Shown piece by piece: positions 1-64,000 of a stretch of 64,000 bases of DNA. The stretch is taken from positions 64,001-128,000 of the IMG/VR virus record IMGVR_UViG_3300034095_001474. One strand, 5' to 3'. The notes beneath the pieces are model-generated. The model was not told the DNA's origin, searched no databases, and saw only the letters and a list, made by a program, of their open reading frames with translations. The translations under genes and the position numbers were made by a program. Each line of letters begins with the position of its first letter. The stretch's first letter is position 1. Source of the stretch: a virus (lineage: Duplodnaviria > Caudoviricetes).

Positions 1-204
1 GCCATTAACATCACAAGTATAATAGGTGATGCGATAGCACAAAATAACCCACCAATAATCAAATAACCACCTAGACTAAACAATTGCAATGTTGCAAATG
101 TATCAAAATCATATTCGTTGGCTGTGAAACTTTTGCCGTCAGACGTTTCACCTTTTATTACGTTTTTTGGAAAAATATTGAAACTCATAATTTTAGTTTT
201 AGTT

Positions 205-432
205 TTATTTGTCTTTAAATAATTCACTCAATGTTTTAACATCATAAATAATGCTTTTATTATTTTCTTCATCAATCAAAGGTAAGATACCTTTCATTAA
301 TTCATCTTTAGTTGCCCTTACATGGTCTTTGATACATTTTTCAATGTAACTCTCAATCAATATCCCTAAAGGATTGTTTTCGTCTCTTAACGATGATAAA
401 ATATCACTCGTCATTTCTTTTGCTGTCTTCAT
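205..432 (-). CDS. hypothetical protein
   Basis: ORF in co-oriented gene run. Confidence 0.6.
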   Translation of the reverse strand: MKTAKEMTSDILSSLRDENNPLGILIESYIEKCIKDHVRATKDELMKGILPLIDEENNKSIIYDVKTLSELFKDK

Positions 433-445
433 AACTCTTAGATTT

Positions 446-712
446 TTAATTATATTTAACTGTTACAATACCTTCTGTCATTAATCTCCAACTAACACAT
501 GTGTAAATTCTATTTTTAAATTCAAAATTAGCAACATAATCAATAGTATGTGGTTCTTTTTTAAAAGATTTTAATACGACTTCTTCTGCTTGTAAGCTAA
601 AATCACCCCATTCATTTTTAACTCTAAATTTAAAAATAAATTTATCATTTACATTTGGTATTAATTTATAACCACTATCAATCAATTCTGTTAAATTAAC
701 TATTCTTTTCAT
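446..712 (-). CDS. hypothetical protein
   Basis: ORF directly downstream of a consensus promoter. Confidence 0.65.
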   Translation of the reverse strand: MKRIVNLTELIDSGYKLIPNVNDKFIFKFRVKNEWGDFSLQAEEVVLKSFKKEPHTIDYVANFEFKNRIYTCVSWRLMTEGIVTVKYN

Positions 713-736
713 AACTCTTAGTTTTTAATTATAATA

Positions 737-768
737 CAAATGTAAGTAATTTCCTGGACTTGTGCAAA
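737..768 (-). promoter_or_regulatory. Bacteroidota-type sigma-A promoter
   Basis: minus strand TTTG-N20-TACATTTG. Confidence 0.75.
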
Positions 769-771
769 TTT

Positions 772-1053
772 TTATGCAACTTTTTTTGGTGTTTCTAAAA
801 ATTTACCAAACATATCACTTCTTTTAACTGCATAGATGCATGCTTCTGTGATTTCAATGTCTTTCATTATCTCATTACCATTATCACCCCATGCTTGATA
901 AAAGTAATCTCTAATATAACTTGCTGATATTGTTTTACCCATGCTCTCAAACATATCAATGACTTGTTTTTGAGATGATGCCATAATATAGTATTGAGTT
1001 CCTTTATCTGAACCAAATTGGCTCCAATAACTAAATTGTTTTAATTTTTTCAT
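772..1053 (-). CDS. hypothetical protein
   Basis: ORF between two identical promoters. Confidence 0.7.
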   Translation of the reverse strand: MKKLKQFSYWSQFGSDKGTQYYIMASSQKQVIDMFESMGKTISASYIRDYFYQAWGDNGNEIMKDIEITEACIYAVKRSDMFGKFLETPKKVA

Positions 1054-1078
1054 AATTCTTTTGTTTTTGATTATGATA

Positions 1079-1110
1079 CAAATGTAAGTAATTTCCTGGA
1101 CTTGTGCAAA
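1079..1110 (-). promoter_or_regulatory. Bacteroidota-type sigma-A promoter (identical copy of 737-768)
   Basis: TTTG-N20-TACATTTG inside a 38-bp exact repeat (734-771 = 1076-1113). Confidence 0.75.
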
Positions 1111-1121
1111 TTTATTTGCAA

Positions 1122-1775
1122 TTATTTTTTTCTTTTTAATATATCTTCCAATTGTCTTTCAGCAATCGTAATGACAGATACGATTTTTCTACAATCTTCA
1201 TCAGATAACAAACCAGCATCACCTAACATATCTTTGATACCTCTTGCTGATAAGTTGACATAGATATTCTTTAAATCGTTTACCTTTAACATAGCACGTT
1301 GTACTGGAGTTGCAGCACCTTGTCTTTTCACATCTTCAATTATTTTCTCTTTACCATATCTTCTTGGTAATTCTTTGCCAGTCTTTTCTTTTTTAACTAT
1401 TGTCTTTTTAGGTGTAACAACAACTGGTTTCACTGGTACTATAGAATCTTCCTCATTATCGATTTCCTCTTCTTGTTCAACCTCTATCTCCAATTCTTTA
1501 GTCTGGTTTATCTCGACACCTTTAGTGTCAGCAAATTGCAGATATTTATTAATTAATTCTTTTTTGGTTAGAATTAACTTTTCAAAGATAATAGCTAATA
1601 GTTCTTTTGTTCTATCATTCAACGTACCTTCTTCTGATAGTTTATACAATATATTAAAAGGTAGTTTAATATCATCTGTAAAGATTGCTTTCAAATCAGC
1701 ATCTTGTTCGATTACACCCAATGTAATTGTAGTGTTGTAATCCATTTCTTTTAATTTTGCTACTTCTATTGCCAT
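1122..1775 (-). CDS. hypothetical protein
   Basis: 217-aa ORF with acidic linker and upstream TACCTTTG. Confidence 0.75.
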   Translation of the reverse strand: MAIEVAKLKEMDYNTTITLGVIEQDADLKAIFTDDIKLPFNILYKLSEEGTLNDRTKELLAIIFEKLILTKKELINKYLQFADTKGVEINQTKELEIEVEQEEEIDNEEDSIVPVKPVVVTPKKTIVKKEKTGKELPRRYGKEKIIEDVKRQGAATPVQRAMLKVNDLKNIYVNLSARGIKDMLGDAGLLSDEDCRKIVSVITIAERQLEDILKRKK

Positions 1776-1845
1776 AATATTTAATTTTATATTACAAAGG
1801 TATAAAATTAATATTTAATTTCCAAATAAAAAAGTATAAAAAAAA

Positions 1846-1877
1846 TTTGTTTATTAAAAAAGTTATTCTTACCTTTG
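1846..1877 (+). promoter_or_regulatory. plus-strand sigma-A promoter
   Basis: TTTG(1846-49)-N20-TACCTTTG(1870-77). Confidence 0.6.
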
Positions 1878-1883
1878 CTAAAC

Positions 1884-1965
1884 TGAAAGCAACACAATAG
1901 AAAATTGTGTTGCTATCGCTATTGTATGTAAATCAAAAAACCCAGCTGGATGGCTGGGCTTTAAT
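1884..1965 (+). ncRNA. candidate small RNA
   Basis: promoter, then hairpin AGCAACACAAT/ATTGTGTTGCT, then terminator-like hairpin CCCAGC/GCTGGG; no ORF. Confidence 0.35.
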
Positions 1966-1983
1966 GTATTTATATGCTATTAA

Positions 1984-2295
1984 TTATTTTTTTGCAGTAT
2001 TGATTGCTTTTATAATCAATGCTCTCTCTTCATCATTGAATTGATAAAGACCACCTTCATCGTTGGATTTTCTTCTTAACTTTTTACTGAATAAAGATTC
2101 TGCGGTTTTATCACCCACTTCACCTAACCCAGCTAACTTCATAATATCAGCTTGCGATGGTGCACCTACACCTTTTAGAGCATTTCTAATTTCAGCGTAT
2201 TCAGCTTTTATTTGCTTACGTTTTGCTTTGTGGGTATTAGCCTCAAGTATCAATAAATTTTCTCGAATTAATTGTTTTATATTTTCCTTATTCAT
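1984..2295 (-). CDS. hypothetical protein
   Basis: ORF; start moved to MNKEN. Confidence 0.7.
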   Translation of the reverse strand: MNKENIKQLIRENLLILEANTHKAKRKQIKAEYAEIRNALKGVGAPSQADIMKLAGLGEVGDKTAESLFSKKLRRKSNDEGGLYQFNDEERALIIKAINTAKK

Positions 2296-2416
2296 ATTTA
2301 TTTCTTTTATTATAAATATGTGGAAAATCAATAAAATTCCTTAAATTATTAATAACATGTACACTAATGTGTACATGGTTTGTTAAGTAGTAATGTACTT
2401 AACAAACCATTAAACA

Positions 2417-3283
2417 TTATAATTGATTATATGCAATTTTGATTGCATCATTCTTGCTTAATTTAATAAGTGTTTTGTTTTTAATTTGTCTAACCATTTC
2501 ACGACTCATATCAACAATCTCACTAACCTCTTGCAAAGTTCTTGGTTCACTTCCATCCAAACCAAACAATAGAATCATAATATCTTTATCTTTCTCTCTC
2601 AAAGAATCTAAACTAGTCATCAATGTTTTTTTATTGTCCAAGTCACTTACCAAATGGTCTGTTGGTTTGAATGAGTTATCATCAGACAATAAATCCAATA
2701 GAGTTGATGTATCACCATCATCACCGCCAAATTGTTTATCCAATGAATCCATACGATATGTTGTCAACACATCGAAAAACTCAAACTCATCAGTTTCTAA
2801 TTCATGTGATAATTCTTCGATGTCAACATGATATCCATTCTTTTGTTCATGTTCAGAAATCAACCTTTCCAACTTAGCCAATGAACTTACTTTATTCGAT
2901 GGTAAACGTACCATACGATTGTATTTAGTGATATGTTCAATGATTAATTTCTTTATCCACCATACACCATATGATATAAACTTCACATTGTTGTCTGGAC
3001 TAAATCTTTCAGCAGCCATTATCAAACCTAAATTACCCTCGTTAACTAAATCAGACAATGGTGAATTAGTTGTAACATATTGTTTAGCTACAGTTACAAC
3101 AAATCTAAGATTTCTAGTTACTAATTCTTCTCTAGCTATTAAATCACCTTTGCTAGCTTTAATAGCACATTCTCTTTCTTCATCAGCTGTGAAAGGTGTG
3201 ATTTTAGAGATATCTTTAAGATATTTGTTAAATGATTCACTCTCTCTACTTGTAATACTAGAATTAATTCCGATTTGTTTCAT
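2417..3283 (-). CDS. RpoD/RpoS-like sigma-70 factor
   Basis: region 2 NLRFVVTVAKQY..DLVNEGNLGL..AAERF; region 4 RTLQEVSEIVDMSREMVRQI. Confidence 0.92.
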   Translation of the reverse strand: MKQIGINSSITSRESESFNKYLKDISKITPFTADEERECAIKASKGDLIAREELVTRNLRFVVTVAKQYVTTNSPLSDLVNEGNLGLIMAAERFSPDNNVKFISYGVWWIKKLIIEHITKYNRMVRLPSNKVSSLAKLERLISEHEQKNGYHVDIEELSHELETDEFEFFDVLTTYRMDSLDKQFGGDDGDTSTLLDLLSDDNSFKPTDHLVSDLDNKKTLMTSLDSLREKDKDIMILLFGLDGSEPRTLQEVSEIVDMSREMVRQIKNKTLIKLSKNDAIKIAYNQL

Positions 3284-3358
3284 AATAATTTTATTTTTAG
3301 TTAATTAAATAATTAATAGTTCAAAGGTAATGATAATATTTCAATTATCCAAATATTT

Positions 3359-3799
3359 TTAAATATTTCTTTCGATTTCTCTTTTTAAATCTTTTTCTTT
3401 AAGAGAATTTCTTTTGTCGTACAAATTCTTTCCCTTTGCCAACCCAATTTCTAATTTTAGGAAGCCAGTGTTAGTTAATATAACCTCTAAAGGTATAATA
3501 GTCAACCCTTTTTGTGAAATATTTTCTCTTAATTTGATAATTTCTTTCTTCTTCATAAGAAGTTTTCTATCCCTAGTTGGATTGTGGTTATTGTATTTAC
3601 CACCTTCTTTATGTTCAGTTACATGCATACCTTTTATGAAGATTTCATCATTGACAATAAAACAATAAGCTTCAACAATAGAAACCTTTCCAGCTCTGAT
3701 AGATTTAACTTCAGAACCTTGCAATTTAATACCAGCAGTATACTTATCAAGTATTTGATACTCAAAATATGCTTTCTTATTTTTTGTTATTGATGTCAT
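3359..3799 (-). CDS. smpB: SsrA-binding protein SmpB
   Basis: NKKAYFEY..AGIKLQGSEVKSIR..PTRDRKLL..GKNLYDKR. Confidence 0.95.
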   Translation of the reverse strand: MTSITKNKKAYFEYQILDKYTAGIKLQGSEVKSIRAGKVSIVEAYCFIVNDEIFIKGMHVTEHKEGGKYNNHNPTRDRKLLMKKKEIIKLRENISQKGLTIIPLEVILTNTGFLKLEIGLAKGKNLYDKRNSLKEKDLKREIERNI

Positions 3800-3962
3800 C
3801 GTTCCATTTTTTAATTTGAATTAATTCTTTTTCTTTGTCTCTCACATAAGCAGCAGCTTCATATTGTTGTAGATATAACGCTACTATCTTTAATGCACGT
3901 AATACATCAGCACTCTTTTGACCTTTATTAATTAGATGTTCCAATGCTTCTTTTGTTTCCAT
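3777..3962 (-). CDS. small protein with UVR-like motif
   Basis: YEAAAYVRD motif; start trimmed to METKE. Confidence 0.45.
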   Translation of the reverse strand: METKEALEHLINKGQKSADVLRALKIVALYLQQYEAAAYVRDKEKELIQIKKWNDDINNKK

Positions 3963-3966
3963 AAGT

Positions 3967-4200
3967 TTAGTTTTTAGATTTTGGCCACATACCTTCACAT
4001 GGTGCATCACACCATCTAACTGTTCTGGCAACGATAACGTTTGTGGTGTGTATTTCACAACCATCTTCCATAAGTTTAGCAAATTCTCGGCTAGTTGCTC
4101 TGTTAATATATTTACTGACAGCAACCTTTACTGCACCACCACATTTAGAACATGTAGCTAGTTGCACTTTTACCAATCTTAAATCTTCTCCCTCTGCCAT
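3967..4200 (-). CDS. small Cys-containing protein
   Basis: CSKC and CDAPC; start MAEGE just after a TACATTTG promoter. Confidence 0.6.
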   Translation of the reverse strand: MAEGEDLRLVKVQLATCSKCGGAVKVAVSKYINRATSREFAKLMEDGCEIHTTNVIVARTVRWCDAPCEGMWPKSKN

Positions 4201-4237
4201 AATACAAATGTAAACATAATAAATTAATAAACCTAAT

Positions 4238-4936
4238 TTATTTTGATGATTTTGCGATATTATTTTCAATAATCAAGTATTCACCAGTAACACCCAACGT
4301 ATCAATCCCAATCATTCTATCAGTAATCGTTAGTTCTTTGAGTGTACTATGACCAACCACAAATGTATAGTCATCCAAACCATCTTGAAACAATGAAGGT
4401 AGTCTAACCCATAACGGAGATTGGGTGATATCATCACCACTTTGACTATAGTTATGACCCATCTGGAAATAGAAAGGCATTTTATTACTATAAAATAAAT
4501 CATTGATTGAATCTTGCAGCTTGTTTGGTAATCTGTTTACGTTATATGTAAGACACCATGTATTTGTAACACCAGCATGCGTAAATACATACTTATCGTG
4601 TACAAAACACATCTGCAAAGACTTATCAGATAGAGCATCTTCCAATATTTCGTTTATTTCTTTTACATTATGGTATTGGAAATTAGAATACGTCTCATTT
4701 ACACCATTCATATAGTGGAAATCATGATTACCTATAATAAGAACTACCTTATCTGGGTTACTACGTTTGAATTCTAGTATCTCTTTGAAGTTTGATACTT
4801 GGTCTTCTGGTGAAATACGTTCACGACTATCAAAATAGTCACCATTAAACACTATTTTATCAGCATCTGTTTCTTTTGATACAATATCTTTCCATATTGT
4901 ACGACCATGTGTATCACCTAGTGCTATTATTTTCAT
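4238..4936 (-). CDS. calcineurin-like metallophosphoesterase
   Basis: GDTHG, GDYFD, GNHD, HAG, GHS motifs. Confidence 0.9.
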   Translation of the reverse strand: MKIIALGDTHGRTIWKDIVSKETDADKIVFNGDYFDSRERISPEDQVSNFKEILEFKRSNPDKVVLIIGNHDFHYMNGVNETYSNFQYHNVKEINEILEDALSDKSLQMCFVHDKYVFTHAGVTNTWCLTYNVNRLPNKLQDSINDLFYSNKMPFYFQMGHNYSQSGDDITQSPLWVRLPSLFQDGLDDYTFVVGHSTLKELTITDRMIGIDTLGVTGEYLIIENNIAKSSK

Positions 4937-4937
4937 A

Positions 4938-5135
4938 TTATTTAGTATAAGTCTTTGTTATATCCCTCTCATTAAACGTTTTTTCCAGTTCAATACAATC
5001 AGTTACTGGTTTCCATTCGTTTCTACGAAATATTTCCCATGTAATTGCATTGATTCTTCTATATACGTTATAGTTTTCCTTATCATTTATATAAATGATG
5101 CTGTAATTATGTTCTTCAACCTTCAATAATTTCAT
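4938..5135 (-). CDS. hypothetical protein
   Basis: tightly packed ORF. Confidence 0.55.
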   Translation of the reverse strand: MKLLKVEEHNYSIIYINDKENYNVYRRINAITWEIFRRNEWKPVTDCIELEKTFNERDITKTYTK

Positions 5136-6183
5136 TTTCTTTATTTAATATATTAAAAATCTCGTCATTACTATGTTTAGCTGTCAATGATTTAACAAAA
5201 AACACTCTATCTGTTGTCATATTCTCAGTCATTTCAGCCAATTCTATGTCACCATCTAGTATATCTAATCTATTTTCATAGTTAGGACCAGTTATTTCAG
5301 TAACAAACTTCATTCTTGATGGTCTATCTTTAATAGAAGCATCGATTTTATCAATATCATTGCATGTCATGAAGAAAACTACTTGGTTATACTCATTATA
5401 AACACCATCCAACACACTCAATAATGAATCAAACGTGAATTTAACCTCATTGTTCTTCATTATACACTCTCTTTTATTGAAATAGTTATCGAAATCCTCA
5501 AACAATACAATACATTTCTCTGGAATATCATTAAACATCACTAGTATGTCCAAGTTATTATACTCTGGGTTCAAGAATATAGAGTATATAGGTAGATTAT
5601 ACTTCAAAGAGAAGTATTTTACTAGCCTAGTCTTACCAGTACCTGGTTTTCCATATAGCAGTGCACTTGTTTTACCTTTGCCAGTACCCAATATGTTTAC
5701 TATATCTTCTTCTATATGCTCATATTGGTCCTTGTTTATATATACCTTGGGTTTTTCACTAGTAGAAAGTTGTCCTAGCTTATCAGAACCCCATGGTGCC
5801 AATGCCATTACGTTTACATATTCTTTGGCATTTACTATATTACCAATGAAAGACTTTATTCTTTCACGATGCCATCTGAAATAATACAACTCAGATATAG
5901 TTTCTTTTGATTGCCAACCAGCGGTAAGTAATCTTTCACTTCTAGTAAAATAAACTATAGTACCATTAAGCATAGCAAATGAAGAGTAAGTTGATGGATA
6001 CTTTTTATTCACACTTATTTCATTATTAATCTCAAACTTATACTTCGCATTAATTATAGCTGGAATCAAACTCTTGCTCAAGTTATCATCCAATCTCATA
6101 CTTTGCGATATAATATACTTTAGAAAAGCCCATATTGACACTAGCAATCCACCAATAATTCCAATTAAACTCCAAACTCCCAT
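5116..6183 (-). CDS. membrane-anchored AAA+ ATPase
   Basis: N-terminal TM, Walker A GKPGTGKT, Walker B VLFEDFD, RPSR arginine finger. Confidence 0.88.
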   Translation of the reverse strand: MGVWSLIGIIGGLLVSIWAFLKYIISQSMRLDDNLSKSLIPAIINAKYKFEINNEISVNKKYPSTYSSFAMLNGTIVYFTRSERLLTAGWQSKETISELYYFRWHRERIKSFIGNIVNAKEYVNVMALAPWGSDKLGQLSTSEKPKVYINKDQYEHIEEDIVNILGTGKGKTSALLYGKPGTGKTRLVKYFSLKYNLPIYSIFLNPEYNNLDILVMFNDIPEKCIVLFEDFDNYFNKRECIMKNNEVKFTFDSLLSVLDGVYNEYNQVVFFMTCNDIDKIDASIKDRPSRMKFVTEITGPNYENRLDILDGDIELAEMTENMTTDRVFFVKSLTAKHSNDEIFNILNKENEIIEG

Positions 6184-6207
6184 AATTATAAATTTTATGT
6201 ATTACTT

Positions 6208-6396
6208 TTATTTATCTTCTTTCTCTTTTAACTCTTTTATTTCTAAATGAGCTCCCAATGCACCAGCCGATAATCCAGCCGCTATCAACCAAACAAACCC
6301 TACATCACCATGACCATCACTATATGCAAAGTATGCGTTAAAAAAACAAGAAAGACTTCCTAAGAAATATACCCAAATTGAAATTTTATTTTTCAT
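6208..6396 (-). CDS. small membrane protein
   Basis: two hydrophobic segments. Confidence 0.55.
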   Translation of the reverse strand: MKNKISIWVYFLGSLSCFFNAYFAYSDGHGDVGFVWLIAAGLSAGALGAHLEIKELKEKEDK

Positions 6397-6397
6397 C

Positions 6398-6595
6398 TTA
6401 ATCAAATTTATATACATAAACGGTATCAACGGTCTTTCCGTCTGTTACCAACTTTATTTGTGGTTTTATGGGTTCGGATACTTCGAATGTATCATCGATA
6501 AATACATAATCAATAAGATTATACAATCCTACCATAAGCAATAAACCAAATGATACCAACCCCAAAATCAGTGCTGTTCCTATTCCTTCACCCAT
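6398..6595 (-). CDS. small membrane protein
   Basis: N-terminal TM, coupled to neighbours. Confidence 0.6.
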   Translation of the reverse strand: MGEGIGTALILGLVSFGLLLMVGLYNLIDYVFIDDTFEVSEPIKPQIKLVTDGKTVDTVYVYKFD

Positions 6596-6825
6596 TATTC
6601 TTTAGTTACGTTTCTGAACATTAAATAATGCACCAATAATGCGATAAAACTACCAGCAGCTGCAAAAGCACCTAAAAATATAAATATTCCATCTCCTTCA
6701 ACAGAATCTTGGATTATACTTGGCAATGAAGTCCAAAATGCAATATTAATAACTCCACTGAATATAAACCCACCTAAGTAGATTAAATTCTCTTTTCTCT
6801 TATTTACTTTAAATCTATCTTCCAT
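6595..6825 (-). CDS. small membrane protein
   Basis: two TM segments. Confidence 0.6.
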   Translation of the reverse strand: MEDRFKVNKRKENLIYLGGFIFSGVINIAFWTSLPSIIQDSVEGDGIFIFLGAFAAAGSFIALLVHYLMFRNVTKE

Positions 6826-6830
6826 AATTA

Positions 6831-7184
6831 TTATTTTTTATTAAAATATTTATCAACTCTTACCATTACAAAACCGTATGTAATAGCCAACGCCAACGAA
6901 CCCAACAACCAGATTGGACTATTAGTGATTGCAGCAATTATTGATGGTACTACAATGATAGTCAATAATGCTGTAATAACAACAACATTGAAAGGTTTCT
7001 TTTCTGTTCTCTCTACCCACACAAGACGTTCCAACGCATCTTCCATATCTTTACCATACGCTGGCATTACGTTTGTTGTACCATCTAACTCTAGGATAGT
7101 GAATTGATATTTAAAATACCCAGGTGATGTCTTGCTCTCACCAATTAATTTTGCATCAATTGCTTTTCTTCTGTCTTTACTCAT
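6831..7184 (-). CDS. membrane protein
   Basis: two C-terminal TM segments. Confidence 0.65.
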   Translation of the reverse strand: MSKDRRKAIDAKLIGESKTSPGYFKYQFTILELDGTTNVMPAYGKDMEDALERLVWVERTEKKPFNVVVITALLTIIVVPSIIAAITNSPIWLLGSLALAITYGFVMVRVDKYFNKK

Positions 7185-7420
7185 CTTATTATTCTTTTAT
7201 AGTTTTTATTTTTACTTTTCCTTTTTCTATTCTTTGGACTCGCAGCTTTTCTAGTTTTAATCATGGCTTTCTTCATTCTAGCATCTTCTTTATGAACAAT
7301 CTTCATTCTAAGGTCTCTAGATTCATTATGTGTTCTACCTTGATTATAATTAGGACCCACTATGTGAGGGGTACATGTTGCTAATACTAAGAAACACATC
7401 ACTAAGATAAAATTACTCAT
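7181..7420 (-). CDS. basic putative lipoprotein
   Basis: hydrophobic leader ending LATC; Lys/Arg-rich tail. Confidence 0.55.
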   Translation of the reverse strand: MSNFILVMCFLVLATCTPHIVGPNYNQGRTHNESRDLRMKIVHKEDARMKKAMIKTRKAASPKNRKRKSKNKNYKRIIR

Positions 7421-7435
7421 ATTTTTATCTATTTT

Positions 7436-7678
7436 TTAACAACGCATAATACCATCTTTATCTGTATCCAAATATGAACTTGGGAAACTAGGTTTAGGTT
7501 TATGTATTTCATTTAATATTTGTTGATGTTTATCATCACCCATAGATGGGTCAATCTCATGTTTGAACACCAAAGCTAAATGACTCTTTATCATTTCTGT
7601 TTGTGCAATGGTAATTTCAATTGGGTCTGCTACTTCAAAGAAGCCTTGCAGCCAAAATGCAAAATCTCTACTTGTCAT
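7436..7678 (-). CDS. hypothetical protein
   Basis: ORF beginning MTSRDFAFWLQGFFE. Confidence 0.7.
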   Translation of the reverse strand: MTSRDFAFWLQGFFEVADPIEITIAQTEMIKSHLALVFKHEIDPSMGDDKHQQILNEIHKPKPSFPSSYLDTDKDGIMRC

Positions 7679-7844
7679 AATTATTGTTTTATATAGTTTT
7701 CATTTGAATCCAACACATACTCAATTAGAGTACCGCCATTTTTTAATATCAAAGTTGGTTTTTTTATGTATGGACCTAAAAATTGTTCACCTCTATCAAC
7801 GTAGTATAGTTTTTTAGGTAATTGATATTGATATTGTCCTCTCA

Positions 7845-8123
7845 TTATTGTTTTTTACCGTAAATAAACTCTTCTATCATTTCAATGCTAGGTCTCATAC
7901 CTTCACTATACGTTGGATAGTCAAATACTTCACCTTCTGAATTGGTTAGCTTACTATAACCGTTTACAAAGTCAACAATTTCAGATTCAACCAAAACATC
8001 AATGGTTTTTTTAAATTCATCTACCATATAAAACTCGTCAACATTTTTATATGCTGTTAATATGTTACCTTCTGAGTTCAACAACACAAGAGTAGGTAAT
8101 TTTTTTAATTCTTTAATTTTCAT
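7845..8123 (-). CDS. hypothetical protein
   Basis: ORF in run. Confidence 0.6.
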   Translation of the reverse strand: MKIKELKKLPTLVLLNSEGNILTAYKNVDEFYMVDEFKKTIDVLVESEIVDFVNGYSKLTNSEGEVFDYPTYSEGMRPSIEMIEEFIYGKKQ

Positions 8124-8127
8124 ATTT

Positions 8128-8388
8128 TTATTTTTTTAGTTCTAAAAATGTTATCACCACGATAGCCCCCAATAAATATCCTAATCCAGATATTAACGCC
8201 ATTTTAAATCTTTCATTCCAAGTTTTACTTTCAACCATATACCCAACAAAAGGTAAACCTAAAAATGGTCCAATAAAAGCAAAAAATAACATTCCAGAAT
8301 AATTTTTATCTGCTACTGATGTTATGTAAAAAGTGCTGGCTATTTCAATAATAAATGTTGATATACCGATAACAAAATATTTTTTCAT
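8128..8388 (-). CDS. small membrane protein
   Basis: three hydrophobic segments. Confidence 0.65.
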   Translation of the reverse strand: MKKYFVIGISTFIIEIASTFYITSVADKNYSGMLFFAFIGPFLGLPFVGYMVESKTWNERFKMALISGLGYLLGAIVVITFLELKK

Positions 8389-8400
8389 ATCACAAATGTA

Positions 8401-9087
8401 CTACTTTTTTGTTATATATCCAAGTTCTAACGAAGAAATATTTTCATATTCCATAGTAATTGGTTTATTTTGCATCTCATATCGTCTATTCAACACACTA
8501 GCATTCAAAAATAATTGACCATCAGCAAACTCATGACTACCATATGCCTCGTGGATATGTCCACATGAATGAATCTTTAAATCTGTGAACTCTGGTAGTT
8601 TGGCTCTCAAAAACTCACAACCAGTTCTATCACCTTCTACTGTCATATCCAAATAACCGAATATAGGACCATGTGTTATTAGAATATTTGTATCTAAAGG
8701 TATCTTATCCCAATGCTCATTGATAGTTTCACCTATTCGATTAAAAGCCCAATTATGGAAGTATGGTTGTACTGGACTACCCCATATCTTTATACCCTCT
8801 ATCTCTACCCCACTATCATTTAGGTATGTAATCTCTGGATACATTGCCATCTTAGCAGCAACTATGTGTTTTGATGAAGTCTCAAAGAAGAAATCATGAT
8901 TTCCAGCTATAAGAATTTTATGTGTATATGGTAATTTACTATACCAATTCAAGAAAGCATCGATTTCATACTCCATACCTCTAGATGAAACATCACCAGA
9001 GTGTATAATTACATCACCACCTTGTAAATAATCGGTAGGAATTAGATTATGCTTATTATGTGTGTCACTTAGAAATGTTAAATTCAT
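8401..9087 (-). CDS. metallophosphoesterase (MPPED-like)
   Basis: SDTH, HSGD, AGNHD, THGP, GHIHE. Confidence 0.9.
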   Translation of the reverse strand: MNLTFLSDTHNKHNLIPTDYLQGGDVIIHSGDVSSRGMEYEIDAFLNWYSKLPYTHKILIAGNHDFFFETSSKHIVAAKMAMYPEITYLNDSGVEIEGIKIWGSPVQPYFHNWAFNRIGETINEHWDKIPLDTNILITHGPIFGYLDMTVEGDRTGCEFLRAKLPEFTDLKIHSCGHIHEAYGSHEFADGQLFLNASVLNRRYEMQNKPITMEYENISSLELGYITKK

Positions 9088-9943
9088 CTTTTTTTGGTTT
9101 TTCTAGTTCAAATAAGAACTGTCCGCAGCTGGAACCTATGTCGTTCCCTGGTGGTTTATAATATTCTACAATTTTTCCTTCACTTCTTAACCATTTCATA
9201 TATTTTTCCAATTCTTCTTCATCAGCTTTTACTGCATCCAATGATTCTTTCTCAGAAAACATCATAAATTTAATTGTAGTATGTCCATCAATCCATTCAT
9301 TTAAGGAATCTATATGATAATCACTATCATTTACGTCTTTCATAATGGTATAATGCACTTCAATTGGGTTTCCAGTCAATGAACGATACAATTTTAACAT
9401 GTTCATTGATGATTCTAAGTCCAAAGCAGACGGCATCCACTCTTTTCTTTGCTCATCATCAACAAAATGCATTGATAAATGTACTTTCACTGGTAAATTC
9501 ATAGACTTAACTCGTTCAATCAATGTGAAAAACGCAGCATAGTGCTTTTTAGGTAGCATAGTTGCTAACCCAAACCTAATATTAGGTTCTTTTAACATAA
9601 CCATACTATCAATAACGTTGTTTATGTTAGCCAAAGCTTCACCACAACCCATATATGATATAAGAATAGTTCTATAACCCAACCTTAAATCACATATGAT
9701 GTATTCTATACCCTCCACTATGTCCTTGTAGTCCATATCTTTTGTTGGTATCTTACCAATATGGTCAGTCAAGTGGCAGAAGGTGCACTTCATGTTGCAC
9801 ATAGTCTGGCATGGAACACATATGATATCTTTATCAGTACCATTGTCAATGTATGAGAACTCCACCATTTGTCCATCTACATCAAATATAAATTTAATAG
9901 TAGCATCCTCATTAGATGCTACCTTTTTATTAAATGTTATCAT
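9065..9943 (-). CDS. RlmN/Cfr-like radical SAM RNA methyltransferase
   Basis: CQTMCNMKCTFC, MGCGEAL (cf. MGMGEPL), C-terminal SCGQF (cf. ACGQL). Confidence 0.8.
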   Translation of the reverse strand: MITFNKKVASNEDATIKFIFDVDGQMVEFSYIDNGTDKDIICVPCQTMCNMKCTFCHLTDHIGKIPTKDMDYKDIVEGIEYIICDLRLGYRTILISYMGCGEALANINNVIDSMVMLKEPNIRFGLATMLPKKHYAAFFTLIERVKSMNLPVKVHLSMHFVDDEQRKEWMPSALDLESSMNMLKLYRSLTGNPIEVHYTIMKDVNDSDYHIDSLNEWIDGHTTIKFMMFSEKESLDAVKADEEELEKYMKWLRSEGKIVEYYKPPGNDIGSSCGQFLFELEKPKKDEFNISK

Positions 9944-9946
9944 TGT

Positions 9947-10501
9947 TTAAAAGTTTTTAAAAACCTCAAATGATTTACCACTAGTGTCACCACCATAGTT
10001 ATCCACTTCTTCTCCGTCATAGAAGACACCAGATACTGTATCAGTAAAAGAGTAGTCACAAGCCACAATATCTGTATCAATAGTTATTTTTAATTTAGTT
10101 AAATCAAATTCTTCAGCCTCAAAATCACCCATGAAGAAACTACCTTTTTCTTGTGCAAGACTAACAAATAAATCTAAATCTTGGTTGATTTGTTCGTATA
10201 TATCTATAGACTCAACTAATTCAAATTCTTCTGTATCGTGGTCATACAAACCTTTTTCAGTAACTTCAAAAACTACATTACCATCCTCATCTTCAATAGT
10301 AATAGTATAACTGTCAGTCGCTCCCCATCTATGGTATTGATTATCAATTTCATGATAACCGCCATAATCGTCTAAATCTTCATTGGCAATATCAACCAAT
10401 TCTTTTTCTTCGTTATTAAGAATTTCTTTTTGTTCATCGGTTACTGAACCAATTGTAATCTCATGTCCATATCCTTGTATGGAAACTGTGTATTTTTTCA
10501 T
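9947..10501 (-). CDS. acidic hypothetical protein
   Basis: 184-aa ORF with own promoter. Confidence 0.75.
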   Translation of the reverse strand: MKKYTVSIQGYGHEITIGSVTDEQKEILNNEEKELVDIANEDLDDYGGYHEIDNQYHRWGATDSYTITIEDEDGNVVFEVTEKGLYDHDTEEFELVESIDIYEQINQDLDLFVSLAQEKGSFFMGDFEAEEFDLTKLKITIDTDIVACDYSFTDTVSGVFYDGEEVDNYGGDTSGKSFEVFKNF

Positions 10502-10578
10502 AATATATTTATTTTATACAAATGTACTAACAATATTTCTATTAAACAAATTTTAATCACCAAAAGTTAAAATATTAT

Positions 10579-10947
10579 TCATATTAACTTTTTGATTGTT
10601 ACTTTTATTTTACCTTGCTTATGATTAGCTATCTTTCCAAATGCTTTCTTACTTAAATCAATATGATTAGGTCCAGCCAAACATTTATCAGTTGCTTCAA
10701 CAGTATCAACCTTATTGTTCGATAAGTTAGCTACTATTAATAATGTACCTTTTTGGTTTTTATTTGCTATTTTTATACCTAAGTGTTGTATTAAGTTTTT
10801 ACTAATAGCCGCTGTTGAATGTTCTCTATGAACAATAGGGTGTGGTGTTGTATCATACCATGTTGCAGTACAATTGTGTGTTTTTTTTATTTCATCACTA
10901 ACAAAGCTAGAACAAGTAATTAAAATTACTAATAATTTTTTAATCAT
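10579..10947 (-). CDS. RlpA-like double-psi beta-barrel protein
   Basis: signal peptide, ATWY..TAA..IDLSKKAF pattern. Confidence 0.65.
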   Translation of the reverse strand: MIKKLLVILITCSSFVSDEIKKTHNCTATWYDTTPHPIVHREHSTAAISKNLIQHLGIKIANKNQKGTLLIVANLSNNKVDTVEATDKCLAGPNHIDLSKKAFGKIANHKQGKIKVTIKKLI

Positions 10948-10956
10948 ATTTTTGAT

Positions 10957-11745
10957 TTATTGGTTCGTTAGTCTCCAGTTCGGTGTTGGATTTCTAATAA
11001 CCCTATCAGAAGCTTCCATTACTGCTTCTTCATACCATTTGTCGTACATGTTTAATATAAACTGGTGGTGAAACTCACTTTCAGTTATAAAGTTCTTCAA
11101 CAATGTTGCTTTACTTAATGGTCCATGACCAATCCATGTAACGACCCAATTTCTTGGACCTAACGTTATTACTAGTTGAGATAGCATATCTTTTATTTTA
11201 CCACCTATAACTGTTTCTGAATACCAGTTGTTTAAGTATTCTTTTGCAAATGTAATTAATTGTTGATGTTCCAAAATAAACTCATCTTGGAAATCATCAA
11301 CCAATCTTTTACTACCTAATTCAGCTTTAAATAATTTAATATGGTTATCTAATTTAGGTGTTATAATTTTATCTTTATAATAATCTAAAAAGAAAGATGT
11401 TATAAAATCTTCATGATATTGATTCTCGTATTTTTCCTTACAAGTTTTTAATACTTCCGTCAAATTCTTTTGACTACGTTCAGCATTATCTAAATTATCA
11501 AACACATCATATAAAACTTTTGTTAATATTCTTTTTTTAGAAGAGAACCAAATCTGTAATATAGTAGTGGATGAATTATCATTATCTATGTTGAAGTCAC
11601 CAAATATTTTTAGAAAGTGTAAATTAAAATCTCTAGGTGCAAACGTCTTCTCATCACTCTTATCAAAAAAGATAAAGGATTGTCTATCAGTCTTCACATC
11701 ATAGTTTTTATCTAAAAAATTTAGTATCAGTTTTTCATCTGTCAT
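10957..11745 (-). CDS. hypothetical protein
   Basis: 262-aa ORF. Confidence 0.75.
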   Translation of the reverse strand: MTDEKLILNFLDKNYDVKTDRQSFIFFDKSDEKTFAPRDFNLHFLKIFGDFNIDNDNSSTTILQIWFSSKKRILTKVLYDVFDNLDNAERSQKNLTEVLKTCKEKYENQYHEDFITSFFLDYYKDKIITPKLDNHIKLFKAELGSKRLVDDFQDEFILEHQQLITFAKEYLNNWYSETVIGGKIKDMLSQLVITLGPRNWVVTWIGHGPLSKATLLKNFITESEFHHQFILNMYDKWYEEAVMEASDRVIRNPTPNWRLTNQ

Positions 11746-11790
11746 ATTGTTTTTTAATAAATATACAACTTATTTTATAAAAAATAAAGT

Positions 11791-13746
11791 TTACAAACTA
11801 ATTAAACTCAAATTTATGTTCTTTTTCTCTATATCAACTGACGAAATAACTACATGTACCACGTCACCTAAACGTATGATATTCCCAGTGTTATGACCTT
11901 TTACTCTGTAGTTTTCAGCATCAGCAACATATGTATCACCAATGATTTCACTCAACCTTACAAGACCATCACAACCATTATCTTCCATAGTAATAAACAA
12001 ACCGTAATCAGTTACACTAGTAACCATACCCTTGAATATTTTACCCACCTTATCAGACATATAGATACATTGCATGTATTTGATACTATCTCTCTCAGCT
12101 TTTTGTGCTTTCTTCTCTCTTTCAGACAAGTGACCACACTTAGCATCTAGTTTTGCTATGTTAGGCAAAGATTTAGATGTACCATCTAAGTACATACCTA
12201 ACAATCTATGTACGATTACATCTGGATAACGTCTGATTGGACTAGTAAAGTGAGCATAGTTCTTGAACCCTAACCCATAGTGACCAATATTTTTGGTCAT
12301 GTAGTTAGCTTTTTGCATTGTACGTACAACCAAGTTGCTAATCATATCCTCTTCAGCGGTACCTCTAACATCCATTAGTAGTTTATTCAACGTACTTGTT
12401 GTTTCTTCTGGTGTACTTATCTTGATATCATAACCAAATTGTATTATAAAGTCTTTAAGTTGTTCTAACTTTTCTTCGTTAGGTTTCTCGTGTGCTCTGT
12501 TTACCATTGGAAACTGACGACTATTAACATATTGTGCAACATGTTTGTTTGCTAGCAGCATGTATTCCTCAATAAGTTTGTTAGAATCTTTACCAACCTT
12601 GAATATAATATCAACTGGTTTGTTATTTTTATCCAATTTGAACTTGATTTCATGTTTGTCGAATGATAAAGAACCTTTTTGTAAACGTACCTTACGCATT
12701 TTCTTAGCAATCTTATCAAGTGTTTTGATTGGTTGATGAAAAGGATATGCATATGCAACCTCTTCATGTGTTGATGTTGCTAGATATGGTATACCTAACA
12801 CATTTCCATGTTCTATTATGTTCTGTGCTTCTTCATATGTAAATCTCATATCAGAATTGATAACAGTTCTACCGAACCACTCATCCAACACATGACCATT
12901 GTGGTCAATTTTAAACACCACTGAGAAGCAAAGTTTATCTTCGTTAGGTCTTAGTGAACAAAGTCCGTTAGATAAGTTCTCTGGAAGCATAGGTACACAT
13001 CTATCTACAAGATAAACACTAGTTCCTCTACCATAAGCTTCTCTATCCAATTCTGTTTCTGGACGCAAATAATGTGATACATCAGCAATGTGAACACCAA
13101 CAAACAACTCACCGTTTACCCATTCAACACTCAGAGCATCATCGAAGTCTTTTGCATCATGTGGGTCAATAGTAAATGTAAGCACATTACGCATATCTCT
13201 ACGTTTTTCTATTTCTTCTTGAGTTATTTCAGTTGAGATTGCATCAGCTTCTGCGATTACATCTTCTGGGAAATCATATGGTAATCCATATTCTTCAAGG
13301 ATACTATGTATCTCTGTTTCGTGTTCACCAGCATCACCTATGATTCTAACTATTTTACCGTTAGGGTTCTTTGCGTTATCTTTCCAATCAGCCAATTGTG
13401 CAACAACCTTTTGTCCATGAGTTGCACCATTTAATTTATTCAAAGGAATAAAGAAATCGATTGCTAATTTGTTTGAGTCTGGGATAAAGAATGCAAACTT
13501 CTCGCTAATCTCAATTGTACCAACAAATTCTGTTCTGAATCGTTCGATTATCTCAATAACTTTACCTTCGATTGACCTTCCTTGTCCAGCAATTACCTCA
13601 ATTCTAACTGTGTCTAAATGTAACGCTTTGTTCGTTTTAGACTTATGTAAATAAATATCTTTTGGTAAGTCTACGCTAACCAAATATGCTGAACCACTTG
13701 CGTTCATACTTATTTTACCTTCTAATATGTCTCCTATTTTAATCAT
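11791..13746 (-). CDS. rnr: ribonuclease R
   Basis: TIDPHDAKDFDDA, HIADVSHY, HFTSPIRRYPD, C-terminal S1 domain. Confidence 0.95.
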   Translation of the reverse strand: MIKIGDILEGKISMNASGSAYLVSVDLPKDIYLHKSKTNKALHLDTVRIEVIAGQGRSIEGKVIEIIERFRTEFVGTIEISEKFAFFIPDSNKLAIDFFIPLNKLNGATHGQKVVAQLADWKDNAKNPNGKIVRIIGDAGEHETEIHSILEEYGLPYDFPEDVIAEADAISTEITQEEIEKRRDMRNVLTFTIDPHDAKDFDDALSVEWVNGELFVGVHIADVSHYLRPETELDREAYGRGTSVYLVDRCVPMLPENLSNGLCSLRPNEDKLCFSVVFKIDHNGHVLDEWFGRTVINSDMRFTYEEAQNIIEHGNVLGIPYLATSTHEEVAYAYPFHQPIKTLDKIAKKMRKVRLQKGSLSFDKHEIKFKLDKNNKPVDIIFKVGKDSNKLIEEYMLLANKHVAQYVNSRQFPMVNRAHEKPNEEKLEQLKDFIIQFGYDIKISTPEETTSTLNKLLMDVRGTAEEDMISNLVVRTMQKANYMTKNIGHYGLGFKNYAHFTSPIRRYPDVIVHRLLGMYLDGTSKSLPNIAKLDAKCGHLSEREKKAQKAERDSIKYMQCIYMSDKVGKIFKGMVTSVTDYGLFITMEDNGCDGLVRLSEIIGDTYVADAENYRVKGHNTGNIIRLGDVVHVVISSVDIEKKNINLSLISL

Positions 13747-13747
13747 T

Positions 13748-14263
13748 TTAATATTTTTTAATTATGAATTGTTCAAACAATTCTTTGTATTTTTTTTCAC
13801 TGTTTTGTATTCTACCAAAAAACCCTCTGGCTGTTTGTCTATACTTTATTTTGTTATATTCTAAATGTAATTGTTGAGTCATCACACTAGGATAAATATC
13901 TTTGTTTAATTTTTGATAAATATAACAACCATATCTATCAGCAATTTGTTCTTCATGAAGAACATGTTCAAAAAATTCATCAAAACTATCCAAAGATAGG
14001 TTTCTTAATATTTCTTGTTTGCCAAGTTTCTTCATTCTTTTGATATGGGCTGTTTCATGTAGTATAATAAAAAACATTAGTTGTGGGTTCAATACCCTAC
14101 TAAAATCTAAATACACACCTTCAAAAGTTGCCATCGCTAATGGACCCATTAAATCTGCTCTATAAAAAGGTACATTAATTTCTTCCATATAAGAAATTAA
14201 TGATTCCACATTATATCCAGATAAATTTTCTCTAATTTTTTCTTTTAATTCTTCATTTAACAT
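13748..14263 (-). CDS. zincin-like (HExxH) protein
   Basis: ILHETAH plus downstream EQIAD. Confidence 0.6.
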   Translation of the reverse strand: MLNEELKEKIRENLSGYNVESLISYMEEINVPFYRADLMGPLAMATFEGVYLDFSRVLNPQLMFFIILHETAHIKRMKKLGKQEILRNLSLDSFDEFFEHVLHEEQIADRYGCYIYQKLNKDIYPSVMTQQLHLEYNKIKYRQTARGFFGRIQNSEKKYKELFEQFIIKKY

Positions 14264-14298
14264 TAAATGAAGATAAAGAAATAATCAGCTAAGTAAAC

Positions 14299-14324
14299 AA
14301 AAACCCACTAATATTAGTGGGTTT
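14299..14324. terminator. bidirectional intrinsic terminator
   Basis: AAACCCACTAAT/ATTAGTGGGTTT inverted repeat. Confidence 0.7.
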
Positions 14325-14328
14325 ATTA

Positions 14329-14850
14329 TTAATGTCTATCTTGTGGTACGTGGTTAATTTTAAAAGATTCTAACCTTCCTTCTTTTACTTTGGTATCACC
14401 CCAAGCTTGGAAAATCGGCAAATGTTCCTCTCTATCATCCCACATCTCTACACTTGTAACGTTTGTGTATTTCTCCATCAAACTATCAAGTGTTTTTATT
14501 TTTGCTTCATCAGTTGTACCACCTCTATTGTAGTGGTATTCATGGAATGTTAATGCTTTGTCATCCAAAATGTTTTTAACTAATTCTCCTAGTCTTGACA
14601 TTCGACCAGTCAACATAATCATTCCAGTTTCTGGTTTAAGTTTCTCTTTTTCGTATGCAGTCATTACCATGGGTACTGTTGGCATATCAAATATTTCCAT
14701 ATCCAAACTCAATGGTTTACTCCACCAACCAGTATGTGGCCATTCTTTGCCAGTTTTATTTTTGTATTCTTGTTTACCAAATTCTGGTAGTGGTGTATCG
14801 ACAAGTGTTCCGTCAAAGTCCCAAATCGCTAGTTTTGTTATTTTCTCCAT
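14329..14850 (-). CDS. HAD phosphatase (Swiss-army-knife RNA-repair-like, HAD_SAK_1 type)
   Basis: WDFDGTLVDTP, LTGR, WDDR..H. Confidence 0.75.
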   Translation of the reverse strand: MEKITKLAIWDFDGTLVDTPLPEFGKQEYKNKTGKEWPHTGWWSKPLSLDMEIFDMPTVPMVMTAYEKEKLKPETGMIMLTGRMSRLGELVKNILDDKALTFHEYHYNRGGTTDEAKIKTLDSLMEKYTNVTSVEMWDDREEHLPIFQAWGDTKVKEGRLESFKINHVPQDRH

Positions 14851-15179
14851 AATTTTTTAAATAATCTTGTTATTAAGTTTTCTTGTTTCATGTTACTCAA
14901 AAGTGCACCATGTATTCTTTTGGTTGCACTTCCAATGAATTGTTTAGTTATTGGACCATGTGCGTTGAGAGTTTGTTTCAATGCACCACTAATCCGTTTA
15001 GTTTCTAGATGTCTTTCTCTTTTTAGTTTCCCTATCGTATCTAAATTAGCTTTTTGATATTCATCAAAAGCTATCATCAAGAAATCCAATTCAGTTTCAG
15101 TCGGTTCTATTCTTTGTAATATAAACTCTAGGTCTTTTCTAAGTTTATTTTTTCTTGTTTTAAAAATTTGTATTTCCAT
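14838..15179 (-). CDS. hypothetical protein
   Basis: ORF with own promoter. Confidence 0.65.
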   Translation of the reverse strand: MEIQIFKTRKNKLRKDLEFILQRIEPTETELDFLMIAFDEYQKANLDTIGKLKRERHLETKRISGALKQTLNAHGPITKQFIGSATKRIHGALLSNMKQENLITRLFKKLWRK

Positions 15180-15223
15180 ATTATATTTGCAAATGTACGT
15201 AAAGTTTTTTAATTAACCAAATA

Positions 15224-15658
15224 TTAATCTTCTTTTTTTATTTCTATTTGTGGTGTAGTTGTTTCTGGAATGAAATCACCATAAACATAATCCGTATATA
15301 ACAACTCACCTCTAGGTGCACTCAATGGTGTTACTGAAACTATATCCGTACCCATAGTTCGTGCTGCTACTGCTAGGGCTATCGGAAATCCAATAAGGTT
15401 TTCTAATGTAGTCCAATAGAATTCTAAATCAACATTTGGTTTTTCTGAAACAGCCCAATCATTTATAATTAATTTGATTAGCACTTCTTCTATACCAAAA
15501 ACTGTGTTTATCTCCTTTAATAGTAGACTATAGTTATGTGGTGATTTCCATTTGTTTTGATTTAGTTTGTAATATATTCCATCGTTACCAATTTCGCTAG
15601 TGTCAATGTAATAGTATTCAAACAAATATTGTTGTACAAGTTTTTCCATGCACAACAA
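15224..15658 (-). CDS. hypothetical protein; C-terminus resembles a T4 gp23-type capsid segment
   Basis: FPIALAVAARTMGTDIVSVTPLSAPRGELLYTDYVYG. Confidence 0.55.
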   Translation of the reverse strand: MLCMEKLVQQYLFEYYYIDTSEIGNDGIYYKLNQNKWKSPHNYSLLLKEINTVFGIEEVLIKLIINDWAVSEKPNVDLEFYWTTLENLIGFPIALAVAARTMGTDIVSVTPLSAPRGELLYTDYVYGDFIPETTTPQIEIKKED

Positions 15659-15685
15659 TAGATATTTTTTTTGGTTTAGTAAACA

Positions 15686-15994
15686 CTAAACTCCACCACC
15701 AATTGCTATTGTATAATTACCAGTTGCTATCGAATTATAACCCATTGCAACGGAATAGTTTCCACTGGGTCTTATTCTTTTCATTTCAACATATGTTGAA
15801 ATATCAAAGATAGCCCATTCATGTATGTATTGGTTAATTAAATCCTCACCAACACCAAAAATGGTTTTTAAATCATCAACCAAATCATCATAAAATTGAA
15901 AACATTGATTTGAATAATCGTAGATAACATCAACGTTATTTTCTAACCTAGTATTATAATGCCTATTCAAAAAGTGAAAGACAATCTCTCTCAC
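15686..15994 (-). CDS. hypothetical protein with YadA-head-like repeats
   Basis: SGNYSVAMGYNSIATGNYTIAIG. Confidence 0.55.
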   Translation of the reverse strand: MREIVFHFLNRHYNTRLENNVDVIYDYSNQCFQFYDDLVDDLKTIFGVGEDLINQYIHEWAIFDISTYVEMKRIRPSGNYSVAMGYNSIATGNYTIAIGGGV

Positions 15995-16506
15995 TTTTTA
16001 GGTTTTGGTTTTAAAGTTACAGACATTTTCTTACCCTCTAATTTAGGTAAAGACTCTGCTGTTCCATGTTCCTCAACTTCCAAAATTAGTTTCAACAACA
16101 ATTCTTGTCCCTTGTCAACATGATTCATTTGACGACCTTTGAACTGCATACTTATTTTAACTTTGTGTCCTTTATCTAAAAACTCAATGATGTGTTTAAT
16201 ACGATACTCAACATCATTATCAGAAGTATTTGGTCCCAACTTAATCTCTTTTAATTCAGCTGATTTCACTTTGTTCTTTAATTTCTTCTTTTGTTCATAG
16301 AGAAACTTTTCATAGTTTACTATTTTACAAATAGGTGGTGTTGTTGTAGTATTCACACAAACCAAATCCATTTCATCGGCTTGGGCCATTTTCAACGCTT
16401 CAGTTGTTTTAACGATACCTTCTGGTAGTCTAACAGAGTATTCTCTAATTTCTTCGTTTATAAAGTGTTCTCTTTTGTTATTAAATTTTTTCATAAATGT
16501 ATTCAA
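15991..16506 (-). CDS. infC: translation initiation factor IF-3
   Basis: INEEIR..MDLVCV..PPICKIVNYEKFLYEQKKK; KEIKL..DVEY..GHKVKISMQFKGRQ. Confidence 0.93.
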   Translation of the reverse strand: MNTFMKKFNNKREHFINEEIREYSVRLPEGIVKTTEALKMAQADEMDLVCVNTTTTPPICKIVNYEKFLYEQKKKLKNKVKSAELKEIKLGPNTSDNDVEYRIKHIIEFLDKGHKVKISMQFKGRQMNHVDKGQELLLKLILEVEEHGTAESLPKLEGKKMSVTLKPKPKK

Positions 16507-16942
16507 CTAATTCATAAATATCATTAACTTGTTTTATATTGTATTTCTCACAAACAATATCCACGTTTCCTTTTCTCCAAAAACCTTCTGGACAAATAAC
16601 TACCATCTTTTCACTACTCGCATGCAAACCCAATTCCAATAAAGAGATTGGTGATTTTGTGTTAGGGTCAAATACCATAACAATTATATCAGCTACTTCC
16701 AATCCGTTGAGTTCCCATTCTACTTGTTCTCTAAACTGTGGGTTTGTTATTTCTTGAGTCCATGAAGAATCCCAATCACTACGTCTAGGATTTAAAAATG
16801 TAATCATTTCATCTTTTAATCTTTCGATTAAATCTTTTTGCCAATCTATGGCTTTACCCATTTCTATTGAACCACCTAAAAATATTTTAGTGTTGGTCTT
16901 AACGTTGGGTATTTCGTTAGGTGCTTGTATTTCAATTGCCAT
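16481..16942 (-). CDS. nucleoside 2-deoxyribosyltransferase-like protein
   Basis: IFLGGSI..FLNPRR..QVEWE..SPISLLELG. Confidence 0.85.
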   Translation of the reverse strand: MAIEIQAPNEIPNVKTNTKIFLGGSIEMGKAIDWQKDLIERLKDEMITFLNPRRSDWDSSWTQEITNPQFREQVEWELNGLEVADIIVMVFDPNTKSPISLLELGLHASSEKMVVICPEGFWRKGNVDIVCEKYNIKQVNDIYELVEYIYEKI

Positions 16943-17174
16943 TAATCAAATTTATTTTTTCTTTTCTTGTTAGTTTTTTAATTCTATATTCTTCTTTAGC
17001 AGCTGTGCTCTTATCAAAACCATCAAAAGAAGCTCGTAGAACAACTGGAAGACGAGTCTTCGAATACTTTGCCCCTTTGCCTTTATTGTGTGTTTCTATA
17101 CGCTTATTTACGTCTGTTGTTATACCAGTATATAAAGTTCCATCAGAACACTCTACTATATATACATACCACAT
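16932..17174 (-). CDS. small GIY-YIG nuclease
   Basis: WYVYIVECSDGTLYTGITTDVNKRIETHN. Confidence 0.88.
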   Translation of the reverse strand: MWYVYIVECSDGTLYTGITTDVNKRIETHNKGKGAKYSKTRLPVVLRASFDGFDKSTAAKEEYRIKKLTRKEKINLINGN

Positions 17175-17392
17175 TAAACCAAAGTTATTATAATTGACCC
17201 CCAATTCACGAAACCTTCGGAACAAACAAACCCATAATCATTTACGCAATCACGTACAATATTCTTCATTTGTTCTGAGTTCCCAGTAACAATTTCTATT
17301 TGCGGTATTTTTCTCAGCATGGCCTCCCAAATGAATCTATCGACTTCATTTGAAACATTCTCATGCTTAATTCCATGTAAATCTAGTTTCAT
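17174..17392 (-). CDS. Smr-like domain protein
   Basis: LDLHG and IVTG motifs. Confidence 0.7.
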   Translation of the reverse strand: MKLDLHGIKHENVSNEVDRFIWEAMLRKIPQIEIVTGNSEQMKNIVRDCVNDYGFVCSEGFVNWGSIIITLV

Positions 17393-17410
17393 AATCTTAT
17401 TTTTTAAATT

Positions 17411-17863
17411 TTATCTTGAAAATAATTGTTTTACTTTATCTAAACAAGCTACTTGTGTTTCATGTAACAATAATCTAGCGTCATCTACTGTCACCCATTT
17501 GTATTCATCCATTTCTGGAAAGCCACCTCTTTCCTCTGGTACATTTGAATTACATTGAATGGTAATCAACGATAAATCCAAGTACTCACATTCAGTCTCA
17601 AACAATACGAAAGGAATAAGCATTTTCTTTCTATGAGAATAGTTAACTGAATCCAACATAATCATTTTATCTTTATAATCAGATATGTCTATGTTAGTTT
17701 CTTCAAATGTTTCACGAATACAAGCATTAGCAAACGTTTCTAATGCTTCCACCTTACCTTTTGGAATACTCCAAACATTTGATGGGTGTTGTGTTGGGTG
17801 ACAAATCAATAATTTGTTTGATTTGTTAATTAAAAACACTCCAGCTGCCGTTATTTTACTCAT
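17411..17863 (-). CDS. Nudix hydrolase
   Basis: PKG..E....ACIRETFEET Nudix box; FPEMDEY. Confidence 0.88.
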   Translation of the reverse strand: MSKITAAGVFLINKSNKLLICHPTQHPSNVWSIPKGKVEALETFANACIRETFEETNIDISDYKDKMIMLDSVNYSHRKKMLIPFVLFETECEYLDLSLITIQCNSNVPEERGGFPEMDEYKWVTVDDARLLLHETQVACLDKVKQLFSR

Positions 17864-18022
17864 TTTACATAAAATTTGTTTGTTATTATTTCTATTTGTT
17901 TTTCATTCTCATCTATAACAACATCAAACTCATCTGTTTCTCCTTCCGCACCAATCATTTTTAATAATTGATTTGACTTAACCAAAGCATCTTTGAATGC
18001 TTTTAGGTGTTCTATCGATACT

Positions 18023-18466
18023 TTATACATCTTCGTTTATTAATTTCATTTCTTTTAATATTCCTTCTATCTTCGCCCAATCAACAAATGGTCGGTTACT
18101 ATACACTGGATTAAAAATCAATGGACAACCCAACGCTGTATCATCTATCATAAATTGAGCATAACTTTTTGGTGATGATGTCCATAAATGTTGTGTTGGG
18201 TTCGATTGAATCCCATATAACGGTATATCATTTTCTTTAAACCAGTTAACAGCTTCAGTCAAATAAGTAACACCCTTGGTTACTATTTCAAAATGTTCAT
18301 TGAGTACATCATCAGAATCATTTCTCATAGTAAACAAGATAAGTTGGTGTCCGTTTTGTACCAATCTATTTAATACTCTTGCAGCACCAATATCTTTTCC
18401 AACTCTAGGAAAGTCATGTGTGGTACAAGTACCGTCAAAATCAATATTAAATGTTATCTTTTCCAT
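18023..18466 (-). CDS. HAD-like phosphatase
   Basis: IDFDGT, LFTMR, IDD. Confidence 0.75.
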   Translation of the reverse strand: MEKITFNIDFDGTCTTHDFPRVGKDIGAARVLNRLVQNGHQLILFTMRNDSDDVLNEHFEIVTKGVTYLTEAVNWFKENDIPLYGIQSNPTQHLWTSSPKSYAQFMIDDTALGCPLIFNPVYSNRPFVDWAKIEGILKEMKLINEDV

Positions 18467-18514
18467 ATTACAAATGTACAATTATTTTTTTATTAAAACA
18501 ATATCAAACATACT

Positions 18515-19294
18515 TTATTTTAATTTATTTTTTCCTTTTACCATATGTTTGCTACATTCTTCAAGCCATCCGTTTCTTAATGCAGAATTATATGATGATT
18601 TACTAATTTTAACCCAGTCATTGTATGAATTACATTTTAATGCAATTTCAAGGCTACGTTCTTTAGTCCAATATCCACGTGGTTTTACTAACTGCACCAT
18701 ATGAGTAGTTGCTTCTTCAAACCAACCATTTTTTCTAGCATTTGCACATGATGTTGAATTATTTTTTAACCATTCGGTCACAGTAGAAAATTGTTTTGCA
18801 TGTTCAATACAATTTTCTTTGTTCCAGTAACCCATAGGTTTTTGGTTTTCAACCATATGAGCAGCACATTCATCAATCCATCCGTTTTTTAATGCAGAAT
18901 TATAACATGGTTTGTTATTTCTTAAAAATTGAGTTCTCGTTTTATATTTCAGTGCTTCTTCTATACATTTTTCTTTATCCCAATACCCTCTAGGTTTGCG
19001 ACCTTTATCAATATGTGCTGTGCACTCAATAACCCAATCGTTATAATAAGCTATTTTATACGACATTTGATTAAATTCTCGCCATTCTTTAATTGAATTA
19101 TATTTAAGTGCTTCTTCTATACATTTTTCTTTGGACCAATACCCTTTTGGTTTTCTATTGGTTGGGGGAATTTTAAATTTCCAACCAAACATATCACAAA
19201 TTTCTTTTGTAAGTTTTAATCTTACAGCACGGTCATAAGCTTTAGGGTCATTTTTACCCCATTCAGTTAATGAATTATATTTACTTTTATACAT
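18515..19294 (-). CDS. tandem-repeat protein (4 x ~52 aa)
   Basis: repeat GYWxKExCxExAxKY...EW....Y..A..NGW.EEC..HM. Confidence 0.85.
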   Translation of the reverse strand: MYKSKYNSLTEWGKNDPKAYDRAVRLKLTKEICDMFGWKFKIPPTNRKPKGYWSKEKCIEEALKYNSIKEWREFNQMSYKIAYYNDWVIECTAHIDKGRKPRGYWDKEKCIEEALKYKTRTQFLRNNKPCYNSALKNGWIDECAAHMVENQKPMGYWNKENCIEHAKQFSTVTEWLKNNSTSCANARKNGWFEEATTHMVQLVKPRGYWTKERSLEIALKCNSYNDWVKISKSSYNSALRNGWLEECSKHMVKGKNKLK

Positions 19295-21362
19295 TATAAG
19301 ACATTTTTGTTGTTGTCTTTTTCATATGTGCACTGCATTCATCTAACCACCCATTTTTTCTAGCTTCTTTCATAGAACCATTACTTTTTTCTTGCCATTC
19401 AACTTTATTTTTATATTTTAAAGCTTCAGCTAAGACATGTTCTTTAACTTTCCAATAACCCATAGGTTTTCTATCTTGTTTCATATGTGCAATACACTCA
19501 TCATAACAACCTAAAGGTTTAGCTCTGGAGAACCCTTCACCCAATTCTCTCCATTCTTTAGGTGTGTTCCATTTTCTAGCTTCTGCAATTAATAGTTCTC
19601 TGGTCCAAGTACCATTAGGTCTAACTAAATAGACCATATGTGCTGTACATTCATCATGCCAACCGTTTTTCTTAGCTGATTTATATGAACTTGAACTATT
19701 TTTAGACCATTCACTTCTTGTTTTATATTTCAAAGCTTCAATCAAAACAGTTTCTTTTGAATCCCAATAACCTTTTTTGGTTGATAATTCCATATGTGCT
19801 GTACATTCATCATGCCAACCATTTCTACGTGAAACTTCTAATGAAGCACCTCCATTCAAACGCCAATCTTTTATGTTATTATATTTCAACGCTTCAACCA
19901 ACACATTTTCTTTTATTTGCCAATACCCCATAGGTTTTTGGTTTTCATCCATGTGTGCTGTACATTCATCATACCAACCATTTCTAATTGCTGATTTTTT
20001 AGCCGCAGAACTTTTTTTCTGCCATTCAGTTTTGCTTTTATATTTTAAAGCATCTTCTAAACATTTTTCTTTATCATTCCAATACATTGGTGGTTTTTTT
20101 AATAATTCCATATGTTCTAAACATTCATCTAACCACCCATTTGTTCTTGCAGCCCATACTGATTTTTCATCAGCTTTAACCCAATCTAATCTATTATCAT
20201 ATTTTTTAGCAATGGATAACACTTTTTCTTTGGTCCAAAAACCAGCTGGGGTGTGTCCTTCAGCATATTCCATATGAGCTATACATTCATCATACCAACC
20301 ATTTTGGTTAGCTGAATGATATGCACCAGACGAGTTTTTACTAAAATCACTTCTTGTTTTATATTTCAAAGCTTCAGTCAACACATTTTCTTTTATTTTC
20401 CAATGACCATTCCTAGCAGTTGAAAAAATCATATGACTTGTACATTTGTCTATTAAATTTTGCTTTTTCGCTGCTTGATAAGCTCCTTGTTCATCTTTAA
20501 GCCAATCACTATAATATTTGTATTTTTTAGCAGTTTCAAGTAATACTTCTTTGGTCCAATACCCAACTGGTTTATTAATTTCAATCATATGAGCTGTAGC
20601 CTCTTCAAACCAACCATTTTTTTTGGCTGAATTATATGAAGCACCATGAGAATTTGGTCCAGTACCCCATTCACTTCTTGTTTTATATTTAAATGCTTCA
20701 GCCAATACGTTTTCTTTAATTTGCCAATAACCAAGTTTTTTATAGTTTTCAACACCCATCTCTGCCAAACATTTAGCGTATAACCCTTCAATTTTAAAGG
20801 CCGTAGAATATGAAGTGGATGAATTATTTTTCCATTCTTTAGGGTTATTATATTTTTTTGATTCTTCAAAAATTGTTTCAGCGTTCCAATAACCAGCTGG
20901 TTTAGCCTTAATATAACCCATTTCATCTGTACATTTATCATATAATCCTTCAATTTTAAAAGACATAGAATATGAAGTTGATGAACCCTTTTTCCATTCA
21001 GTAGGTGTTTTATATTTTTTTGATTCTTCAAAAATTGTTTCAGCATTCCAGTAACCATTTGGTTTAATTAAAAAGCTCATATGAGCTGTTGCTTCCTCAA
21101 ACCAACCATATTTACGAGCAGCAGCATAAGCTGTTGCATTATTTTTAGTCCATTCAGTAGGTGTTTTATATTTCAACGCATCACATAATACGTTTTCTTT
21201 AATTTGCCAGTAGCCATTTCGGTGTAATTTAGTTTTTTCTTTTGGTAAATCCCAACCAAAAATTTCACAAATATCTGGTATAATACCAGATTTTTTAGCT
21301 GATTGATAAGCACTAGGATTACTTTTACACCATTCTGCTATCGATTTATACTTGCTGTCCAT
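19287..21362 (-). CDS. tandem-repeat protein (12 x ~52-55 aa)
   Basis: same repeat as 18515-19294; 12 full units plus a partial N-terminal unit. Confidence 0.88.
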   Translation of the reverse strand: MDSKYKSIAEWCKSNPSAYQSAKKSGIIPDICEIFGWDLPKEKTKLHRNGYWQIKENVLCDALKYKTPTEWTKNNATAYAAARKYGWFEEATAHMSFLIKPNGYWNAETIFEESKKYKTPTEWKKGSSTSYSMSFKIEGLYDKCTDEMGYIKAKPAGYWNAETIFEESKKYNNPKEWKNNSSTSYSTAFKIEGLYAKCLAEMGVENYKKLGYWQIKENVLAEAFKYKTRSEWGTGPNSHGASYNSAKKNGWFEEATAHMIEINKPVGYWTKEVLLETAKKYKYYSDWLKDEQGAYQAAKKQNLIDKCTSHMIFSTARNGHWKIKENVLTEALKYKTRSDFSKNSSGAYHSANQNGWYDECIAHMEYAEGHTPAGFWTKEKVLSIAKKYDNRLDWVKADEKSVWAARTNGWLDECLEHMELLKKPPMYWNDKEKCLEDALKYKSKTEWQKKSSAAKKSAIRNGWYDECTAHMDENQKPMGYWQIKENVLVEALKYNNIKDWRLNGGASLEVSRRNGWHDECTAHMELSTKKGYWDSKETVLIEALKYKTRSEWSKNSSSSYKSAKKNGWHDECTAHMVYLVRPNGTWTRELLIAEARKWNTPKEWRELGEGFSRAKPLGCYDECIAHMKQDRKPMGYWKVKEHVLAEALKYKNKVEWQEKSNGSMKEARKNGWLDECSAHMKKTTTKMSYNV

Positions 21363-22860
21363 CTCTTATTGTTAAATATTCTTCTAAACTAACTCCCATT
21401 GCTGATGCAAAAATTTTATCATCAGTCCATGTTAAAACTCTACCATGACCTAACATTTTTTTAACGTCATTGATTGTTGTCATCTTATAGATACTAACTG
21501 GATTACTTAAATTATGTAATATATCTTTGAACAAATCAATAACGTCAAAAGTAAATTCTGGTAATATATTCTGATTTTTTTTATTGCTACTACCACTAGA
21601 AGTACCACCACTTCCAGTACTGGTTCTTTTACCTTTGATAACTGGAATCTCTAAATTATTAAAGTTTTTACCATCAAATAATAACAAATAATTTTTGTCA
21701 GTTAACATTAGAGCACCACACATAGATAAATGTGTCAAAGACATGTTGTGTAATTCTTTTGGTGTAAGTTTCAAATAGAATTTTTGAGTTTCTGGTCCAC
21801 CTCTAAGTACTCGACTAAACATTTGATAGATAACATCTGGGTTATGTGTTCCAGACATATCTATAATATTCATCAAATTAACATCATTGTAACCTAATTT
21901 ACCTCTGTTAACAACAACCAATACATCATACATGTTGTTTTTAAATTCAGTTATTATATCCCCATTTACATCACATTCAGAATGTGATACAGCAGAATTA
22001 ACACCCATTTCTAAAAGGATTTTGTTAACCATTTCAGCTTGTTCTTGTCGTTTACAAACAATCATTGTTTTACCTATAGTTTTATAAGTAAAAGCCCAAG
22101 TTTTTATTTTTGTTAAAAATGAAGGATGATTAAATTGTTCGGCTTTTAACCCGTATTTAATCCTAGCCATTAATTTTTCCATAACAACTTCTAAAGTTGA
22201 TTTGGTATCATCGTAGGTGAATCTAAACTTTTTAGTCACCTCATTATTAGAATCGTAGAAACCACTCCATTTATAATCAGATGCAACCAATTCAACATTT
22301 AATTTTGCAAACCATTCAGAACTAATTTCGTTTGATGCAATTACATATATATCAAATAACGGTTCAATATTTGGTTTATTCTCTCTTTTGTTTTTAGCTA
22401 CATGTTCTTTATTTTTAAGAATAAATTTAGATGGTGTTCCAGTAAGTAATAACTGTTTTGATGGTTTTACTTTATCGATAATTCTTTGAACACGTGGTGC
22501 TAAATAATTCTCATGTGCTTCATCAATTACAACAAAATCATAATGACCTTTTATTTTATGTTCGATATTAGGTAAACATAAATGCACTTGTACGTTTTCA
22601 TCTAAATTTGTTGAGTAAGTAAATGATACTTTAATCTCTTTTAACCTATCAACAAAGTTATCCAACAACACATTCGTTGAATGGGTTAAGATTAAAACTT
22701 TAGCTTTTGTAAAAAGTTTTAAATACTTTTCAACAACATCTATTGTTATTTCTGTTTTACCACCACCTGGAGCAATTGCTAAAACACATTTTTTAGACCC
22801 CAACACATAATTAGATGCTGGTTCTTGATAATCCCTTAATATTAACGTTCTTTTATTCAT
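21346..22860 (-). CDS. superfamily 2 (DExH) helicase
   Basis: APGGGKT, VIDEAH, LTGT, QMFSRVLR. Confidence 0.88.
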   Translation of the reverse strand: MNKRTLILRDYQEPASNYVLGSKKCVLAIAPGGGKTEITIDVVEKYLKLFTKAKVLILTHSTNVLLDNFVDRLKEIKVSFTYSTNLDENVQVHLCLPNIEHKIKGHYDFVVIDEAHENYLAPRVQRIIDKVKPSKQLLLTGTPSKFILKNKEHVAKNKRENKPNIEPLFDIYVIASNEISSEWFAKLNVELVASDYKWSGFYDSNNEVTKKFRFTYDDTKSTLEVVMEKLMARIKYGLKAEQFNHPSFLTKIKTWAFTYKTIGKTMIVCKRQEQAEMVNKILLEMGVNSAVSHSECDVNGDIITEFKNNMYDVLVVVNRGKLGYNDVNLMNIIDMSGTHNPDVIYQMFSRVLRGGPETQKFYLKLTPKELHNMSLTHLSMCGALMLTDKNYLLLFDGKNFNNLEIPVIKGKRTSTGSGGTSSGSSNKKNQNILPEFTFDVIDLFKDILHNLSNPVSIYKMTTINDVKKMLGHGRVLTWTDDKIFASAMGVSLEEYLTIRDGQQV

Positions 22861-22907
22861 AATTTTTTATTTATAATACAAAGGTATATATTATTTTTTA
22901 ATAAACC

Positions 22908-22942
22908 AAAAAAAATCCGATAAATTATCGGATTTTTTTTTT
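22908..22942. terminator. intrinsic terminator
   Basis: AAAAATCCGATAA/TTATCGGATTTTT. Confidence 0.75.
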
Positions 22943-24506
22943 ATTTGAACGTAGTGTACTCACCATTTTGAAAATTTATATGTTGGGCTCTACCATCTTC
23001 ATGTATTATAACATGTGATTGTAACCATGAACTTGGTCCTATATTGTAACCTACACGTAGTTTTGTAGATGTACCTACTGCTAATCCACCATCTTTTCTT
23101 CCAGGTGAGTGATAATGTCCTACTACACATTTAGTATTTAGTTTTCTAAACTGTAACAATGACCCACGACTTCCGTTAGCACCAACATCACCATGTTGTC
23201 CCAACTCCCAATCTTTAACTTTGAATGAAGTACTTCTATCCAACGTTGTCATCTTAGGGAAATTCTTCTCAATCAAATAAGGAATTATACCTTTAGGTGC
23301 ATCACCTTTCAAAATAGCATGTGAATATTCAATATACTCCAACGCATTTTTGATGTTCTTCTTCCAATCATTGTTAATAAGCCATCTATCGATAAAGTCA
23401 TCGTGGTTACTTCTAACGATAGTTACGTTGTATTTCTCAACTTTCTTCAACCACTCCAACATGTTTTCAACCTCACGTTTTACAGAGTTTGTACCATCTT
23501 GTTCTCTACGATATAATTGGAACGCATCTTTTGATTCGTGGTGACTAATAGAATGACCATCAAATACATCATGCAATACAACGTTTGCTGGTTTTAAGTT
23601 CTTTAACAACACATTAAGAGTTACATCAATAACTTCATCATCATGATGACCTAAGTGTAAATCACCCAACACAACTGCTGCAATTGTTTTTACTCTAGAA
23701 ACGTTACCTTTGGATACATTATGATACAAATCAGTAAACTCACCAGTTTTGTCATCAGCTGTTACTTGTCTGATAAAGAAAACTTCATCATCTTTAATCT
23801 CAACGATACAAAATCCGAATGTGTGGTGAAAATCACCTACCTTTCCAGACTTTGAATCAGTATAATTCTTTTCTGTAATCGAACCAGTGGTAAGCATTAT
23901 TTTAGGTACGTTACCATCTAGTACTGGAATCATTTCCATTTGTACTTTAGGTGCACCGAAAATACATGAATTCATACCACTTAAAGCATTCATACCAGTC
24001 ATTGGATTAACCGCAGTAGGTTGTACCTTGATATCACTCATGATACTAACGTATTTGTGTATGTCATGTCTGTTCGCATCCAAGTATTTTAAGATACTTT
24101 GGTCCCAAAATTCATTGTCTTCTTGCTCTGTAGTCCATGTACTAGTAGGGTTTTTGTATCTACCAGCGATAACATGTACAGATGCATTGATATATTCAGC
24201 GTATGCCTCTATGTTTTTAAGTAATCCAGAGTTAACTGGTGTGTTGTTTTGAGCCCATGTAACGATAAAACGCTTTTTATTGGTATCAAACTCCTTATTT
24301 TGAGCTAAAGTATATTGTTCTGGTACAACTTCATCTCTTTCTTTAAGTTTTAGCTTCTCTGAAACCCATTTTCTAATGGTTCTTTGTGTTACACCGAACT
24401 CAACAGCTAAATTATCAGCCCTTTTATCCCAAGATGTATTACCTTTGTCATTATAAACAGCAGTAATGTAATCTATTTGCAATTCTGTTAACTTTTTAAA
24501 CTTCAT
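22941..24506 (-). CDS. HTH plus metallophosphoesterase-fold protein (T5 A1-like)
   Basis: N-terminal HTH, FIVTWAQNNT, GDLH, HDVFDG, SNHD, HGD, GHYHSP. Confidence 0.65.
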   Translation of the reverse strand: MKFKKLTELQIDYITAVYNDKGNTSWDKRADNLAVEFGVTQRTIRKWVSEKLKLKERDEVVPEQYTLAQNKEFDTNKKRFIVTWAQNNTPVNSGLLKNIEAYAEYINASVHVIAGRYKNPTSTWTTEQEDNEFWDQSILKYLDANRHDIHKYVSIMSDIKVQPTAVNPMTGMNALSGMNSCIFGAPKVQMEMIPVLDGNVPKIMLTTGSITEKNYTDSKSGKVGDFHHTFGFCIVEIKDDEVFFIRQVTADDKTGEFTDLYHNVSKGNVSRVKTIAAVVLGDLHLGHHDDEVIDVTLNVLLKNLKPANVVLHDVFDGHSISHHESKDAFQLYRREQDGTNSVKREVENMLEWLKKVEKYNVTIVRSNHDDFIDRWLINNDWKKNIKNALEYIEYSHAILKGDAPKGIIPYLIEKNFPKMTTLDRSTSFKVKDWELGQHGDVGANGSRGSLLQFRKLNTKCVVGHYHSPGRKDGGLAVGTSTKLRVGYNIGPSSWLQSHVIIHEDGRAQHINFQNGEYTTFK

Positions 24507-24534
24507 ATTTTTAAATTTATGTAAATATACAATT

Positions 24535-25071
24535 TTATATTGAAGGATACAACTTTGAAAGTGTTTTTTTCATCTTTATTTTACTTCTAAGTAGGTTTGT
24601 CTTAGATGAACTAACACTAATACCCAAAATTTTAGCTATTTCTTGATGGGATTTCTCTTCCAAGTAATACAAAGTAACAACTTTCTTATATTGAGGTGAT
24701 AAACTATCAATCAAAGTGGATATGTCGTTTATGAATATATCATAAAACGATTCTTGTTCATAATAATTAAACAAACCATCATGTATTTCAACCATGTTTA
24801 TATTCTTTTTCTTTCTATATAAGTCTATAGTTCTATTTTTAACGATTACTCGCATCCAAGCCTCTAGACTAGCTGTAGTGTTACCATTAAATCTATATAT
24901 GTTTTCATATATACTAATAAATGATTCTTGTACTAGGTCTTGCACATCGCTACCACCGTTAGAATATTTGTAAGCAACACTTAACATCTTTTGATAAAAG
25001 AGTTTATGTAACATATATTGAGCTCTAGAGTTGTTATCTTTGCAACCTTGAACAATTTTATCCAGTTCCAT
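24535..25071 (-). CDS. ECF-type sigma-70 factor
   Basis: DVQDLVQESF..EAWMRVIVKN; region 4 SHQEIAKILGISVSSSKTNLLR. Confidence 0.9.
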   Translation of the reverse strand: MELDKIVQGCKDNNSRAQYMLHKLFYQKMLSVAYKYSNGGSDVQDLVQESFISIYENIYRFNGNTTASLEAWMRVIVKNRTIDLYRKKKNINMVEIHDGLFNYYEQESFYDIFINDISTLIDSLSPQYKKVVTLYYLEEKSHQEIAKILGISVSSSKTNLLRSKIKMKKTLSKLYPSI

Positions 25072-25085
25072 TATTTTGTTTTTAG

Positions 25086-25328
25086 TTACCAACTACCAAC
25101 ATCAGTCAAATCCAATTTAGTACCATCAGCACATTTAACCACTTCTATCACACCTAAACCAGTAGGTGTGAAACAGAATGTGTATGCACCACCAATAGCA
25201 CCAACATTAACTTCACCCTTTGCCTTGTTCTTTTCAATACGCCATGTATCGAATTTTTTCATTTGCTCTGCTGTTAGAGTAAATGTACGGTCTTCATAGA
25301 CCTTTTCTTTTTTATCGCTCACTATCAA
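25086..25328 (-). CDS. hypothetical protein
   Basis: ORF with GAIGGAYTFCFTPTGLG. Confidence 0.65.
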   Translation of the reverse strand: MIVSDKKEKVYEDRTFTLTAEQMKKFDTWRIEKNKAKGEVNVGAIGGAYTFCFTPTGLGVIEVVKCADGTKLDLTDVGSW

Positions 25329-25436
25329 TAGTTATAAATAAAATAAATACTAACCAACCCCAACCTTCTGTTCCGTTAGAGGCTAGATATACAATACCAC
25401 CTATCATGGCCAATTGTAGTAATCTCATTGATGACA

Positions 25437-26483
25437 TCATACTGTTTCTAATTTTTTACCTTTTAATACTTCGTAACTCAAATTATTATTGATAGCGGCA
25501 ATTGCCAAACCAATTTGTTCTGCAACACTAATAACAATTGTTTTTTCACAACCTTTGATAATGTTATAACATTTTGTTTCATTAAATTCTTTATTACATA
25601 ACTCATTAGCAGTCTTCAATGCTAATGAATCACTAATAATAAGCGATTCTAATTTGCTTTCACCAATTCGTTCCATCGCTGGACCAGACAATACACCATG
25701 ACTGATTATTGCTCTAACTGATTTAGCACCAGCATCTTTCAACACTTCAGCAGCTTTACACAATGTTCCAGCTGTATCAACCATGTCATCCAAGATGATA
25801 ACGTGTTTATCTTTAACATCACCGATTATAACCATTTCATCAATTACATTGGCTTTGCTACGAGTTTTGTCTAACATAACATAATTAAGATTGATATTGT
25901 GTCTTTTCATCAATTGGTCTTTCATACGTTTTACACGTTTACCAGAACCAGCATCTGGTCCACATAAAATTGTTTCACCATCAAAAAATTTAGTCATTTC
26001 AGCTATGTGTTTATCAAACACGTTTTTACCTTCGATGTGTGTTAGTGGTATGTTGAAGAATCCTTGTATTTGGTCAGCATGTAAATCAAATGTAATTACA
26101 GATGTTGAACCACGATGTTCTAGCATTTCAGCTATAATTTTAGCACCGATTGGTCCTCTACTTTGGTCTTTCTTATCTTGACGAGCATAAGGAAAATATG
26201 GTAAAATCGGTATGATTTCTTTAGCCGCACCACGTTTAGCTGCATCTATTGCTAAATTCAATTTCATTATTTCATCAGAGTTATTTGGACTTGATAAAAT
26301 ATAAACACGTTTACCTCTAACCGAATCAGTAAAATCAACACATAACTCTCCATCAGAGAATTTTTGAGTTCTTAATTTACCCAACCCTAATTCTTCGTCA
26401 CGCATAAGAATATTTGTTTCTTCTAAAATAGCGTTTGTTAGTTCATCTCCAACATTTAATGAGAATAATAATGAATTATACAT
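25437..26483 (-). CDS. prs: ribose-phosphate pyrophosphokinase (or ADPR-PP synthetase homolog)
   Basis: FSDGE, PYFPYARQDKK, DLHADQIQGFF, PDAG, LDDMVDTAGT. Confidence 0.93.
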   Translation of the reverse strand: MYNSLLFSLNVGDELTNAILEETNILMRDEELGLGKLRTQKFSDGELCVDFTDSVRGKRVYILSSPNNSDEIMKLNLAIDAAKRGAAKEIIPILPYFPYARQDKKDQSRGPIGAKIIAEMLEHRGSTSVITFDLHADQIQGFFNIPLTHIEGKNVFDKHIAEMTKFFDGETILCGPDAGSGKRVKRMKDQLMKRHNINLNYVMLDKTRSKANVIDEMVIIGDVKDKHVIILDDMVDTAGTLCKAAEVLKDAGAKSVRAIISHGVLSGPAMERIGESKLESLIISDSLALKTANELCNKEFNETKCYNIIKGCEKTIVISVAEQIGLAIAAINNNLSYEVLKGKKLETV

Positions 26484-26503
26484 ATTTTTAATTTTAAAGA
26501 TTT

Positions 26504-26689
26504 TTATATTCTGTCAGCCATGCTTATCAACATAGTAGCAGCCATTATCATAAGAAATTGAATGAAACCTATTTGGGTAAATAAGCTATATCTTTCACTT
26601 TCAACTCTACCCATATCTATCGATTTGAATATTAGGAAATATCCTAAGAAATATATTAAAAATTGTATCATTTTATATTTCTTTAACAA
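26504..26689 (-). CDS. small membrane protein
   Basis: two hydrophobic segments. Confidence 0.5.
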   Translation of the reverse strand: MLKKYKMIQFLIYFLGYFLIFKSIDMGRVESERYSLFTQIGFIQFLMIMAATMLISMADRI

Positions 26690-26864
26690 TGTATTCCCAA
26701 CCAGAATCAGAGTTCTCAGTCAATATATTGGCCCAGTTTTGAGCTTCTGTGTTATCCTCAAATTCTAACACCTCATGGCTAGAATCCAATAAAACAACGT
26801 TTAATGTTTTACCATTTGCTTGTACTATCTTCTTGATAATACAAAAACTTTTTACAATTTTCAT
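26673..26864 (-). CDS. hypothetical protein
   Basis: ORF after promoter. Confidence 0.6.
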   Translation of the reverse strand: MKIVKSFCIIKKIVQANGKTLNVVLLDSSHEVLEFEDNTEAQNWANILTENSDSGWEYIVKEI

Positions 26865-26930
26865 ATTTTATATTTTTTTAATTAATACAAAGGTATAAAT
26901 AATATTTTGAATAAACAAGAAAAAGGTGAG

Positions 26931-27287
26931 TTATTTCACCTTTTTCCAGTTTCTATCGTGATATTTTGTTTTGTAACCACCTAATTGAAAACTTTGGTTA
27001 TGTAATATGACATCCAAAGCAACTGGCAACTCACCATATAGTTTGTCCCATTCCTCTTTTTGTTCATCACTATATTCAGCATAATCCTCAGTTTCAAATG
27101 GGTTAACATCTTCTGGTCTACCATTAAGAATTAAATCGATAGCTTCATAGATGTTATTTTCACCGAAAGGTAAAGACTCTTCTTCATCATCTATCCCAAC
27201 AATAAGATTGTTTTTGTCTTTGCTCCAACGCAAATGTTTTAACAATTTTATATGTTCTTCTTTTAATTCAAACTTTAATACACTCAT
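26931..27287 (-). CDS. hypothetical protein
   Basis: ORF in run. Confidence 0.7.
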   Translation of the reverse strand: MSVLKFELKEEHIKLLKHLRWSKDKNNLIVGIDDEEESLPFGENNIYEAIDLILNGRPEDVNPFETEDYAEYSDEQKEEWDKLYGELPVALDVILHNQSFQLGGYKTKYHDRNWKKVK

Positions 27288-27289
27288 AG

Positions 27290-27652
27290 TTAAAACGGTA
27301 AATCATCATCGCTTGGAGCGTTATTGAAAACAGCTGACTTAGTTTTCGTTTTTGTCTCCGTTTTACCGTTGACTGTTTCACTTACAATACCAGCAATCGC
27401 AATCGCTCTGTTGCTAGTGTAATACTTTCCTTGGTATTCATTACCCATCAACTTAAAGATGATAGTTACAGCTTCACCTTCAATAAAATTGTCTAGTGCG
27501 TTGATGCCATTTTCATCAGCAAATTCAAATTTGATGTCTTGTGGGTATTCATCATCTGAAACCACGACAAATTCTCTCTTTTTGAAATTGTTCTTAAACT
27601 CTTGGGTGTCAAATACCAATTTGATAGTCCCATTAAACTTGTGATAATCCAT
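27290..27652 (-). CDS. DUF3127-like OB-fold/SSB-like protein
   Basis: FKKREFVV..YPQDIKFEF; acidic tail DDDLPF. Confidence 0.75.
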   Translation of the reverse strand: MDYHKFNGTIKLVFDTQEFKNNFKKREFVVVSDDEYPQDIKFEFADENGINALDNFIEGEAVTIIFKLMGNEYQGKYYTSNRAIAIAGIVSETVNGKTETKTKTKSAVFNNAPSDDDLPF

Positions 27653-27664
27653 ATTCTTTTTTTT

Positions 27665-28387
27665 TTATTTTGTTATTAATTCATTTACTATTTCTGTTAT
27701 GCCTTCAACAGCATTTTTTCTAATGTACTCTACTTTAAGTCCGTAGTTAGACAAATAGTTCATTGGCTCTGGGTCAACGTAGATGATTCTACACGCATCA
27801 TTTTTGTCAGATACTTTTTGTCTAACGTTTGTAAGTACGTCCAATGTATAACCAATTTGTAAACTAGTTCCAACAACTATAAGAATATCTGCGTTGTAAA
27901 CTGCATCATAAGCTTCATCAACTCTATGTGGCATTTCTCCAAACCAAACTATGTCTGGTCTTAATTGAGAACCATTTTCTGGACACTTTGTACCCAATTC
28001 AATATCGTTGTAACCAACATGATATTTATTTTTTTTGGTCATACTATCACATGCCATGTTCAAAGCACCATGCAAATGAACAACATTGTGACAATTTGCT
28101 CTTTCTAACAAGTCAGATACATTTTGAGTTAAATGAATCACTTCATAGTCTTCTTCTAACTTACTCAAAGCCAAGTGAGCACCATTGGGTTCAACCTCTG
28201 GCATTTGTCTTCTACGTTCATTGTAGAAATTTAAAACTGTTTCACGTGATTGTCTCCAACCATTTGGTGTTGCTACATCATCAATCTTATGATTATTCCA
28301 CAACCCATCTATACAATCACGAAACGTTAGGACTCCAGACTCTCTATCTAATCCAGCACCGCTGAATATTACTATTTTCTTTTTCAT
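27665..28387 (-). CDS. Sir2/CobB NAD-dependent deacylase
   Basis: FSGAGL..ESG, TQNVSDL, HLHG, LRPDIVWFGE, VGTSL. Confidence 0.92.
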   Translation of the reverse strand: MKKKIVIFSGAGLDRESGVLTFRDCIDGLWNNHKIDDVATPNGWRQSRETVLNFYNERRRQMPEVEPNGAHLALSKLEEDYEVIHLTQNVSDLLERANCHNVVHLHGALNMACDSMTKKNKYHVGYNDIELGTKCPENGSQLRPDIVWFGEMPHRVDEAYDAVYNADILIVVGTSLQIGYTLDVLTNVRQKVSDKNDACRIIYVDPEPMNYLSNYGLKVEYIRKNAVEGITEIVNELITK

Positions 28388-28707
28388 GATAATCTTTGTT
28401 TAGCCTTTATTCCTCTTATTGTGTAACCAATAATTTTAATCATGAAGAAAAATCCACCTACATAACCAAAATTATACCAACCACCATTGTTATTCACCGC
28501 ATATACAGCAACATCATTCCATATAAGACTACCTATAAACGATGGAACCATAATTATTCCATGCCATGTCCCCCCCCAGAAACCATATGTGTGTTCTGTT
28601 GATGGTAAACATGCTTGTACATGTGATACATCAGCACAACTTGTTAGTGTGAAAATTGCAACAACTATTGCAATTATAATCAATCCTACTGTTCTTTTTT
28701 TTCTCAT
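28384..28707 (-). CDS. membrane lipoprotein
   Basis: lipobox LTSC; YGFWGGTWHG. Confidence 0.7.
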   Translation of the reverse strand: MRKKRTVGLIIIAIVVAIFTLTSCADVSHVQACLPSTEHTYGFWGGTWHGIIMVPSFIGSLIWNDVAVYAVNNNGGWYNFGYVGGFFFMIKIIGYTIRGIKAKQRLS

Positions 28708-29141
28708 TGTTCTTTTTTAATTGTTAAATATTCATTAACCAATATCCAATCAGTATCGCCATTGAAGCCAGCTTTGTCTTCAAACAATACATTCATGTAA
28801 GGTTTTTTATCGTAGTTACCATAACCTTCAAGGTTGGTTGCTATCTCTGGATTCTCATTGATGTAATCAAAATGAATGTTATTCTCTTTGAAATACTCAA
28901 TGTATTGTTCAATCTCGTGTGGATGTGAACATGTGTAAAGAATCATTACAACATCTTCCATCTCGCTAATCATCTGAAGTGTTTCTTTAGCAAATGGGTA
29001 GAACTCTTTTGGAATATTACCATACTCGTAATTGGGTTTTAGAATTGTACCATGGATGTCAAACACCCAATATGTTTTATCCCAATTTCTATTGAACATG
29101 TGTTCATAATGATTAATTTCTATTGACCTTACTATACTCAT
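28704..29141 (-). CDS. HAD-like protein
   Basis: WVFDIHGT, LYTCS, EDKAG. Confidence 0.7.
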   Translation of the reverse strand: MSIVRSIEINHYEHMFNRNWDKTYWVFDIHGTILKPNYEYGNIPKEFYPFAKETLQMISEMEDVVMILYTCSHPHEIEQYIEYFKENNIHFDYINENPEIATNLEGYGNYDKKPYMNVLFEDKAGFNGDTDWILVNEYLTIKKEQ

Positions 29142-29323
29142 ATTTTATAAATTAAAAATTTTTTTGAAATCTTCCCTTTTCATTGAAAAATACGCATCTT
29201 CATTTTTAAAAAAAACTGTATCACCCATATATGTTAAATTTGTTGGTGTCCATTTAGAAACATCATCAATCTTTAATATTTTAGAACCCTCATTGGCAAA
29301 ACCAACATTTACATCTGTATCCA

Positions 29324-29758
29324 TTAAAATAAAAGTATTTCGATATTAGCTTCCTTCATCATTTGAATCGCAGCTTTGAAGTGTTCACCCCATACTTCGT
29401 GGCTCAAATTTGGTTCTGGTGCTATTAGTTTTGTTATTCCAGATTGAATCATTGCTCTCGCACAATCAGCACATGGAAATAAAGTTACATACATTTTACA
29501 ACCTTTCAATGATACACCGTGTCTTGCTGAATGATATATTGCGTTTCTTTCAGCATGTTCTGTAAAAAAATACTTTGTTGGTCTTTCATATCTAGATTCA
29601 TCTGTATCATCACAACCTCTAGGTATACCGTTATACCCCATAGACAACACTATATTATCGCTATCAACAATTACTGCACCTACTTTTTTGTTTTTATCTT
29701 TACTCCAAACTGATATGTGCTTAGACAATTTGATAAACTTTTTATCCCATTTTTCCAT
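29324..29758 (-). CDS. dCMP deaminase family
   Basis: HAERNAI, PCADC. Confidence 0.92.
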   Translation of the reverse strand: MEKWDKKFIKLSKHISVWSKDKNKKVGAVIVDSDNIVLSMGYNGIPRGCDDTDESRYERPTKYFFTEHAERNAIYHSARHGVSLKGCKMYVTLFPCADCARAMIQSGITKLIAPEPNLSHEVWGEHFKAAIQMMKEANIEILLF

Positions 29759-30224
29759 TTAACTTTTCAATTATTGTTTCACGTATTCCTTTACGTTTTA
29801 TTCCATCTTGATGATTAGGGCAGAGTACAAAGTTTGGGTGTAACCACTCATCCATATTCAAATCGTCAACTGCAACCCACTTTACATCATTCTTCCATGC
29901 ATGCAATTCTAACCAAGCTTTAATCTCATCTGCCCGACCACCTTCAAGGTTCGTACCAGTGTATGTTTTCATTGATGGTGTAAACCCAATTGGTCCTTTC
30001 AACACACAGTTATGTGCGAAGATTTCACGCATCTCTTGTAATGTGTAAGTATTTCTCCAATCAGATGACAATATAATCTCAGCTCCAGTTTCTTGGAGTA
30101 TAAAATTAAATGCTGCAACACACTTAACATCAAACATATATGAACCCCATTTGTTTTTTGTTCCAACACCATATGTTGAATTTGTTGCTAAAACGCCATC
30201 AATATCTAAAAATATATATTTCAT
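29742..30224 (-). CDS. HAD domain protein (HAD_SAK_2 type)
   Basis: FLDIDGVL, LSSDWR, RADEIKAWL, VAVDDL. Confidence 0.8.
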   Translation of the reverse strand: MKYIFLDIDGVLATNSTYGVGTKNKWGSYMFDVKCVAAFNFILQETGAEIILSSDWRNTYTLQEMREIFAHNCVLKGPIGFTPSMKTYTGTNLEGGRADEIKAWLELHAWKNDVKWVAVDDLNMDEWLHPNFVLCPNHQDGIKRKGIRETIIEKLNGKMG

Positions 30225-30254
30225 ATTACAAAGGTACTAAAAATAATCTAAAAA

Positions 30255-30554
30255 TCAAATGTTTTCTTCTTTTTTCTTTAAAAAAGCATATCTAATAATC
30301 ATACCACCATGTGTTACCCCTTCATAAGGTATAGAAACAAGGGGTTGCATATCATAAATTAAAAGACCTTCAACAGAACTATAATTAGGATGTGTGTTGA
30401 TTCTTTCTTCCTTTCTAATCAACCATTCCCTAAAAGTTTCCTCTGATTTCATACACTCACTAGTCACACACCAATAAACTACTCTACCATCAATTAATTG
30501 TGGTTCAACAGTGTTTTCGTTTTGTAATACTTTATCAACAAAGATTACTTTCAT
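30255..30554 (-). CDS. hypothetical protein
   Basis: ORF in run. Confidence 0.55.
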   Translation of the reverse strand: MKVIFVDKVLQNENTVEPQLIDGRVVYWCVTSECMKSEETFREWLIRKEERINTHPNYSSVEGLLIYDMQPLVSIPYEGVTHGGMIIRYAFLKKKEENI

Positions 30555-31006
30555 GGTACGTATTGAACAATCGTTACATACTCACCAATCATTTCATCCT
30601 CAATGATTTTCTCAATGATATCCCAATCACCACCAGCCAAACCAGCACCAATCATTGGCAATCCAAATGTTTTACCAGAGAACTTTTCTTTCATTTCTTT
30701 CAAACCAGAACGCAAAGCATCATAGTCTAAATCCATATTACCACTACGTCTACCTTTGGTATCGTATTGTGAATAAATGTTTACAATTGTTGGTTTACTG
30801 TAAACAGTATGAGAAATAGTCCCCATCTTTGATTCATCACCAGCAACTGTCTCACAGTCAGCTTCAAATGCTTCTGGAAACGCATTTTTAATTTGTGGTG
30901 CGATACCAGCACCCATAGCACAGAAACAGTTACAACCATGTGCTATTACATCGAATTTCCCTTCTTTGGCCATTTTCACTAAATCGCCTTCTACATATCT
31001 AATCAT
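30551..31006 (-). CDS. macro domain (ADP-ribose binding/hydrolase) protein
   Basis: HGCNCFCAMGAGIA, PMIGAGLAGGDW. Confidence 0.9.
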   Translation of the reverse strand: MIRYVEGDLVKMAKEGKFDVIAHGCNCFCAMGAGIAPQIKNAFPEAFEADCETVAGDESKMGTISHTVYSKPTIVNIYSQYDTKGRRSGNMDLDYDALRSGLKEMKEKFSGKTFGLPMIGAGLAGGDWDIIEKIIEDEMIGEYVTIVQYVP

Positions 31007-32622
31007 TATACTAATTGTTTATTTAATGTTATTATTCTTGCTCTATAACGTATATCTTCAAATGGTGTTTCAGTTAATAGTTTACCATTTTCAAAAACTG
31101 TTCTTAATTCATCACGTGATTCAACATACGTATCTTCCAATGATGTCACAGTGTAGTATTTACCAGTTGTATAGTGTTTAACCAATTTCAAACGACCTTG
31201 TTTAGATTTTTTGAATGATGGTTTCAAATCTCCATTCTCATCAACCTCTGTTGGTGATTTAACCAAATCACGGTGTTCACCATTTACTACTGCGAAACAT
31301 GCTTTTGTTGCAAAGTTTTGTGTATCTCTGTTGATATCAGCTTGTAACAATTTACCACCCATACCAAACACAATGTTTTCAGCAGAAATACCCAAAGAAG
31401 TCAACTCTTCGTAAATTTCAATAATTGAATTGATGTTTACACCATCACCTTGAATTACACGTACTTGTGGAGGTAAAACTTTGAAACCTTTATCGTTTAC
31501 GGTGTAACCAAATTTGTCAAACAAGATTGCAAACACTTCTTTTAATGTGTTGATAACGTGACCAGAATCTGGACGGATAACTAGTTGATTACCTGGAGTT
31601 GCTGGACGAGATAAAATCAAATCACGTAACTCAGTTCCCCATTTCTCAGAACATGCACGCAAGATATGGTAAGAGTCAGATACACACGCTACAATACCAG
31701 TAGGATATTGTTCCAACACACGTTTCATCATTTCAACTTCACCTTCTTCACCTTTCATAGTCATGATAGAGTGTTCAGTTGCTGGAACTGATTTACCAAA
31801 TACTGTGTTGGTATTGTAGTATTCACATATGCGTTTAGATGCAACAGTTGTATCAGAACCCATAAAGTTAATCAAGTGTGCTGAACCACCAATACCAGCT
31901 GATTGAACAGAAGATACACCTCTGAAACCGAAATCATTCAATACGAACTCAACAGCTACTCTCATGATATCTCCAGGCAACGAAACTGTTTTGTCGTAAT
32001 ATTCAGTAACGATTTTCTTAACTTCACGTGACAATGTTGCCACAGTGATTGGATACCACAATTGCATCATGATAGTTTCTAAGAAGTTTGTTAACCAATA
32101 ACAATTAGGGTCAGTGTTCTCAATAGTCATAAGAACGTTTTTAACACCTACAACTGTACCCTCTGGTACTGCTTTGATACGTACTGGTAATTTACCACCA
32201 TGAACATCGATAATGTATTGGAATTTAGATTTGTCAAAGACATCATCACGACCAAACACACCAAGTTCAGTACCCAAGTACTCATATGCTTCATCTAATT
32301 CTTCTTGTGTGAAGGCAACACCCTCTAAATATTCTTTGATGAACATTTCAAGACCATACCATACTGTTTCACTGAAACGACCACCACGTGATTCCATGTA
32401 TGAATAAACAGTTGTTGTGTTTTCTTCATAGAATTTGTGGTGCGAGTACTTATAAGCATCACCCATAAGTACAAGATTGTTAGGTTTATCCATTGCTTTT
32501 GAGATAAGACCTTCCAATGTTTCGATTGAAGACCAATCTTTATTTTTGATTGCCTCTGCCAATCTAGTTTTAATCACTTCTTTAAGTGCTAAACTTTTTA
32601 AATTTTTATTTTCTGATTCCAT
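31006..32622 (-). CDS. nadV: nicotinamide phosphoribosyltransferase (NAMPT)
   Basis: DAYKYSH, DFGFRG, PATEHS, VSDSY, RPDSG, IQGDG, FGMGGKLLQ. Confidence 0.93.
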   Translation of the reverse strand: MESENKNLKSLALKEVIKTRLAEAIKNKDWSSIETLEGLISKAMDKPNNLVLMGDAYKYSHHKFYEENTTTVYSYMESRGGRFSETVWYGLEMFIKEYLEGVAFTQEELDEAYEYLGTELGVFGRDDVFDKSKFQYIIDVHGGKLPVRIKAVPEGTVVGVKNVLMTIENTDPNCYWLTNFLETIMMQLWYPITVATLSREVKKIVTEYYDKTVSLPGDIMRVAVEFVLNDFGFRGVSSVQSAGIGGSAHLINFMGSDTTVASKRICEYYNTNTVFGKSVPATEHSIMTMKGEEGEVEMMKRVLEQYPTGIVACVSDSYHILRACSEKWGTELRDLILSRPATPGNQLVIRPDSGHVINTLKEVFAILFDKFGYTVNDKGFKVLPPQVRVIQGDGVNINSIIEIYEELTSLGISAENIVFGMGGKLLQADINRDTQNFATKACFAVVNGEHRDLVKSPTEVDENGDLKPSFKKSKQGRLKLVKHYTTGKYYTVTSLEDTYVESRDELRTVFENGKLLTETPFEDIRYRARIITLNKQLV

Positions 32623-32623
32623 A

Positions 32624-32962
32624 CTATTTTGTATTTATTATTATTGTGGGTTTCCCTAATTTTTCAGCTTTTGTTATGCTATCTTTAGTCCCTTTACTTT
32701 CACCATCCCAAAATGCTATGATAGTATCAGCGTTGTTAACGATATAGGTATTTCTCAATACTCCAGCTGCTGCACCATGTTTTTTCCAATCTGGTTTAAA
32801 TATAAGTGTTTCGATATTATTCTCTTTGGCATATCTTTCACCCAATGAGTCAGCACCATTCGCACCACCACTAACCAATAATTTTATTTGAAATGGTGAT
32901 AATGTGGTTTTAACCAATTCATAGTCATCAAAACCTCTGCTACCAATTACTGCTACTTTCAT
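32624..32962 (-). CDS. SLOG-family protein (DUF2493-like)
   Basis: AVIGSR, VSGGANGAD, AGVLRN, FWDGESKGT. Confidence 0.82.
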   Translation of the reverse strand: MKVAVIGSRGFDDYELVKTTLSPFQIKLLVSGGANGADSLGERYAKENNIETLIFKPDWKKHGAAAGVLRNTYIVNNADTIIAFWDGESKGTKDSITKAEKLGKPTIIINTK

Positions 32963-33960
32963 GAGATACTTTCTCCATATTTAACTTTAGCGTTTTCAAT
33001 AGCTGTTGGTATTTTAGCATTTTCCAATATGTTATTTTTAGACAAATAAACACACAAGTTAGCATACAAGTCTCTATGTTCAACCATGATGTCTTTATCA
33101 ACGTTGATATTCTTAGGTTCAACCCAATGCAATGAAGCGATATCATCAGATGGTTCAATACGTCCCCATAAGAACTTACCAATAAACAATGTTGTCATGA
33201 TACCAGATTCTGTTTTACCATATCTCCAATCAGTAACAGCACCACTGCAAACATATTTAATATCATCGATTTCAGCGTTACCACCAGTTTCTTCTTTAAA
33301 CTCACGTTTTGCTGCTTCTTCCCAAGTCAAATCAGTTCTATCAACGAAACCACCGATAAAACGGTAGAAGTCTTCATTTGGTTTTTTAGCCAAAAGGATT
33401 TGTCCTTTATCGTTGTATACTGTAATATCTACTGTTGGATATGTAACTGGTCTAGCAGCATATGTTGCGTGGATTACACCAGCTCTAAAGTCCTCAGAAG
33501 CCAAGATTTCTTTTGATACTTGTTTACGAACTTCAGTACCAGAATACAATATATCAGTTATCAATTCAACAACAGCATATTTTCCAGAATAGTAAGGAAT
33601 AAATGAATCACGACTACCATATAATACTGCACTCAAAGAGCTGCGTTCACCAAAAGGTACTTGGATTTGGTTGTCTAACTCTCTTGACCATTTTTCGTTA
33701 GACCTTTGGTCTTTCAATGGTAATACAATCACATTTGGATAAGATTGTTTAATCATCGCTTCTCTAGATGCATAATCCAATGGATTTGATTTTGTGTTTC
33801 CAATAACTGGTACACCCAAGAAAATAACTACTTTTTTATGATTTTCAATAACCTTATCAATAAGACTGATTTGCCCTTCATGCAATTTATGCACTTGGAA
33901 TCTTGCTACAATAACACCGATTTCGTAATCAGTTGGATTGATATTTGATTTAACTTCCAT
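32959..33960 (-). CDS. bifunctional NMN adenylyltransferase / Nudix hydrolase (NadM-like)
   Basis: ARFQ..KLHEGQ, SGTEVR, GGFVD..AAKREFKEETG. Confidence 0.9.
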   Translation of the reverse strand: MEVKSNINPTDYEIGVIVARFQVHKLHEGQISLIDKVIENHKKVVIFLGVPVIGNTKSNPLDYASREAMIKQSYPNVIVLPLKDQRSNEKWSRELDNQIQVPFGERSSLSAVLYGSRDSFIPYYSGKYAVVELITDILYSGTEVRKQVSKEILASEDFRAGVIHATYAARPVTYPTVDITVYNDKGQILLAKKPNEDFYRFIGGFVDRTDLTWEEAAKREFKEETGGNAEIDDIKYVCSGAVTDWRYGKTESGIMTTLFIGKFLWGRIEPSDDIASLHWVEPKNINVDKDIMVEHRDLYANLCVYLSKNNILENAKIPTAIENAKVKYGESIS

Positions 33961-33993
33961 ATTTATCTTTTTTTATTTATAATACAAATGTAT

Positions 33994-34034
33994 AAAAAAA
34001 TTCCCAATAAAACAAATTATTGGGAATCTTTTTT
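33994..34034. terminator. intrinsic terminator
   Basis: TTCCCAATAA/TTATTGGGAA with flanking A/T tracts. Confidence 0.65.
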
Positions 34035-34037
34035 GAT

Positions 34038-35378
34038 TTATTTTGTTTGAAAACCCATTGTGGATTTCTCTTTCTCCACTTGACTAGAATAGAACCCTTT
34101 GTATGATTCATTAACCAATGAAACAGTGTCGTCAATTGACCAATTTTCATCATCTTCTGACATTTCTTTGATATTGTCAGCCAAGTTTGCAATAAATGCA
34201 CCAGTTATTTTAACTTTCTTGCCATTGATGGTTCCAGTCAATGCATCATAAACTTCTTTAACTTGCCATCTTTCTGGTAAATGGATATTACAAACTCTTT
34301 CAATTTGTTTCTCATCCAAGAATGAATAATCCAATGTGAAGTTAAAACGTCCAGGTCTTTCCGCAGCTTTATCAACCAAACCTTTATCGTTTGTAGATGC
34401 CAACAAACTGATTTTACGTTTCTTAACCCCATCAAAGAATGATAAGAATTGACCCAATAATCTTGTGTAACTTCCGTTATCACGTGAACCTAAGTATAAA
34501 TCGATATCATCCATAATGATAACGGCATTTTCAAAAATCTCACATGCTTCCATGATTGATGTCAAATCATCACTATTACCAAAATCTGGTATAATGAATG
34601 TAACATTAGGAATCAATTTACGTGCAATCTCACGAATGGATTCTGTTTTACCAGTTCCTGGTTCTCCGTTGAATAGGTATCTGGCATTTCCACCTCTACC
34701 AACACGACTAATAAAGTGTTCAATAAATTTTGTTTGAACATCATTCAACACTAATTCATTGCTAGATTCAACAATGTCAATTATTTCAATACCTTTGAAT
34801 CTACCTTCTCTCAATTTAACTTTGATACATTTTCCTCTGTATTCTGAGTTATTGAAAGCTAAAATCTTTATTTTTTTAAACAATTCAACAATTTTGGTGT
34901 ATTCAATACCTTTTTTACAAGTAATATTGATTTGATTAACCAACTCATTTCTTCCGTCAATAAACATTTTAGTTTGAAATACGTAATCGTTATCATCACC
35001 TTCAAATTTGCTGTTGAACCAAAATGAACCAGTAATTTCAAAACTACCACCAAATGTTATTCTACCAATACTATCTGTTATCCCATAAGATGAAACTTTG
35101 ATTTGGTTTTGTTTACCTTTAAAACACTCATATAAATAAGCATTAAAAATTGCGAATTCTATGAAACTTACTTCTTCACAATATGAATTTGTAGGATAAT
35201 CATCATCATCATCTTCATCATCATAACCATATTCATCTTTATCTGATTTTACACCAAAATCTTCATTGACAACATCATCATGACTTGATGATTCCAAATC
35301 ATCAATTTGTATTTTAATACTTGAAAGTTTCAAAAGTTCTCTTTCAAATTTTTTCGGTAATCTGTGTTTTTCGCTCAT
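34038..35378 (-). CDS. AAA+ ATPase
   Basis: GEPGTGKT, IIMDDID, STN, RPGRF. Confidence 0.9.
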   Translation of the reverse strand: MSEKHRLPKKFERELLKLSSIKIQIDDLESSSHDDVVNEDFGVKSDKDEYGYDDEDDDDDYPTNSYCEEVSFIEFAIFNAYLYECFKGKQNQIKVSSYGITDSIGRITFGGSFEITGSFWFNSKFEGDDNDYVFQTKMFIDGRNELVNQINITCKKGIEYTKIVELFKKIKILAFNNSEYRGKCIKVKLREGRFKGIEIIDIVESSNELVLNDVQTKFIEHFISRVGRGGNARYLFNGEPGTGKTESIREIARKLIPNVTFIIPDFGNSDDLTSIMEACEIFENAVIIMDDIDLYLGSRDNGSYTRLLGQFLSFFDGVKKRKISLLASTNDKGLVDKAAERPGRFNFTLDYSFLDEKQIERVCNIHLPERWQVKEVYDALTGTINGKKVKITGAFIANLADNIKEMSEDDENWSIDDTVSLVNESYKGFYSSQVEKEKSTMGFQTK

Positions 35379-35399
35379 ATCTTTTTTTTTTATTTTTAA

Positions 35400-35990
35400 T
35401 TAATTATGGTCTACTTGTTCAACTTCTTTTGACATCATATTTTGTTTAACATCAGTATAATGTATTGGACAATAATCCCAACCATTACAACCCATATCCA
35501 AAACTTTACGTTTGTAGTATTCTGGGTTTTGTTTAACTAAACTCTGATGACAATGACCATGTAAATGCCAATCCCCATGATGTGCTTTGTCCCATGAAAG
35601 TATTGGGTAATGCATCATCATAATCCCTTGACGTTTTCTAGGACTATCTTCGTCTGGTACTGAAAGATTGATATAGTCACTTATCGTTTCAAAACGATTT
35701 AGTTTTCTAATATCTTTTTCATCATCATGATTTCCCAATATATAATGTATCTTACCATTTAAACGTTTAACGATTTCTTGTGTTTGTTTTCCACTTCTAT
35801 CGAATGATAAATCACCCAAATAAAAGACAACATCGTTAGCAGCAATATAATGGTTCCAGTTTTCTATCAAGGACTCATTCATTTCTTCCACATCTTTGAA
35901 TGGTCTACCATCATATTTTATCACATTTGCATGGCAAAAATGATAATCAGATGTAAACCAAACATTTTGATGGTCTAATTTTATTCTCAT
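35400..35990 (-). CDS. calcineurin-like phosphoesterase
   Basis: SDYHF, LGD, GNHD, HYP, HGHCH. Confidence 0.9.
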   Translation of the reverse strand: MRIKLDHQNVWFTSDYHFCHANVIKYDGRPFKDVEEMNESLIENWNHYIAANDVVFYLGDLSFDRSGKQTQEIVKRLNGKIHYILGNHDDEKDIRKLNRFETISDYINLSVPDEDSPRKRQGIMMMHYPILSWDKAHHGDWHLHGHCHQSLVKQNPEYYKRKVLDMGCNGWDYCPIHYTDVKQNMMSKEVEQVDHN

Positions 35991-36577
35991 TTGTTTTCTA
36001 ATTTAGCTTTTAATTGTGCCAACACTCCGTTGGTGTCACCCAAAGTGAAAGTAGCGGTTCTATCTGCTTTCTTTTCTATTTTCTTAACTGCTGACTGAAC
36101 CTTGTCGTCAGTAATATTTTTGGCTCTACCCAATAACGATTCACGTCTGATATTACCCAACAACCAATTGATGTGTTTATCACCTTTTAGTGATTTTGTG
36201 ACTACCCAATTGAAAAACTCTTGTGCAACTGGTACTGACATAAAAGTTGTTGTACCTTTTCCAGTAACACCTAATTTCTTCTCACCAATTAGTTTGGCCA
36301 TTGCTGTTGTCTTATCAGCGTTATCATCAAACATTGTCTTCATTGATTTCATCAAATCAGTTTTGAACTGCTCAGTTTGAATTCCTTCTAGAATTTCATT
36401 TACTGATATCAAATCATCATTTGATAAAGCACATTTGAAGTCAGCTTCTGGTTTTTCATTAACCTTCTCAATGTTTGATACTGGCATGTAACTGCGAACC
36501 AAATGATTAAGGAAATTTTTAGCTTTTGGGTTTTCAAGCATTTTATCTAAGCTTGAGTGGATTTCTTCTACTGTCAT
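35987..36577 (-). CDS. hypothetical protein
   Basis: 196-aa ORF. Confidence 0.75.
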   Translation of the reverse strand: MTVEEIHSSLDKMLENPKAKNFLNHLVRSYMPVSNIEKVNEKPEADFKCALSNDDLISVNEILEGIQTEQFKTDLMKSMKTMFDDNADKTTAMAKLIGEKKLGVTGKGTTTFMSVPVAQEFFNWVVTKSLKGDKHINWLLGNIRRESLLGRAKNITDDKVQSAVKKIEKKADRTATFTLGDTNGVLAQLKAKLENK

Positions 36578-36951
36578 AATTGTAATAAATAATTAAAAGT
36601 TATTAATAATTGCATATAATGTAAAACTTGGTCTAAACCTATCACAACAAAGAAATCGTGATATCTTTCTTCTTTGTATAGTTTACTAGTCAACCTACTA
36701 GTAAAATAATCTGTTATCCAGTGAGTAACAAAGATAACAATAAATGATAACCAAATACCTAAACTAGAAATATGAATAGACGTAAAAGGAAACACAAAAG
36801 ACCACATAACAATTGTTGTAAATGCATAAACTAAAACATGTAGACTTAGATAGTAATTGCTACTACTTTTTCTTATACTCATATGATGTGTTTGTAATAC
36901 GAAATCAGCAAACCAATGTACAATCAATATAAATAAAACAGACCAAATCAT
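36574..36951 (-). CDS. DUF3307-like membrane protein
   Basis: HWFADFVLQ, HWITD, GLDQVLH. Confidence 0.8.
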   Translation of the reverse strand: MIWSVLFILIVHWFADFVLQTHHMSIRKSSSNYYLSLHVLVYAFTTIVMWSFVFPFTSIHISSLGIWLSFIVIFVTHWITDYFTSRLTSKLYKEERYHDFFVVIGLDQVLHYMQLLITFNYLLQL

Positions 36952-37352
36952 CTTCCAGAAATTATTTTGTTAATAATAGCTGAAACTGCTTGATTATCAG
37001 CTTTACCCTTATAATTAGAATTGAATTCTTTCATCAATAAAGGCATTGTTGTTAACCCATTGTCATTGTAATAACCTCTGATAATAGTTTCAATCTCATC
37101 ATCACCCATAAGTGTTGGTAAGTATGGTTTGATATACTCTAACTCATTTAATGATTCAGCAGTGTTGGTTTGTTTCAAAGACTTTTCAATTTTCTTTAAG
37201 ATACCCAAAACTGTTTCATCATCTTCTTTCCCAGAACGACCAGCTTCATTTTGAACTTCACCTTTTACTACCCCCAAAAAGTTTTTCTTTTCCATTTCTT
37301 TAGCTTTGAAAGCTATCATGAAATCTACATTGATTTGTTCTTTTAAATTCAT
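36948..37352 (-). CDS. YqeY (GatB/Yqey) domain protein
   Basis: LKEQINVDFMIAFKAKE; YLPTLM; GKAD. Confidence 0.8.
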   Translation of the reverse strand: MNLKEQINVDFMIAFKAKEMEKKNFLGVVKGEVQNEAGRSGKEDDETVLGILKKIEKSLKQTNTAESLNELEYIKPYLPTLMGDDEIETIIRGYYNDNGLTTMPLLMKEFNSNYKGKADNQAVSAIINKIISGR

Positions 37353-37355
37353 TTC

Positions 37356-37688
37356 CTATTTTTTTAAAACTATATAATAATGATATCCTTTATCACTATC
37401 TGTTGCGTAATACGCATATTTTATCTCACCACTTTTAACTTTTGCCGAGAACTCACTTCTTTCTTCTGGTTTAGCATCCAACGCTATTTTAATATATTTG
37501 TTTTCAGCTCTTTTTACCTTAATTTCAGTTGTGTCGTTAGTGTTTAACTCTATCTTTGTTTCAACAACTTTTTTAACCTCTGTTTCAACATCTGGTTTAA
37601 CAGCTACCATTGCTTTTGTGTCAACTCTTTTCTTAGGTTCAACTTTTGCAACTGGTTTTAGTGTAGCTTTTTTGCGTTCTTCACTCAT
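37356..37688 (-). CDS. hypothetical protein
   Basis: ORF after promoter. Confidence 0.65.
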   Translation of the reverse strand: MSEERKKATLKPVAKVEPKKRVDTKAMVAVKPDVETEVKKVVETKIELNTNDTTEIKVKRAENKYIKIALDAKPEERSEFSAKVKSGEIKYAYYATDSDKGYHYYIVLKK

Positions 37689-37739
37689 AACTTTTAATTA
37701 TAATACAAAGGTACAATATTATTTTTGATTTTACAAATA

Positions 37740-38249
37740 TTATGAAACTTTTTTTACGTATTCTTTGAAAATAAATTTGAAACCATTTTCTTCCAATATT
37801 TCAGATATGTTTATTAGAGTCCATTCTTCAACGTTAAAACCTTCTAAATACGTATCACCATCAATATCACCCCATACTTCAGTCAAATATAATTTTTTAG
37901 CTATTGGGAAGAACTGTTTATATATTTCAGCACCCCCAATAACAAAATTTTCTTTTGGTCCATAGTTGATAGATGATAAACTATATTCTATTATAAATTG
38001 ATTCAAATCTGATAAAACAAAACCACCATCAGCAACATAAGTATTGTCTCTACTGATAATAATGTTATCTCTTTTAGGAAGTGGTCTAAACTTCTCTGGA
38101 ATTGATTCCCAACACTTACGACCCATGATAACTCGTTTACCAGTAGTTAGTTCTTTAAAACGTTTTAAATCACTTGGTATATGCCATGGCAAGGCATTGT
38201 TTCTACCAATAACCATATTGGTAGAAGCAGCAACTATAATGCTAATCAT
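37740..38249 (-). CDS. folA: dihydrofolate reductase
   Basis: IGRNNALPWHIPSDLKRFK, MGRK, PLPKR, IGGAEIY, GDTY. Confidence 0.95.
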   Translation of the reverse strand: MISIIVAASTNMVIGRNNALPWHIPSDLKRFKELTTGKRVIMGRKCWESIPEKFRPLPKRDNIIISRDNTYVADGGFVLSDLNQFIIEYSLSSINYGPKENFVIGGAEIYKQFFPIAKKLYLTEVWGDIDGDTYLEGFNVEEWTLINISEILEENGFKFIFKEYVKKVS

Positions 38250-38437
38250 TTCTTTTCTCTTATGATTTTACCGTCTTTCTCGGTGATTGAAACTAAACTA
38301 TCTTTGCTTGAGTAAGCAAATGGTGTGAATACCATGGAGTAACCATGATTTATCCATCTTTTGAAGATTAAATCTCCTTTTGCGTTAAATAGATATAATT
38401 CATTACCTACTATCTTCTTTTTAAATGTTCCTTCCAT
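38246..38437 (-). CDS. hypothetical protein
   Basis: coupled ORF. Confidence 0.55.
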   Translation of the reverse strand: MEGTFKKKIVGNELYLFNAKGDLIFKRWINHGYSMVFTPFAYSSKDSLVSITEKDGKIIREKK

Positions 38438-38655
38438 AATAAAACTATTGGATTATAAATGTAAATTAAATTAACTACTATAACCATAAAGTTTAAAAAA
38501 ACCAATGGCATTCTTTCATGATATATTGAATATATCAAAAACAAAATACAACCTACCGTATTCAATAGTCTTAACATTATTACGTCTTTTACTATAAAAG
38601 ATATCAAAACTATTATTGAGGCACAGTATGCCATTATTTCCATATTTTCAGTCAT
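38410..38655 (-). CDS. YgjV-like small membrane protein
   Basis: LRLLNTVGCILFLIY..PLVFLN. Confidence 0.65.
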   Translation of the reverse strand: MTENMEIMAYCASIIVLISFIVKDVIMLRLLNTVGCILFLIYSIYHERMPLVFLNFMVIVVNLIYIYNPIVLLWKEHLKRR

Positions 38656-38657
38656 AA

Positions 38658-38858
38658 TTATTTACAGTTTAACGAATCTTTTTTATATTTCAACGATAGA
38701 GATAATACATGATATGTATACTCATCATTGAATTGATTGTTGAATAACTCTAAATATTTCTCAGCATTATCAAAGTGGTCACACATTGTGCATGACTCAA
38801 TAATTGCCATTGCTTTATCTTCAGCAGCAATTTGTTCTGGTGTTTTTTCTTTTTCCAT
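38658..38858 (-). CDS. hypothetical protein
   Basis: ORF in run. Confidence 0.55.
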   Translation of the reverse strand: MEKEKTPEQIAAEDKAMAIIESCTMCDHFDNAEKYLELFNNQFNDEYTYHVLSLSLKYKKDSLNCK

Positions 38859-38864
38859 GTTTTA

Positions 38865-39107
38865 TTAATTTAATGAATAATCCAACAACATTTCACATTG
38901 TTTACAATATGGTGGTGGTGTTTGACCTATTGGTGTTTTAATATAATCAATATTGTTTAATTTTCTAATTTCTTTTACTTTACAAAATTTACCATCTTCT
39001 TCTCTACAACTAACATAGCACATAGTTGCACGACATCTATTACATAAAGCTACTGGTTCACCACCATTAAACTTTATTATTGGGTTTGGTTTCTTCATCA
39101 TTCTCAA
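38865..39107 (-). CDS. Cys-rich hypothetical protein
   Basis: CNRC and CKQC pairs. Confidence 0.6.
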   Translation of the reverse strand: MRMMKKPNPIIKFNGGEPVALCNRCRATMCYVSCREEDGKFCKVKEIRKLNNIDYIKTPIGQTPPPYCKQCEMLLDYSLN

Positions 39108-39540
39108 GTTTTTTCTCTTCCATGTCTAACAATCCTTTTCCAAATCTTTTGACACGTTTATAATACCTTTCTTTAACTCTATCTGATATCGGAAGAGAAT
39201 TACCCTCATCATCTATTCTAACAAATCTAATAGATGTACTCATAGCAACTTCTTGTTCACCAGTATATACGTTATGTTTTCTTATCTCAATATACAATGT
39301 AACTGATGTGTTACCAAATGTTGATACATTTGCATATACTTTGATAATATTACCAACCTTGATTGGTTTCTTGAAAAACATTTCGCTAATTGATAAAGTA
39401 ACCATTCTAGGTGTATCACAAATTTGTGATGCATATGCTGCACTACTTTGGTCAATCAACGCTACCAAATTACCACCAAACATATTAGAATGAACACCAA
39501 TATCACTAGTTTTACATAAATAAGTTGTCACTAATTCCAT
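39067..39540 (-). CDS. acyl-CoA thioesterase (HotDog fold)
   Basis: NMFGG..IDQ, FKKPIKVG, GNTS, FVRID. Confidence 0.88.
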   Translation of the reverse strand: MELVTTYLCKTSDIGVHSNMFGGNLVALIDQSSAAYASQICDTPRMVTLSISEMFFKKPIKVGNIIKVYANVSTFGNTSVTLYIEIRKHNVYTGEQEVAMSTSIRFVRIDDEGNSLPISDRVKERYYKRVKRFGKGLLDMEEKKLENDEETKPNNKV

Positions 39541-39616
39541 TATACCTTTTAATAATAAATATCTTTAAAAAGTATCATATTTACAAAGGTACAAATAAAT
39601 TTAATAAATAACTAAT

Positions 39617-40105
39617 TTATTTTACTTTATTGTCAAGTTGACTATTATCTAAACAATAGCAATCACCTTTGAATGTCCAAGTTGGGTCTGAACCTTTAGT
39701 ATCAACCTCACCTTTTTTCTTAAACTCAGCCTCTTCAAAAAATTCTTCTTTACCTTTCCAACCAATTATCCAACCTTTGGATAAATCTGTTAATATTGCA
39801 ACAAAACAATAATAATCACATTTTTGTTTTGTATTGAATGCAAATATGTTTGCTCTATGGTGTGGTTCTGGAGCCATATTCTGTAGTTTCGTCTTTACGT
39901 CAATCTTCTTGTCTTTGATAATCATATCATAATCGTAAGAACCAACATACTTTGTTTTACTTTTATATTTATCCCAAACTATAATTTCACCCAATGCACC
40001 TACTTCATTCCCTTTACCTTCAGTTACCGAACCTTTCAACACATTGAATTCATATAATTCTTGACCTCGTTTTCTTTGGTCATCAGTTATTAAAATTTCT
40101 GTCAT
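39617..40105 (-). CDS. putative PD-(D/E)xK nuclease
   Basis: GALGE..YD..IDVKT pattern. Confidence 0.5.
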   Translation of the reverse strand: MTEILITDDQRKRGQELYEFNVLKGSVTEGKGNEVGALGEIIVWDKYKSKTKYVGSYDYDMIIKDKKIDVKTKLQNMAPEPHHRANIFAFNTKQKCDYYCFVAILTDLSKGWIIGWKGKEEFFEEAEFKKKGEVDTKGSDPTWTFKGDCYCLDNSQLDNKVK

Positions 40106-40113
40106 AATTAAGA

Positions 40114-40374
40114 TTATTTTTTCTTTGGTTCTTCAATCAACATTTTTGTTAATTGTTTGATTGATTCAGTAATCAACTCATCTTTTTTTGCGTAATCATT
40201 TTGTTCAGCAACATGTATAAGTGTGCATAATGCTTCACATACACATGCAATGTCATTCACAATCATTTTTGCTGCTTCTTCTTTATTTACTGGTGGTTCA
40301 TTCTCTGGACCTTTACCAATAAGAATTTGTTGCTCTCTTTCAGTGTCAACATCAATGTAAATTGTATTTTTCAT
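40114..40374 (-). CDS. hypothetical protein
   Basis: ORF after promoter. Confidence 0.65.
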   Translation of the reverse strand: MKNTIYIDVDTEREQQILIGKGPENEPPVNKEEAAKMIVNDIACVCEALCTLIHVAEQNDYAKKDELITESIKQLTKMLIEEPKKK

Positions 40375-40445
40375 ATTAATATTTTTTTTACAAATATACG
40401 AATAAAAAACTAAAACAACAAATATTTATAATAAAATTAATTATT

Positions 40446-40592
40446 ATGGCAAAAGCAGCAAAAGGGGCTACTTCTTCGTCATCGAAGATTAGCAAAGGAA
40501 AAAAGAAAAGACCAGGAGTTCACTCTAAGTGTAAGACTTCAGTTTCTAAAAACGCTAAACATTATCAGAAAAAAAGCGTAGGACAAGGTTAA
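40446..40592 (+). CDS. 48-aa basic protein (not in ORF track)
   Basis: MAKAAKGATSSSSKISKGKKKRPGVHSKCKTSVSKNAKHYQKKSVGQG; A-rich start; own terminator. Confidence 0.75.
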   Translation: MAKAAKGATSSSSKISKGKKKRPGVHSKCKTSVSKNAKHYQKKSVGQG

Positions 40593-40595
40593 AAT

Positions 40596-40627
40596 AAAAA
40601 AGGAGCTCAATGGCTCCTTTTTTTATT
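40596..40627. terminator. bidirectional terminator
   Basis: AAAAAGGAGC/GCTCCTTTTT. Confidence 0.8.
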
Positions 40628-40748
40628 AATGGATTAACAAAAATGTTTTATGTACATCATTTCGTTGTGCACCTTCGGATGCATATCGTGTTCAGTAAAA
40701 TCGTTTGTTCAGTCAAATCGTCTGTTCAGTGTCACTGAAGTCTTCGTT

Positions 40749-41183
40749 TCACTGAACACGTAAATATTTAATAGCTTCTGTTAGTATATGTTTACATTCT
40801 CGTAATTGACCAATAGCTGAATTACAATTTCGACAAAGTAACCCTCTAACTTCCATGGTTTCATGGTCATGGTCAACAAATAATCCTTTTGAACCACCTA
40901 ATTGATAATCTTTTTTACAAATAGCACATTTACCATTTTGATTATAATACATACCTTCATATTCTTCTAAAGTAATACCATATCGATATTTCAGCATTCT
41001 TTTCTTTGCTTCAAGTTTTACTTCTTCAACACTTTTAACTATTTTTGGTTTTCTTTCTTTAGGTGTATACCTAGCATTATTAGATATTGATTCGCATTTT
41101 TTACACCAAGAAAATAAACCATTTCCTCTCATTCTAAATTCACAAGAATCTTTATCTTCACCACATTTTGTACATTTTTTCAT
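40749..41183 (-). CDS. endonuclease VII-type (HNH) homing endonuclease
   Basis: CAICK..VDHDH..VRGLLCRNCN; N-terminal CTKC/CKKC. Confidence 0.88.
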   Translation of the reverse strand: MKKCTKCGEDKDSCEFRMRGNGLFSWCKKCESISNNARYTPKERKPKIVKSVEEVKLEAKKRMLKYRYGITLEEYEGMYYNQNGKCAICKKDYQLGGSKGLFVDHDHETMEVRGLLCRNCNSAIGQLRECKHILTEAIKYLRVQ

Positions 41184-41258
41184 AATAACTTTTACTATAA
41201 ATATGTACAAAATTATAAAAGTTCAAATGTCTGAACATGGCAATATAATGAACACTAG

Positions 41259-41331
41259 TGTACCCGAAGAGATTCGAACTCTTGACCCCTCCGTTAAAAG
41301 CGGAGTGCTCTACCAACTAAGCTACGAGTAC
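41259..41331 (-). tRNA. tRNA-Lys(UUU)
   Basis: cloverleaf; ASL CTCCG-CTTTTAA-CGGAG. Confidence 0.92.
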
Positions 41332-41337
41332 ATATAG

Positions 41338-41411
41338 TCTCCCCGATTGGGCTCGAACCAATGACTCTCGCATTAAAAGTGCGATACTCTAGCCAACTGA
41401 GTTACGAGGAG
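41338..41411 (-). tRNA. tRNA-Lys(UUU)
   Basis: cloverleaf; ASL TCGCA-CTTTTAA-TGCGA. Confidence 0.92.
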
Positions 41412-41456
41412 ATATTATTTTTCCAATAACACTCGTAACCATTATGGCCGAGTGCC

Positions 41457-41498
41457 TTATTCCTTTTTCTTTCGCTTGATGTTGATAAGTGTTTTCAT
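41457..41498 (-). promoter_or_regulatory. Lys-rich leader ORF MKTLINIKRKKKE
   Basis: mini-ORF plus hairpin directly upstream of two tRNA-Lys. Confidence 0.55.
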
Positions 41499-41637
41499 AA
41501 TTTAATAGTTTTTAATTTTTTTATAATAACGTCAGTAGGACTTAAAGGGAACCACTCATTTCTATCCCTTCATCAAACGGTAATTATCCGTTATTTGGCG
41601 TAATCCATACATTGCTGCACGTGTATCCTACTTATTG

Positions 41638-41709
41638 AGCGAGAAATGGGATTCGAACCCACGACCCTCTGGTTGGTAACCAGATGCTCTACCACTGAGC
41701 TATTCTCGC
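41638..41709 (-). tRNA. tRNA-Gly(ACC)
   Basis: G1C2G3/C70G71C72, U73; ASL TCTGG-TTACCAA-CCAGA. Confidence 0.88.
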
Positions 41710-41713
41710 ATTG

Positions 41714-41786
41714 AGCTAAAAATCAGAATCGAACTGATAACCTCTTCATTACTAGTGAAGTGCTCTACCAATTGAGCTATTTCAGC
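41714..41786 (-). tRNA. tRNA-Thr(AGU)
   Basis: ASL CTTCA-CTAGTAA-TGAAG. Confidence 0.88.
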
Positions 41787-41845
41787 ATTGAGTGTGGTAG
41801 GTCAGCTGAACCTTGAGGCACCCACACTAGTTATCCCTCTTTTTG

Positions 41846-41916
41846 TGCAGAATGAGGGAGTCAAACCCTCGCCTCGGACTTGGAAGGCCCATGTGCTTTC
41901 GTAACACCTATTCTGC
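41846..41916 (-). tRNA. tRNA-Gly(UCC)
   Basis: ASL TGGGC-CTTCCAA-GTCCG. Confidence 0.8.
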
Positions 41917-42008
41917 AAATTTCGAAGAAAGACAGTCACGGCCACCGCTGGAAATTCTTCTAATGTTAAAGTTTTGGCAAAATGTGGCTCGACCCAAATT
42001 AACACTTG

Positions 42009-42081
42009 AGCCTCAGATGGGACTCGAACCCATAACCTACTGATTACAAATCAGTTGCACAGCCAATCGTGCTCCAGAGGC
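42009..42081 (-). tRNA. tRNA-Thr(UGU)
   Basis: ASL ACTGA-TTTGTAA-TCAGT. Confidence 0.88.
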
Positions 42082-42153
42082 AAATTGATTTTTATTATCC
42101 CCTTGAACTATGTCAAGTACATGGTTAAAAATCTAAATTCTACCTTAACTAAG

Positions 42154-42235
42154 TGAGGCTAGTAGGAATCGAACCTACTCAGCTTACGCAACAGATTTAC
42201 AGTCTGCCCCAGCTCTCCAACTCTGGCGTATCCCC
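42154..42235 (-). tRNA. tRNA-Tyr(GUA)
   Basis: ASL GCAGA-CTGTAAA-TCTGT; long variable arm. Confidence 0.88.
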
Positions 42236-42306
42236 AAATAACAGAATGGCATGTTGATTTTCAAATCCAAATTGAAGCTTTTTAATTTGCTGCAACCATT
42301 CTTTAG

Positions 42307-42380
42307 ATGTCCGAGAGGGCTTCGAACCCCCAGATTCTCCCTTCAAAGGGGAGTGACTTTGCCAGTTTGTCTATCGGACA
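42307..42380 (-). tRNA. tRNA-Gln(UUG)
   Basis: U1-A72; ASL CTCCC-CTTTGAA-GGGAG. Confidence 0.85.
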
Positions 42381-42437
42381 ATAATCTAATTCTACGCTCC
42401 GTTGCACACGGTCTATGAATTAGTAACAATCTGACAG

Positions 42438-42511
42438 TCGAATAAGCTGGATTCGAACCAGCGTGCTCGGCATTCCAAATGCCGCTAGATAAACCGCTCC
42501 TATACTACTCG
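42438..42511 (-). tRNA. tRNA-Pro(UGG)
   Basis: C1-G72, A73; ASL CGGCA-TTTGGAA-TGCCG. Confidence 0.85.
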
Positions 42512-42554
42512 TTAAAGTACGTTCCTATGAGTGTACGTACAACTGACCTCAAAA

Positions 42555-43208
42555 TTATTTCCTACCTTTTAACCATCCTTTATTAAGATAGGTATCTATT
42601 TCTTCTTTTTTAATTTTTTTGTTGGTACCATCTTTGGTTATCCAACATGTACCAAATTGTGAATTATTTTCACCACTTCCTTTACCTTTCATTACACTTT
42701 TAAGTAACTTTTTTGTTTCCTCAGAATGTTTCTTATTTTTAAAGTTACCTTCATTAGTCTCAAAATACTTTTTTTGAGACTTACTCATTTTATCTTTATA
42801 CTCTGGTGTTTCTTTTGCTTTAGCTATATTTAACATTCTTTGTTCTTTAGTGTTATTGAAATTGTTAATACCAGCTTCAGTGAAAACTTTTTTATGACTT
42901 TCAGACCAAATACGACCACCACCAGAACCACCCTCTTTTAAATTCATACAATTATTATCATTAATCATATCTGCGGTAATCGCTTTTATTTCAGCTTCAA
43001 TCAATAATTCTCTATTATCAAAGAACTCTAATATCTCTTTAACATGGTTTTTTTTACCATGTTTCCTTATACTATATCTTAATCTCTTTCCACTACCCAT
43101 ATAACCATCATACATGTTACATGTTGAGTGCATACCTATATAATATCTATTTGTCACCAAACAAGTAGTCTTATATAAGTAATGTATGTGCTTTTCTTTC
43201 CTTGCCAT
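42555..43208 (-). CDS. GIY-YIG (Seg-like) homing endonuclease with NUMOD3-type tail
   Basis: YLYKTT..YYIGMH..YMGSG..KEIL; KKHSEETKK. Confidence 0.88.
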   Translation of the reverse strand: MARKEKHIHYLYKTTCLVTNRYYIGMHSTCNMYDGYMGSGKRLRYSIRKHGKKNHVKEILEFFDNRELLIEAEIKAITADMINDNNCMNLKEGGSGGGRIWSESHKKVFTEAGINNFNNTKEQRMLNIAKAKETPEYKDKMSKSQKKYFETNEGNFKNKKHSEETKKLLKSVMKGKGSGENNSQFGTCWITKDGTNKKIKKEEIDTYLNKGWLKGRK

Positions 43209-43255
43209 ATATTCTTTTTATATAAATATACTGCAAGGTACAAAAAAGTCAAGTG

Positions 43256-43328
43256 TCTAAATAGCTGGACTCGAACCAGCGGTCTCTGCGTCCCAAACGC
43301 AGCGGAATACCAACTTTCCCATATCTAG
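43256..43328 (-). tRNA. tRNA-Pro(UGG)
   Basis: C1-G72, A73; ASL CTGCG-TTTGGGA-CGCAG. Confidence 0.88.
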
Positions 43329-43423
43329 ATAATTTACATTCCTACTCTTGTATATGTACAACCCAAAATAAACCAATATGTCAAATAACTTTCCTAACTT
43401 GTAAAATGGTGTAGGTACCAAAT

Positions 43424-43457
43424 AAAAAAACCCGAAGTCATTTCTGAAATCGGGTTT
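43424..43457 (-). terminator. attenuator terminator of cassette A
   Basis: AAACCCGA/TCGGGTTT followed by U tract. Confidence 0.8.
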
Positions 43458-43481
43458 GGAATATCTTGTAATTAAGAAACT

Positions 43482-43577
43482 TTATTCTTCATTACTCAAC
43501 AGATATAACACACCCGATACACTCGGCTTTCCGCCTTGCGTTTGTTTCGGTTGATATGTGATAAATGTTGTTTTCAT
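43482..43577 (-). promoter_or_regulatory. leader peptide A: MKTTFITYQPKQTQGGKPSVSGVLYLLSNEE
   Basis: 31-aa ORF between promoter and terminator; ATCGGGT complements ACCCGAT of the terminator. Confidence 0.75.
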
Positions 43578-43649
43578 AATTTCTCTTTTTTTTAAATGGG
43601 TTTTTAGCCCGTTGTTTTAATAAATATAACCTTCTTTCTAAAAGTTATA

Positions 43650-43681
43650 CAAATGTACGAACTTTATTTTGATTTGTCAAG
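43650..43681 (-). promoter_or_regulatory. promoter of cassette A
   Basis: CTTG-N20-TACATTTG. Confidence 0.7.
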
Positions 43682-44113
43682 TTTTTTCGTAACTTTTTTT
43701 TGTTTTTTTTCAATTTTATTCATTTCATCCCTTATTTCAGCAGCTTTTTCGTATTCTTCTTCTTCCAAAGCTATCGCCAAAAGTTCTTCAAGTGATTTAT
43801 TTTCTTCAAATGGTACTTCAGAAACTTCTAATTTCACCAAATCACCATCTTCTGTGTTCCATATAGACCTTTTGAAATATAAACCATCTGAATGAAATAA
43901 ATGTATTTCATGTGGTTCACCTAATTCATTGTCTATTTGATGTTGTTTATCAACATCAGTTATTTCTGAAAAGTTTTGTAGACTATCTATAATCTTTTTA
44001 GCTTTTTCTTCATAACTGTCATAATTTTTCTCTTTTCTAGGTCTCCCTCTTTTTTTAGACTTTTTATCGTTGTTATTAAAAAAAGCATCAAAAAGTTCAT
44101 CAAATGTTTCCAT
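43664..44113 (-). CDS. UVR (UvrB/C motif) domain protein
   Basis: C-terminal LEELLAIALEEEEYEKAAEIRDEM. Confidence 0.75.
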   Translation of the reverse strand: METFDELFDAFFNNNDKKSKKRGRPRKEKNYDSYEEKAKKIIDSLQNFSEITDVDKQHQIDNELGEPHEIHLFHSDGLYFKRSIWNTEDGDLVKLEVSEVPFEENKSLEELLAIALEEEEYEKAAEIRDEMNKIEKKQKKVTKKLDKSK

Positions 44114-44114
44114 A

Positions 44115-44549
44115 TTATTTTTTTTTAGTTAATTTTCTGTGTGTATTCACTGCATGGTATTTAAAAGCCTTGATTGGATTTATATTGTAAAAGTACATAA
44201 ATAATATGAAAAAAGCAAATGCTAACATATACATTATTGATATTGTTAACCAATAACTCTTTGTAAGTAACGTTATTGTATAAACAACTATATCATAACC
44301 CAATGGATTTAAAAATAAAGCAATTGCAATAAATATATTTCCCCAGTTAATTTTCTTTAATTTAAAGAATAAATGTGAAAATAAGAATGATACAAATGCC
44401 AATCCATAAAGAATGTACATTGTAACCCAATAATCGTTTGTTAATTGTGTCAGTTTGAACACTAAAATGTCGAACCCAAATGGGTTTAGAAAAGTCGCTA
44501 TCACCAGACAAACTGTCCCCAGTGCTTTTCTGTTCACCACTATCATCAC
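44115..44549 (-). CDS. membrane protein with internal duplication
   Basis: FLNPFGFDILV / FLNPLGYDIVV halves. Confidence 0.75.
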   Translation of the reverse strand: MMIVVNRKALGTVCLVIATFLNPFGFDILVFKLTQLTNDYWVTMYILYGLAFVSFLFSHLFFKLKKINWGNIFIAIALFLNPLGYDIVVYTITLLTKSYWLTISIMYMLAFAFFILFMYFYNINPIKAFKYHAVNTHRKLTKKK

Positions 44550-44601
44550 TATCCATCTTGTTTTTTTTAGTTACAATCACATTATATTAATTTTATGATT
44601 C

Positions 44602-45336
44602 TTATTTTTCTTTATTTAATAAATATCCTAGTCCTACAGTTAAGTTATGAATCATAACAACTTTACTGGTGCTAGCATAATTAATAACATCTTGAATCAT
44701 AAATGATAAATGTTTACTAGACTTCAACGTCACCTTTGTGTTTCCAGTTATAATGACATTATTTGTTACCATACTAGGTTGGTAATAATACTCAGTGTAA
44801 AAACCAAATATGTTTTTTTGATAGTTAAATTTAACTCTAACTGAATGTCTTACATTTTCTTTGACACTATTATTAAAATATTCTGTATTTTGATATATAA
44901 TACCATAAGACAACGATAATTTTGAATTCTTGAACTTTTTCTTATAACCAATTCCCAACCCAAACCAATTATCATTCTGCATACTTCTCAACAATGAATA
45001 ATTGTATTGATTATTAACAAATGAAAACACATTTTTATGTTCATGACTTATATTTAATTTATGAGAAAATTCATTTTGATTTATACTTGGTGAAAAACCA
45101 ATAGTATAATTTAGTATTGAATTCAAATCTAAATTTTTAAAGTTGATGCCGTTATTTCCAATATATGTTATGTTTACATTATCTATATTGGATTGTGCTA
45201 ATACTCCAGTCAACGAATTATCAAAGTTGTATCCATTTAATATTTCTGAATTTGTAAAGAAAGCAGTGTCTACTGATAATGAATCTTGTGAAAATAAGTT
45301 AACACTAATAAACAAAAATAAAATTAATAATTTCAT
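44602..45336 (-). CDS. outer-membrane beta-barrel protein (DUF481-like)
   Basis: signal peptide; alternating beta-strand pattern; EYYYQPS. Confidence 0.65.
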   Translation of the reverse strand: MKLLILFLFISVNLFSQDSLSVDTAFFTNSEILNGYNFDNSLTGVLAQSNIDNVNITYIGNNGINFKNLDLNSILNYTIGFSPSINQNEFSHKLNISHEHKNVFSFVNNQYNYSLLRSMQNDNWFGLGIGYKKKFKNSKLSLSYGIIYQNTEYFNNSVKENVRHSVRVKFNYQKNIFGFYTEYYYQPSMVTNNVIITGNTKVTLKSSKHLSFMIQDVINYASTSKVVMIHNLTVGLGYLLNKEK

Positions 45337-45653
45337 AAATATTTCCTAAAACTAAATAAACGTCTCTTTTTCAAATATGTCAAATCATGGTCATTACCAT
45401 ATGCTTCTTTTTCAAATGAAATATTCATATACCCTTTGGTATACAATTCAATCAGATACCATATATAAAAAGGTATAATCAACATCTCTATTTGCTGCCT
45501 CAAATGAATTCTCTCATGATTTATCAATTCAGCATCAATTATTGTATCAGATGCAATGAATATAAAGGGCCAGAATGCTAGACCCCTTATACCACCACTG
45601 TTACCAAAGAACAATCCGAAAAATCTTAACGCTCTATCGCTTACTACTATCAT
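45333..45653 (-). CDS. HExxH-containing protein
   Basis: INHERIHLRQQ..ISFEKEAY. Confidence 0.7.
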   Translation of the reverse strand: MIVVSDRALRFFGLFFGNSGGIRGLAFWPFIFIASDTIIDAELINHERIHLRQQIEMLIIPFYIWYLIELYTKGYMNISFEKEAYGNDHDLTYLKKRRLFSFRKYL

Positions 45654-45895
45654 ATAGGAAACATTTTATATTGGTTTGGAGAAAGTAGTTCCCATTTTTT
45701 TATTTCACCATCAACATCATTTATCTTTTTTTTAAGAATATTACGTTGTGTATCAAGTAATTTTAGTGCAGTACTATGCTCATGTTTCAAAGAATTCAAT
45801 TCTCTAATTTTAGCAGCAATTTCTTCTGGACCATAAATAGCACTATCTTTATTTTCAGTTAATAATGCTAATTTTTTCTTAATCATATCTTTCAT
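45650..45895 (-). CDS. hypothetical coiled-coil protein
   Basis: ORF in run. Confidence 0.6.
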   Translation of the reverse strand: MKDMIKKKLALLTENKDSAIYGPEEIAAKIRELNSLKHEHSTALKLLDTQRNILKKKINDVDGEIKKWELLSPNQYKMFPI

Positions 45896-45929
45896 ATTTA
45901 CAATTTATATATATAAATATGATGAAAGT

Positions 45930-46763
45930 TTATGATTTCAATAATAATTCTTTGATTTCTGTTACAACTTGTCTATGACCGTTGCCATAAGGTTCCCAAG
46001 CCAATCCCATTGCTTTCAAGTCATAATGCTTAACAATAGTACTAACAGTTTCACCTTCTGGAAATCCAACGATATAGATACTATCAGCCAATTCCACTGC
46101 CAAACGAATATCGTGTGTTGAGAATATGATTGTGTTGTATTCATCTGCTGACAATATACGACCAAATGATTCTTTTACTTTCTCAATATTTCCAACATCC
46201 AATCCAGAGAATGGTTCATCCAAAATCATGAAATGCTTAGAAGTAAGCATTTGTTCAATGATTGCAGTTCTTTGTCGTTGACCACCAGATAATTCACCAG
46301 AGTATTTATCTTTGTGTTCCATCAAACCCCAATCTGTTAAGTACTCTTTGATAAGAGCTTCTTTCTCTGGTTTTGTAAGTGTGCTTTTACGCAATGCGTA
46401 TTGGCAAATTTGATAGACAGTCTTATGTCTAAAGATTGTGTACTTTTGGTCAACAAAACCAATATCACCTTCAGCTACTTGCTTAGCATCTGATTTGTCT
46501 TCTGTTTTGAAGTCAGTGATAAGTACTTGACCACTTGTTGGTAACAATAACCCAGTCAATGCTTTGAATAGCGTAGACTTTCCACGACCAGAACGACCAA
46601 TGAATGCTATTGTTTGACCAGTAGACTCATGTCCATCTCTAATGATGTCTTTCTCTACGATTGTAACGTCTTTAAGGATTTGTTTATCCTTTCCGTTTTT
46701 GTCTTTATACCCTACTGATAATTTATCAACGTAAAGTATCGTTTCTTCTGCTCTATAACTCAT
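45930..46763 (-). CDS. ABC transporter ATP-binding protein
   Basis: GRSGRGKST, LSGGQRQR, ILDEPF, THD. Confidence 0.93.
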   Translation of the reverse strand: MSYRAEETILYVDKLSVGYKDKNGKDKQILKDVTIVEKDIIRDGHESTGQTIAFIGRSGRGKSTLFKALTGLLLPTSGQVLITDFKTEDKSDAKQVAEGDIGFVDQKYTIFRHKTVYQICQYALRKSTLTKPEKEALIKEYLTDWGLMEHKDKYSGELSGGQRQRTAIIEQMLTSKHFMILDEPFSGLDVGNIEKVKESFGRILSADEYNTIIFSTHDIRLAVELADSIYIVGFPEGETVSTIVKHYDLKAMGLAWEPYGNGHRQVVTEIKELLLKS

Positions 46764-47046
46764 TTTTTAATATTTTAATTTCAATAATCGTACCTATCAA
46801 ATTGAGTGTGCCAATAAATAATGGAAACACCCAATAATCGTTTTTTAAAGATATTATACAAATACCTAAAATTATACCTCTTAATATACCTTTTACATAG
46901 TTAATCATGATTAACAGTTTTTTCTAATTTAACAATCTTTTTTTCTAGAACCACATTCTTATCTCTTTCTTTATGGAAAGCAACACAATAGGCGATTGAT
47001 ATCATTACCGCAGTAATCAAAGGGAATACTAATTTATTTTCCATGA

Positions 47047-47817
47047 TTAATAGTTTGAATATCTGAATATTAACTTTCTTAATTTTGTTAGAATGAAATC
47101 TAACGACAACCCTACTATGATGATTACGATTTGAACAGCAACTACTTTTCCGTTATCACCAATCTTATCACCATTTTTGATTAAAACGCCTAACCCACCA
47201 GCAGCAATAAGGATACTCTCAATACTTACAAGCATCATCCATACAATCGCTAAGTTTTGTCTAACCAATTCAAATACGTAATCAAAACGACCTTTGATTA
47301 CCACTTCCCAAAGGATTTCCCATCTATTGCAGCCTAGTGTTCTAGCATGGTCGAATTCTTCTTCTGGAATGTCTTTAATCATTTGCATAAGACTCGTTAT
47401 AAGGAATGTTGTCATAAACATTACCAACACCCATACTTGAATAGTTCTTGCATCGTTTACTAGAATAGTAATGTAGAATGCAATACCAGTAAGTGGCAAA
47501 TATCTAAGTTTAGATATAAACGTACCCAATGATTTAAAGACTGGAATAGCTGTCAAATAAGCAAAGAACAAAGAGATTATAACTGAATATAACACTGCTT
47601 GTGCACAAAGCCCTATAGAGCTTCCTAAATGCACCATAAGTCCTTCTGACCATAATGAACCCATACCGTGCAACACTTGTGCTGGAGTTGGGAATAAATG
47701 TGTTGTTCCAACACTACATGCAACCCAAAAAAGGATAATTGCGATTAACCAACCACTTTGAATGAAACCTTTTTTAATTCCAGTTATTGTTTCAAATGGT
47801 GTAAATAATTTTTTCAT
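47047..47817 (-). CDS. ABC transporter permease (NitT/TauT-like)
   Basis: FPTPAQV, RYLPL, EAA-like loop HARTLG, GGLG. Confidence 0.88.
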   Translation of the reverse strand: MKKLFTPFETITGIKKGFIQSGWLIAIILFWVACSVGTTHLFPTPAQVLHGMGSLWSEGLMVHLGSSIGLCAQAVLYSVIISLFFAYLTAIPVFKSLGTFISKLRYLPLTGIAFYITILVNDARTIQVWVLVMFMTTFLITSLMQMIKDIPEEEFDHARTLGCNRWEILWEVVIKGRFDYVFELVRQNLAIVWMMLVSIESILIAAGGLGVLIKNGDKIGDNGKVVAVQIVIIIVGLSLDFILTKLRKLIFRYSNY

Positions 47818-47882
47818 ATTTCTTTTATTTTAAATTTATAATACAAATGTACAAATTCTTTTTTAATAAACCTAATTTTAAT

Positions 47883-47913
47883 AAAAAAACCCTAATATTT
47901 CTATTAGGGTTTT
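47883..47913. terminator. intrinsic terminator
   Basis: AAAACCCTAATA/TATTAGGGTTTT. Confidence 0.65.
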
Positions 47914-47932
47914 GAATTATATATATCGGTTG

Positions 47933-49777
47933 TTATTTTAACAATGTGATATCAACACGTCTGTTTGCCGCTTTACCACTTGCTGTTGCGTTGCTACCTA
48001 TTGGGTTAGCATCACCTTTACCAGTTACGATTTGGAAACGTTGTGAAGAAATACCTCGACTAGTTAAGTAATTAGCTACAGATTGAGCACGTCCTTGTGA
48101 AAGTGATACGTTAGAACTATGATTACCTACGTTGTCAGTATAACCGATTATGTTTAATTTAGCATCTTCAGCTTGAACAAGTAAGTTATAGATTGTTTCC
48201 AAGTCTCTTTCAGAACCTTCAATCGTTGCACTACCAGTAGCGAAGTTGATATTCCAATGACCAGAAGCCATAACTGTTGTTTTTGTTGCTGCATAGCTAA
48301 TCGCCTCAGTTTTACCAGCATATAAACCATCTTTGATAGAAGATAAGAAGTATAAGTTAACTGCATCTTCGTAAGCAACAACACCACTAGGACAAGATTC
48401 ATTGAAACCACATGGGTTCAAGTCAGTCAAGTATGCAGAGATTTGATTGTATACTGCTTTGTAACGATTTTTGTTATCACCACCCAAACCAAAGTATTGT
48501 TCAGCATCAGCATAGTTAAATACTCGTGTACCACCTACGTTGTAATCCAATCCAGCTTTTGTACCTTTTTGTCCTTTGAACATGTTGTACCAGTAGTCAG
48601 CGTTTTCAAAGTCATAAGTTGTAGCAACACATTCAGCAGCCTTACGAGCCCATTTGTCATATAACTTGATTTGGTTACAAGCAACGTATGTTTGTTTCAA
48701 GATTGCTTTAACTTCTTTCTCATGTAACAAAGCCCATTCTTTTACTACGATGATTGATGTTGCCATTTGGTTAACAAAGTCTTTTGTAGATACAACATCA
48801 GTAAAGCCAGTCAAAGCATCGAAAGCCATCTTATCTCCAGGTGTCCACGTTGTAGCACCATCAATTTTGTGGTCAACAGTTTTACCAGTCAATTTACCAT
48901 CAATTACTTCTTTCAAAGGTACAGTATATCCCATGTTTTGAGATTTGATAAGTTCTTTTACAGAGTTGATATAGTCATCATCTTGAGAAGGTACAAAGTT
49001 GATTGCGTTAGCATCATAAGTTGTTGGGTCTGGATTTACTGGAATCTTGTTAGCAGATGCATAGTTTACAGCAACTACCCAGTCACCATCGCCAATTACT
49101 GATGATATTACAGCACCTCTAAGAGTTTGTGGGTTATCTTTCCAAATTTTTGGTCCGATTAATTTATCTTCTCCACATGATAATCCGATAGCACCGATGT
49201 TTTGTACGTGGTATTTACCTTTACCAAACTTGCTATCCAACGATTGTTGTGTAGTTGTTATGTAGAAAGGAACACCATCACCCATGATAGATACAGCAAA
49301 TGCTGATTTATCAGATTTAGGATAGTCAACACCTTTTGAAAATTCTTCTACAAACTTAACTTGCATATCACGTAAACCACCAACCATGTCTTGACGAACG
49401 ATTTCTAAGTTTACACCAGCAGCTTCCATTAGAGACCCACTAGTTGTACGAGGACCACCATTTGCTACAATCATACCAGAGTTACCATTCCATGCATACT
49501 CAGCGATTCTAATTAATCCGTTTCCAGATACTACACTAGATGCTGTTGTTGTCGGCAAAGGTAGTAAATCACCTTTAGTAACGTTGTTTAACTCGTCTGT
49601 ATCGATATCTAAACTAGATAACTCTTTAGACACTGCTACTCTCAATCCAGGGGCAGCCACATAGACAATACCTAAAACGATTGCTAACCCTAAACCCATA
49701 ATAAGGGCTTTACTTAATTTAGTTAAACGAGCCCATTTTGCTGTTAAACCACTTTGTGTTCCATTTACATTTTCCAT
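47933..49777 (-). CDS. substrate-binding protein fused to OmpA peptidoglycan-binding domain
   Basis: N-terminal TM; C-terminal GYTDNVG..LSQGRA..NRRVDI. Confidence 0.85.
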   Translation of the reverse strand: MENVNGTQSGLTAKWARLTKLSKALIMGLGLAIVLGIVYVAAPGLRVAVSKELSSLDIDTDELNNVTKGDLLPLPTTTASSVVSGNGLIRIAEYAWNGNSGMIVANGGPRTTSGSLMEAAGVNLEIVRQDMVGGLRDMQVKFVEEFSKGVDYPKSDKSAFAVSIMGDGVPFYITTTQQSLDSKFGKGKYHVQNIGAIGLSCGEDKLIGPKIWKDNPQTLRGAVISSVIGDGDWVVAVNYASANKIPVNPDPTTYDANAINFVPSQDDDYINSVKELIKSQNMGYTVPLKEVIDGKLTGKTVDHKIDGATTWTPGDKMAFDALTGFTDVVSTKDFVNQMATSIIVVKEWALLHEKEVKAILKQTYVACNQIKLYDKWARKAAECVATTYDFENADYWYNMFKGQKGTKAGLDYNVGGTRVFNYADAEQYFGLGGDNKNRYKAVYNQISAYLTDLNPCGFNESCPSGVVAYEDAVNLYFLSSIKDGLYAGKTEAISYAATKTTVMASGHWNINFATGSATIEGSERDLETIYNLLVQAEDAKLNIIGYTDNVGNHSSNVSLSQGRAQSVANYLTSRGISSQRFQIVTGKGDANPIGSNATASGKAANRRVDITLLK

Positions 49778-49879
49778 TTTTTTTCTTTTTTAATTGTTAT
49801 TTTTTAAACTTATAATACAAATGTAAGGAGAATATTTCAATTCTCCAAACATTTTTGTAATTATTTTTATTTTTTTTTT

Positions 49880-50701
49880 TTAGTATCTTAAACTAACTTT
49901 CTCTCTACGTCTAAAATTATAGATGTTTTCAATCATTAATTTACATTGTTCTCTATTAGCACAATCATACAATGCATTTGTTTGAGTTTTTAATTTACCC
50001 AAAAATTCTTTGTGGTTATAATTTTCATTTTGTAAAATTTGAATCATAGTACCAACAAAAACACTTTTATTGTATCCAGTGAAAAATTGTTTAAAATCTC
50101 TGATTTTGTCAGCCCATTCTTGTGCGATATCAAAATCTCTACCTTTCCAAGTTCCTTCTTCAAAAACTTGAGACATTTTCATTACTGAGTCACCATTAAC
50201 ACCTCTATTTTTTTGGTTAGCAAAACTGCCACTAGAAGTTGATTTGTTTGAACACAAAGAAATTGAATCAGTAAAACTAAAATCTGCATTGTTTTCAATA
50301 AATGTTCTTAATTTAATGTAAGAAATTTCACCCATGTCAGCATAACCTTCCATAAAATCTTTTTTGGTCCAGTTTTTTTGGTTTAAATTAAGTGTGTGAA
50401 CGTCAGTTAACGTATACCCATCTAACATAATGTAATAGAAACTGATATTTGCTTTTTTAGCCGCAAAAAATCTGTGTTGTCCATCAATTATCTCATAACT
50501 TCTATTTACTATGATTGGATTACATAATAAACCATTATCAAGAATACTATTATATAGTCTATTGATATGTTTAGGGTTTGGTGGTCTATTACCATCAATA
50601 CTTTTAAACTTTGAATAGTCGTTTGTTACATAAACGTTAATCCCAGTCATCTCTGTTACAGCTTCATCAAATAATGTTGGCTCTGTTGTTAAATTTTCCA
50701 T
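49880..50701 (-). CDS. ParB/Srx N-terminal domain protein
   Basis: NPIIVN..IIDGQHR. Confidence 0.75.
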   Translation of the reverse strand: MENLTTEPTLFDEAVTEMTGINVYVTNDYSKFKSIDGNRPPNPKHINRLYNSILDNGLLCNPIIVNRSYEIIDGQHRFFAAKKANISFYYIMLDGYTLTDVHTLNLNQKNWTKKDFMEGYADMGEISYIKLRTFIENNADFSFTDSISLCSNKSTSSGSFANQKNRGVNGDSVMKMSQVFEEGTWKGRDFDIAQEWADKIRDFKQFFTGYNKSVFVGTMIQILQNENYNHKEFLGKLKTQTNALYDCANREQCKLMIENIYNFRRREKVSLRY

Positions 50702-50884
50702 TTTATTTTATTTTTATATTGTTACTTTTTTATTTCGCAAGTCTAAGAAACTACCCTTATCGGTCTAAAACTCATCTTACTTTGGTAATACTCATATCGG
50801 GAACCACATACCCATAATATCTTGTCCACTCCTTCAAACCCCGTTGATAAGACTTGGGTGCTACTCGAACAGTTTTTTAGTGTA

Positions 50885-52003
50885 TTAGAACATTTCAGCG
50901 AAACCACCAGATTTAATCTGGTCATCACTTGTCAATTTATATTCTGGGTTAGAATATTGTTTCGCATTTGGAACAATATCGTTACCAATCTTGATTTTAT
51001 CAGCGATTTGATTCAAGTTAGCATATAATTCATCAGAATCTAATGAATAGTTACTAGTTAATGACTCAATATCTCTCAAGTTACCAGATGTAATTGCGAT
51101 ATCAGCAGCAATAGTTGATGTTACAACTTCCAAAGCATAATCCATTTCCCATCCTTTTGTGAAACCCATTGCTGATTTAGCAGCTGTAGTTGCAGCGTTA
51201 GATTTTTGACCAAACTCGTAGTCTTTCTTCAACATGTCGATAGTCGCATCAAAGTCTTGAATCTTTATATCCATAACTGTTTCAACCATTGTCAACTTTT
51301 GACCCATTTTCTTCATGATACTAGCACGAGAACCATACTTTTGAACGAAGTCTTTAGATTGAGTTAACTTGTTAGCAACACGTTGTGCTTCAGCCAATAC
51401 TTTTTGTAACTCAGAAGCATATTGTACGTACTCATCTTCCATCTTAGCCTCGATACCCATTTTCTTAACCATTCCGTCCATAGATACTTTTATGTTCTCA
51501 GCTTTTCCTTGCAACGCAATGATACGTGTTTGACCAGTGTTGGCATCTGTTTCAGATTTTTTAGCTTCAACTTCCATTTCTTGTTTCAAAGAAGCAATGT
51601 TTCCTTTAGCCATTCTAAAACTTTGTTGATTTTGAAGCATTTTACCTCTTTCAACTTCCAACTGAGCAAATGGGTCATACTTTATAAGAGATTTGTGTAA
51701 ACTTCTTGCAAAAAGACGAATCCCTTTTACGATTACTGGTGCTAATATCACCAAACCTATAATCATCACTCCAGTTGCAGCAACCGCTAACATTTGTCCA
51801 ATTGCTAGGAACACTGGAGGTAACACATATGTCCAAGCCGCCCATGCGATTGCACCAAATACTGCTAATTTTAAGAACCAAAATAAGTTCTTCTCACCTT
51901 TTCTGAAGGTATCTACTTTTGTAGCGATTTCATTCTGACTGAAATGCTTCATCATTGGCAACTCCATTAGGTTTGCGTTCAATGTTTTACTTTCTGTTTG
52001 CAT
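50885..52003 (-). CDS. membrane-anchored coiled-coil (PspA-like) protein
   Basis: two TMs followed by a long coiled coil. Confidence 0.65.
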   Translation of the reverse strand: MQTESKTLNANLMELPMMKHFSQNEIATKVDTFRKGEKNLFWFLKLAVFGAIAWAAWTYVLPPVFLAIGQMLAVAATGVMIIGLVILAPVIVKGIRLFARSLHKSLIKYDPFAQLEVERGKMLQNQQSFRMAKGNIASLKQEMEVEAKKSETDANTGQTRIIALQGKAENIKVSMDGMVKKMGIEAKMEDEYVQYASELQKVLAEAQRVANKLTQSKDFVQKYGSRASIMKKMGQKLTMVETVMDIKIQDFDATIDMLKKDYEFGQKSNAATTAAKSAMGFTKGWEMDYALEVVTSTIAADIAITSGNLRDIESLTSNYSLDSDELYANLNQIADKIKIGNDIVPNAKQYSNPEYKLTSDDQIKSGGFAEMF

Positions 52004-52010
52004 ACTTTTT

Positions 52011-52709
52011 TTATTTAAGATTAATTACTATTCCATTCTTAACTTGCTCGATGGATTGGATTACTTTATTTTTAGCCATATCGTTAGCAGCAAGTTTGCC
52101 TTCGATTTCTTGCAATTTAGGTCCATATTTACCATCAATTGCTTGAAGTTTTGTTTCACGGTCTTGGATTTGTGTTTTAAGAGCCTCCATTTGTTGTCTC
52201 ATCAAATCCAATTCACCTACCAATGATTGATTCTCGTTGGTTTTTAAATCAATCGTTTCTTGTTTCTTTGCATTACCTTTAGCGACATACTCATCGTATA
52301 CCTTTCCAATTTCAGCAATATAAAAGTTTGATTGTTCTACCAACTTATCTTTGGTAATAGTTTTGTCCATACCAGAACCCATCATAAATGCCATTTGGTA
52401 AATCTGTGGGTTGTCAGCACCAGCATTCATTACTGCTTGGAAAAACTCATAGAAATCATATCCAGATTGATTCAGCGAATCAAATCCTTTTTCATAAACT
52501 TCTAGAGCATTGTTCAAATGTTCTTGAGATACACCTACTGGTGCGTATGTTGGTGTTGGACTTGGAGTTGGTGTAGTTGGAAAACTAAACGAACTTGGTT
52601 GACTTGTTTCCGCTGTTGGAAACTTAGTCGTGTTACTTGGTGTTTGCTCAACTGTTGGTACTACTGCACTTTCTTCAGTATCTGTTACAAACCATGATTT
52701 AAAACTCAT
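52011..52709 (-). CDS. hypothetical protein (Pro/Thr linker, coiled coil)
   Basis: first gene of the ABC/OmpA operon; GYDFYEF motif. Confidence 0.75.
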   Translation of the reverse strand: MSFKSWFVTDTEESAVVPTVEQTPSNTTKFPTAETSQPSSFSFPTTPTPSPTPTYAPVGVSQEHLNNALEVYEKGFDSLNQSGYDFYEFFQAVMNAGADNPQIYQMAFMMGSGMDKTITKDKLVEQSNFYIAEIGKVYDEYVAKGNAKKQETIDLKTNENQSLVGELDLMRQQMEALKTQIQDRETKLQAIDGKYGPKLQEIEGKLAANDMAKNKVIQSIEQVKNGIVINLK

Positions 52710-52808
52710 TTTTCTTTTAATTTAATTGTTAATAATAAACTTTTAACAAAGGTACAAAACTTATTTCGATAAAACAAATATATTCGTAAATATTTTTAAA
52801 TTTTTTTG

Positions 52809-52879
52809 AAATTCATACTGGGCTCGAACCAGTGTCTGATGGCTTATCGCCCTCCGTGGTGCCACTCCACTAATGAATC
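52809..52879 (-). ncRNA. tRNA-like RNA with degenerate anticodon loop (Ile GAT-like)
   Basis: intact acceptor, D and T arms; ASL GAGGG-CGATAAG-CCATC lacks U33. Confidence 0.55.
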
Positions 52880-52976
52880 AACTATCTCCTTTTGCTCGGC
52901 AAAGCTCCATTTGATAGACGGATTATACGATATCAACTAGATTGCCGTCCAGTATCATTTGTACTCCCCAATTTTG

Positions 52977-53055
52977 TTGCGATTTGAGGAATTGAACCTC
53001 ACGGGGGTATATCTACCAATTCGTCTCATGAAAACGACCCTACACCATTATCGCA
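52977..53055 (-). ncRNA. rearranged tRNA-like RNA with CAU loop
   Basis: acceptor TGCGAT/ATCGCA, T arm, hairpin TCGTT-TTCATGA-GACGA in unusual position. Confidence 0.45.
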
Positions 53056-53061
53056 ATTTTG

Positions 53062-53219
53062 TTCCGATGGAAGGACTCGAACCTTCATTCTCTGGTAAAG
53101 CCACCAGCGATGTATTCCTTTCTACGTTTGTTAAACCATCAGCTTCGTATTGTACACTACTAGGCTTGAAAACCAAACATTCTTTTATACCAAAAGGCAA
53201 CCAATTCATCTTCATCGGG
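53062..53219 (-). ncRNA. tRNA-like RNA with ~85-nt D-loop insertion
   Basis: CCCGATG/CATCGGA acceptor, GATG/CATC D stem, CTGGT/ACCAG stem with 6-nt loop, T arm. Confidence 0.5.
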
Positions 53220-53421
53220 TGAAGTTTATAAGGGCCGAGAGATTTACCTCCAGACTTCCACCACTTTGTTTTACTAAACAAAGAAAATAAGTAAAAGAGA
53301 AGCTTTGGGTCTTTCGGGGTTTCTGATTGAATGCAATGAGTAAGCTCTACCTACTATAAACCCTTTTTCGGTAATTAATACACTCTACCTTTCAATTACA
53401 GCTTAACTACTTCTCTTTATG

Positions 53422-53528
53422 TACAGAATAAAGGATTCGAACCTTTGAGTCCCCGTGTATAGGTATCATACATACCACATTCCCAGACTTTATGTATGCT
53501 CAACCTTAAGCCACTCGGTCAATTCCAT
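53422..53528 (-). ncRNA. class II-like tRNA with enlarged anticodon arm
   Basis: D arm ACC/GGT, CATACATA/TATGTATG stem with 16-nt loop, T arm AAAGG/CCTTT. Confidence 0.5.
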
Positions 53529-53620
53529 ATTTGAGGCTGAGAAGACCTCTGTGTTGTTATAAAAGAAATGTTTAACATTTCTACGTTCCTTTCTCAATGG
53601 AACAACACAATATTTGAGCA

Positions 53621-53750
53621 TCAAGATTGACTTTTTTGTGCTAGCCAGTTACACCACACGCCCACACCTCTGTTAGGACATGCTGGGATTCGAACCCAGA
53701 CCCTTTGTTTTACAGACAATTTTGGTTTATTTGCTGAAACAATCTTTTGT
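53621..53750 (-). tRNA. candidate circularly permuted tRNA (GUA anticodon)
   Basis: 3' half (53675-53720) precedes 5' half (53638-53663); acceptor GGGCGTG/CATGTCC. Confidence 0.6.
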
Positions 53751-53787
53751 ATGCTCTGTTTAGGTCAGAGGAACCTTCAATGTGGGG

Positions 53788-53915
53788 ACAAGATTAACTT
53801 TTTTTCATACGTGCTCTACCACTGAGCTACCGACCTCTGCGAGACCAGGTGGGATTCGAACCCACGACCACGGCATTAACAAGGCTTGAATTTTTGGTTG
53901 CTGAAATAATCTTTT
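53788..53915 (-). tRNA. candidate circularly permuted tRNA-Asn(GUU)
   Basis: 3' half (53841 to ~53885) precedes 5' half (53810-53836); acceptor AGGTCGG/CTGGTCT. Confidence 0.55.
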
Positions 53916-53965
53916 TACCCTTGCAATATTCTACGCAGTTCCCCACGTAGAGTATTGTTTAACAA

Positions 53966-54601
53966 TTACTTGTTAGATGGTGTCACGTTAATTGACCCAA
54001 CTGAACCAGCTTTAGCTCTTTCGATACCAGCAGCTCTTTCAGCATCTAACTGTAAGTACAATTTAGTTACTTGTTCTTCTAAGAACTTGTTTTGAGTAGC
54101 TAATGTACCAATTTTTGCAGCATTTTCAGCAGCGACAGCTTTGTTCTCAGAGTGGATTAATTTAATCTCATTCTCATACTGAGTTTTCAAAGTTGCAACG
54201 ATAGTTGCTACTTCTTTTTTCACTGTAGCTTCAGTGTTAGTTCTTGCAGTGTCTAAATCAGAACGTAAAGTTGTTAATTCAGATGTTGCGATAGACGTGT
54301 AACCGTTAGATGTTAACCACTGAGTTACAACTCTTTCTTGGTTAGCTCTGAATGATAAGTCTAACTCAACGTCAGCTTGTCTACGTTTTTCAGCGTACTC
54401 AACTTCTAATGCAGAAATTGCTTCTTCTTTATTAGCTACTAACATAGTTAATTGCTCTGATTGGTCCGATAAAGTAGAAACTGTTGCAGTTGCTGCTTTT
54501 AATTCGTTTACAGCTTTAGCGATTTGTGCTGCTGCTTGTCCTAAAACTACTTCTGTGTTTGCAGAAGCTTTTCTTGCTGGTGTACTTTTTGGTGTTGCCA
54601 T
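53966..54601 (-). CDS. Ala-rich coiled-coil protein
   Basis: 211-aa ORF with own promoter. Confidence 0.8.
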   Translation of the reverse strand: MATPKSTPARKASANTEVVLGQAAAQIAKAVNELKAATATVSTLSDQSEQLTMLVANKEEAISALEVEYAEKRRQADVELDLSFRANQERVVTQWLTSNGYTSIATSELTTLRSDLDTARTNTEATVKKEVATIVATLKTQYENEIKLIHSENKAVAAENAAKIGTLATQNKFLEEQVTKLYLQLDAERAAGIERAKAGSVGSINVTPSNK

Positions 54602-54844
54602 ACTTTTTTTTCTTTTTTTACTTTTTTTTTTATTATATTATGATTATTATATCCTTTTTCTATACTACAAATATACGAACATTTTCTTTAAATGTCAAGT
54701 GTTTTTGTAATTATTTTTAAAAAATTTTAGTATTTAACTATTTGATTACCAATACTTTTCAATGAACTTTTTCTATACTACAAATGTACGAACTCTTTTT
54801 GAATAATTCAAACTTTTTTACAATTATTTTTATTTTTTTTTTTG

Positions 54845-54938
54845 TGGAGAGATGTGGATTCGAACCACACTTTGGACGGATATTAAGTTATATCTTTCAA
54901 TAACACCACCCTTACTTTACCAATCAAGCTATCTCTCC
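54845..54938 (-). ncRNA. tRNA-like RNA with elongated anticodon arm
   Basis: GGAGAGA/TCTCTCC acceptor, D and T arms, ~20 extra nt in the anticodon arm. Confidence 0.55.
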
Positions 54939-55211
54939 AAATTACCCTCTGAGATTACGAGGACTAGATTTTAACGGTTTTTTTCATCTTGAACAAAACT
55001 ATCTCTCAATTACGCCTATAGTTTTTAACACTACTCTTTGATTGAGCCTTTACATTAGTGTCTTACCACATAAAAATAAGTCAACCATTACGATGGGGGT
55101 AAGATGGTCTTCTTCCCGATTCCAACGAGTCCCCACTCTGGCCGTAGGACTATCTGCCAAGACGTTGTTTAAGTATCGTCATCATAACTTATGAGTACCC
55201 CTTACTCATTG

Positions 55212-55336
55212 TCGGAAGGGAAGGAATCGAACCTCCAAATAGCAGTCCCTAATAGTAGTTTTATGCTGAACATAATCTTTAAACAGATTAACTTTTTTTT
55301 ACATACTGCCGCCTTTACCAATTTGGCCACCTTCCG
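55212..55336 (-). tRNA. tRNA with ~51-nt anticodon-loop insertion (identity uncertain)
   Basis: CGGAAGG/CCTTCCG, GCAGT/ACTGC stem, insert with AATCT/AGATT hairpin. Confidence 0.6.
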
Positions 55337-55350
55337 AATTTAACTTTAAG

Positions 55351-55423
55351 TGGTGAGAGGTGGATTTGAACCACCGACACATGAGTTTTCAGCCCATTGC
55401 TCTACCAACTGAGCTATCTCACC
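55351..55423 (-). tRNA. tRNA-Phe(GAA)
   Basis: ASL ATGGG-CTGAAAA-CTCAT. Confidence 0.9.
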
Positions 55424-55427
55424 ATAA

Positions 55428-55611
55428 TAACCGAAGATAGATTTATGGAATCTTGCTGCAACCATAAACATCTCTTATAGTCTTTATACTATCGTCATAA
55501 ACATTTATGAGCTTCACACACCATTAGAGAGCCGAGTATTTCTACTTATCCTTAGTGCGACACCCTCCGACACGTCTCTCCACGCTTCCTATCCTACGTC
55601 TTTTTCGGTTA
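55428..55611 (-). ncRNA. candidate structured ncRNA
   Basis: closing stem TAACCGAA/TTCGGTTA, GC-richer than flanks, internal GCAGCAA hairpin, promoter upstream. Confidence 0.4.
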
Positions 55612-55700
55612 CTTTATTTTTAATACTTCAATGAACTTAATTTTAACACTGCAAATGTACAAACAATATTTGATATATGCAAATGTTTTTTATTTTTTTT

Positions 55701-55862
55701 TTAATCTAAATAGATGTCGTGTTGAATTACAGCGTAAGCATCCAGCTTAGCACCCAATTCAAAATAGTAACCGAACATGTCGTCACTAATTGCATTCTCT
55801 AACATATAAATTATATAGTTAGCCATCATCTGCATTGCTTTTTGTAGTATCTTTCTTTTCAT
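55701..55862 (-). CDS. 53-aa hypothetical protein (not in ORF track)
   Basis: MKRKILQKAMQMMANY..IYLD directly after a promoter. Confidence 0.55.
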   Translation of the reverse strand: MKRKILQKAMQMMANYIIYMLENAISDDMFGYYFELGAKLDAYAVIQHDIYLD

Positions 55863-55888
55863 ATTACAAATGTACAACAATTTTTTGA

Positions 55889-56077
55889 TTAATCCAAATT
55901 TTTATTAATATTTTCTTTAAGATTTTTGTTCCCTTTTGAATTTGTTGGGTCAAACGGACAATGCCTACAAATATTTCCGCAGCATGTACCTCTTTTTTTA
56001 AGATAGCGTTCAGTATAAACTATCTTTCCTTTTTCTAGGTAATAATCGATTCCTTCTTCAAAACTAAATTTATCCAT
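55889..56077 (-). CDS. DUF5522-like Cys-rich protein
   Basis: YTERYLKKRGTCCGNICRHCPF. Confidence 0.8.
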   Translation of the reverse strand: MDKFSFEEGIDYYLEKGKIVYTERYLKKRGTCCGNICRHCPFDPTNSKGNKNLKENINKNLD

Positions 56078-56411
56078 TTTTGTTTTTATCTAATATTTTG
56101 TAGAACCATAATTTTATATATTCTCTTTGTTCATTATATGTTTTTTCATTTAATTGGAAATTGAATACATTTTTAATTTCTTTCTCACAAACTATTTTTC
56201 CATGTTTTATCAACCCAATTGAATTTATTTCACCTACTGGAATTAAAGAATGTGAAAAATCATTAACATCACTATCACCTAGAACAGTTAAAAATAAATT
56301 ATACTTACCTTCTTTTATTTTATTAGTATCAAAATAAGTATTAACGTTATTAATTTCAGATTCTTTAATTATCGGTAGTGAAACACTTAAATATAACCAA
56401 TATATTTTCAT
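56070..56411 (-). CDS. hypothetical protein
   Basis: start trimmed to MKIYW, downstream of tRNA-Ala. Confidence 0.6.
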   Translation of the reverse strand: MKIYWLYLSVSLPIIKESEINNVNTYFDTNKIKEGKYNLFLTVLGDSDVNDFSHSLIPVGEINSIGLIKHGKIVCEKEIKNVFNFQLNEKTYNEQREYIKLWFYKILDKNKNG

Positions 56412-56427
56412 TTTTAAATAGTTTTTG

Positions 56428-56500
56428 TGGAGATGATGGGACTCGAACCCACATCCTTTACCTTGCAAAGGTAACGCTCAGCCAATTGAGCTACATCCCC
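56428..56500 (-). tRNA. tRNA-Ala(UGC)
   Basis: G3:U70; ASL TTACC-TTTGCAA-GGTAA. Confidence 0.92.
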
Positions 56501-56583
56501 ATATAGTTTGGTAACTATTCGCAAGTTTCGAACCTTTTAATAGCTTTATATCCATACCCACCAAACCACTGGGTATTTACAAT

Positions 56584-56657
56584 TGGCGGTCCATGAGGGT
56601 AACGCTCCCTCGTCTTCGCAGTGACAGTGCGAGATTCTACTTTTATACTAATGGACC
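56584..56657 (-). tRNA. tRNA-Asp(GUC)
   Basis: G73 with encoded CCA; ASL TCGCA-CTGTCAC-TGCGA. Confidence 0.85.
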
Positions 56658-56766
56658 AGTTATCAATTTTCTTTTATTTTCAGTCAGCGGCATTGATTGG
56701 CCTTTCTGTTAATCTTTATTTTCGACCTTTAATCCAACCTTCGTTTAGGTACAAAAAAGTCAATAG

Positions 56767-56838
56767 TACTCCCAGAGAGAATCGAACTCTCATTACCAGA
56801 TTGAAAACCTGGGGTCCTAACCGTTAGACGATAGGAGC
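56767..56838 (-). tRNA. tRNA-Glu(UUC)
   Basis: ASL CCAGG-TTTTCAA-TCTGG. Confidence 0.88.
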
Positions 56839-56909
56839 GTGTTATCTGTCTTTCCAGATTGCCATACTCATACTCTCCAATGAAACGTAACTTTCATTGC
56901 AAGCGTTTG

Positions 56910-56981
56910 TACTGCCACGGAGAATCGAACTCCGATTTTATGGATGAAAACCATAGGTCCTAACCGTTAGACGATGGCAGC
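56910..56981 (-). tRNA. tRNA-Glu(UUC)
   Basis: ASL TATGG-TTTTCAT-CCATA. Confidence 0.88.
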
Positions 56982-56987
56982 ATTTTG

Positions 56988-57060
56988 TGGTGATGGAGGG
57001 ATTCGAACCCCCGACACTCGCATCTTCAATGCGATGCTCTACCAACTGAGCTACATCACC
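56988..57060 (-). tRNA. tRNA-Phe(GAA)
   Basis: ASL TCGCA-TTGAAGA-TGCGA. Confidence 0.9.
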
Positions 57061-57142
57061 GTTATTGTTTTACAAATGTACAAACTCTTTTTCAATTATC
57101 CTAATTTATTTGTACTTTTTTTTTTATTTTTTTTCTATAAAC

Positions 57143-57175
57143 AAAAAAAGCTCTGATTTTTAGGTCAGAGCTTTT
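57143..57175 (-). terminator. attenuator terminator of cassette B
   Basis: AAAAGCTCTGA/TCAGAGCTTTT followed by U tract. Confidence 0.8.
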
Positions 57176-57198
57176 ATCAATTATGTTAAACGATTACG

Positions 57199-57291
57199 TT
57201 AACTTATGATAATAGATGACCTCCCCAAGCTTTCATCGGCCTCGGCTGCAAAGTTAAATGCAAAATCAAATATGTTAGTTAATGTTTTCAT
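57199..57291 (-). promoter_or_regulatory. leader peptide B: MKTLTNIFDFAFNFAAEADESLGRSSIIIS
   Basis: 30-aa ORF; AGGTCA..TTATCA complements TGATAA..TGACCT overlapping the terminator. Confidence 0.78.
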
Positions 57292-57358
57292 AGTTTTTCT
57301 TTTTATGGGTTTTAACCCGTTGTTTTAATTAAATATACCGTTGTTTCCAAAAGTTATA

Positions 57359-57390
57359 CAAATGTACGACATTTATTCCAATTTGTCAAG
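57359..57390 (-). promoter_or_regulatory. promoter of cassette B
   Basis: CTTG-N20-TACATTTG, near-identical to A and C. Confidence 0.7.
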
Positions 57391-57413
57391 TTTTTTTACA
57401 ATTATTTTATTTT

Positions 57414-57755
57414 TTATAAAGAATTTAAGTCTTTTACCTCTTTATGTTTGAATTCAGCACCATCTGTTGTTTTCATAGAAGGTACATATTCATATTCACC
57501 TTGGTACTTTTGTTTTAGATATTGCATCATTGCAGAACCATAACCTTTTCTTCTAAATCCTTCTCTAACTTCTATATGACTTACAGTTAACTCACCATCA
57601 TATAAAACATATTGAACAATACCCATTACATCGCCATTGATATATAAACCCAACTCATAATTATGTTGACCATCATAAGAATCTAAATGTTCTATCTTAT
57701 ATTCAACTTTTGGTTCAATCGATTCTCTTAATATTTGTTTTATAAAATTTTTCAT
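57414..57755 (-). CDS. GNAT-family acetyltransferase
   Basis: IEVREGFRRKGYGSAMM acetyl-CoA motif. Confidence 0.8.
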   Translation of the reverse strand: MKNFIKQILRESIEPKVEYKIEHLDSYDGQHNYELGLYINGDVMGIVQYVLYDGELTVSHIEVREGFRRKGYGSAMMQYLKQKYQGEYEYVPSMKTTDGAEFKHKEVKDLNSL

Positions 57756-57760
57756 CTTTT

Positions 57761-58453
57761 TTATTTATCACCATATTTTCCAGTTATTGCCATTGCCACT
57801 TTTTTTATAAATTCCCTTCTTTGTTCTGGTGTTAACCCAGCACCACCATTTTCATAACTATTAATCATGTTAGCAATAACAATTTCTTTTTTTCTCACCA
57901 TTTGATGCTTGTAATCCAAAACATCTCTCAATCCCATAAACCAAAATCCATCTTCAAATTCTAAATCTGATATTATTTCAGCTTCATTTCTAATTTCAAC
58001 ATTAGCATAAGCACCACCAGCTCTTTTGGGGTCCCAAACAGTAAACGCTTCAATATTCATAGTTGTTAATGGTGGATTTAAGTTATAAGGTCTATATATA
58101 CCATCTTTTAAAAACTCACCCATACCAGCATTTTCCCATATTTCAGTGTTTGGTATTACTATATCTAAATCACCGACACTAGTAGGAAATTCTGGGTCTA
58201 ATTGATTCATTTCATAAACCAACTCTGGATATAAGTATAATCTAGCAGAACCAGCAATAAAATATACACCTCTTTCAGAGTTTGGTTTTATACCAAATTT
58301 ATCAAATATTACAGTTTTTGATTCATGTAAATATTGTGACAATTTAGAATTCATAACCTCATTTAATTGATTACCATCTTTTAGTATTGATTCTAATTTT
58401 GTCCACACATTGTTTTCTTTCAATGCTTCATTAAATAATTCAGATAATTTCAT
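57761..58453 (-). CDS. putative nucleotidyltransferase-fold protein
   Basis: IAGSARL..GDLDIVI (GS..DxD). Confidence 0.5.
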   Translation of the reverse strand: MKLSELFNEALKENNVWTKLESILKDGNQLNEVMNSKLSQYLHESKTVIFDKFGIKPNSERGVYFIAGSARLYLYPELVYEMNQLDPEFPTSVGDLDIVIPNTEIWENAGMGEFLKDGIYRPYNLNPPLTTMNIEAFTVWDPKRAGGAYANVEIRNEAEIISDLEFEDGFWFMGLRDVLDYKHQMVRKKEIVIANMINSYENGGAGLTPEQRREFIKKVAMAITGKYGDK

Positions 58454-58751
58454 ATTCTTTTAATCTTTCTATTGCTTCTTTATCATATTGGTTTTCAATA
58501 GTCAATGATTTAAAAGATAAAAACATATCTTTTGGACTTGGACCTTTTAAGAATAAAAAGTTGTAAGCCGACCATTCACTAGTTAAATAGTAACCATTTT
58601 CATTTTTCATTTTATCAAGCAAACACATTGGGTGTTTATTGATGTATTTCCAATCGTAATCATTACATACTTTACTTACTTTCTTCATAAAGATTGTAAA
58701 CTCAATGTATCTAACTACTAAAACCAAAGATATAAACCAAATCGCTATCAT
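58440..58751 (-). CDS. hypothetical protein with N-terminal TM
   Basis: ORF in run. Confidence 0.6.
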   Translation of the reverse strand: MIAIWFISLVLVVRYIEFTIFMKKVSKVCNDYDWKYINKHPMCLLDKMKNENGYYLTSEWSAYNFLFLKGPSPKDMFLSFKSLTIENQYDKEAIERLKEYEII

Positions 58752-58826
58752 AATATAAATATTTAATGTTTATCAAATGTAATGATAATATTTTAATTAT
58801 CCTAATTATTTATGAATTTTTATTTG

Positions 58827-58908
58827 TACAGATAGAGAGACTCGAACTCTCACGCCTTTCGGCAAACGCTTCTAAGGCGTTCGGGTCTACCAATTCCCCC
58901 ATATCTGC
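58827..58908 (-). tRNA. tRNA-Leu(UAG)
   Basis: ASL AACGC-CTTAGAA-GCGTT; long variable arm; A73. Confidence 0.9.
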
Positions 58909-58913
58909 ATTTA

Positions 58914-59014
58914 AGATTGAAGTAGGACTCAAACCTACACAGCAGCCTTTGTTAGACCTCTAATGCTACCACCCCAGGTTATTGAGGCATGTCTATCAAT
59001 TTCATCATTCAACC
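58914..59014 (-). ncRNA. Leu-type tRNA-like RNA with 23-nt anticodon loop
   Basis: GGTTGAA/TTCAATC, D arm ATG/CAT, GCCTC/GAGGT stem, T arm. Confidence 0.55.
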
Positions 59015-59018
59015 TTTG

Positions 59019-59100
59019 TACCGAGAGAGGGAGTCGAACCCTCACGCCCTACGGGCAAGGGATTTTAAGTCCCTCGTGTCTACCATTCCACCACCTCGGC
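59019..59100 (-). tRNA. tRNA-Leu(UAA)
   Basis: ASL AGGGA-CTTAAAA-TCCCT; long variable arm. Confidence 0.92.
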
Positions 59101-59175
59101 ATTTGGATAGACATATGACCGTGTGGTCTATCCCGTCACCGTGACAAATAATTGACTAGTTCATGCATTCGTCAA

Positions 59176-59397
59176 TCAATCATTCATCAACACAATTTGT
59201 GCTTCTTCGAGAGGCATGTGTGTCTGCTGTTTCCATTGGTTGTCTCTGTAGTTCTTCCAACTCTTATGGTCAGAATTTCTATTTCTGTTACAACCTCTGT
59301 GTGGTGCACAAATTGGACACCCCAATATTTCTTCTCTAACAGTCATTTTATACACTCTGCTGTTGTTCGTGTGTTTTTTCTCGTCTTTTTTTCTCAT
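59176..59397 (-). CDS. small basic Cys/His protein
   Basis: CPICAPHRGCN..SWKNYRDNQWK. Confidence 0.55.
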   Translation of the reverse strand: MRKKDEKKHTNNSRVYKMTVREEILGCPICAPHRGCNRNRNSDHKSWKNYRDNQWKQQTHMPLEEAQIVLMND

Positions 59398-59468
59398 AAT
59401 TTAAGTGTTAAGCATGTGCTTCACCTAAATCGAGTTCCTTTTCTAGTTTTCATATTCTTCATTTTTAG

Positions 59469-59541
59469 TAGGGGTAGAGGGATTCGAACCCCCGACCTAT
59501 TGCATGTAAGGCAATTGCTGCTACCGCTGAGCTATACCCCT
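59469..59541 (-). tRNA. tRNA-Val(UAC)
   Basis: ASL ATTGC-CTTACAT-GCAAT. Confidence 0.88.
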
Positions 59542-59731
59542 ATTTTTCTTTATCTTTAATCATATTTGTTGCACAACACTCATATAGTTCTGCTATGTTT
59601 TTTCTTTTATCACCTGGATATGTTGTTAATCCATCTAACAAACCACTATCAATCCATTTCTGAATCATTTCTTCACGTCTGTTTTTCATACGTTCAATAT
59701 TGTCTGATATTGAGTGACCTAAGTTTTCCAT
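59540..59731 (-). CDS. hypothetical protein resembling a gp23-type capsid N-terminal segment
   Basis: KWIDSGLLDGL..NIAELYE; start trimmed to MENLG. Confidence 0.5.
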   Translation of the reverse strand: MENLGHSISDNIERMKNRREEMIQKWIDSGLLDGLTTYPGDKRKNIAELYECCATNMIKDKEK

Positions 59732-59745
59732 ATTCTTAATTTTTG

Positions 59746-59818
59746 TTGGCCTGGGGAATTTCGAAATCCCGACTTCTGCCATGTAAAAGCAGCACTCTTG
59801 CCTCTGAGTTACAGTCCA
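59746..59818 (-). tRNA. tRNA-Val(UAC)
   Basis: ASL CTGCT-TTTACAT-GGCAG. Confidence 0.82.
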
Positions 59819-59830
59819 AGGTGATGGGGT

Positions 59831-60094
59831 TTAATTACCCCATCTTATTGTGTTATTTGCAATTGCTTTTCGAATATATCTCATTAGCGTAATTGCTTTA
59901 TATGTTCTTTCAAAGCTTGACTCACCAATATCTTCAGTATTGGTTGTATCAATTGGGAACTCATATTTATACTTATCAGTTTGAACTGTGTAATATAAGT
60001 TACCTTCTTTGTAGTATGCGAACTCTGCTGTCGTTCCTTTTACTATTTCTGTAATCGTTTGTGGTACTACCACTGTTTCGTTAACTGTATCCAT
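59831..60094 (-). CDS. hypothetical protein
   Basis: ORF ending KAITLMRYIRKAI. Confidence 0.7.
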   Translation of the reverse strand: MDTVNETVVVPQTITEIVKGTTAEFAYYKEGNLYYTVQTDKYKYEFPIDTTNTEDIGESSFERTYKAITLMRYIRKAIANNTIRWGN

Positions 60095-60404
60095 TTTCTT
60101 TTTTATATTTTTCGTGCATTAAATGTATTGTATGGTAAGGACTTCCACCTTTACCTTCAACTATTTCATTGAAACCGTTTTCTTTGGTTATAACAGATTC
60201 TTCAGCTTTGATAGAACCTCTGAATTTATCACCATAACTTCCAGAAACTGTTTTGGTTGCTGGGTCTATATCACCCCAAGAACTTCTAAAGTTTCTAGGT
60301 TCAATAAATTCAACAAAATACTGCTTACCAGTTTGAATATACGTAATCACTTCTCTTCCAGTTTCATCTCTGTTAACTAGGAAATTCTTTCTAACATTTG
60401 TCAT
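60081..60404 (-). CDS. hypothetical protein
   Basis: ORF in run. Confidence 0.7.
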   Translation of the reverse strand: MTNVRKNFLVNRDETGREVITYIQTGKQYFVEFIEPRNFRSSWGDIDPATKTVSGSYGDKFRGSIKAEESVITKENGFNEIVEGKGGSPYHTIHLMHEKYKKENGYS

Positions 60405-60584
60405 AACATTTTTTTTTACTTTCTTTTAGTCTTTAACAACTTTTTTATTATTTTTCCCCAATTGAATGAATTATCCAATTTTACTACATTTGGTCTCATG
60501 ATTTCTCTAGACCCTTTGATATTCCCCGACATCACTTTTTTTCCTTCTTCGTTTCTTTCTGTTTTCATATTTTATTTGTTTTAG

Positions 60585-60657
60585 AACACCTAGTTGGATT
60601 CGAACCAACGCATAACGGTTTTGCAAACCGCCCCCTTAACCACTTGAGCATAGGTGC
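60585..60657 (-). tRNA. tRNA-Cys(GCA)
   Basis: U73; ASL GCGGT-TTGCAAA-ACCGT. Confidence 0.9.
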
Positions 60658-60660
60658 ATA

Positions 60661-60692
60661 AAAAAAGCCCATCTAAATTGTTAGATGGGCTT
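60661..60692 (-). terminator. attenuator terminator of cassette C
   Basis: AAGCCCATCTAA/TTAGATGGGCTT plus U tract ending about 3 nt before tRNA-Cys. Confidence 0.85.
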
Positions 60693-60721
60693 CATATTGT
60701 TTTTGTTATTTAAGTCAAACA

Positions 60722-60796
60722 CTAACAAACATAGCCCACCCCGTCTACTGCAAGTAAACATAATAAAAGGACGTGTAATGTGTTAATTGTTTTCAT
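60722..60796 (-). promoter_or_regulatory. leader peptide C: MKTINTLHVLLLCLLAVDGVGYVC
   Basis: 24-aa ORF; GGTGGGCT..TTTGTTA complements TAACAAA..AGCCCATC. Confidence 0.78.
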
Positions 60797-60846
60797 AATT
60801 TTTCTTTTTGTTTCTATTAAATATACCCCTATTTCTAAAAGTTACA

Positions 60847-60878
60847 CAAATGTACGACATTTATTTCAATTTGTCAAG
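60847..60878 (-). promoter_or_regulatory. promoter of cassette C
   Basis: CTTG-N20-TACATTTG. Confidence 0.7.
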
Positions 60879-60933
60879 TCTTTTCGTATTTATTTTTATT
60901 TTTTATTGACTATATGGTAAATATTATCTATAA

Positions 60934-61263
60934 TTGAATATGGGATATGTTTATTTATTTTTAGAGGTTGATAAAGAAGGTAATGAAGCTTATAAGATTG
61001 GTATTACTAAAAATGAGCCAATCAAACGAGTGAAACAATTGCAAACTGGTAATTCACGCAAATTGACTTACCTTAAATCTTATAAATCAGAAAACTACTT
61101 AAAAGTAGAACGTTTTTTACATAGAAAATATATGATAAAAACTGAAGCTGAAAATGAATGGAGAACTCTTACTGATGAACAAGTTATTTCATTCATTAAA
61201 GATTGTGAGGAAGCTGATGAAAATATCAACTTCCTTTTAAAAAACAATCATTTTTATAAGTGA
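60934..61263 (+). CDS. GIY-YIG / T5orf172-like nuclease
   Basis: YVYL..YKIGIT..RVKQLQTGN..E..LH..NEW. Confidence 0.82.
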   Translation: MNMGYVYLFLEVDKEGNEAYKIGITKNEPIKRVKQLQTGNSRKLTYLKSYKSENYLKVERFLHRKYMIKTEAENEWRTLTDEQVISFIKDCEEADENINFLLKNNHFYK

Positions 61264-62429
61264 TAGAATTCTCTTCTAATCTTAATCAACAACTTGTTAA
61301 CCAATTCTGGGTCAATACCTTTAGGTAAATCAGATTCATCAAAAATCCTATCCATCTCTTTGATTTCAGCTTCTGCTGTATCAATAAGTGAATCTAAATC
61401 AATTTCGCCTCTACGAATAGACAATAGATATTCTCTATCTGGTCGTCTTACAATGATTCCTTCACCACGTCCAATTTCTTGTGACATTCTAATAAGTCTC
61501 ATACAATGCATCATATTCTTACCATCAATTTGTTGTCCATGTTTAACCGTATCAACGTATCTTGCAGTGTTTCTATTCTCAACCCATTCCATATATTCTT
61601 TATAGTCCTTGCAGTGAGCTGTATACCCATCTTTGTTGAACATGATGTTACAGATAGGTGTTTCACCCTTTGGAATACTTGATAAACGTAATTGATTGGA
61701 TTCAGCAGCATTATCAGAACCGCCAACCTTAGCAAGAGCCTTATAACCAAATCCCATCGCTTTACCTTGTGATTTTAACTCATTCTTCATAAATTCTCTT
61801 TGTTCTTCACTAAAAAACTCACCAAAACAAGCAGCCGCAATATTATCGTAAAAAACAGCATATAAATCTTTTGCGTGTGGAACATTGGTAATACCTAAGA
61901 ATTTTTCTTCATAACCCAGACCTTCACACCATTTTTTCCATGGAACTGATTGTTCACCTTGAATAACATAACAGAAATCCAACACATCTTTACGAGTAAC
62001 TGAACCTTGTTCTATGTTTTGTTTCTTGTTAAGACCTCTAGCTTTAGATATTTGTTGTACAGCATACCCACCAAATGAGTTCTTACACCCTTTGGTGATA
62101 AAATCAGCCTTGTGGTCCAATACATATTGAAACAATGGATGTTTTGTAATGATACAATCTTCTGGTGTGTTTAATAACTCCAATACTGTCGGATTTGAGC
62201 TTCCCATTAGTTCTAAGAACCTTTTAAGTTCCCAACCAGTATAATCCTTGTTTACGTTTAATTGTTCAACGTAACCAGTCCCTAAGATGTAATCTTGTGG
62301 TAAGATATATACAAACTTCTTATCAACATCAGATGTTGGAGTTTGTGTTCCATATGCTTGTGACCCAATGATACATTCAAATAGGATAAGCCCGTTTTGT
62401 TCTAAGTATTCGTGTGTAATCTTTTCCAT
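61254..62429 (-). CDS. Pol-beta superfamily nucleotidyltransferase (RlaP/YcgL-like)
   Basis: GSQAYGT..SDVD; KNMMHCMRL. Confidence 0.82.
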   Translation of the reverse strand: MEKITHEYLEQNGLILFECIIGSQAYGTQTPTSDVDKKFVYILPQDYILGTGYVEQLNVNKDYTGWELKRFLELMGSSNPTVLELLNTPEDCIITKHPLFQYVLDHKADFITKGCKNSFGGYAVQQISKARGLNKKQNIEQGSVTRKDVLDFCYVIQGEQSVPWKKWCEGLGYEEKFLGITNVPHAKDLYAVFYDNIAAACFGEFFSEEQREFMKNELKSQGKAMGFGYKALAKVGGSDNAAESNQLRLSSIPKGETPICNIMFNKDGYTAHCKDYKEYMEWVENRNTARYVDTVKHGQQIDGKNMMHCMRLIRMSQEIGRGEGIIVRRPDREYLLSIRRGEIDLDSLIDTAEAEIKEMDRIFDESDLPKGIDPELVNKLLIKIRREFYHL

Positions 62430-62672
62430 TTATTTTAATATTACTTTTTTACAAATATATCTAACTAATGCACCATCATGGTCATATAGTTTAAAAAATT
62501 CACCAGTTAGTTCATGCAATTCCCACTCTCGTCTTTTTATATAGCTACCTCTATCGCCTTCATCAAAGAATGATTTACATTCATCCAGCGTTTTAAAACA
62601 TTCATCATAAACTGTAGTACTACCGTTTTTATTGTTGTAATAGTTTATTGTTATTGGTATAAATAATTCCAT
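62430..62672 (-). CDS. hypothetical protein
   Basis: ORF after promoter. Confidence 0.55.
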   Translation of the reverse strand: MELFIPITINYYNNKNGSTTVYDECFKTLDECKSFFDEGDRGSYIKRREWELHELTGEFFKLYDHDGALVRYICKKVILK

Positions 62673-62711
62673 TTCTCTTTATTTTTAACAAAGGTAAGTA
62701 TAATATTCCAA

Positions 62712-63176
62712 TTATCCTAAATTATTCAAATATCTTTTATATAATCTACAAGTACCAGAACTATTAAATAATTTACCTTTTACTGTTTTATAACCATTTT
62801 TGTTTAAAATGTCAGCTATCTTATCGTAAGAATAACCTTTATTTCTACCATCAACAACAACAACCATAGCTTTTTTATTATTTTCATTGTCTAAAGCTTT
62901 TTGTTTAATAGCTCTATTACCCTTATCTTTAGCTTCTTGAGTCAAGTTTTCTGGTTTACCTAACTTCACACCACGAGCTTTAGCTTTTTGTAATCCCTCA
63001 ATTGTTAACCGTTTATGGTCTGGTCTATTTTTTAATCCATGAACCTTACAGTGACATTCAACACATAATGGTATTGTTTTAGTACCACCTCGAACTCTAG
63101 GTATTACATGGTGCATTTCACCATAAGGTTCACCACATTCAAAACAAATATCTGTATCAATTGTTATTATAGCCAT
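62712..63176 (-). CDS. HNH endonuclease fused to recombinase-type DNA-binding segment
   Basis: CFEC..HHVIPRVRGG..LCVECH; TIEGLQKAKARGVKLG. Confidence 0.72.
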   Translation of the reverse strand: MAIITIDTDICFECGEPYGEMHHVIPRVRGGTKTIPLCVECHCKVHGLKNRPDHKRLTIEGLQKAKARGVKLGKPENLTQEAKDKGNRAIKQKALDNENNKKAMVVVVDGRNKGYSYDKIADILNKNGYKTVKGKLFNSSGTCRLYKRYLNNLG

Positions 63177-63177
63177 A

Positions 63178-63402
63178 TTACCCTAAAAATTCTTTCAATT
63201 CTTTTTCTAATTGTTCATATATGTTATCTCTAACAACACTATCATCAACACCCCATCTAATCGCATCATCTTTTATGTGTTGAGGTAACATCTCGAATAC
63301 TTTCAATAGTTGCTCATGATTCAACGATACATCTGTCAAATCAAATACTGTGTCATGTAGTGAATCAAAATCACCTTCTTCCCATTCTATTGTAATTTTC
63401 AT
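63178..63402 (-). CDS. hypothetical protein
   Basis: ORF after promoter. Confidence 0.6.
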   Translation of the reverse strand: MKITIEWEEGDFDSLHDTVFDLTDVSLNHEQLLKVFEMLPQHIKDDAIRWGVDDSVVRDNIYEQLEKELKEFLG

Positions 63403-63450
63403 TTCTTTTTATTTTTAACAAAGGTATGTAAAATAATTCAATCTACCAAA

Positions 63451-63990
63451 TTAATTTGTAATAAAACCTTTTTTAATACAATCATGTATGTATGTTGAGT
63501 GGAATATGTTCTTTTCATTGGCATATCCCATTGACATATGCAATCCAAAGTGTGGTCTACCCAAATTTATCTCTGCTCTTATCTCATGCAGCACCTCTCT
63601 TTCATCATTTGGTATGTTTAACCACCATGAACGGTCATCTGTTCTAGGGTTTAGGTCCAATACTATCTCTATTTGTTTACCATCCCATTTTTTCTTGCAT
63701 TCTTCCCAAGATTTTAACGCAGCTTCTTCAGATATAGTTCCGTTTTGTGTTAAATCTCTCATACTATCGTTGATAAATGATATGTGAGCACCCCTTAGTG
63801 GTTTGTTTAGTGTGATACTATATCTACGTTGTAAAAACCAAGCATAGTATTCACATATATCACCATCAATAAACACCATAGCAACCTTCTTCCAAGATGC
63901 TTGGTCCTTGTGTTTACGTGTGTAGTCCTCTGGTTCGAATCCAATAGTTCCATATAACGTTATTCTTTCTTGCATTTTCTCTTTGTTCAT
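63451..63990 (-). CDS. putative 2H phosphoesterase
   Basis: two HxS motifs: AHISF and LHMSM. Confidence 0.55.
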   Translation of the reverse strand: MNKEKMQERITLYGTIGFEPEDYTRKHKDQASWKKVAMVFIDGDICEYYAWFLQRRYSITLNKPLRGAHISFINDSMRDLTQNGTISEEAALKSWEECKKKWDGKQIEIVLDLNPRTDDRSWWLNIPNDEREVLHEIRAEINLGRPHFGLHMSMGYANEKNIFHSTYIHDCIKKGFITN

Positions 63991-64000
63991 ATGTTGAGGT

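What the first reader, a model, noticed from the sequence alone, without database searches (positions are those of the whole stretch)
53621..53915. Two tandem circularly permuted tRNA genes (3' half before 5' half) in a phage
In each element the anticodon/T-arm/3'-acceptor piece comes first, then a short linker, then the 5'-acceptor/D-arm piece. The acceptor stems pair only in the permuted combination: GGGCGTG/CATGTCC 7/7 and AGGTCGG/CTGGTCT 7/7 counting G-U. The in-order combination AGGTCGG with CATGTCC fails. Outer stems (AAGATTG/CAATCTT plus GAGCAT/ATGCTC; AAGATTA/TAATCTT) bring the break near positions 26-29 together, with TTTCAGCAA opposite A6-7G. Joining CG|GCC restores the Asn anticodon stem. 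Permuted tRNAs are established in Cyanidioschyzon, some green algae and Thermofilum, via circular intermediates at BHB motifs. I know none from bacteria or phages, and this junction is not a BHB.
Basis: partly seen in the sequence, partly recalled or inferred. Interest (0 to 1): 0.88.

Follow-up and report, generated by a model that had tools for sequence, protein, structure and literature searches.

The report
Phage Y-RNA-like scrambled tRNA mimics
The two "back-to-front tRNA genes" are real and conserved, but they are most likely not tRNA genes: they belong to a large phage family of small RNAs in which a tRNA look-alike with a sealed acceptor end sits on a conserved "handle", probably the RNA partners of a phage Ro60-like ring protein.

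Summary
Observation confirmed, on the minus strand. E1 (53916..53787) and E2 (53749..53620) each run handle, anticodon-like hairpin, T arm, 3' acceptor strand, short loop, 5' acceptor strand, D arm, A-rich tract, handle. More than 70 phage contigs keep this order with strong covariation (98% and 91.5% of cells paired, against 25-59% in slid controls). The 15/48 tertiary pair also covaries.

The reading as tRNA genes matured through circular intermediates is not supported:
- The same handle (closing helix plus UUUCAGCAA) carries other RNAs: a bare anticodon hairpin, or a hairpin inside a normal-order tRNA-like gene.
- Canonical Tyr-GTA (window) and Asn-GTT x2 plus Tyr-GTA x2 (complete relative) already exist.
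- The discriminator-equivalent base is not conserved.
- There is no BHB motif, EndA or RtcB.
- RNA-library contigs show only the collinear form.

T arm, closed acceptor, D arm is the published layout of the YrlA Y-RNA tRNA-like domain (Rfam hit 41 bits, below threshold), but the handle differs. The commonest neighbouring gene is a DUF2828+vWA protein whose model folds like Ro60. It lies on the same strand in 22 of 22 loci, and in 9 of 10 large contigs with the RNA, though not in this 64-kb window.

This scan has reported the handle-RNA/DUF2828 pairing before on other DNA. I found no paper on it.

The parts
53787..53920 (-). E1: whole handle RNA of type A (Lys/Asn-like tRNA body in permuted order), including the short outer helix P0 (GGG 53920-53918 with CCC(C) 53787-53784)
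   Evidence: Sequence. CM R1 60 bits, E 7.7e-11. Rfam YrlA 41.4 bits. 13-sequence alignment A5 98.1% paired. P0 covaries in relatives, GGGAA/TTCCC and AGACA/TGTCT.
53898..53913 (-). E1 handle, 5' side: P1 strand AAGATTA (53913-53907) followed by single-stranded UUUCAGCAA (53906-53898)
   Evidence: P1 is 100% paired in 13 relatives, with double changes at 5 of 7 pairs. The motif is shared by all family members, but it was part of the search pattern.
53873..53885 (-). E1 anticodon-like hairpin: GCC / UUGUUAA / UGC (3 pairs, the innermost C.U here), triplet GTT at 53880-53878
   Evidence: Relatives have AGG/CCT, AGC/GCT and GCT/AGC with loops CTGTTAA, CTTTTAA and CCCTTAA.
53871..53872 (-). E1 C42-G43 equivalents, paired in trans with C27-G28 (53811-53810) after the D arm: the top of the anticodon stem spans the break at 28|29
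   Evidence: CG and GC invariant in 13 of 13 type-A copies.
53849..53865 (-). E1 T arm GTGGG-TTCGAAT-CCCAC
   Evidence: 100% paired, 3 pairs with double changes.
53830..53848 (-). E1 closed acceptor stem-loop: 3' strand CTGGTCT (53848-53842), loop CGCAG, 5' strand AGGTCGG (53836-53830)
   Evidence: All 7 pairs show changes on both sides among relatives, 96.7% paired. No CCA is encoded, and the base after the 3' strand varies among relatives.
53810..53829 (-). E1 U8-A9, D arm GCTC-AGTGGTA-GAGC (53827-53813), then A26-C27-G28
   Evidence: Sequence; 100% paired.
53790..53809 (-). E1 handle, 3' side: UAUG-A7-G, U, then P1 strand TAATCTT (53796-53790)
   Evidence: Sequence; alignment A5.
53616..53756 (-). 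E2: whole handle RNA of type B (complete tRNA mimic, break at 26|27), including outer helix P0 GAGCAT (53756-53751) with ATGCTC (53621-53616)
   Evidence: CM R1 97.2 bits, E 7.9e-20. Alignment A3 91.5% paired. P0 covaries: GAGTA/TACTC and GAGTGA/TCACTC. ARAGORN calls Tyr-GTA after re-permutation.
53731..53746 (-). E2 handle, 5' side: P1 strand AAGATTG (53746-53740) followed by UUUCAGCAA (53739-53731)
   Evidence: P1 is 95% paired across 37 copies, with double changes at 5 pairs.
53704..53720 (-). E2 anticodon-like stem-loop ATTGT-CTGTAAA-ACAAA, triplet GTA at 53713-53711
   Evidence: In type B, U33 is kept in 36 of 37 copies and A37/A38 in 33 of 37. Positions 34-36 are the most variable columns (1.47, 1.96 and 1.04 bits), with 17 different triplets.
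53683..53703 (-). E2 variable loop GGGT and T arm CTGGG-TTCGAAT-CCCAG
   Evidence: 99.5% paired. U48 pairs with A15: the 15/48 covariation gives Fisher 4e-7.
53657..53682 (-). E2 closed acceptor stem-loop: CATGTCC (53682-53676), 12-nt loop, GGGCGTG (53663-53657); contains a G3.U70-type wobble
   Evidence: Sequence. The stem is conserved in the window's clade and covaries across the family.
53623..53656 (-). E2 U8-G9, D arm GTGT-AACTGGCTA-GCAC (53654-53638), A6G tract, U, then P1 strand CAATCTT (53629-53623)
   Evidence: Sequence; D stem 99.3% paired.
53561..53581 (-). Possible weak intrinsic terminator after E2 (AT-rich 7-bp hairpin plus UUUU), seen by eye only
   Evidence: Sequence. NOT called by the terminator scan, because it has under 3 G-C pairs.

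Best explanation
E1 and E2 are two tandem, co-oriented non-coding RNAs of a large phage-specific family that I call 'handle RNAs'. They are not genes for decoding tRNAs.

Each RNA pairs its 5' and 3' ends (P0 and P1). Right after the 5' strand of that helix it exposes the conserved single-stranded UUUCAGCAA, opposite an A-rich strand. This handle carries a cargo.

In E1 and E2 the cargo is a whole tRNA look-alike: anticodon arm, T arm, D arm and a 7-bp acceptor stem. The acceptor end is sealed by a loop, so read along the gene the tRNA parts appear circularly permuted. This is the topology of the tRNA-like domain of YrlA Y RNAs.

Inferred mechanism:
- The handle docks on the phage's Ro60-like ring protein (DUF2828 plus a vWA domain), as the 5'-strand motif of Y RNAs docks on Ro60.
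- The tRNA mimic then acts as the effector module. It would tether or gate the ring towards tRNA-recognising partners, such as an exoribonuclease (this phage encodes an RNase II/R-type enzyme), or occupy proteins that read a particular anticodon arm.

Shown here: the structure, its conservation and covariation, the shared handle, the family's link to the Ro60-like gene, and that protein's fold.

Inferred only: binding of E1 and E2 to that protein, and the downstream function.
For: Structure:
- Every helix of E1 and E2 covaries in relatives.
- The tertiary 15/48 pair also covaries: A15-U48 in 23 of 26 copies, G15 never with U48 in 0 of 11, Fisher 4e-7. An L-shaped fold is therefore under selection.

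YrlA likeness:
- Rfam YrlA RF02553 aligns over its full length to E1 (41.4 bits, E 4.5e-7).
- Chen et al. 2014 define YrlA by V, T, AS and D stem-loops in this order between paired ends.

One handle, many cargoes, in this window:
- A mini RNA at 42305..42240 carries only a Pro-like anticodon hairpin (27.7 bits).
- The normal-order tRNA-like gene at 55336..55212 has the handle as a hairpin inside its anticodon loop.
- In other phages, short normal-order versions lie in the 5' leader of the DUF2828 gene.

Protein link:
- The commonest neighbouring gene of the RNAs is DUF2828 + DUF7788/vWA.
- It is in the fetched locus of 22 of 70 elements, always on the same strand and 17-7734 nt away. About 1 in 100 chance-match control loci has it.
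- It is present in 9 of 10 large contigs that carry the RNA, including all 4 that are at least 90% complete, against 1 of 5 control contigs.
- G002, the complete relative with an orthologous E1+E2 pair, encodes it.
- Its AlphaFold model (pLDDT 76.5) matches Ro60/TROVE structures over the full length in the top 13 PDB hits, E 9e-10 to 1e-4, TM 0.5-0.6.

Against a decoding role:
- Canonical Tyr-GTA is in the window; Asn-GTT x2 and Tyr-GTA x2 are in G002.
- The element triplet matches a local canonical tRNA as often as chance: 12 of 56 against 13.9 +/- 2.7.
- The discriminator-equivalent base varies among GTT-type copies.

Distribution: the family is essentially phage-only. One true hit appeared among the first 120 pattern matches in 185,579 prokaryote genomes.
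Against: - No Ro60-like gene lies in this 64-kb window. Pfam TROVE itself matches nothing in the relatives.
- In the complete relative G002 the DUF2828 gene is about 65 kb from the E1/E2 pair, so the usual criterion of within 4 kb fails for this clade.
- G001, the closest relative (58% complete), shows no such gene.
- The Ro60-binding motif of YrlA (GNCGAAN0-1G) is absent. UUUCAGCAA is only analogous in position.
- Both Rfam scores are below the gathering threshold of 69 bits.
- No binding data exist for any DUF2828 protein in the literature I could search.
- A complete anticodon arm with U33, a purine at 37 and a freely varying triplet is not a YrlA feature. It hints at an anticodon-specific function that the Ro/Y analogy does not explain.
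- The relatives encode ATP-dependent RNA ligases, and 7-bp closed acceptor stems can be opened by RNase P (M. smegmatis YrlA). Some processing of the mimic therefore cannot be excluded.
Confidence: 0.62

Rival explanations
1. True permuted tRNA genes. The transcript is matured into a working tRNA-Asn and tRNA-Tyr. One route is cutting at the handle, ligation of the ends and opening of the acceptor loop. The other is RNase P/3' trimming/CCA addition alone, which would give a two-piece tRNA held together by the handle helix.
For: - Re-permuted E2 is called Tyr-GTA by ARAGORN for 69 junction choices, and 74 of 80 family members give a class-I tRNA call.
- The anticodon loop keeps U33 and A37/A38.
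- E1-type bodies resemble Lys/Asn tRNAs and carry Asn or Lys triplets.
- M. smegmatis YrlA, which has a 7-bp acceptor stem, is cut by RNase P and receives CCA in vivo.
- The relatives encode Rnl2- and Rnl1-type RNA ligases.
- The handle appears both at the ends of permuted units and inside the anticodon loop of a normal-order unit. This formally parallels BHB use in Cyanidioschyzon.
Against: - The same handle carries RNAs with no acceptor, T or D arm.
- Canonical tRNAs with the same anticodons exist, and there is no gap-filling pattern.
- E2-type bodies keep one sequence while the triplet takes 17 values, including Ser, Tyr and Leu triplets without the long variable arm those bacterial tRNAs have.
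- The base at the discriminator position varies among GTT copies.
- The distance from the conserved motif to the would-be junction varies.
- There is no BHB, and EndA and RtcB are absent in relatives.
- E1 gives Asn only for 9 junction choices and has a C.U closing pair.
Confidence: 0.1
2. Anticodon-specific decoys or sponges that act without the Ro60-like protein. The sealed tRNA mimics and bare anticodon hairpins would soak up host tRNA-targeting defence nucleases or anticodon-loop modifying enzymes. The handle would serve only for stability and for excision from the tRNA operon transcript.
For: - Across cargo types the constant cargo element is an anticodon-like hairpin.
- The triplet is the most variable part of an otherwise conserved loop, a pattern expected under an arms race.
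- E1 (GUU) and E2 (GUA) mimic tRNAs of the G34-U35 group, and relatives carry Lys-type triplets. My own knowledge: Lys, Tyr and Asn tRNAs are known targets of anticodon nucleases such as PrrC, PARIS/AriB, PtuAB and colicin E5.
- The elements sit inside phage tRNA arrays.
Against: - It does not explain the invariant UUUCAGCAA, or the strong same-strand linkage and co-occurrence with the DUF2828 gene.
- No literature support was found for tRNA-like decoys.
- It is not exclusive with the best explanation, since the RNP could itself be the decoy.
Confidence: 0.17
3. Passive processing punctuation. The handle helices and tRNA-like bodies would only be RNase P/Z/E landing sites that separate neighbouring transcripts in the tRNA region, or decaying rearranged tRNA pseudogenes, or an assembly artefact.
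For: - They lie in tRNA-rich DNA next to several aberrant tRNA-like genes.
- They follow the ORF at 54601..53966 with no TAnnTTTG promoter-like box between that ORF and E1.
Against: - Conservation with compensatory changes in all helices, and in a tertiary pair, across more than 70 contigs excludes decay and artefact.
- Independent contigs and DNA runs hold the same order.
- Punctuation would not need a conserved 9-nt single-stranded motif, nor linkage to one protein family.
Confidence: 0.04

Closest known systems
YrlA-class Y RNAs with Ro60/Rsr (Salmonella, Mycobacterium smegmatis, mycobacteriophages; Chen et al. 2014, PMC4201824; Rfam RF02553)
   Same: - The 5' and 3' ends pair.
- A short conserved single-stranded motif follows the 5' strand.
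- The interior holds a stem-loop, T arm, closed acceptor-like stem-loop and D arm in that order, with tRNA tertiary pairs kept (15/48 covariation in both).
- Often two or more such RNAs stand in tandem.
- They are associated with a ring-plus-vWA protein of the Ro60 fold.
   Different: - The handle motif is UUUCAGCAA, not GNCGAAN0-1G.
- The Rfam score is below threshold.
- The protein is DUF2828/DUF7788, which the Pfam TROVE model does not recognise.
- In this phage clade the gene is tens of kb away.
- E2 carries a complete 5-bp/7-nt anticodon arm with a hypervariable triplet.
- The family includes cargo-swapped members: an anticodon hairpin alone, or the handle inside a tRNA's anticodon loop.
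Thermus phage phiLo Ro60 with Yrl1/Yrl2 (PMC12135203; PDB 9KOP, 9L5Y)
   Same: - A phage-encoded Ro60-fold protein that binds phage-encoded Y-like RNAs.
- It is the best structural match of the DUF2828 model.
- The proposed role is hijacking a host exoribonuclease.
   Different: - phiLo Ro60 is a recognisable TROVE protein.
- Its RNAs carry a CGAA bulge and lie directly upstream of the gene.
- No tRNA-like body is described for them.
Permuted tRNA genes of Cyanidioschyzon merolae, some green algae and Thermofilum pendens
   Same: The 3' half is encoded before the 5' half. The acceptor strands are joined by a short linker. The transcript ends pair.
   Different: - Those use a bulge-helix-bulge motif, the splicing endonuclease and a ligase, and they supply otherwise missing tRNAs.
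- Here there is no BHB and no EndA or RtcB.
- Canonical tRNAs are redundant with the elements, and the same terminal module sits on non-tRNA cargoes.
Two-piece (circularly permuted) tmRNA genes of alpha-proteobacteria and cyanobacteria (my own knowledge; Rfam RF04321 gave only a 14.6-bit chance-level hit)
   Same: A bacterial precedent for a tRNA-like domain encoded as T arm and 3' acceptor strand before the 5' acceptor strand. E2's acceptor has a G3.U70-type wobble.
   Different: No tag reading frame and no pseudoknots. The G.U is not kept across the family. The size is about 125 nt.
Class I RNAs of dictyostelid amoebae (Kjellin et al. 2021, PMC7919456)
   Same: Architecture as described in the paper: a short covarying stem joins the 5' and 3' ends, a conserved 11-nt single-stranded motif lies next to the 5' strand, the interior is variable, and the 3' end reads CUGU. 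Many phage copies end ...CCUGUU.
   Different: - They are eukaryotic, 42-65 nt long, and have no tRNA-like body.
- I could not verify the sequence of their motif in the text held.
- The likeness is a lead from earlier scan notes, not a tested homology.

Membership tests
YrlA Y RNA (Rfam RF02553 / Chen et al. 2014) | Score at or above Rfam's gathering threshold (69 bits) | tested here: not met
   E1 scores 41.4 bits (E 4.5e-7, full model length). E2 scores 17.5 bits, a partial match.
YrlA Y RNA (Rfam RF02553 / Chen et al. 2014) | tRNA-like domain in the order V stem-loop, T arm, closed acceptor-like stem-loop, D arm, between paired 5' and 3' ends, with tRNA tertiary pairs | tested here: met
   Sequence. 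Covariation of all helices. 15/48 covariation.
YrlA Y RNA (Rfam RF02553 / Chen et al. 2014) | GNCGAAN0-1G motif near the 5' end (putative Ro60 contact) | tested here: not met
   The equivalent position holds UUUCAGCAA in E1, E2 and all relatives.
YrlA Y RNA (Rfam RF02553 / Chen et al. 2014) | Encoded within about 4 kb of, and on the same strand as, a Ro60 (TROVE) orthologue | tested here: not met
   - There is no TROVE or DUF2828 gene in the 64-kb window.
- Pfam TROVE is absent from the relatives.
- In G002 the Ro60-like DUF2828 gene is about 65 kb away.
- For the wider RNA family, a Ro60-fold DUF2828 gene lies on the same strand 17-7734 nt away in 22 of 70 loci.
YrlA Y RNA (Rfam RF02553 / Chen et al. 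2014) | Bound by Ro60/Rsr in vivo | not testable with these tools
   Needs immunoprecipitation or EMSA.
Permuted tRNA genes (Cyanidioschyzon / Thermofilum type) | 3' half upstream of 5' half, with acceptor strands complementary only in the permuted combination | tested here: met
   7 of 7 pairs in both elements against 4 of 7 for the in-order combination. Acceptor covariation.
Permuted tRNA genes (Cyanidioschyzon / Thermofilum type) | Bulge-helix-bulge motif at the paired transcript ends, cut by the tRNA splicing endonuclease | tested here: not met
   The ends form a continuous 7-bp helix flanked by a 9-nt against 7-8-nt asymmetric loop. PF01974 is absent in 5 relatives' contigs.
Permuted tRNA genes (Cyanidioschyzon / Thermofilum type) | Joining the ends restores a canonical tRNA that the genome needs | tested here: inconclusive
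   E2 restores a Tyr-GTA cloverleaf. E1 restores Asn-GTT only for a few junctions. Canonical Tyr-GTA (window) and Asn-GTT x2 plus Tyr-GTA x2 (G002) already exist. There is no gap-filling family-wide.
Permuted tRNA genes (Cyanidioschyzon / Thermofilum type) | Circular intermediate or re-joined mature RNA | tested here: inconclusive
   Eight metatranscriptome runs were laid, held as assembled contigs only. The contigs cover E2 and the E1-E2 spacer collinearly, and no joints were seen. Contigs cannot exclude rare or small RNAs.
Ro60 / TROVE proteins (for the putative partner, DUF2828 + DUF7788) | HEAT-repeat ring followed by a vWA domain, Ro60 fold | tested here: met
   For the AF2 model of the G002 protein, the top 13 PDB matches are all Ro60/Rsr/phage Ro60 over about 500 aligned columns, E 9e-10 to 1e-4. 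The sequence profile gives only E 0.11 to a TROVE chain. Pfam TROVE is not matched.

The most novel reading that the evidence does not exclude
The family is a programmable set of anticodon-specific tRNA mimics. A constant handle would load each RNA onto a Ro60-like ring. A freely evolving anticodon triplet on a sealed tRNA body, or on a bare anticodon hairpin, would decide which tRNA-reading host factor is captured, blocked or handed to an exoribonuclease. Candidate factors are anticodon nucleases of anti-phage defence, modification enzymes, or the ribosome. A variant reading is that, after RNase P opening and CCA addition, E1 and E2 work as two-piece tRNAs.
Probability: 0.18. Interest if true: 0.85.

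Novelty: new variant of a known kind. Interest (0 to 1): 0.6.

Why it matters
If the best reading holds, large phages of many lineages carry a second, uncatalogued branch of the Ro60/Y-RNA system. It would consist of a divergent ring protein (DUF2828, currently of unknown function and also present in plants and amoebae) and an RNA family absent from Rfam. Its members range from a bare anticodon hairpin to a complete, sealed tRNA mimic.

That would give DUF2828 a testable function. It would give phage tRNA clusters a new kind of inhabitant that tRNA finders miss or mis-call. It would also offer a clean natural example of tRNA mimicry in which the anticodon triplet evolves freely.

For annotation, it warns that "permuted" or "aberrant" tRNA-like genes in phage tRNA arrays should not be counted as decoders.

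Tried and rejected
- ARAGORN and the Rfam gathering scan on the native sequence gave no call for E1 or E2.
- MFE folding of the single sequences was uninformative, with z-scores of 0.31 and -0.35. Comparative analysis was needed.
- blastn against INPHARED phages found no relative, only a 58-nt T-arm match.
- No whole genome is held for the window.
- Pfam TROVE and RtcB are absent from the relatives' contigs. I first took this as evidence against a Ro link, until the neighbouring DUF2828 gene turned out to have the Ro60 fold.
- The first MAFFT alignment of both types together misaligned the outer stem, and RNAalifold recovered only the T arm, D arm and part of the acceptor. The two types were then aligned apart.
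- The first 16-mer pattern scan gave mostly chance matches: 99 of about 120 lacked the structure.
- The scan of bacterial and archaeal genomes gave matches at about the number expected by chance. Only one (L341) looked genuine.
- RNA evidence: eight metatranscriptome runs were laid, all held as assembled contigs. Most pieces are unrelated tRNAs that match 19-20 nt of the T or D arm. A few contigs from relatives cover E2, or run from E2 across the spacer into E1, in genomic order. There are no joints, and ends and strand cannot be read from contigs. This neither proves transcription nor excludes processing.
- The terminator and promoter scan found nothing on the minus strand around the elements.
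- Literature searches found nothing relevant on permuted tRNAs in phages, tRNA-like decoys, or DUF2828.
- I could not verify the sequence of the Dictyostelium Class I motif.
- The P0 helix is real in the window's clade but only marginal family-wide: 4.28 against 3.92 +/- 0.14.
Full report
**What is in the sequence**

All tRNA genes of the window lie on the minus strand, and so do the two elements.

Read 5' to 3' on that strand, E1 (53916..53787) runs as follows:
- helix strand AAGATTA, then single-stranded UUUCAGCAA and an A-rich spacer;
- a small hairpin whose 7-nt loop UUGUUAA presents GUU;
- C-G, then a 5-nt variable loop;
- a perfect T arm;
- the 3' acceptor strand CTGGTCT, a 5-nt loop, and the 5' acceptor strand AGGTCGG;
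- U8-A9, a D arm, and A-C-G;
- UAUG-A7-G, and finally TAATCTT, which closes the first helix.

E2 (53749..53620) has the same plan. Its anticodon-like arm is complete (5 bp, loop CUGUAAA), its acceptor loop is 12 nt, and it has a second outer helix, GAGCAT/ATGCTC.

The "in-order" acceptor combination pairs at only 4 of 7 positions. ARAGORN and Rfam's tRNA model do not call either element.

**Is it more than chance?**

Most show the whole architecture.

There are two body types:
- Type A (E1-like) has a Lys/Asn-like body. The top two anticodon-stem pairs (C27-G43, G28-C42) form across the break, so the handle is inserted at 28|29.
- Type B (E2-like) has a complete anticodon arm, and the break is at 26|27.

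Covariation is strong in both:
- On 13 type-A sequences, 98.1% of cells pair, against 25-43% with slid partners. All seven acceptor pairs show changes on both sides.
- On 37 type-B sequences, 91.5% pair, against 47-59%. There are 163 double-change cells against 21-27, and none of 500 shuffles reach the observed values.

The Levitt pair covaries as well. A15 goes with U48 in 23 of 26 copies, and G15 never does (0 of 11, Fisher 4e-7, relatedness not corrected). An L-shaped tRNA fold is therefore being kept.

A covariance model built on type B scores E2 at 97 bits and E1 at 60 bits. It finds 156 matches at E<=1e-4 in 100 viral loci, often several per locus.

The same arrangement stands in independent contigs (L005, L072, L077), and 13 DNA runs hold most of the stretch. 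This is neither an assembly artefact nor a decaying pseudogene.

**Are they tRNA genes?**

In silico re-permutation makes ARAGORN call E2 as Tyr-GTA for 69 junction choices. E1 is called Asn-GTT for only 9. In type B the anticodon loop keeps U33 (36 of 37) and A37/A38 (33 of 37), while positions 34-36 are the most variable columns, with 17 different triplets.

Several results argue against a decoding role.

1. The terminal module is not specific to permuted units.
   - In this window a 66-nt RNA at 42305..42240, wedged between tRNA-Gln and tRNA-Tyr, has the same closing helix and UGCAGCAA but carries only a Pro-like anticodon hairpin.
   - The normal-order tRNA-like gene at 55336..55212 carries the module as a closed hairpin inside its anticodon loop.
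   - In other phages, short normal-order versions sit in the leader of a protein gene.
2. Canonical tRNA-Tyr(GTA) is in the window. The complete relative G002, which has an orthologous E1+E2 pair, has two canonical Asn-GTT and two Tyr-GTA genes.
3. Family-wide, the element's triplet coincides with a canonical tRNA of the same locus as often as chance: 12 of 56 against 13.9 +/- 2.7.
4. Among GTT-type copies the base after the 3' acceptor strand is C, T, C, A, T, G, G or A. No CCA is encoded.
5. Type-B bodies stay the same while the triplet changes. The triplets include Ser, Tyr and Leu types, without the long variable arm those bacterial tRNAs carry.
6. The ends do not form a bulge-helix-bulge. 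EndA and RtcB are absent from five relatives' contigs. Rnl1/Rnl2-type ligases are present, however, so ligation cannot be excluded on enzymatic grounds.
7. Contigs from metatranscriptome libraries cover E2, and run from E2 across the spacer into E1, in genomic order with no joints. This is weak evidence, because contigs miss small or rare RNAs.

**What they resemble**

Rfam's YrlA model aligns over its whole length to E1 (41.4 bits, E 4.5e-7; gathering score 69) and partly to E2.

Chen et al. 2014 (PMC4201824) describe YrlA as follows: paired ends, a 5' motif GNCGAAN0-1G, then V, T, a closed acceptor-like stem-loop and D, with 15/48 compensation. The RNA is encoded within 4 kb of Ro60 on the same strand. 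The M. smegmatis RNA, which has a 7-bp acceptor stem, is cut by RNase P and receives CCA.

The "permuted tRNA" topology is therefore a known design for bacterial and phage Y RNAs. The handle here is different: UUUCAGCAA takes the place of GNCGAA.

**The protein link**

I clustered the ORFs within 4 kb of 70 elements. The commonest neighbour (19 loci) is a ~480-aa protein with DUF2828 and DUF7788/vWA domains. Further recurrent neighbours are a dual-specificity phosphatase, an AAA_33 kinase and a metallophosphoesterase.

- By tblastn, 22 of 70 loci hold the DUF2828 gene. It is on the element's strand in 22 of 22, at 17-7734 nt. About 1 in 100 chance-match loci from the first scan has it.
- In L180 the handle RNA ends about 17 nt before the gene's start codon.
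- Whole-contig searches find the gene in 9 of 10 large contigs that carry the RNA, including all four that are at least 90% complete. It is in 1 of 5 control contigs.
- G002 encodes it at 64702-66135, about 65 kb from its E1/E2 pair.
- The window itself has none. G001, its closest relative (58% complete), shows none either.
- A first-stage note of this scan places such a gene about 31 kb beyond the window's end. I could not test that.

The AlphaFold model of the G002 protein (pLDDT 76.5) matches Ro60 structures over its full length in the top 13 PDB hits. These are Thermus phage phiLo Ro60, Deinococcus Rsr, and Xenopus and human Ro60 (E 9e-10 to 1e-4, TM 0.5-0.6). Sequence methods barely see the relationship: E 0.11 to a TROVE chain, and no Pfam TROVE match. 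PHROGs names the family "RNA-binding protein".

The phiLo study shows that a phage Ro60 binds two phage Y-like RNAs and can engage host PNPase (PMC12135203).

**Most likely mechanism**

- Shown: E1 and E2 are structured, conserved RNAs made of a shared handle and a sealed tRNA mimic. The handle family travels with a Ro60-fold gene.
- Inferred: the handle docks on that ring, as the Y-RNA 5' strand docks on Ro60. The tRNA mimic is the effector module that tethers or gates the ring towards tRNA-recognising partners.
- The window, G001 and G002 also encode an RNase II/R-type exoribonuclease. This is a conceivable partner by analogy with Rsr acting with PNPase, RNase II and RNase PH. No test of it was possible.
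- The hypervariable triplet is not explained by the Ro/Y analogy. It keeps open an anticodon-specific role such as a decoy for tRNA-targeting host factors.

**Novelty**

I found no paper describing this RNA family or an RNA partner for DUF2828.

The scan's own notebook shows that the handle-RNA/DUF2828 pairing has been reported repeatedly on other genomes and by first readers on this genome. I reached the link independently before reading those notes. They add the lead to Dictyostelium Class I RNAs. The paper confirms the architecture of those RNAs: a stem joining the ends, an 11-nt motif next to the 5' strand, and a 3' CUGU. I could not verify the motif's sequence.

**Verdict**

The permuted order is real, but the elements are probably not tRNA genes.
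- They are a new variant of a known kind, the Ro60/Y-RNA-type tRNA mimic.
- This window adds the clearest complete mimics, a tandem Asn-like and Tyr-like pair.

Noticed in passing
window 55212-55336 (-): A normal-order tRNA-like gene (Rfam tRNA 47.5 bits) with a 53-nt insert in its anticodon loop. The insert is the same handle closed by a loop: TTAATCT-GTTTA-AAGATTA, then TG-TTCAGCAT. It is a circular permutant of E1/E2 and cannot decode unless the insert is removed.
   Followed up: partly
window 42240-42305 (-): A mini handle RNA, AGAATGG...CCATTCT with UGCAGCAA, that carries only a Pro(UGG)-like anticodon hairpin. It fills the gap between tRNA-Gln and tRNA-Tyr exactly. CM R1 scores it 27.7 bits. 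Relatives have Lys(UUU)-type minis (L224 15886-15953, L252 16287-16351).
   Followed up: partly
window 54845-54938 (-) and 53422-53519 (-), also 52808-52879 (-): Further aberrant tRNA-like genes. One has a 39-nt replacement of the anticodon arm (Rfam tRNA 36.9 bits). One is a weak 20-bit match with a long insert. One is called 'Tyr-ATA' with an odd anticodon loop.
   Followed up: no
window 55425-55475 (-): A hairpin with unpaired UGCAGCAA directly upstream of tRNA-Phe (55423). It may be another degenerate handle.
   Followed up: no
window 53966-54601 (-): A 211-aa alanine- and glutamate-rich ORF with no Pfam family (PHROG 9325, unknown function; it looks like a coiled coil by eye, not tested). 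It lies immediately upstream of E1 and is conserved in that position in 6 loci. RNA-library contigs of four runs cover it. The nearest TAnnTTTG boxes on this strand lie upstream of it (54675, 54788), so E1 and E2 may be co-transcribed with it.
   Followed up: partly
window 11791-13746 (-); also G001 43031-44080, G002 311104-312150: A phage-encoded RNase II/R-type exoribonuclease (RNB, CSD and S1 domains; E 2e-109). It is a conceivable nuclease partner of a Ro-like RNP. A NAMPT/NAPRTase gene lies at 31006-32622 (-).
   Followed up: partly
L150, L180 (also L120, L179, L217): In another phage group a short, normal-order handle RNA (helix, UUUCAGCAA, D-like hairpin, anticodon-like hairpin, T hairpin) ends about 17 nt before the start codon of the DUF2828 gene. 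It lies in that gene's leader, which suggests possible autoregulation.
   Followed up: partly
loci around type-B elements (e.g. L212 2307-2951, L217 2965-3492, L203 3298-3957, L127 792-1175): Recurrent neighbours of the handle RNAs, besides DUF2828: a dual-specificity phosphatase-like protein (12 loci), an AAA_33/polynucleotide-kinase-like protein (9 loci), a metallophosphoesterase (7 loci) and an Rpb6/omega-like protein (8 loci). The set has the flavour of RNA end-healing or repair.
   Followed up: no
G002 63900-64702 (-), downstream of its DUF2828 gene: About 65 nt after the gene's stop there is AAAAGTTGTA-TGCAGCAA, followed by structured sequence and a terminator-like hairpin. It may be a handle RNA next to the gene in the window's own clade. 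I did not fold or align it.
   Followed up: no
type-B elements, acceptor loop: In the AGGTTC sub-family the loop that seals the acceptor stem is nearly always UUGGUC. That degree of conservation is unexplained by simple closure.
   Followed up: no

What the first reader, a model, noticed from the sequence alone, without database searches (positions are those of the whole stretch)
55212..55336. tRNA intron carrying the same junction motif as the permuted tRNAs
In normal order, the ~51-nt insert reads TATGT-A8-GTTAATCT-gtttaa-AGATTATGTTCAGCAT. These are the same two strands that close the permuted elements, here linked as a hairpin. One motif in both topologies parallels the archaeal BHB and suggests a dedicated, unknown splicing signal or small ribozyme. 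Removing the insert between the repeated TAT gives loop AU-UAG-GG on a short-arm C1-G72/A73 body, so the identity is ambiguous.
Basis: partly seen in the sequence, partly recalled or inferred. Interest (0 to 1): 0.72.

Follow-up and report, generated by a model that had tools for sequence, protein, structure and literature searches.

The report
Phage tRNA mimic with Ro60 handle
The "tRNA intron" is most likely not an intron: a lake-water giant phage has replaced the anticodon loop of a leucine-type tRNA with the conserved docking hairpin that its small RNAs use for a Ro60-like ring protein. The result is a tRNA-shaped "Y RNA" with a free acceptor end, a layout I could not find described.

Summary
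Minus strand 55336-55212 is a well-formed tRNA body (Rfam tRNA, 47.5 bits) with 58 nt where a 7-nt anticodon loop belongs. The extra ~51 nt carry the same module (A-run, YAATCT/AGATTR helix, UUCAGCA) that closes the two permuted tRNA-like units at 53912-53624.

The splicing or ribozyme reading is not supported:
- The module is the "handle" of a large phage RNA family. It encloses bodies that could never yield a tRNA.
- It lies beside genes for a DUF2828 protein, which I show folds like Ro60. It also co-occurs with that gene in related genomes.
- Permuted unit P1 matches Rfam YrlA below threshold.
- The body derives from phage tRNA-Leu(UAG/CAA). Across nine family members the former anticodon drifts (UAG, UCG, UGG, UUG), and two members cannot form a U33 loop.
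- I found no bulge-helix-bulge geometry, and no EndA or RtcB gene in complete relatives. One RNA-library contig reads unspliced into the handle.

Best reading (about 0.6): a Y-RNA-like tRNA mimic in native tRNA order with an open acceptor end. Excision remains possible (about 0.2).

This scan has reported the handle/Ro60-like system before, on this and other phage DNA. I found no paper on it.

The parts
55212..55336 (-). Whole element I: a 125-nt tRNA-shaped RNA in native 5'-to-3' tRNA order, with the handle module where the anticodon loop should be. No CCA is encoded (ACA follows).
   Evidence: Rfam RF00005, 47.5 bits, model positions 1-71. Family alignment A3: 96.7% of cells paired, 10 pairs with compensatory change.
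55330..55336 (-). Acceptor stem 5' strand, CGGAAGG. It pairs with 55219-55213 (CCUUCCG). A73 is at 55212.
   Evidence: 7/7 pairs. In the family, 4 of 7 pairs show changes on both sides.
55311..55327 (-). D arm, GCC-AAAUUGGUAAA-GGC (3-bp stem, 11-nt loop with G18 G19). This is the D arm of phage tRNA-Leu genes.
   Evidence: A pattern scan of viral contigs finds the same D arm mostly in insert-free tRNA-Leu(CAA/UAG) genes. L086 is identical to the window over tRNA positions 10-31.
55305..55309 (-). Anticodon-stem 5' strand, GCAGU. It pairs with 55246-55242 (ACUGC).
   Evidence: Covaries as GCGG/CCGC in relatives.
55291..55304 (-). 5' joining segment, AUGU + A8 + GU (the A-run of the handle).
   Evidence: The A-run is present in every family member.
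55273..55290 (-). Handle helix UAAUCU (55290-55285) / AGAUUA (55278-55273), capped by loop GUUUAA (55284-55279).
   Evidence: Invariant in 7 family members. TAACTT/AAGTTA in L077/L081 is a double compensatory change. P2 has CAAUCU/AGAUUG. Loop length and sequence vary (4-9 nt).
55263..55272 (-). Conserved unpaired motif UGUU-CAGCA-U, directly 3' of the helix. This is the signature of the handle family.
   Evidence: GTTCAGCA is invariant in all normal-order elements. CAGCA(A/U) follows stems of many different sequences next to DUF2828 genes.
55247..55262 (-). 3' joining segment AAAACUACUAUUAGGG. Its last bases, U-UAG-GG, are the remnant of a tRNA-Leu(UAG) anticodon loop.
   Evidence: Insert-free cousins have loops YUUAGRN. 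In family members the triplet reads UAG, UCG, UGG or UUG.
55220..55236 (-). T arm, GGAGG-UUCGAUU-CCUUC.
   Evidence: 4 of 5 pairs show compensatory change in the family.
53791..53912 (-). P1: permuted tRNA-like unit closed by the same module (AGAUUA-UUUCAGCA ... A7-GU-UAAUCU).
   Evidence: Rfam YrlA RF02553, 41.4 bits, full model, E 5e-8 in a local search, below the gathering score of 69.
53624..53745 (-). P2: second permuted tRNA-like unit with a covarying helix (AGAUUG ... CAAUCU) and an internal Tyr-like anticodon hairpin (CUGUAAA).
   Evidence: Partial YrlA match, 17.5 bits.
55441..55470 (-). Bare handle-like hairpin UUAUGG-U-UGCAGCAA-GAUU-CCAUAA, in the leader of the same transcription unit, upstream of tRNA-Phe (55423-55351).
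   Evidence: A TACATTTG -7 box lies at 55659-55652.

Best explanation
Element I is a gene for a stable, unspliced small RNA of about 125 nt: a Y-RNA-like tRNA mimic.

Its body descends from a phage tRNA-Leu(UAG/CAA) with a short variable arm. It keeps the acceptor, D and T arms and the anticodon stem. It is transcribed in a tRNA operon 14 nt after tRNA-Phe, so its ends are probably made like those of a tRNA (RNase P at the 5' end, trimming and CCA addition at the 3' end).

Where the anticodon loop was, it carries the handle module: an A-run, a 6-7-bp helix and the unpaired motif UUCAGCA. This is the shared signature of a large family of phage RNAs that accompany a DUF2828/DUF7788 protein with the Ro60 ring-plus-vWA fold.

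The handle most likely docks that protein, so the RNA tethers a tRNA-shaped module to the ring, as YrlA does for bacterial Ro60. In YrlA and in the neighbouring units P1 and P2, the acceptor end is sealed and the chain ends lie in the handle. Here the handle is capped and the acceptor end is free. It is the circular permutation of a YrlA-type RNA back to tRNA order.

Shown: the RNA architecture and its conservation; homology of the body to tRNA-Leu; the shared module; the module's link to the Ro60-fold gene in relatives and in diverse phages.

Inferred: that the protein binds the handle; that the insert stays in the mature RNA; what the free acceptor end is used for.
For: 1. The same module is present at P1 and P2 (3 matches against 0.01-0.02 expected). 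P1 matches Rfam YrlA over the full model (41.4 bits, E 5e-8 locally).

2. The module is the most conserved part of the element. In 7 family members the handle helix and GTTCAGCA are invariant, while the acceptor and T stems carry 8 pairs with compensatory changes. L077/L081 change the helix by a double compensatory swap, so it is a real helix.

3. The module occupies different sites in different tRNA bodies. In this family it sits inside the anticodon loop. In complete tRNA-Asp/Glu bodies of other lake phages it sits between the D arm and an intact anticodon arm. It also closes bodies that hold no tRNA: a bare hairpin at 55470-55441, a lone anticodon-like hairpin at 42302-42243, and 35-45-nt bodies beside DUF2828 genes.

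4. Link to the protein.
- DUF2828 genes occur in 7 of 8 handle-bearing records that are at least 46% complete, and in 0 of 6 control records that are at least 53% complete.
- In 80 diverse DUF2828 loci, 32 handle matches in 25 loci lie within 700 nt of the gene ends on the gene's strand. The reversed-sequence control gives 2. Density is six-fold lower further out.
- The protein model (pLDDT 94.4) has Ro60/TROVE structures as its 13 best PDB matches over its full length (E 2e-9 to 4e-5). DxSxS is invariant in the vWA part.

5. There is no decoding constraint. The former anticodon reads UAG (window, L021, L035), UCG (L026), UGG (L068, L081, L025) and UUG (L077). L077 and L081 differ by that one base. 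L025 and L071 cannot form a loop with U33 at any junction. The window already has ordinary tRNA-Leu(UAG) and (UAA) genes.

6. A 245-nt contig from a lake metatranscriptome run lies on 55336-55246 without a gap, from tRNA position 1 through the whole handle. This is weak evidence, because DNA carry-over is possible.
Against: - Nothing shows directly that the protein binds this RNA or that the insert is retained. The RNA evidence is one low-depth contig from a related strain.
- I could not read this phage's own Ro60-like gene. It is not in the 64-kb window; only earlier unchecked notes place it about 31 kb beyond the window. One close relative, at 58% completeness, lacks it.
- The window copy and its closest relatives keep U-UAG-G (with G37, as in CUN-reading tRNAs) next to the stem. 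This would give a proper Leu anticodon loop if the insert were removed precisely.
- The tRNA-Asp/Glu bodies with the handle keep canonical anticodon loops, which could mean these RNAs still decode after removal of the handle.
- The neighbouring tRNA-Asn gene has a 21-nt insert at the canonical intron site, so some tRNA splicing activity may exist in this system.
- The phages encode an Rnl2-type RNA ligase.
Confidence: 0.6

Rival explanations
1. Protein-spliced intron. The ~51 nt are cut out by an unidentified endonuclease that recognises the handle, perhaps presented by the Ro60-like protein. The halves are joined by the phage RNA ligase, giving a short-arm tRNA-Leu(UAG). P1 and P2 would then be permuted pre-tRNAs matured through a circular intermediate, as in Cyanidioschyzon.
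For: - Precise removal between the UAU repeats gives a 7-nt loop AU-UAG-GG with U33 and G37 on a body whose insert-free cousins are tRNA-Leu(UAG/CAA).
- The same module stands at the chain ends of permuted tRNA-like units.
- In other phages, handle-bearing tRNA-Asp/Glu bodies keep canonical anticodon loops.
- An Rnl2-type ligase is present in relatives and an RlaP nucleotidyltransferase in the window.
- The neighbouring tRNA-Asn has a 21-nt insert at 37/38.
- Wang et al. 2018 (10.1101/312249) themselves raise processing of YrlA-like RNAs as a possibility.
Against: - There is no bulge-helix-bulge: no 3-nt bulges spaced by a 4-bp helix can be drawn at the junctions.
- Three complete relatives have no EndA-family or RtcB gene.
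- The anticodon is not conserved within the family, and two members cannot form a U33 loop.
- P1 has no anticodon arm.
- The module also encloses non-tRNA bodies.
- Exact-pattern scans of 2.9 million viral contigs found no insert-free allele of this body's 3' half.
- The insert is more conserved than the exons.
Confidence: 0.2
2. Self-cleaving or self-splicing small ribozyme. The module itself catalyses cleavage at both junctions, and a ligase or the reverse reaction joins the exons.
For: The sequence is strictly conserved (A-run, helix, UUCAGCA) and stands at the junctions in both topologies.
Against: - No hit to any Rfam ribozyme or intron family, even at E up to 10.
- The module is about 35 nt, with one 6-7-bp helix and otherwise unpaired A-rich strands. 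The predicted fold is not more stable than shuffles (z = -1.2).
- The same motif follows stems of unrelated sequence beside a Ro60-fold gene, which fits a protein-binding site.
Confidence: 0.03
3. Decaying tRNA gene. A tRNA-Leu copy was disrupted when a handle module was inserted by recombination, and the element has no function of its own.
For: The former anticodon drifts. Ordinary tRNA-Leu genes exist in the window. The island 52800-55340 holds several aberrant tRNA-like genes.
Against: - The whole element is kept in at least 12 other contigs whose neighbouring protein is only 59-90% identical.
- 10 stem pairs are maintained by compensatory changes, 96.7% of cells are paired, and the G18G19 and UUCGA tertiary-contact bases are intact.
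- Unrelated tRNA bodies show the same design.
Confidence: 0.07

Closest known systems
YrlA (Y RNA-like A, Rfam RF02553), partner of bacterial and mycobacteriophage Ro60/Rsr (Chen et al. 2014, PMC4201824; Wang et al. 2018, 10.1101/312249)
   Same: An L-shaped tRNA mimic with D and T arms and their tertiary-contact bases. It has no anticodon loop; at that position stands a stem module that docks a Ro60-type ring protein. The neighbouring unit P1 matches the YrlA model over its full length.
   Different: In YrlA the acceptor stem is a closed loop and the 5' and 3' ends lie in the Ro60-binding stem. Here the acceptor end is open, as in a tRNA, and the docking stem is capped by a loop. The handle sequence (A-run, helix, UUCAGCA) is not the YrlA Rsr site. 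The partner is a DUF2828/DUF7788 protein that Pfam's TROVE model does not detect. Element I itself gives no YrlA hit.
Deinococcus radiodurans Yrn1 Y RNA
   Same: A Y RNA whose tRNA-like arms are ordered differently, relative to the chain ends, from those of YrlA. This shows that Ro60 partners tolerate different connectivities (PMC4201824).
   Different: Yrn1 has only partial tRNA likeness and its ends are still in the Ro60-binding stem. It has no free acceptor end.
Archaeal/eukaryal protein-spliced tRNA introns and permuted tRNA genes (bulge-helix-bulge motif, EndA/TSEN endonuclease; Cyanidioschyzon merolae permuted tRNAs; PMC4090602)
   Same: One RNA motif appears both inside a normal-order tRNA gene and at the ends of permuted ones. 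The insert lies in the anticodon loop.
   Different: No 3-4-3 bulge-helix-bulge geometry. No EndA or RtcB gene in complete relatives. The insert is more conserved than the exons. The anticodon is not conserved. The motif also encloses non-tRNA bodies.
Group I introns in bacterial and phage tRNA-Leu anticodon loops (Rfam RF00028)
   Same: Host gene type (tRNA-Leu) and insertion in the anticodon loop.
   Different: Those introns exceed 200 nt and have a P1-P9 catalytic core. This insert is 51 nt with one helix, and Rfam gives no match.
Class I RNAs of dictyostelid amoebae (PMC7919456)
   Same: The layout: a short stem joining the two ends, a conserved unpaired motif directly after the 5' strand of the stem, and a variable body.
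   Different: Eukaryotic, 42-65 nt, with no tRNA body. I did not compare the motif letters; earlier notes of this scan claim that they match. This is a lead only.

Membership tests
Phage handle RNAs that accompany DUF2828/DUF7788 (Ro60-fold) genes (uncatalogued family) | A 6-8-bp helix whose 5' strand is followed within 0-4 nt by unpaired CAGCA(A/U) | tested here: met
   AGAUUA-UGUU-CAGCAU at 55278-55263. Same layout next to DUF2828 genes.
Phage handle RNAs that accompany DUF2828/DUF7788 (Ro60-fold) genes (uncatalogued family) | An A-rich run directly before the 3' strand of the helix | tested here: met
   A8-GU before UAAUCU, 55300-55285.
Phage handle RNAs that accompany DUF2828/DUF7788 (Ro60-fold) genes (uncatalogued family) | Helix kept by covariation while the CAGCA motif stays constant | tested here: met
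   UAAUCU/AGAUUA (element I, P1); CAAUCU/AGAUUG (P2); TAACTT/AAGTTA (L077, L081); many other stems at DUF2828 loci.
Phage handle RNAs that accompany DUF2828/DUF7788 (Ro60-fold) genes (uncatalogued family) | A Ro60-fold DUF2828 gene in the same genome | tested here: inconclusive
   Not in the 64-kb window, and no whole genome is held. Present in 7 of 8 sufficiently complete handle-bearing relatives. Earlier notes place it about 31 kb beyond the window; I did not check this.
YrlA (Rfam RF02553) | tRNA-like D and T arms with G18G19 and the UUCRA T loop | tested here: met
   alignment to RF00005.
YrlA (Rfam RF02553) | Closed acceptor stem-loop, with the chain ends paired in the Ro60-binding stem | tested here: not met
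   The acceptor stem is open (55336 and 55212 are the ends of the tRNA match). The handle is capped by GUUUAA.
YrlA (Rfam RF02553) | Score at or above Rfam's gathering threshold (69 bits) | tested here: not met
   No YrlA match on element I at E up to 10. P1 reaches 41.4 bits.
Bulge-helix-bulge tRNA intron (archaeal/eukaryal type) | Two 3-nt bulges separated by a 4-bp helix at the exon-intron junctions | tested here: not met
   Inspection of the 58 nt and the predicted fold. The strands next to the anticodon stem cannot form a 4-bp central helix.
Bulge-helix-bulge tRNA intron (archaeal/eukaryal type) | EndA-family splicing endonuclease available | tested here: not met
   PF01974 absent from five related records, three of them 100% complete; controls were positive. 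The host genome is unknown.
Bulge-helix-bulge tRNA intron (archaeal/eukaryal type) | Excision restores a conserved, functional 7-nt anticodon loop | tested here: not met
   Possible for the window copy (AU-UAG-GG). Across the family the triplet is UAG, UCG, UGG or UUG, and L025 and L071 lack U33.
Group I intron (RF00028) or small self-cleaving ribozymes | Match to the family's sequence and structure model | tested here: not met
   No such family listed for 52700-55500 at E up to 10.
Elongator tRNA (RF00005) | Cloverleaf with acceptor, D, anticodon-stem and T helices | tested here: met
   47.5 bits against a gathering score of 29.
Elongator tRNA (RF00005) | 7-nt anticodon loop presenting an anticodon | tested here: not met
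   58 nt lie between the stem strands.

The most novel reading that the evidence does not exclude
The handle is a true RNA-processing signal. The Ro60-like ring protein, or a partner it recruits, holds handle-flanked tRNA pieces so that they are cut and re-ligated by the phage RNA ligase. This would give bacteria-infecting viruses a protein-dependent tRNA splicing and permutation pathway unrelated to the bulge-helix-bulge/EndA system. Element I would be a pre-tRNA-Leu, the Asp/Glu forms pre-tRNAs with an intron at 26/27, and P1/P2 permuted pre-tRNAs.
Probability: 0.12. Interest if true: 0.92.

Novelty: new variant of a known kind. Interest (0 to 1): 0.6.

Why it matters
- Ro60-Y RNA particles are known from animals, bacteria and a few phages, but the purpose of the tRNA-like half of bacterial Y RNAs is unknown. 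A natural version with tRNA connectivity and a free acceptor end offers a direct handle on that question. One can ask whether it is CCA-tailed, aminoacylated or modified, and which tRNA enzyme or anticodon nuclease it engages.
- The partner protein family is very large: 6,721 cluster representatives at E up to 0.001. I found no published RNA partner for it.
- There is a practical consequence for annotation. tRNA finders report such genes as intron-containing or permuted tRNAs; ARAGORN calls this one Pro(AGG). Phage tRNA repertoires and "tRNA intron" counts can therefore be wrong.

Tried and rejected
- **Close phage records.** megablast of 52600-56600 against 50,697 phage records gave no match. 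No whole genome is held for the window.
- **Pfam TROVE (PF05731).** No hit in five related records. The relationship to Ro60 appears only by fold. A sequence search of PDB gave only E = 1.1 to the phiLo TROVE protein.
- **RNA-seq.** Six lake metatranscriptome runs hold small parts of the stretch, and four were laid. They are contigs, not reads, and cover 55203-55380 only at depth about 2 in one run. No joint across the insert was reported, but with this cover that says nothing about splicing. Other joints (52968 to 53054 and several involving 53869/55398) look like strain differences or tRNA-to-tRNA mis-joins.
- **False handle hits.** Apparent handles at L015:173 and L016:213 near the DUF2828 gene of close relatives turned out to lie in a conserved coding region. 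They were dropped.
- **Insert-free alleles.** Exact-pattern scans for the 3' halves of the body found only insert-bearing copies or unrelated tRNAs. The scans see only near-identical sequence.
- **Fixed-distance cutting rule.** Measuring cut sites from the helix gives no single rule that yields U33 in all members.
- **MITE or transposon insertion.** Rejected, because the inverted repeat is internal to the insert and not terminal, and the insert is at the same site in all relatives.
- **Terminator or attenuator hairpin.** Rejected, because no U-run follows.
- **Neighbouring tRNA-Asn.** A homologue of the intron-bearing tRNA-Asn was sought in fetched loci; none was found.
- **Other ORFs at 39.6-64 kb.** Pfam scans found homing-endonuclease-type genes, a GNAT and RlaP, but nothing resembling a tRNA splicing endonuclease.

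Full report
**What is there**

On the minus strand, 55336-55212 reads CGGAAGG-UG-GCC(AAAUUGGUAAA)GGC-G-GCAGU-[58 nt]-ACUGC-UAUUU-GGAGG(UUCGAUU)CCUUC-CCUUCCG-A. Rfam's tRNA model matches end to end at 47.5 bits, with a single large insertion in the anticodon loop. ARAGORN sees the gene only in intron mode and calls it Pro(AGG) with a 53-nt intron.

The 58 nt are AUGU, eight A, GU, helix strand UAAUCU, loop GUUUAA, helix strand AGAUUA, UGUUCAGCAU, and AAAACUACUAUUAGGG.

The element lies 14 nt after tRNA-Phe (55423-55351). A TACATTTG -7-type box at 55659-55652 appears to head the transcription unit. That word is four-fold over-represented in the window, 22 of its 27 copies lie on the coding strand, and the next one stands at 54788-54781.

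**The shared module is real**

AGATTRT(N)TTCAGCA and AAAAAAGTYAATCT each occur three times in 64 kb, against 0.01-0.02 expected. The sites are in element I and at the two ends of the permuted tRNA-like units P1 (53912-53791) and P2 (53745-53624). P2 has CAAUCU/AGAUUG where the others have UAAUCU/AGAUUA, a compensatory change.

In element I the two strands are joined by a 6-nt loop. In P1 and P2 they are the chain ends, and the acceptor stem is sealed by a short linker.

**What the permuted units are**

P1 matches Rfam's YrlA model (the tRNA-mimicking Y RNA of bacterial Ro60) over all 114 positions at 41.4 bits. E is 5e-8 for the local search, but the score is below the curated 69 bits. Earlier notes of this scan had read P1 and P2 this way, and I re-tested the parts that matter here.

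[quoted passage not shown] It notes the resemblance to circularly permuted tRNAs (PMC4201824; 10.1101/312249).

**Relatives**

The neighbouring ORF (53966-54601) led to 14 related viral loci at 59-90% protein identity. Pattern scans for the capped module and for the D arm added more.

The same design (this body plus the module in the anticodon loop) exists as nine distinct sequences: the window, L021, L035, L026, L025, L068, L071, L077 and L081.

In seven of them, aligned as A3, 96.7% of stem cells pair and ten pairs show changes on both sides: four in the acceptor stem, four in the T stem, and one each in the D and anticodon stems. The six handle pairs and GTTCAGCA never vary. L077 and L081 have TAACTT/AAGTTA, a double compensatory swap inside the handle helix.

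The insert is therefore the most constrained part of the gene, and its helix forms in RNA.

**Origin of the body**

The D arm GCC(A/C)AAUUGGUA(A/G)AGGC belongs to phage tRNA-Leu genes. Most of the 56 viral loci with this D arm are insert-free tRNA-Leu(CAA) or (UAG) genes. Many of these have a short variable loop and A73. L086 is identical to the window over tRNA positions 10-31.

The bases next to the 3' stem strand of the window copy (U-UAG-GG) are thus a remnant of a Leu(UAG) anticodon loop. That remnant is not kept across the family:
- UAG in the window, L021 and L035
- UCG in L026
- UGG in L068, L081 and L025
- UUG in L077

L077 and L081 differ by just that base. L025 and L071 cannot give a loop with U33 at any junction. 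A decoding tRNA on a Leu body would not tolerate this. The window also has ordinary tRNA-Leu(UAG) and (UAA) genes.

**The module is not tied to one site, or to tRNAs**

In a second group of lake-phage RNAs (L020, L041, L044, L048, L054, L059, L070), the same capped module lies between the D arm and an intact anticodon arm of tRNA-Asp(GUC) or tRNA-Glu(UUC/CUC). Whatever deletion is tried around the module, ARAGORN's commonest call is the same anticodon.

L055 and L069 are normal-order versions of the P1-type body.

In the window, the motif also follows stems that enclose no tRNA: UUAUGG-U-UGCAGCAA-GAUU-CCAUAA at 55470-55441, a Pro-like anticodon hairpin inside AGAAUGG/CCAUUCU at 42302-42243, and another unit near 41619. 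A splice signal has no purpose in such contexts. A modular protein-docking tag does.

**The partner**

Pfam's TROVE model finds nothing in five related records. DUF2828 (PF11443) finds a 472-495-residue gene in 7 of 8 handle-bearing records that are at least 46% complete, and in none of 6 control records of at least 53% completeness.

One such protein (P0001, DUF2828 + DUF7788) was modelled from 98 diverse relatives, with pLDDT 94.4 and pTM 0.93. Its 13 best PDB matches are all Ro60/TROVE structures aligned over the full length: Thermus phage phiLo, Xenopus, human and Deinococcus, with E from 2e-9 to 4e-5 and mostly TM 0.5-0.6. After these come only vWA domains. DxSxS is invariant.

In 80 diverse DUF2828 loci from viral contigs (45-100% identity), a simple handle detector was used: stem, CAGCA(A/U) within 3 nt, and an A-rich run before the partner strand. 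It finds 32 matches in 25 loci within 700 nt of the gene ends on the gene's strand. The reversed sequences give 2, and density further away is six-fold lower. The stems differ widely between loci.

The link between the handle and the Ro60-fold protein is therefore supported by my own tests. Physical binding is inferred.

I could not verify the gene in this phage itself. It is not in the window, and earlier notes place it about 31 kb beyond.

**Against splicing or catalysis**

- No 3-4-3 bulge-helix-bulge can be drawn.
- Rfam lists no intron or ribozyme family for the island, even at E up to 10.
- EndA and RtcB models find nothing in five related records, three of them complete, while the controls respond.
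- An Rnl2-type ligase and an RlaP nucleotidyltransferase are present, as in many jumbo phages with RNA-repair sets (PMC7824862).
- One 245-nt contig of a lake metatranscriptome run lies on 55336-55246 without a gap, from tRNA position 1 through the handle. This is compatible with an unspliced RNA, but it is low-depth and DNA carry-over is not excluded.

**Points that keep excision alive**

- Precise removal in the window copy would give a good Leu(UAG) loop with G37.
- The Asp/Glu forms keep canonical anticodon loops.
- The neighbouring tRNA-Asn(GUU) at 54938-54844 has a 21-nt insert at the canonical 37/38 site whose AUAAC can pair with the anticodon.

**Verdict**

Element I is best read as a Y-RNA-like tRNA mimic derived from tRNA-Leu. 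The anticodon loop is replaced by the docking handle of a phage Ro60-like protein. It is written in native tRNA order, so the acceptor end is free. This is the circular permutation of the YrlA-type units that lie 1.3 kb downstream.

My odds: about 0.6 for this reading, 0.2 for an excised intron, and under 0.1 each for a dead gene or a ribozyme.

I found no paper describing RNA partners of DUF2828 proteins or a normal-order, open-acceptor Y RNA. The scan itself has reported the handle/Ro60-like system repeatedly, on this genome and on others.

Noticed in passing
window 54844-54938 (-): tRNA-Asn(GUU) (Rfam tRNA 36.9 bits; ARAGORN in intron mode) has a 21-nt insert, UUGAAAGAUAUAACUUAAUAU, exactly at the canonical 37/38 intron site. 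GUUAU (anticodon, A37 and the first insert base) can pair with AUAAC inside the insert, like the anticodon-intron helix of archaeal and eukaryal pre-tRNAs. No homologue in the loci I fetched.
   Followed up: partly
window 55441-55470 (-): Bare handle-like hairpin UUAUGG-U-UGCAGCAA-GAUU-CCAUAA in the leader of the tRNA-Phe / element I transcription unit, about 20 nt upstream of tRNA-Phe.
   Followed up: partly
window 42243-42302 (-) and about 41530-41630 (-): Two more handle-type units inside the other tRNA cluster. Stem AGAAUGG/CCAUUCU followed by U-UGCAGCAA encloses a Pro(UGG)-like anticodon hairpin. Stem GUAGGA/UCCUAC carries UGCAGCAA. The stem AGAATGG/CCATTCT also occurs beside a DUF2828 gene in L176.
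   Followed up: partly
window 54939-55211 (-): About 270 nt between element I and tRNA-Asn have no ORF and no Rfam match. They contain hairpins (GAGUAAGGGGUACUC) and a stretch GAUGAAAAAAACCGUUAAAAUCU that resembles the A-run strand of the handle. Unassigned.
   Followed up: no
window 52808-53520 (-): A row of aberrant tRNA-like genes with good T arms and acceptor stems but odd interiors: 53519-53421 (ARAGORN His, 11-nt insert), 53219-53061, 53055-52976, and tRNA-Tyr(AUA) at 52879-52808. One RNA-run contig skips 52969-53053 (85 nt, with a 10-nt repeat at the joint), probably a strain lacking one unit.
   Followed up: no
L041:325-443, L044:7219-7342(-), L048, L054, L059:7077-7188(-), L020:6140-6251(-), L070: Other lake phages carry complete tRNA-Asp(GUC) or tRNA-Glu(UUC/CUC) bodies with the same capped handle inserted between the D arm and the anticodon arm (position 26/27). 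L070 also has a 21-nt hairpin inside its T arm.
   Followed up: partly
L055 and L069: Normal-order versions of the P1-type body (GUAGCUCAGUGGYAGAGCACGUA...) with the capped handle. L055 encodes C1-G72, A73 and CCA. The same body type therefore exists in both topologies in different phages.
   Followed up: no
L097, L106, L115, L124: Phage tRNA-Leu genes with the same D arm carry long (over 90 nt) inserts after the anticodon stem. These may be group I introns; not examined.
   Followed up: no
L027, L042, L043, L050, L051, L075: At the 3' end of an ORF in six small contigs, a hairpin TAATCT-TGCCAT-AGATTA followed by AGTTCAGCA lies directly before an intrinsic terminator. This looks like a handle in an mRNA 3' end, with no tRNA nearby.
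   Followed up: no
window 61254-62429 (-): RlaP-family nucleotidyltransferase (PF10127, 2e-21; phrog_388), an RNA-repair enzyme that usually travels with RNA ligases. Homing-endonuclease-type genes (42555-43208, 40749-41210, 62712-63176) are scattered among the tRNA clusters.
   Followed up: partly

Follow-up and report, generated by a model that had tools for sequence, protein, structure and literature searches.

The locus described here raises the question of why, in the genome of a freshwater phage, an open reading frame of 30 codons followed by an intrinsic terminator should be placed between a promoter and a block of five tRNA genes. The locus, cassette B, lies within the window, by which we mean the whole 64-kb stretch of DNA analyzed, and all of its features are on the minus strand. 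Our answer, drawn from the sequence and from comparison with related loci, is that cassette B is probably a ribosome-mediated attenuator, which tunes the transcription of its Phe/Glu/Asp/Ala tRNA array to the speed at which its own codons are decoded. Four observed properties form the base of this reading: the anatomy of the cassette, the match between the codons of the leader and the array, the conservation of the reading frame and the covariation of leader and terminator. An attenuator had been proposed in a preliminary description of the sequence, and independent comparative evidence, in the form of a leader–array match found in seven cassettes, 31 in-frame leaders and the covariation, now supports that proposal.

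Cassette B runs from 57389 to 57143 and is laid out in the order promoter, 30-codon ORF and 11-bp intrinsic terminator, followed by a second TACATTTG box and the genes for tRNA-Phe, Glu, Glu, Asp and Ala. The promoter (57359–57389) combines a sigma-70-like −35 element, TTGACA (57389–57384), with N17 and a Bacteroidota-type −7 box, TACATTTG or TACATT(TG) (57366–57359), of the form TAnnTTTG that is typical of Bacteroidota. Promoters of this class, TTGAC-N17–21-TAnnTTTG, occur four times in the 64 kb, once at each of cassettes A, B and C and once ahead of a protein gene; this remaining copy (54668–54698, minus strand; TTGACA...TATATTTG) would drive a 211-aa ORF (54601–53966) without a Pfam match. 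The 5′ UTR of about 60 nt (57292–57352), common to cassettes A and C, has an A-rich stretch ahead of the ATG and a small hairpin, ACGGG/CCCAT, at 57320–57305, which is also found in cassette C. A Shine–Dalgarno sequence is absent and the start context is A-rich. Upstream of the cassette is the gene for a small GNAT acetyltransferase (57414–57755, minus strand).

The leader (57199–57291; MKT start, TAA stop) is, as read from the sequence, a short translatable ORF at the 5′ end of the predicted transcript, and it contains a cluster of candidate regulatory codons. Codons 8–20 (57232–57270; FDFAFNFAAEADE) had been described as specifying F, D, A or E with the exception of one N, and our own reading agrees, with Phe, Asp, Ala or Glu in 12 of the 13 codons and a single Asn. 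In the MFE fold, the end of this block forms part of a small hairpin (57224–57245), in which region 1, CCGAGGC (57245–57239, codons 16–18), pairs with region 2, GCTTGGG (57230–57224, codons 21–23). Another hairpin, GTTAACG/CGTTTAAC (57185–57203), sits at the stop codon, and hairpins of a similar kind are visible by eye in relatives. Between the leader and the genes that it would regulate there is an intrinsic terminator which, with the TGATAA (57179–57174) at its foot, occupies 57143–57179: the 5′ arm is at 57175–57165, the loop at 57164–57157 and the 3′ arm at 57156–57146, with a T-run to 57143, and the stem (57175–57146) has 11 pairs and a folding energy of −13.8 kcal/mol.

The array itself comprises tRNA-Phe (GAA; 56987–57060), two copies of tRNA-Glu (UUC; 56909–56981 and 56766–56838) and, as its last member, tRNA-Ala (UGC; 56427–56500), all called by both ARAGORN and Rfam, as well as a tRNA-Asp (GUC; 56587–56657) with an odd T-loop and an encoded CCA end, which was missed by ARAGORN and is called by the Rfam model only (44.8 bits); its identity was read from the anticodon loop CTGTCAC, in which GTC denotes Asp. 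All four tRNA types to which the sensor block had been matched, Phe, Glu, Asp and Ala, are present. Beyond the array, a second tRNA-Phe (55350–55423), with its own TACATTTG box (55652–55659) and a long, structured-looking leader, adjoins a 125-nt Rfam tRNA call (55212–55336, minus strand; 47.5 bits) that carries some 55 inserted nt around the anticodon and is not reported by ARAGORN.

How specific is the match between leader and array? Phe, Asp, Ala and Glu together account for 23% of the residues in the long ORFs of the window, and the enrichment of {F,E,D,A} in the best segment of leader B has a binomial p of 2e-7; no equal enrichment was found in any of 250 other window ORFs of 20–40 aa or in any of 20,000 random peptides of phage composition. 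Moreover, the match recurs in seven cassettes, each with a different amino acid set: cassettes A, B and C of the window, a fourth type on the 137-kb contig of a relative (G001), and three cassettes of Cellulophaga phage phi17:2. When codons 4–18 of every leader were scored against every array by one fixed rule, the leaders gave p values of 4e-4 to 2e-8 with their own arrays, and none below 0.02 with a foreign array. A T5-like Salmonella phage served as the negative control, and none of its 29 small ORFs ahead of tRNAs showed a match (minimum p 0.024).

Promoter and UTR are common to B and its sister cassettes A and C. Cassette A (60660–60877, minus strand) has a Leu/Val/Cys-rich leader followed by tRNA-Cys, Val, Val, Leu and Leu; its terminator abuts tRNA-Cys, with 4–10 nt from the T-run to the first tRNA and no promoter between. 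In cassette C (43430–43680, minus strand), codons 2–18 are nearly all for Lys, Thr, Tyr, Gln, Pro or Gly, and the ten tRNAs of the array are Pro, Pro, Gln, Tyr, Thr, Gly, Thr, Gly, Lys and Lys. Codons 4–20 of the fourth type are all for His, Trp, Ile, Met, Asn, Arg or Ser, and this leader precedes exactly the tRNAs for His, Trp, Ile, Met, Asn, Arg and Ser.

Other features adjoin these arrays. Directly ahead of the two tRNA-Lys genes of array C there is a 13-codon ORF (41457–41497, minus strand), which opens with MKT, contains five Lys codons and has after it a hairpin that lacks a good T-run. In the same array, a 217-aa ORF (42555–43208, minus strand) without a Pfam match separates the two tRNA-Pro genes, and a clear homologue of this ORF follows tRNA-Cys in the relative L001 (from 4872 onward); the different positions in the window and in L001 suggest that this gene moves within tRNA arrays, as homing-endonuclease genes do. 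Upstream of cassette A, a gene for an RlaP-family nucleotidyltransferase of the RNA repair pathway (61254–62429, minus strand; Pfam E 2e-21) hints, as an RNA-repair gene adjoining tRNA arrays, at a theme of tRNA damage.

The cassettes of phi17:2 and phi4:1 (KT962247; locus L002) are unannotated. Like B, they consist of a leader, a competing strand at about codons 17–22, a terminator and an array spelled by the leader; unlike B, they group the amino acids differently and have the promoter directly at the ATG, which would give a nearly leaderless transcript, and no sequence homology between the phi17:2 cassettes and cassette B is detectable. Two seeming outliers in the phi17:2 leaders, Lys and Cys, are accounted for by tRNAs that are absent from the GenBank record or labelled "pseudo" in it. 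In L002 (phi17:2_18), both ARAGORN and Rfam call a tRNA-Lys(UUU) at 12980–13052, where there is no annotation, and the "pseudo" tRNA at 15245–15318 has a Cys-like GCA anticodon loop. From the composition of the leaders, then, one could predict both a tRNA-Lys missing from the annotation of a published genome and the amino acid to which its "pseudo" tRNA belongs, a rule of use to annotators. Leader 2 of the same locus (12644–12763) is annotated as a hypothetical protein, with its start placed within the promoter.

Relatives of the B type were retrieved from viral and metagenome contigs by a neighbouring protein together with a DNA pattern from the leader. After filtering, 31 distinct peptides were obtained, each followed by a Phe/Glu/Asp/Ala array of varying order and copy number. 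All 31 leaders are open and in frame over 27–31 codons (one has 40, from an upstream ATG), and their indels are multiples of three. The retrieval pattern fixes part of the sensor block, and with that part excluded from the counts, in a sample which is still biased by it, 144 of the 155 variable block residues (93%) are F, D, E or A. Within the block, relatives exchange D for E, A for D and F for E, swaps that protein chemistry would not favour. The sole Asn of the window leader is Glu, or missing, in the closest length-matched relatives. Some of the relatives' arrays include additional tRNAs (Asn, Leu, Ser, Lys, Ile, Met), which are without counterpart codons in the leaders; ahead of relatives' Met and Arg tRNAs, a search for leaders found short mini-ORFs only, none of them convincing.

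A scan of bacterial genomes with the B-type pattern gave 49 hits, none of which was a short in-frame ORF followed by tRNAs; all 49 were rejected as leaders and are taken as chance matches, and the element therefore appears to be viral. A protein-based search for the locus with the 230-aa neighbour returned no relatives, and a DNA search of a phage collection with the window gave tRNA-level matches only, indicating that the phage of the window is not a deposited isolate in that collection. Two of the relatives encode suppressor-like tRNAs, at about 4601 in L015 and at 4510–4581 in L031, with the anticodons UUA ("Stop") and CUA ("Pyl") in the ARAGORN reading; these could alter the end point of leader translation. 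In another relative, L005, the truncated 5′ half of a tRNA-Phe (about 13590–13640) stands just upstream of an intact tRNA-Phe, between two promoter-like boxes.

A strand that could compete with the terminator is present in all of the cassettes: part of the leader, towards the end of the ORF, is complementary to the 5′ arm of the terminator. Across 32 distinct B-type pairs, leaders pair with their own terminators at a mean of −12.1 kcal/mol, against −9.5 ± 0.41 kcal/mol for permuted pairs (z −6.3), and none of 50,000 permutations was as good as the real pairs (p ≤ 2e-5); for the A type, p is 5e-5 (14 pairs). The B-type partners change together, as AGGUCAACCU:AGGUUGACCU, AGGUCGAG:CUCGACCU, GGAUGAGA:UCUCAUCC, GGUCAAG:CUUGGCC and CUGGGAGAGUCA:AGGCUCUCCCGA, and among the relatives, changes at the AGGTCA position go together with changes in the terminator 5′ arm. 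The distance from stop codon to T-run is about 43–55 nt in nearly all codon-matched cassettes.

In the window copy, the two 6-bp helices of the antiterminator given in the preliminary description, AGGTCA/TGACCT (57222–57217/57167–57162) and TTATCA/TGATAA (57212–57207/57179–57174), are present as described, the TGACCT straddling the end of the terminator arm and the loop. Beyond that anatomy there is a third competing helix, between GAAAGCT (57234–57228, codons 20–22) and AGCTTTT in the terminator 3′ arm (57152–57146), so that the 5′ strands of the predicted antiterminator occupy 57207–57234, inside the ORF. The core helix, AGGUCA:UGACCU, has 6 bp and −8.9 kcal/mol, overlaps three stem bases only, and pairs with its own terminator no better than with 5 of 13 foreign ones; as modelled, the antiterminator of the window is among the weakest of the family. 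An alternative structure excluding the terminator, located just 3′ of the regulatory codons, is found at the level of the family, and its helices are weak in the window copy.

Folding with a 30-nt ribosome mask predicts the alternative structure as the combination of GAAAGCU:AGCUUUU, AGGUCA:UGACCU and UUAUCA:UGAUAA. The predicted probability of the terminator is 0.85 with no ribosome and 0.96 with a ribosome at the stop codon, and drops to 0.31 with the A site at codon 15, where region 2 is freed from its small hairpin with codons 16–18; in these equilibrium calculations it is at least 0.75 at most of the modelled ribosome positions, codon 15 excepted. For a transcript that stops short of the 3′ arm, the predicted probability of upstream pairing of the 5′ arm is 0.62 with the ribosome stalled and 0.26 with the ribosome at the stop codon. 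A 1:2 hairpin of the same geometry is predicted in most of 24 distinct relatives, with modest support (mean z −1.0 against shuffled sequences), and a ribosome at the late sensor codons would presumably open it. Across the relatives, mask folding is noisy, many terminators having a probability of about 1.0 regardless of the mask. Given this noise and the narrow equilibrium window, it is the covariation and not the energies that carries the claim of an antiterminator.

The preliminary description also placed a second promoter box, at about 57072–57079, between the terminator and tRNA-Phe, and added that attenuation would come on top of a basal level. The box is there, one base away from that position: the inner promoter (57073–57104) consists of TTAGGA (57104–57099), about 18 nt and TACATTTG (57080–57073), and ends 12 nt ahead of tRNA-Phe. 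It is of the class TTnGGA, ~18–20 nt, TAC[A/C]TTTG, which is conserved 10–19 nt ahead of the first tRNA in 8 relatives and absent in 5 others of the B type, in which 4–10 nt from the T-run to the first tRNA leave no room for a promoter. The caveat was well placed. With a conserved tRNA-proximal promoter, the array need not depend on read-through, and in the window the most likely role of the attenuator is to provide inducible transcription on top of the basal level set by the inner promoter.

DNA of the window phage is found in many lake-water metagenomes, and contigs assembled from RNA libraries also cover the locus. In two metatranscriptome studies, contigs bridge terminator B (56981–57190 and 57067–57218); another covers leader B (57196–57346), and terminator A is bridged by one. 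These contigs, which may stem from contaminating DNA, give a weak hint of read-through of terminator B. In the two RNA runs, uncovered parts are not evidence of silence and contig ends are not transcript ends.

The inner promoter invites a different reading, in which the cassette forms a short transcription unit of its own and yields a small mRNA or RNA whose 3′ end is always at the terminator, the array is transcribed from the proximal promoter alone, and the terminator acts as an insulator. The conservation of the box so close to the first tRNA, the relative L007, in which about 800 nt including an ORF separate the cassette from the array, and the preference for the terminator in most of the equilibrium folding would all fit such a unit. 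It leaves unexplained, however, why seven leaders should each spell the amino acids of their own array and why leader and terminator arm should co-vary, and it has no promoter to offer in the five relatives and in cassette A, where a tRNA abuts the terminator; the RNA contigs that bridge the terminator also speak, weakly, against it. We regard this reading as distinctly unlikely. It is likewise unlikely that the leader senses decoding speed with Rho access, RNase processing or precursor stability as the output. The weakness of the core antiterminator in the window copy and the hairpin without a good T-run after the Lys-rich mini-ORF (41497–41457) would suit an output of this kind, but in all full cassettes a strong hairpin and a T-run follow the stop codon at a constant spacing, and it is specifically with the terminator 5′ arm that the competing strand co-varies.

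That the ORF encodes a functional small protein, with no connection between the tRNAs and its composition or position, seems very improbable. The peptide sequence is kept among relatives; however, residues as dissimilar as A and D or E and F are swapped provided that they stay within the set of the array, and the peptides of the A, B, C and fourth types, alike in their first residues only (MKT or MRT), are opposite in chemistry, being hydrophobic, acidic, polar and basic, respectively, and yet come with the same promoter, UTR, spacing and terminator logic. Chance, that is, an AT-rich intergenic region that happens to contain an ORF and a terminator, is hardly credible: short ORFs are common in AT-rich DNA, and the window has the 250 others of 20–40 aa, but none of these and none of the random peptides reaches the enrichment of leader B, and chance would have to provide seven cassettes that each match their own array as well as a covariation at a z of −6.3.

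An attenuator at cassette B would work as follows. Transcription would start from the TTGACA/TACATTTG promoter and a ribosome would translate the 30-codon leader. When Phe, Asp, Ala and Glu codons are decoded fast, the ribosome would arrive at the stop codon and cover or unwind the leader strands at 57234–57207; with these strands covered, the terminator (57175–57146) would form and the transcript would stop ahead of tRNA-Phe. When any of the four aminoacyl-tRNAs is scarce, the ribosome would linger in codons 8–20 and open the 1:2 hairpin, and the freed GAAAGCU, AGGUCA and UUAUCA would pair with the 3′ arm of the terminator, the arm–loop junction and the foot, respectively. With the terminator blocked, RNA polymerase would read into tRNA-Phe, Glu, Glu, Asp and Ala, and the tRNA products would relieve the shortage, closing a negative-feedback loop in which tRNA supply responds to any one of the four amino acids (OR logic). 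The second promoter, 12 nt ahead of tRNA-Phe, would provide the basal level beneath the attenuator. In this scheme, we infer that the leader is translated, that ribosome and RNA polymerase are coupled in a Bacteroidota-type host, in which direction the switch operates and what signal it reads.

The usual view of phage tRNAs is that they patch codon usage constitutively or make good the loss of tRNAs that host defences destroy, and we know of essentially no work on how phages regulate their own tRNA genes. It is quite possible, and we put it forward tentatively, that these phages run a complete self-tuning tRNA supply, in which four leaders partition all 20 amino acids into {P,Q,Y,T,G,K}, {F,E,D,A}, {C,V,L} and {H,W,I,M,N,R,S}, every one of the leaders controls the tRNA block behind it according to demand, and the circuit senses the depletion of host tRNAs, including that caused by anticodon-nuclease cleavage in host defence, and replaces precisely the lost tRNAs. 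Beside this reading we cite the RlaP gene (61254–62429), next to the arrays. On-demand expression of phage tRNAs is directly testable in the culturable Cellulophaga phages phi17:2 and phi4:1.

Our searches of the literature, full text included, turned up no case of tRNA genes described as controlled by a leader peptide. A scan of the whole window with Rfam at gathering thresholds gave tRNA hits only, with no T-box (RF00230) and no known leader family, and a T-box identity for cassette B was rejected on this ground. T-box riboswitches, like the proposed attenuator, sense tRNA charging and choose between terminator and antiterminator, but their ligand is uncharged tRNA itself, bound without the help of a ribosome, and their targets are synthetase and amino acid genes. 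The trp attenuator resembles cassette B in having sensor codons that share sequence with region 1 of a small upstream hairpin, a region 2 that pairs with region 1 or with the terminator, and a distance from sensor to T-run of similar size, about 80 nt. In cassette B, however, region 2 would pair with the terminator 3′ arm, the loop junction and the foot, through three short helices instead of one 2:3 stem, and an A-rich start context stands in place of a Shine–Dalgarno sequence. In pheST of E. coli, the Phe-rich leader peptide PheM attenuates a gene of the translation apparatus, as the leader of cassette B would, but the target is Phe-tRNA synthetase, a single amino acid is sensed and the locus is chromosomal. 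The enterobacterial ilvGMEDA, ilvBN and thr attenuators also have a short translated leader in which the codons for several amino acids are clustered, a terminator and an antiterminator, and the position of the ribosome decides between them; they differ from cassette B in controlling biosynthetic enzymes and in sensing two or three amino acids. The classical targets of leader-peptide attenuation are genes for amino acid biosynthesis, transport or synthetases, and downstream of cassette B there are five tRNA genes instead; it is this target that sets the cassette apart from the classical attenuators. Cassette B is encoded by a phage and its leader has codons for four amino acids, those of its sister cassettes for three to nine, which, if the attenuator reading is true, would make this kind of attenuator the most multivalent known. 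In contrast to ilv and thr, the product tRNA would be the very molecule that is sensed, so that the loop is direct, and this would be, to our knowledge, the first known case in which the product of the regulated genes is the molecule read by the sensor.
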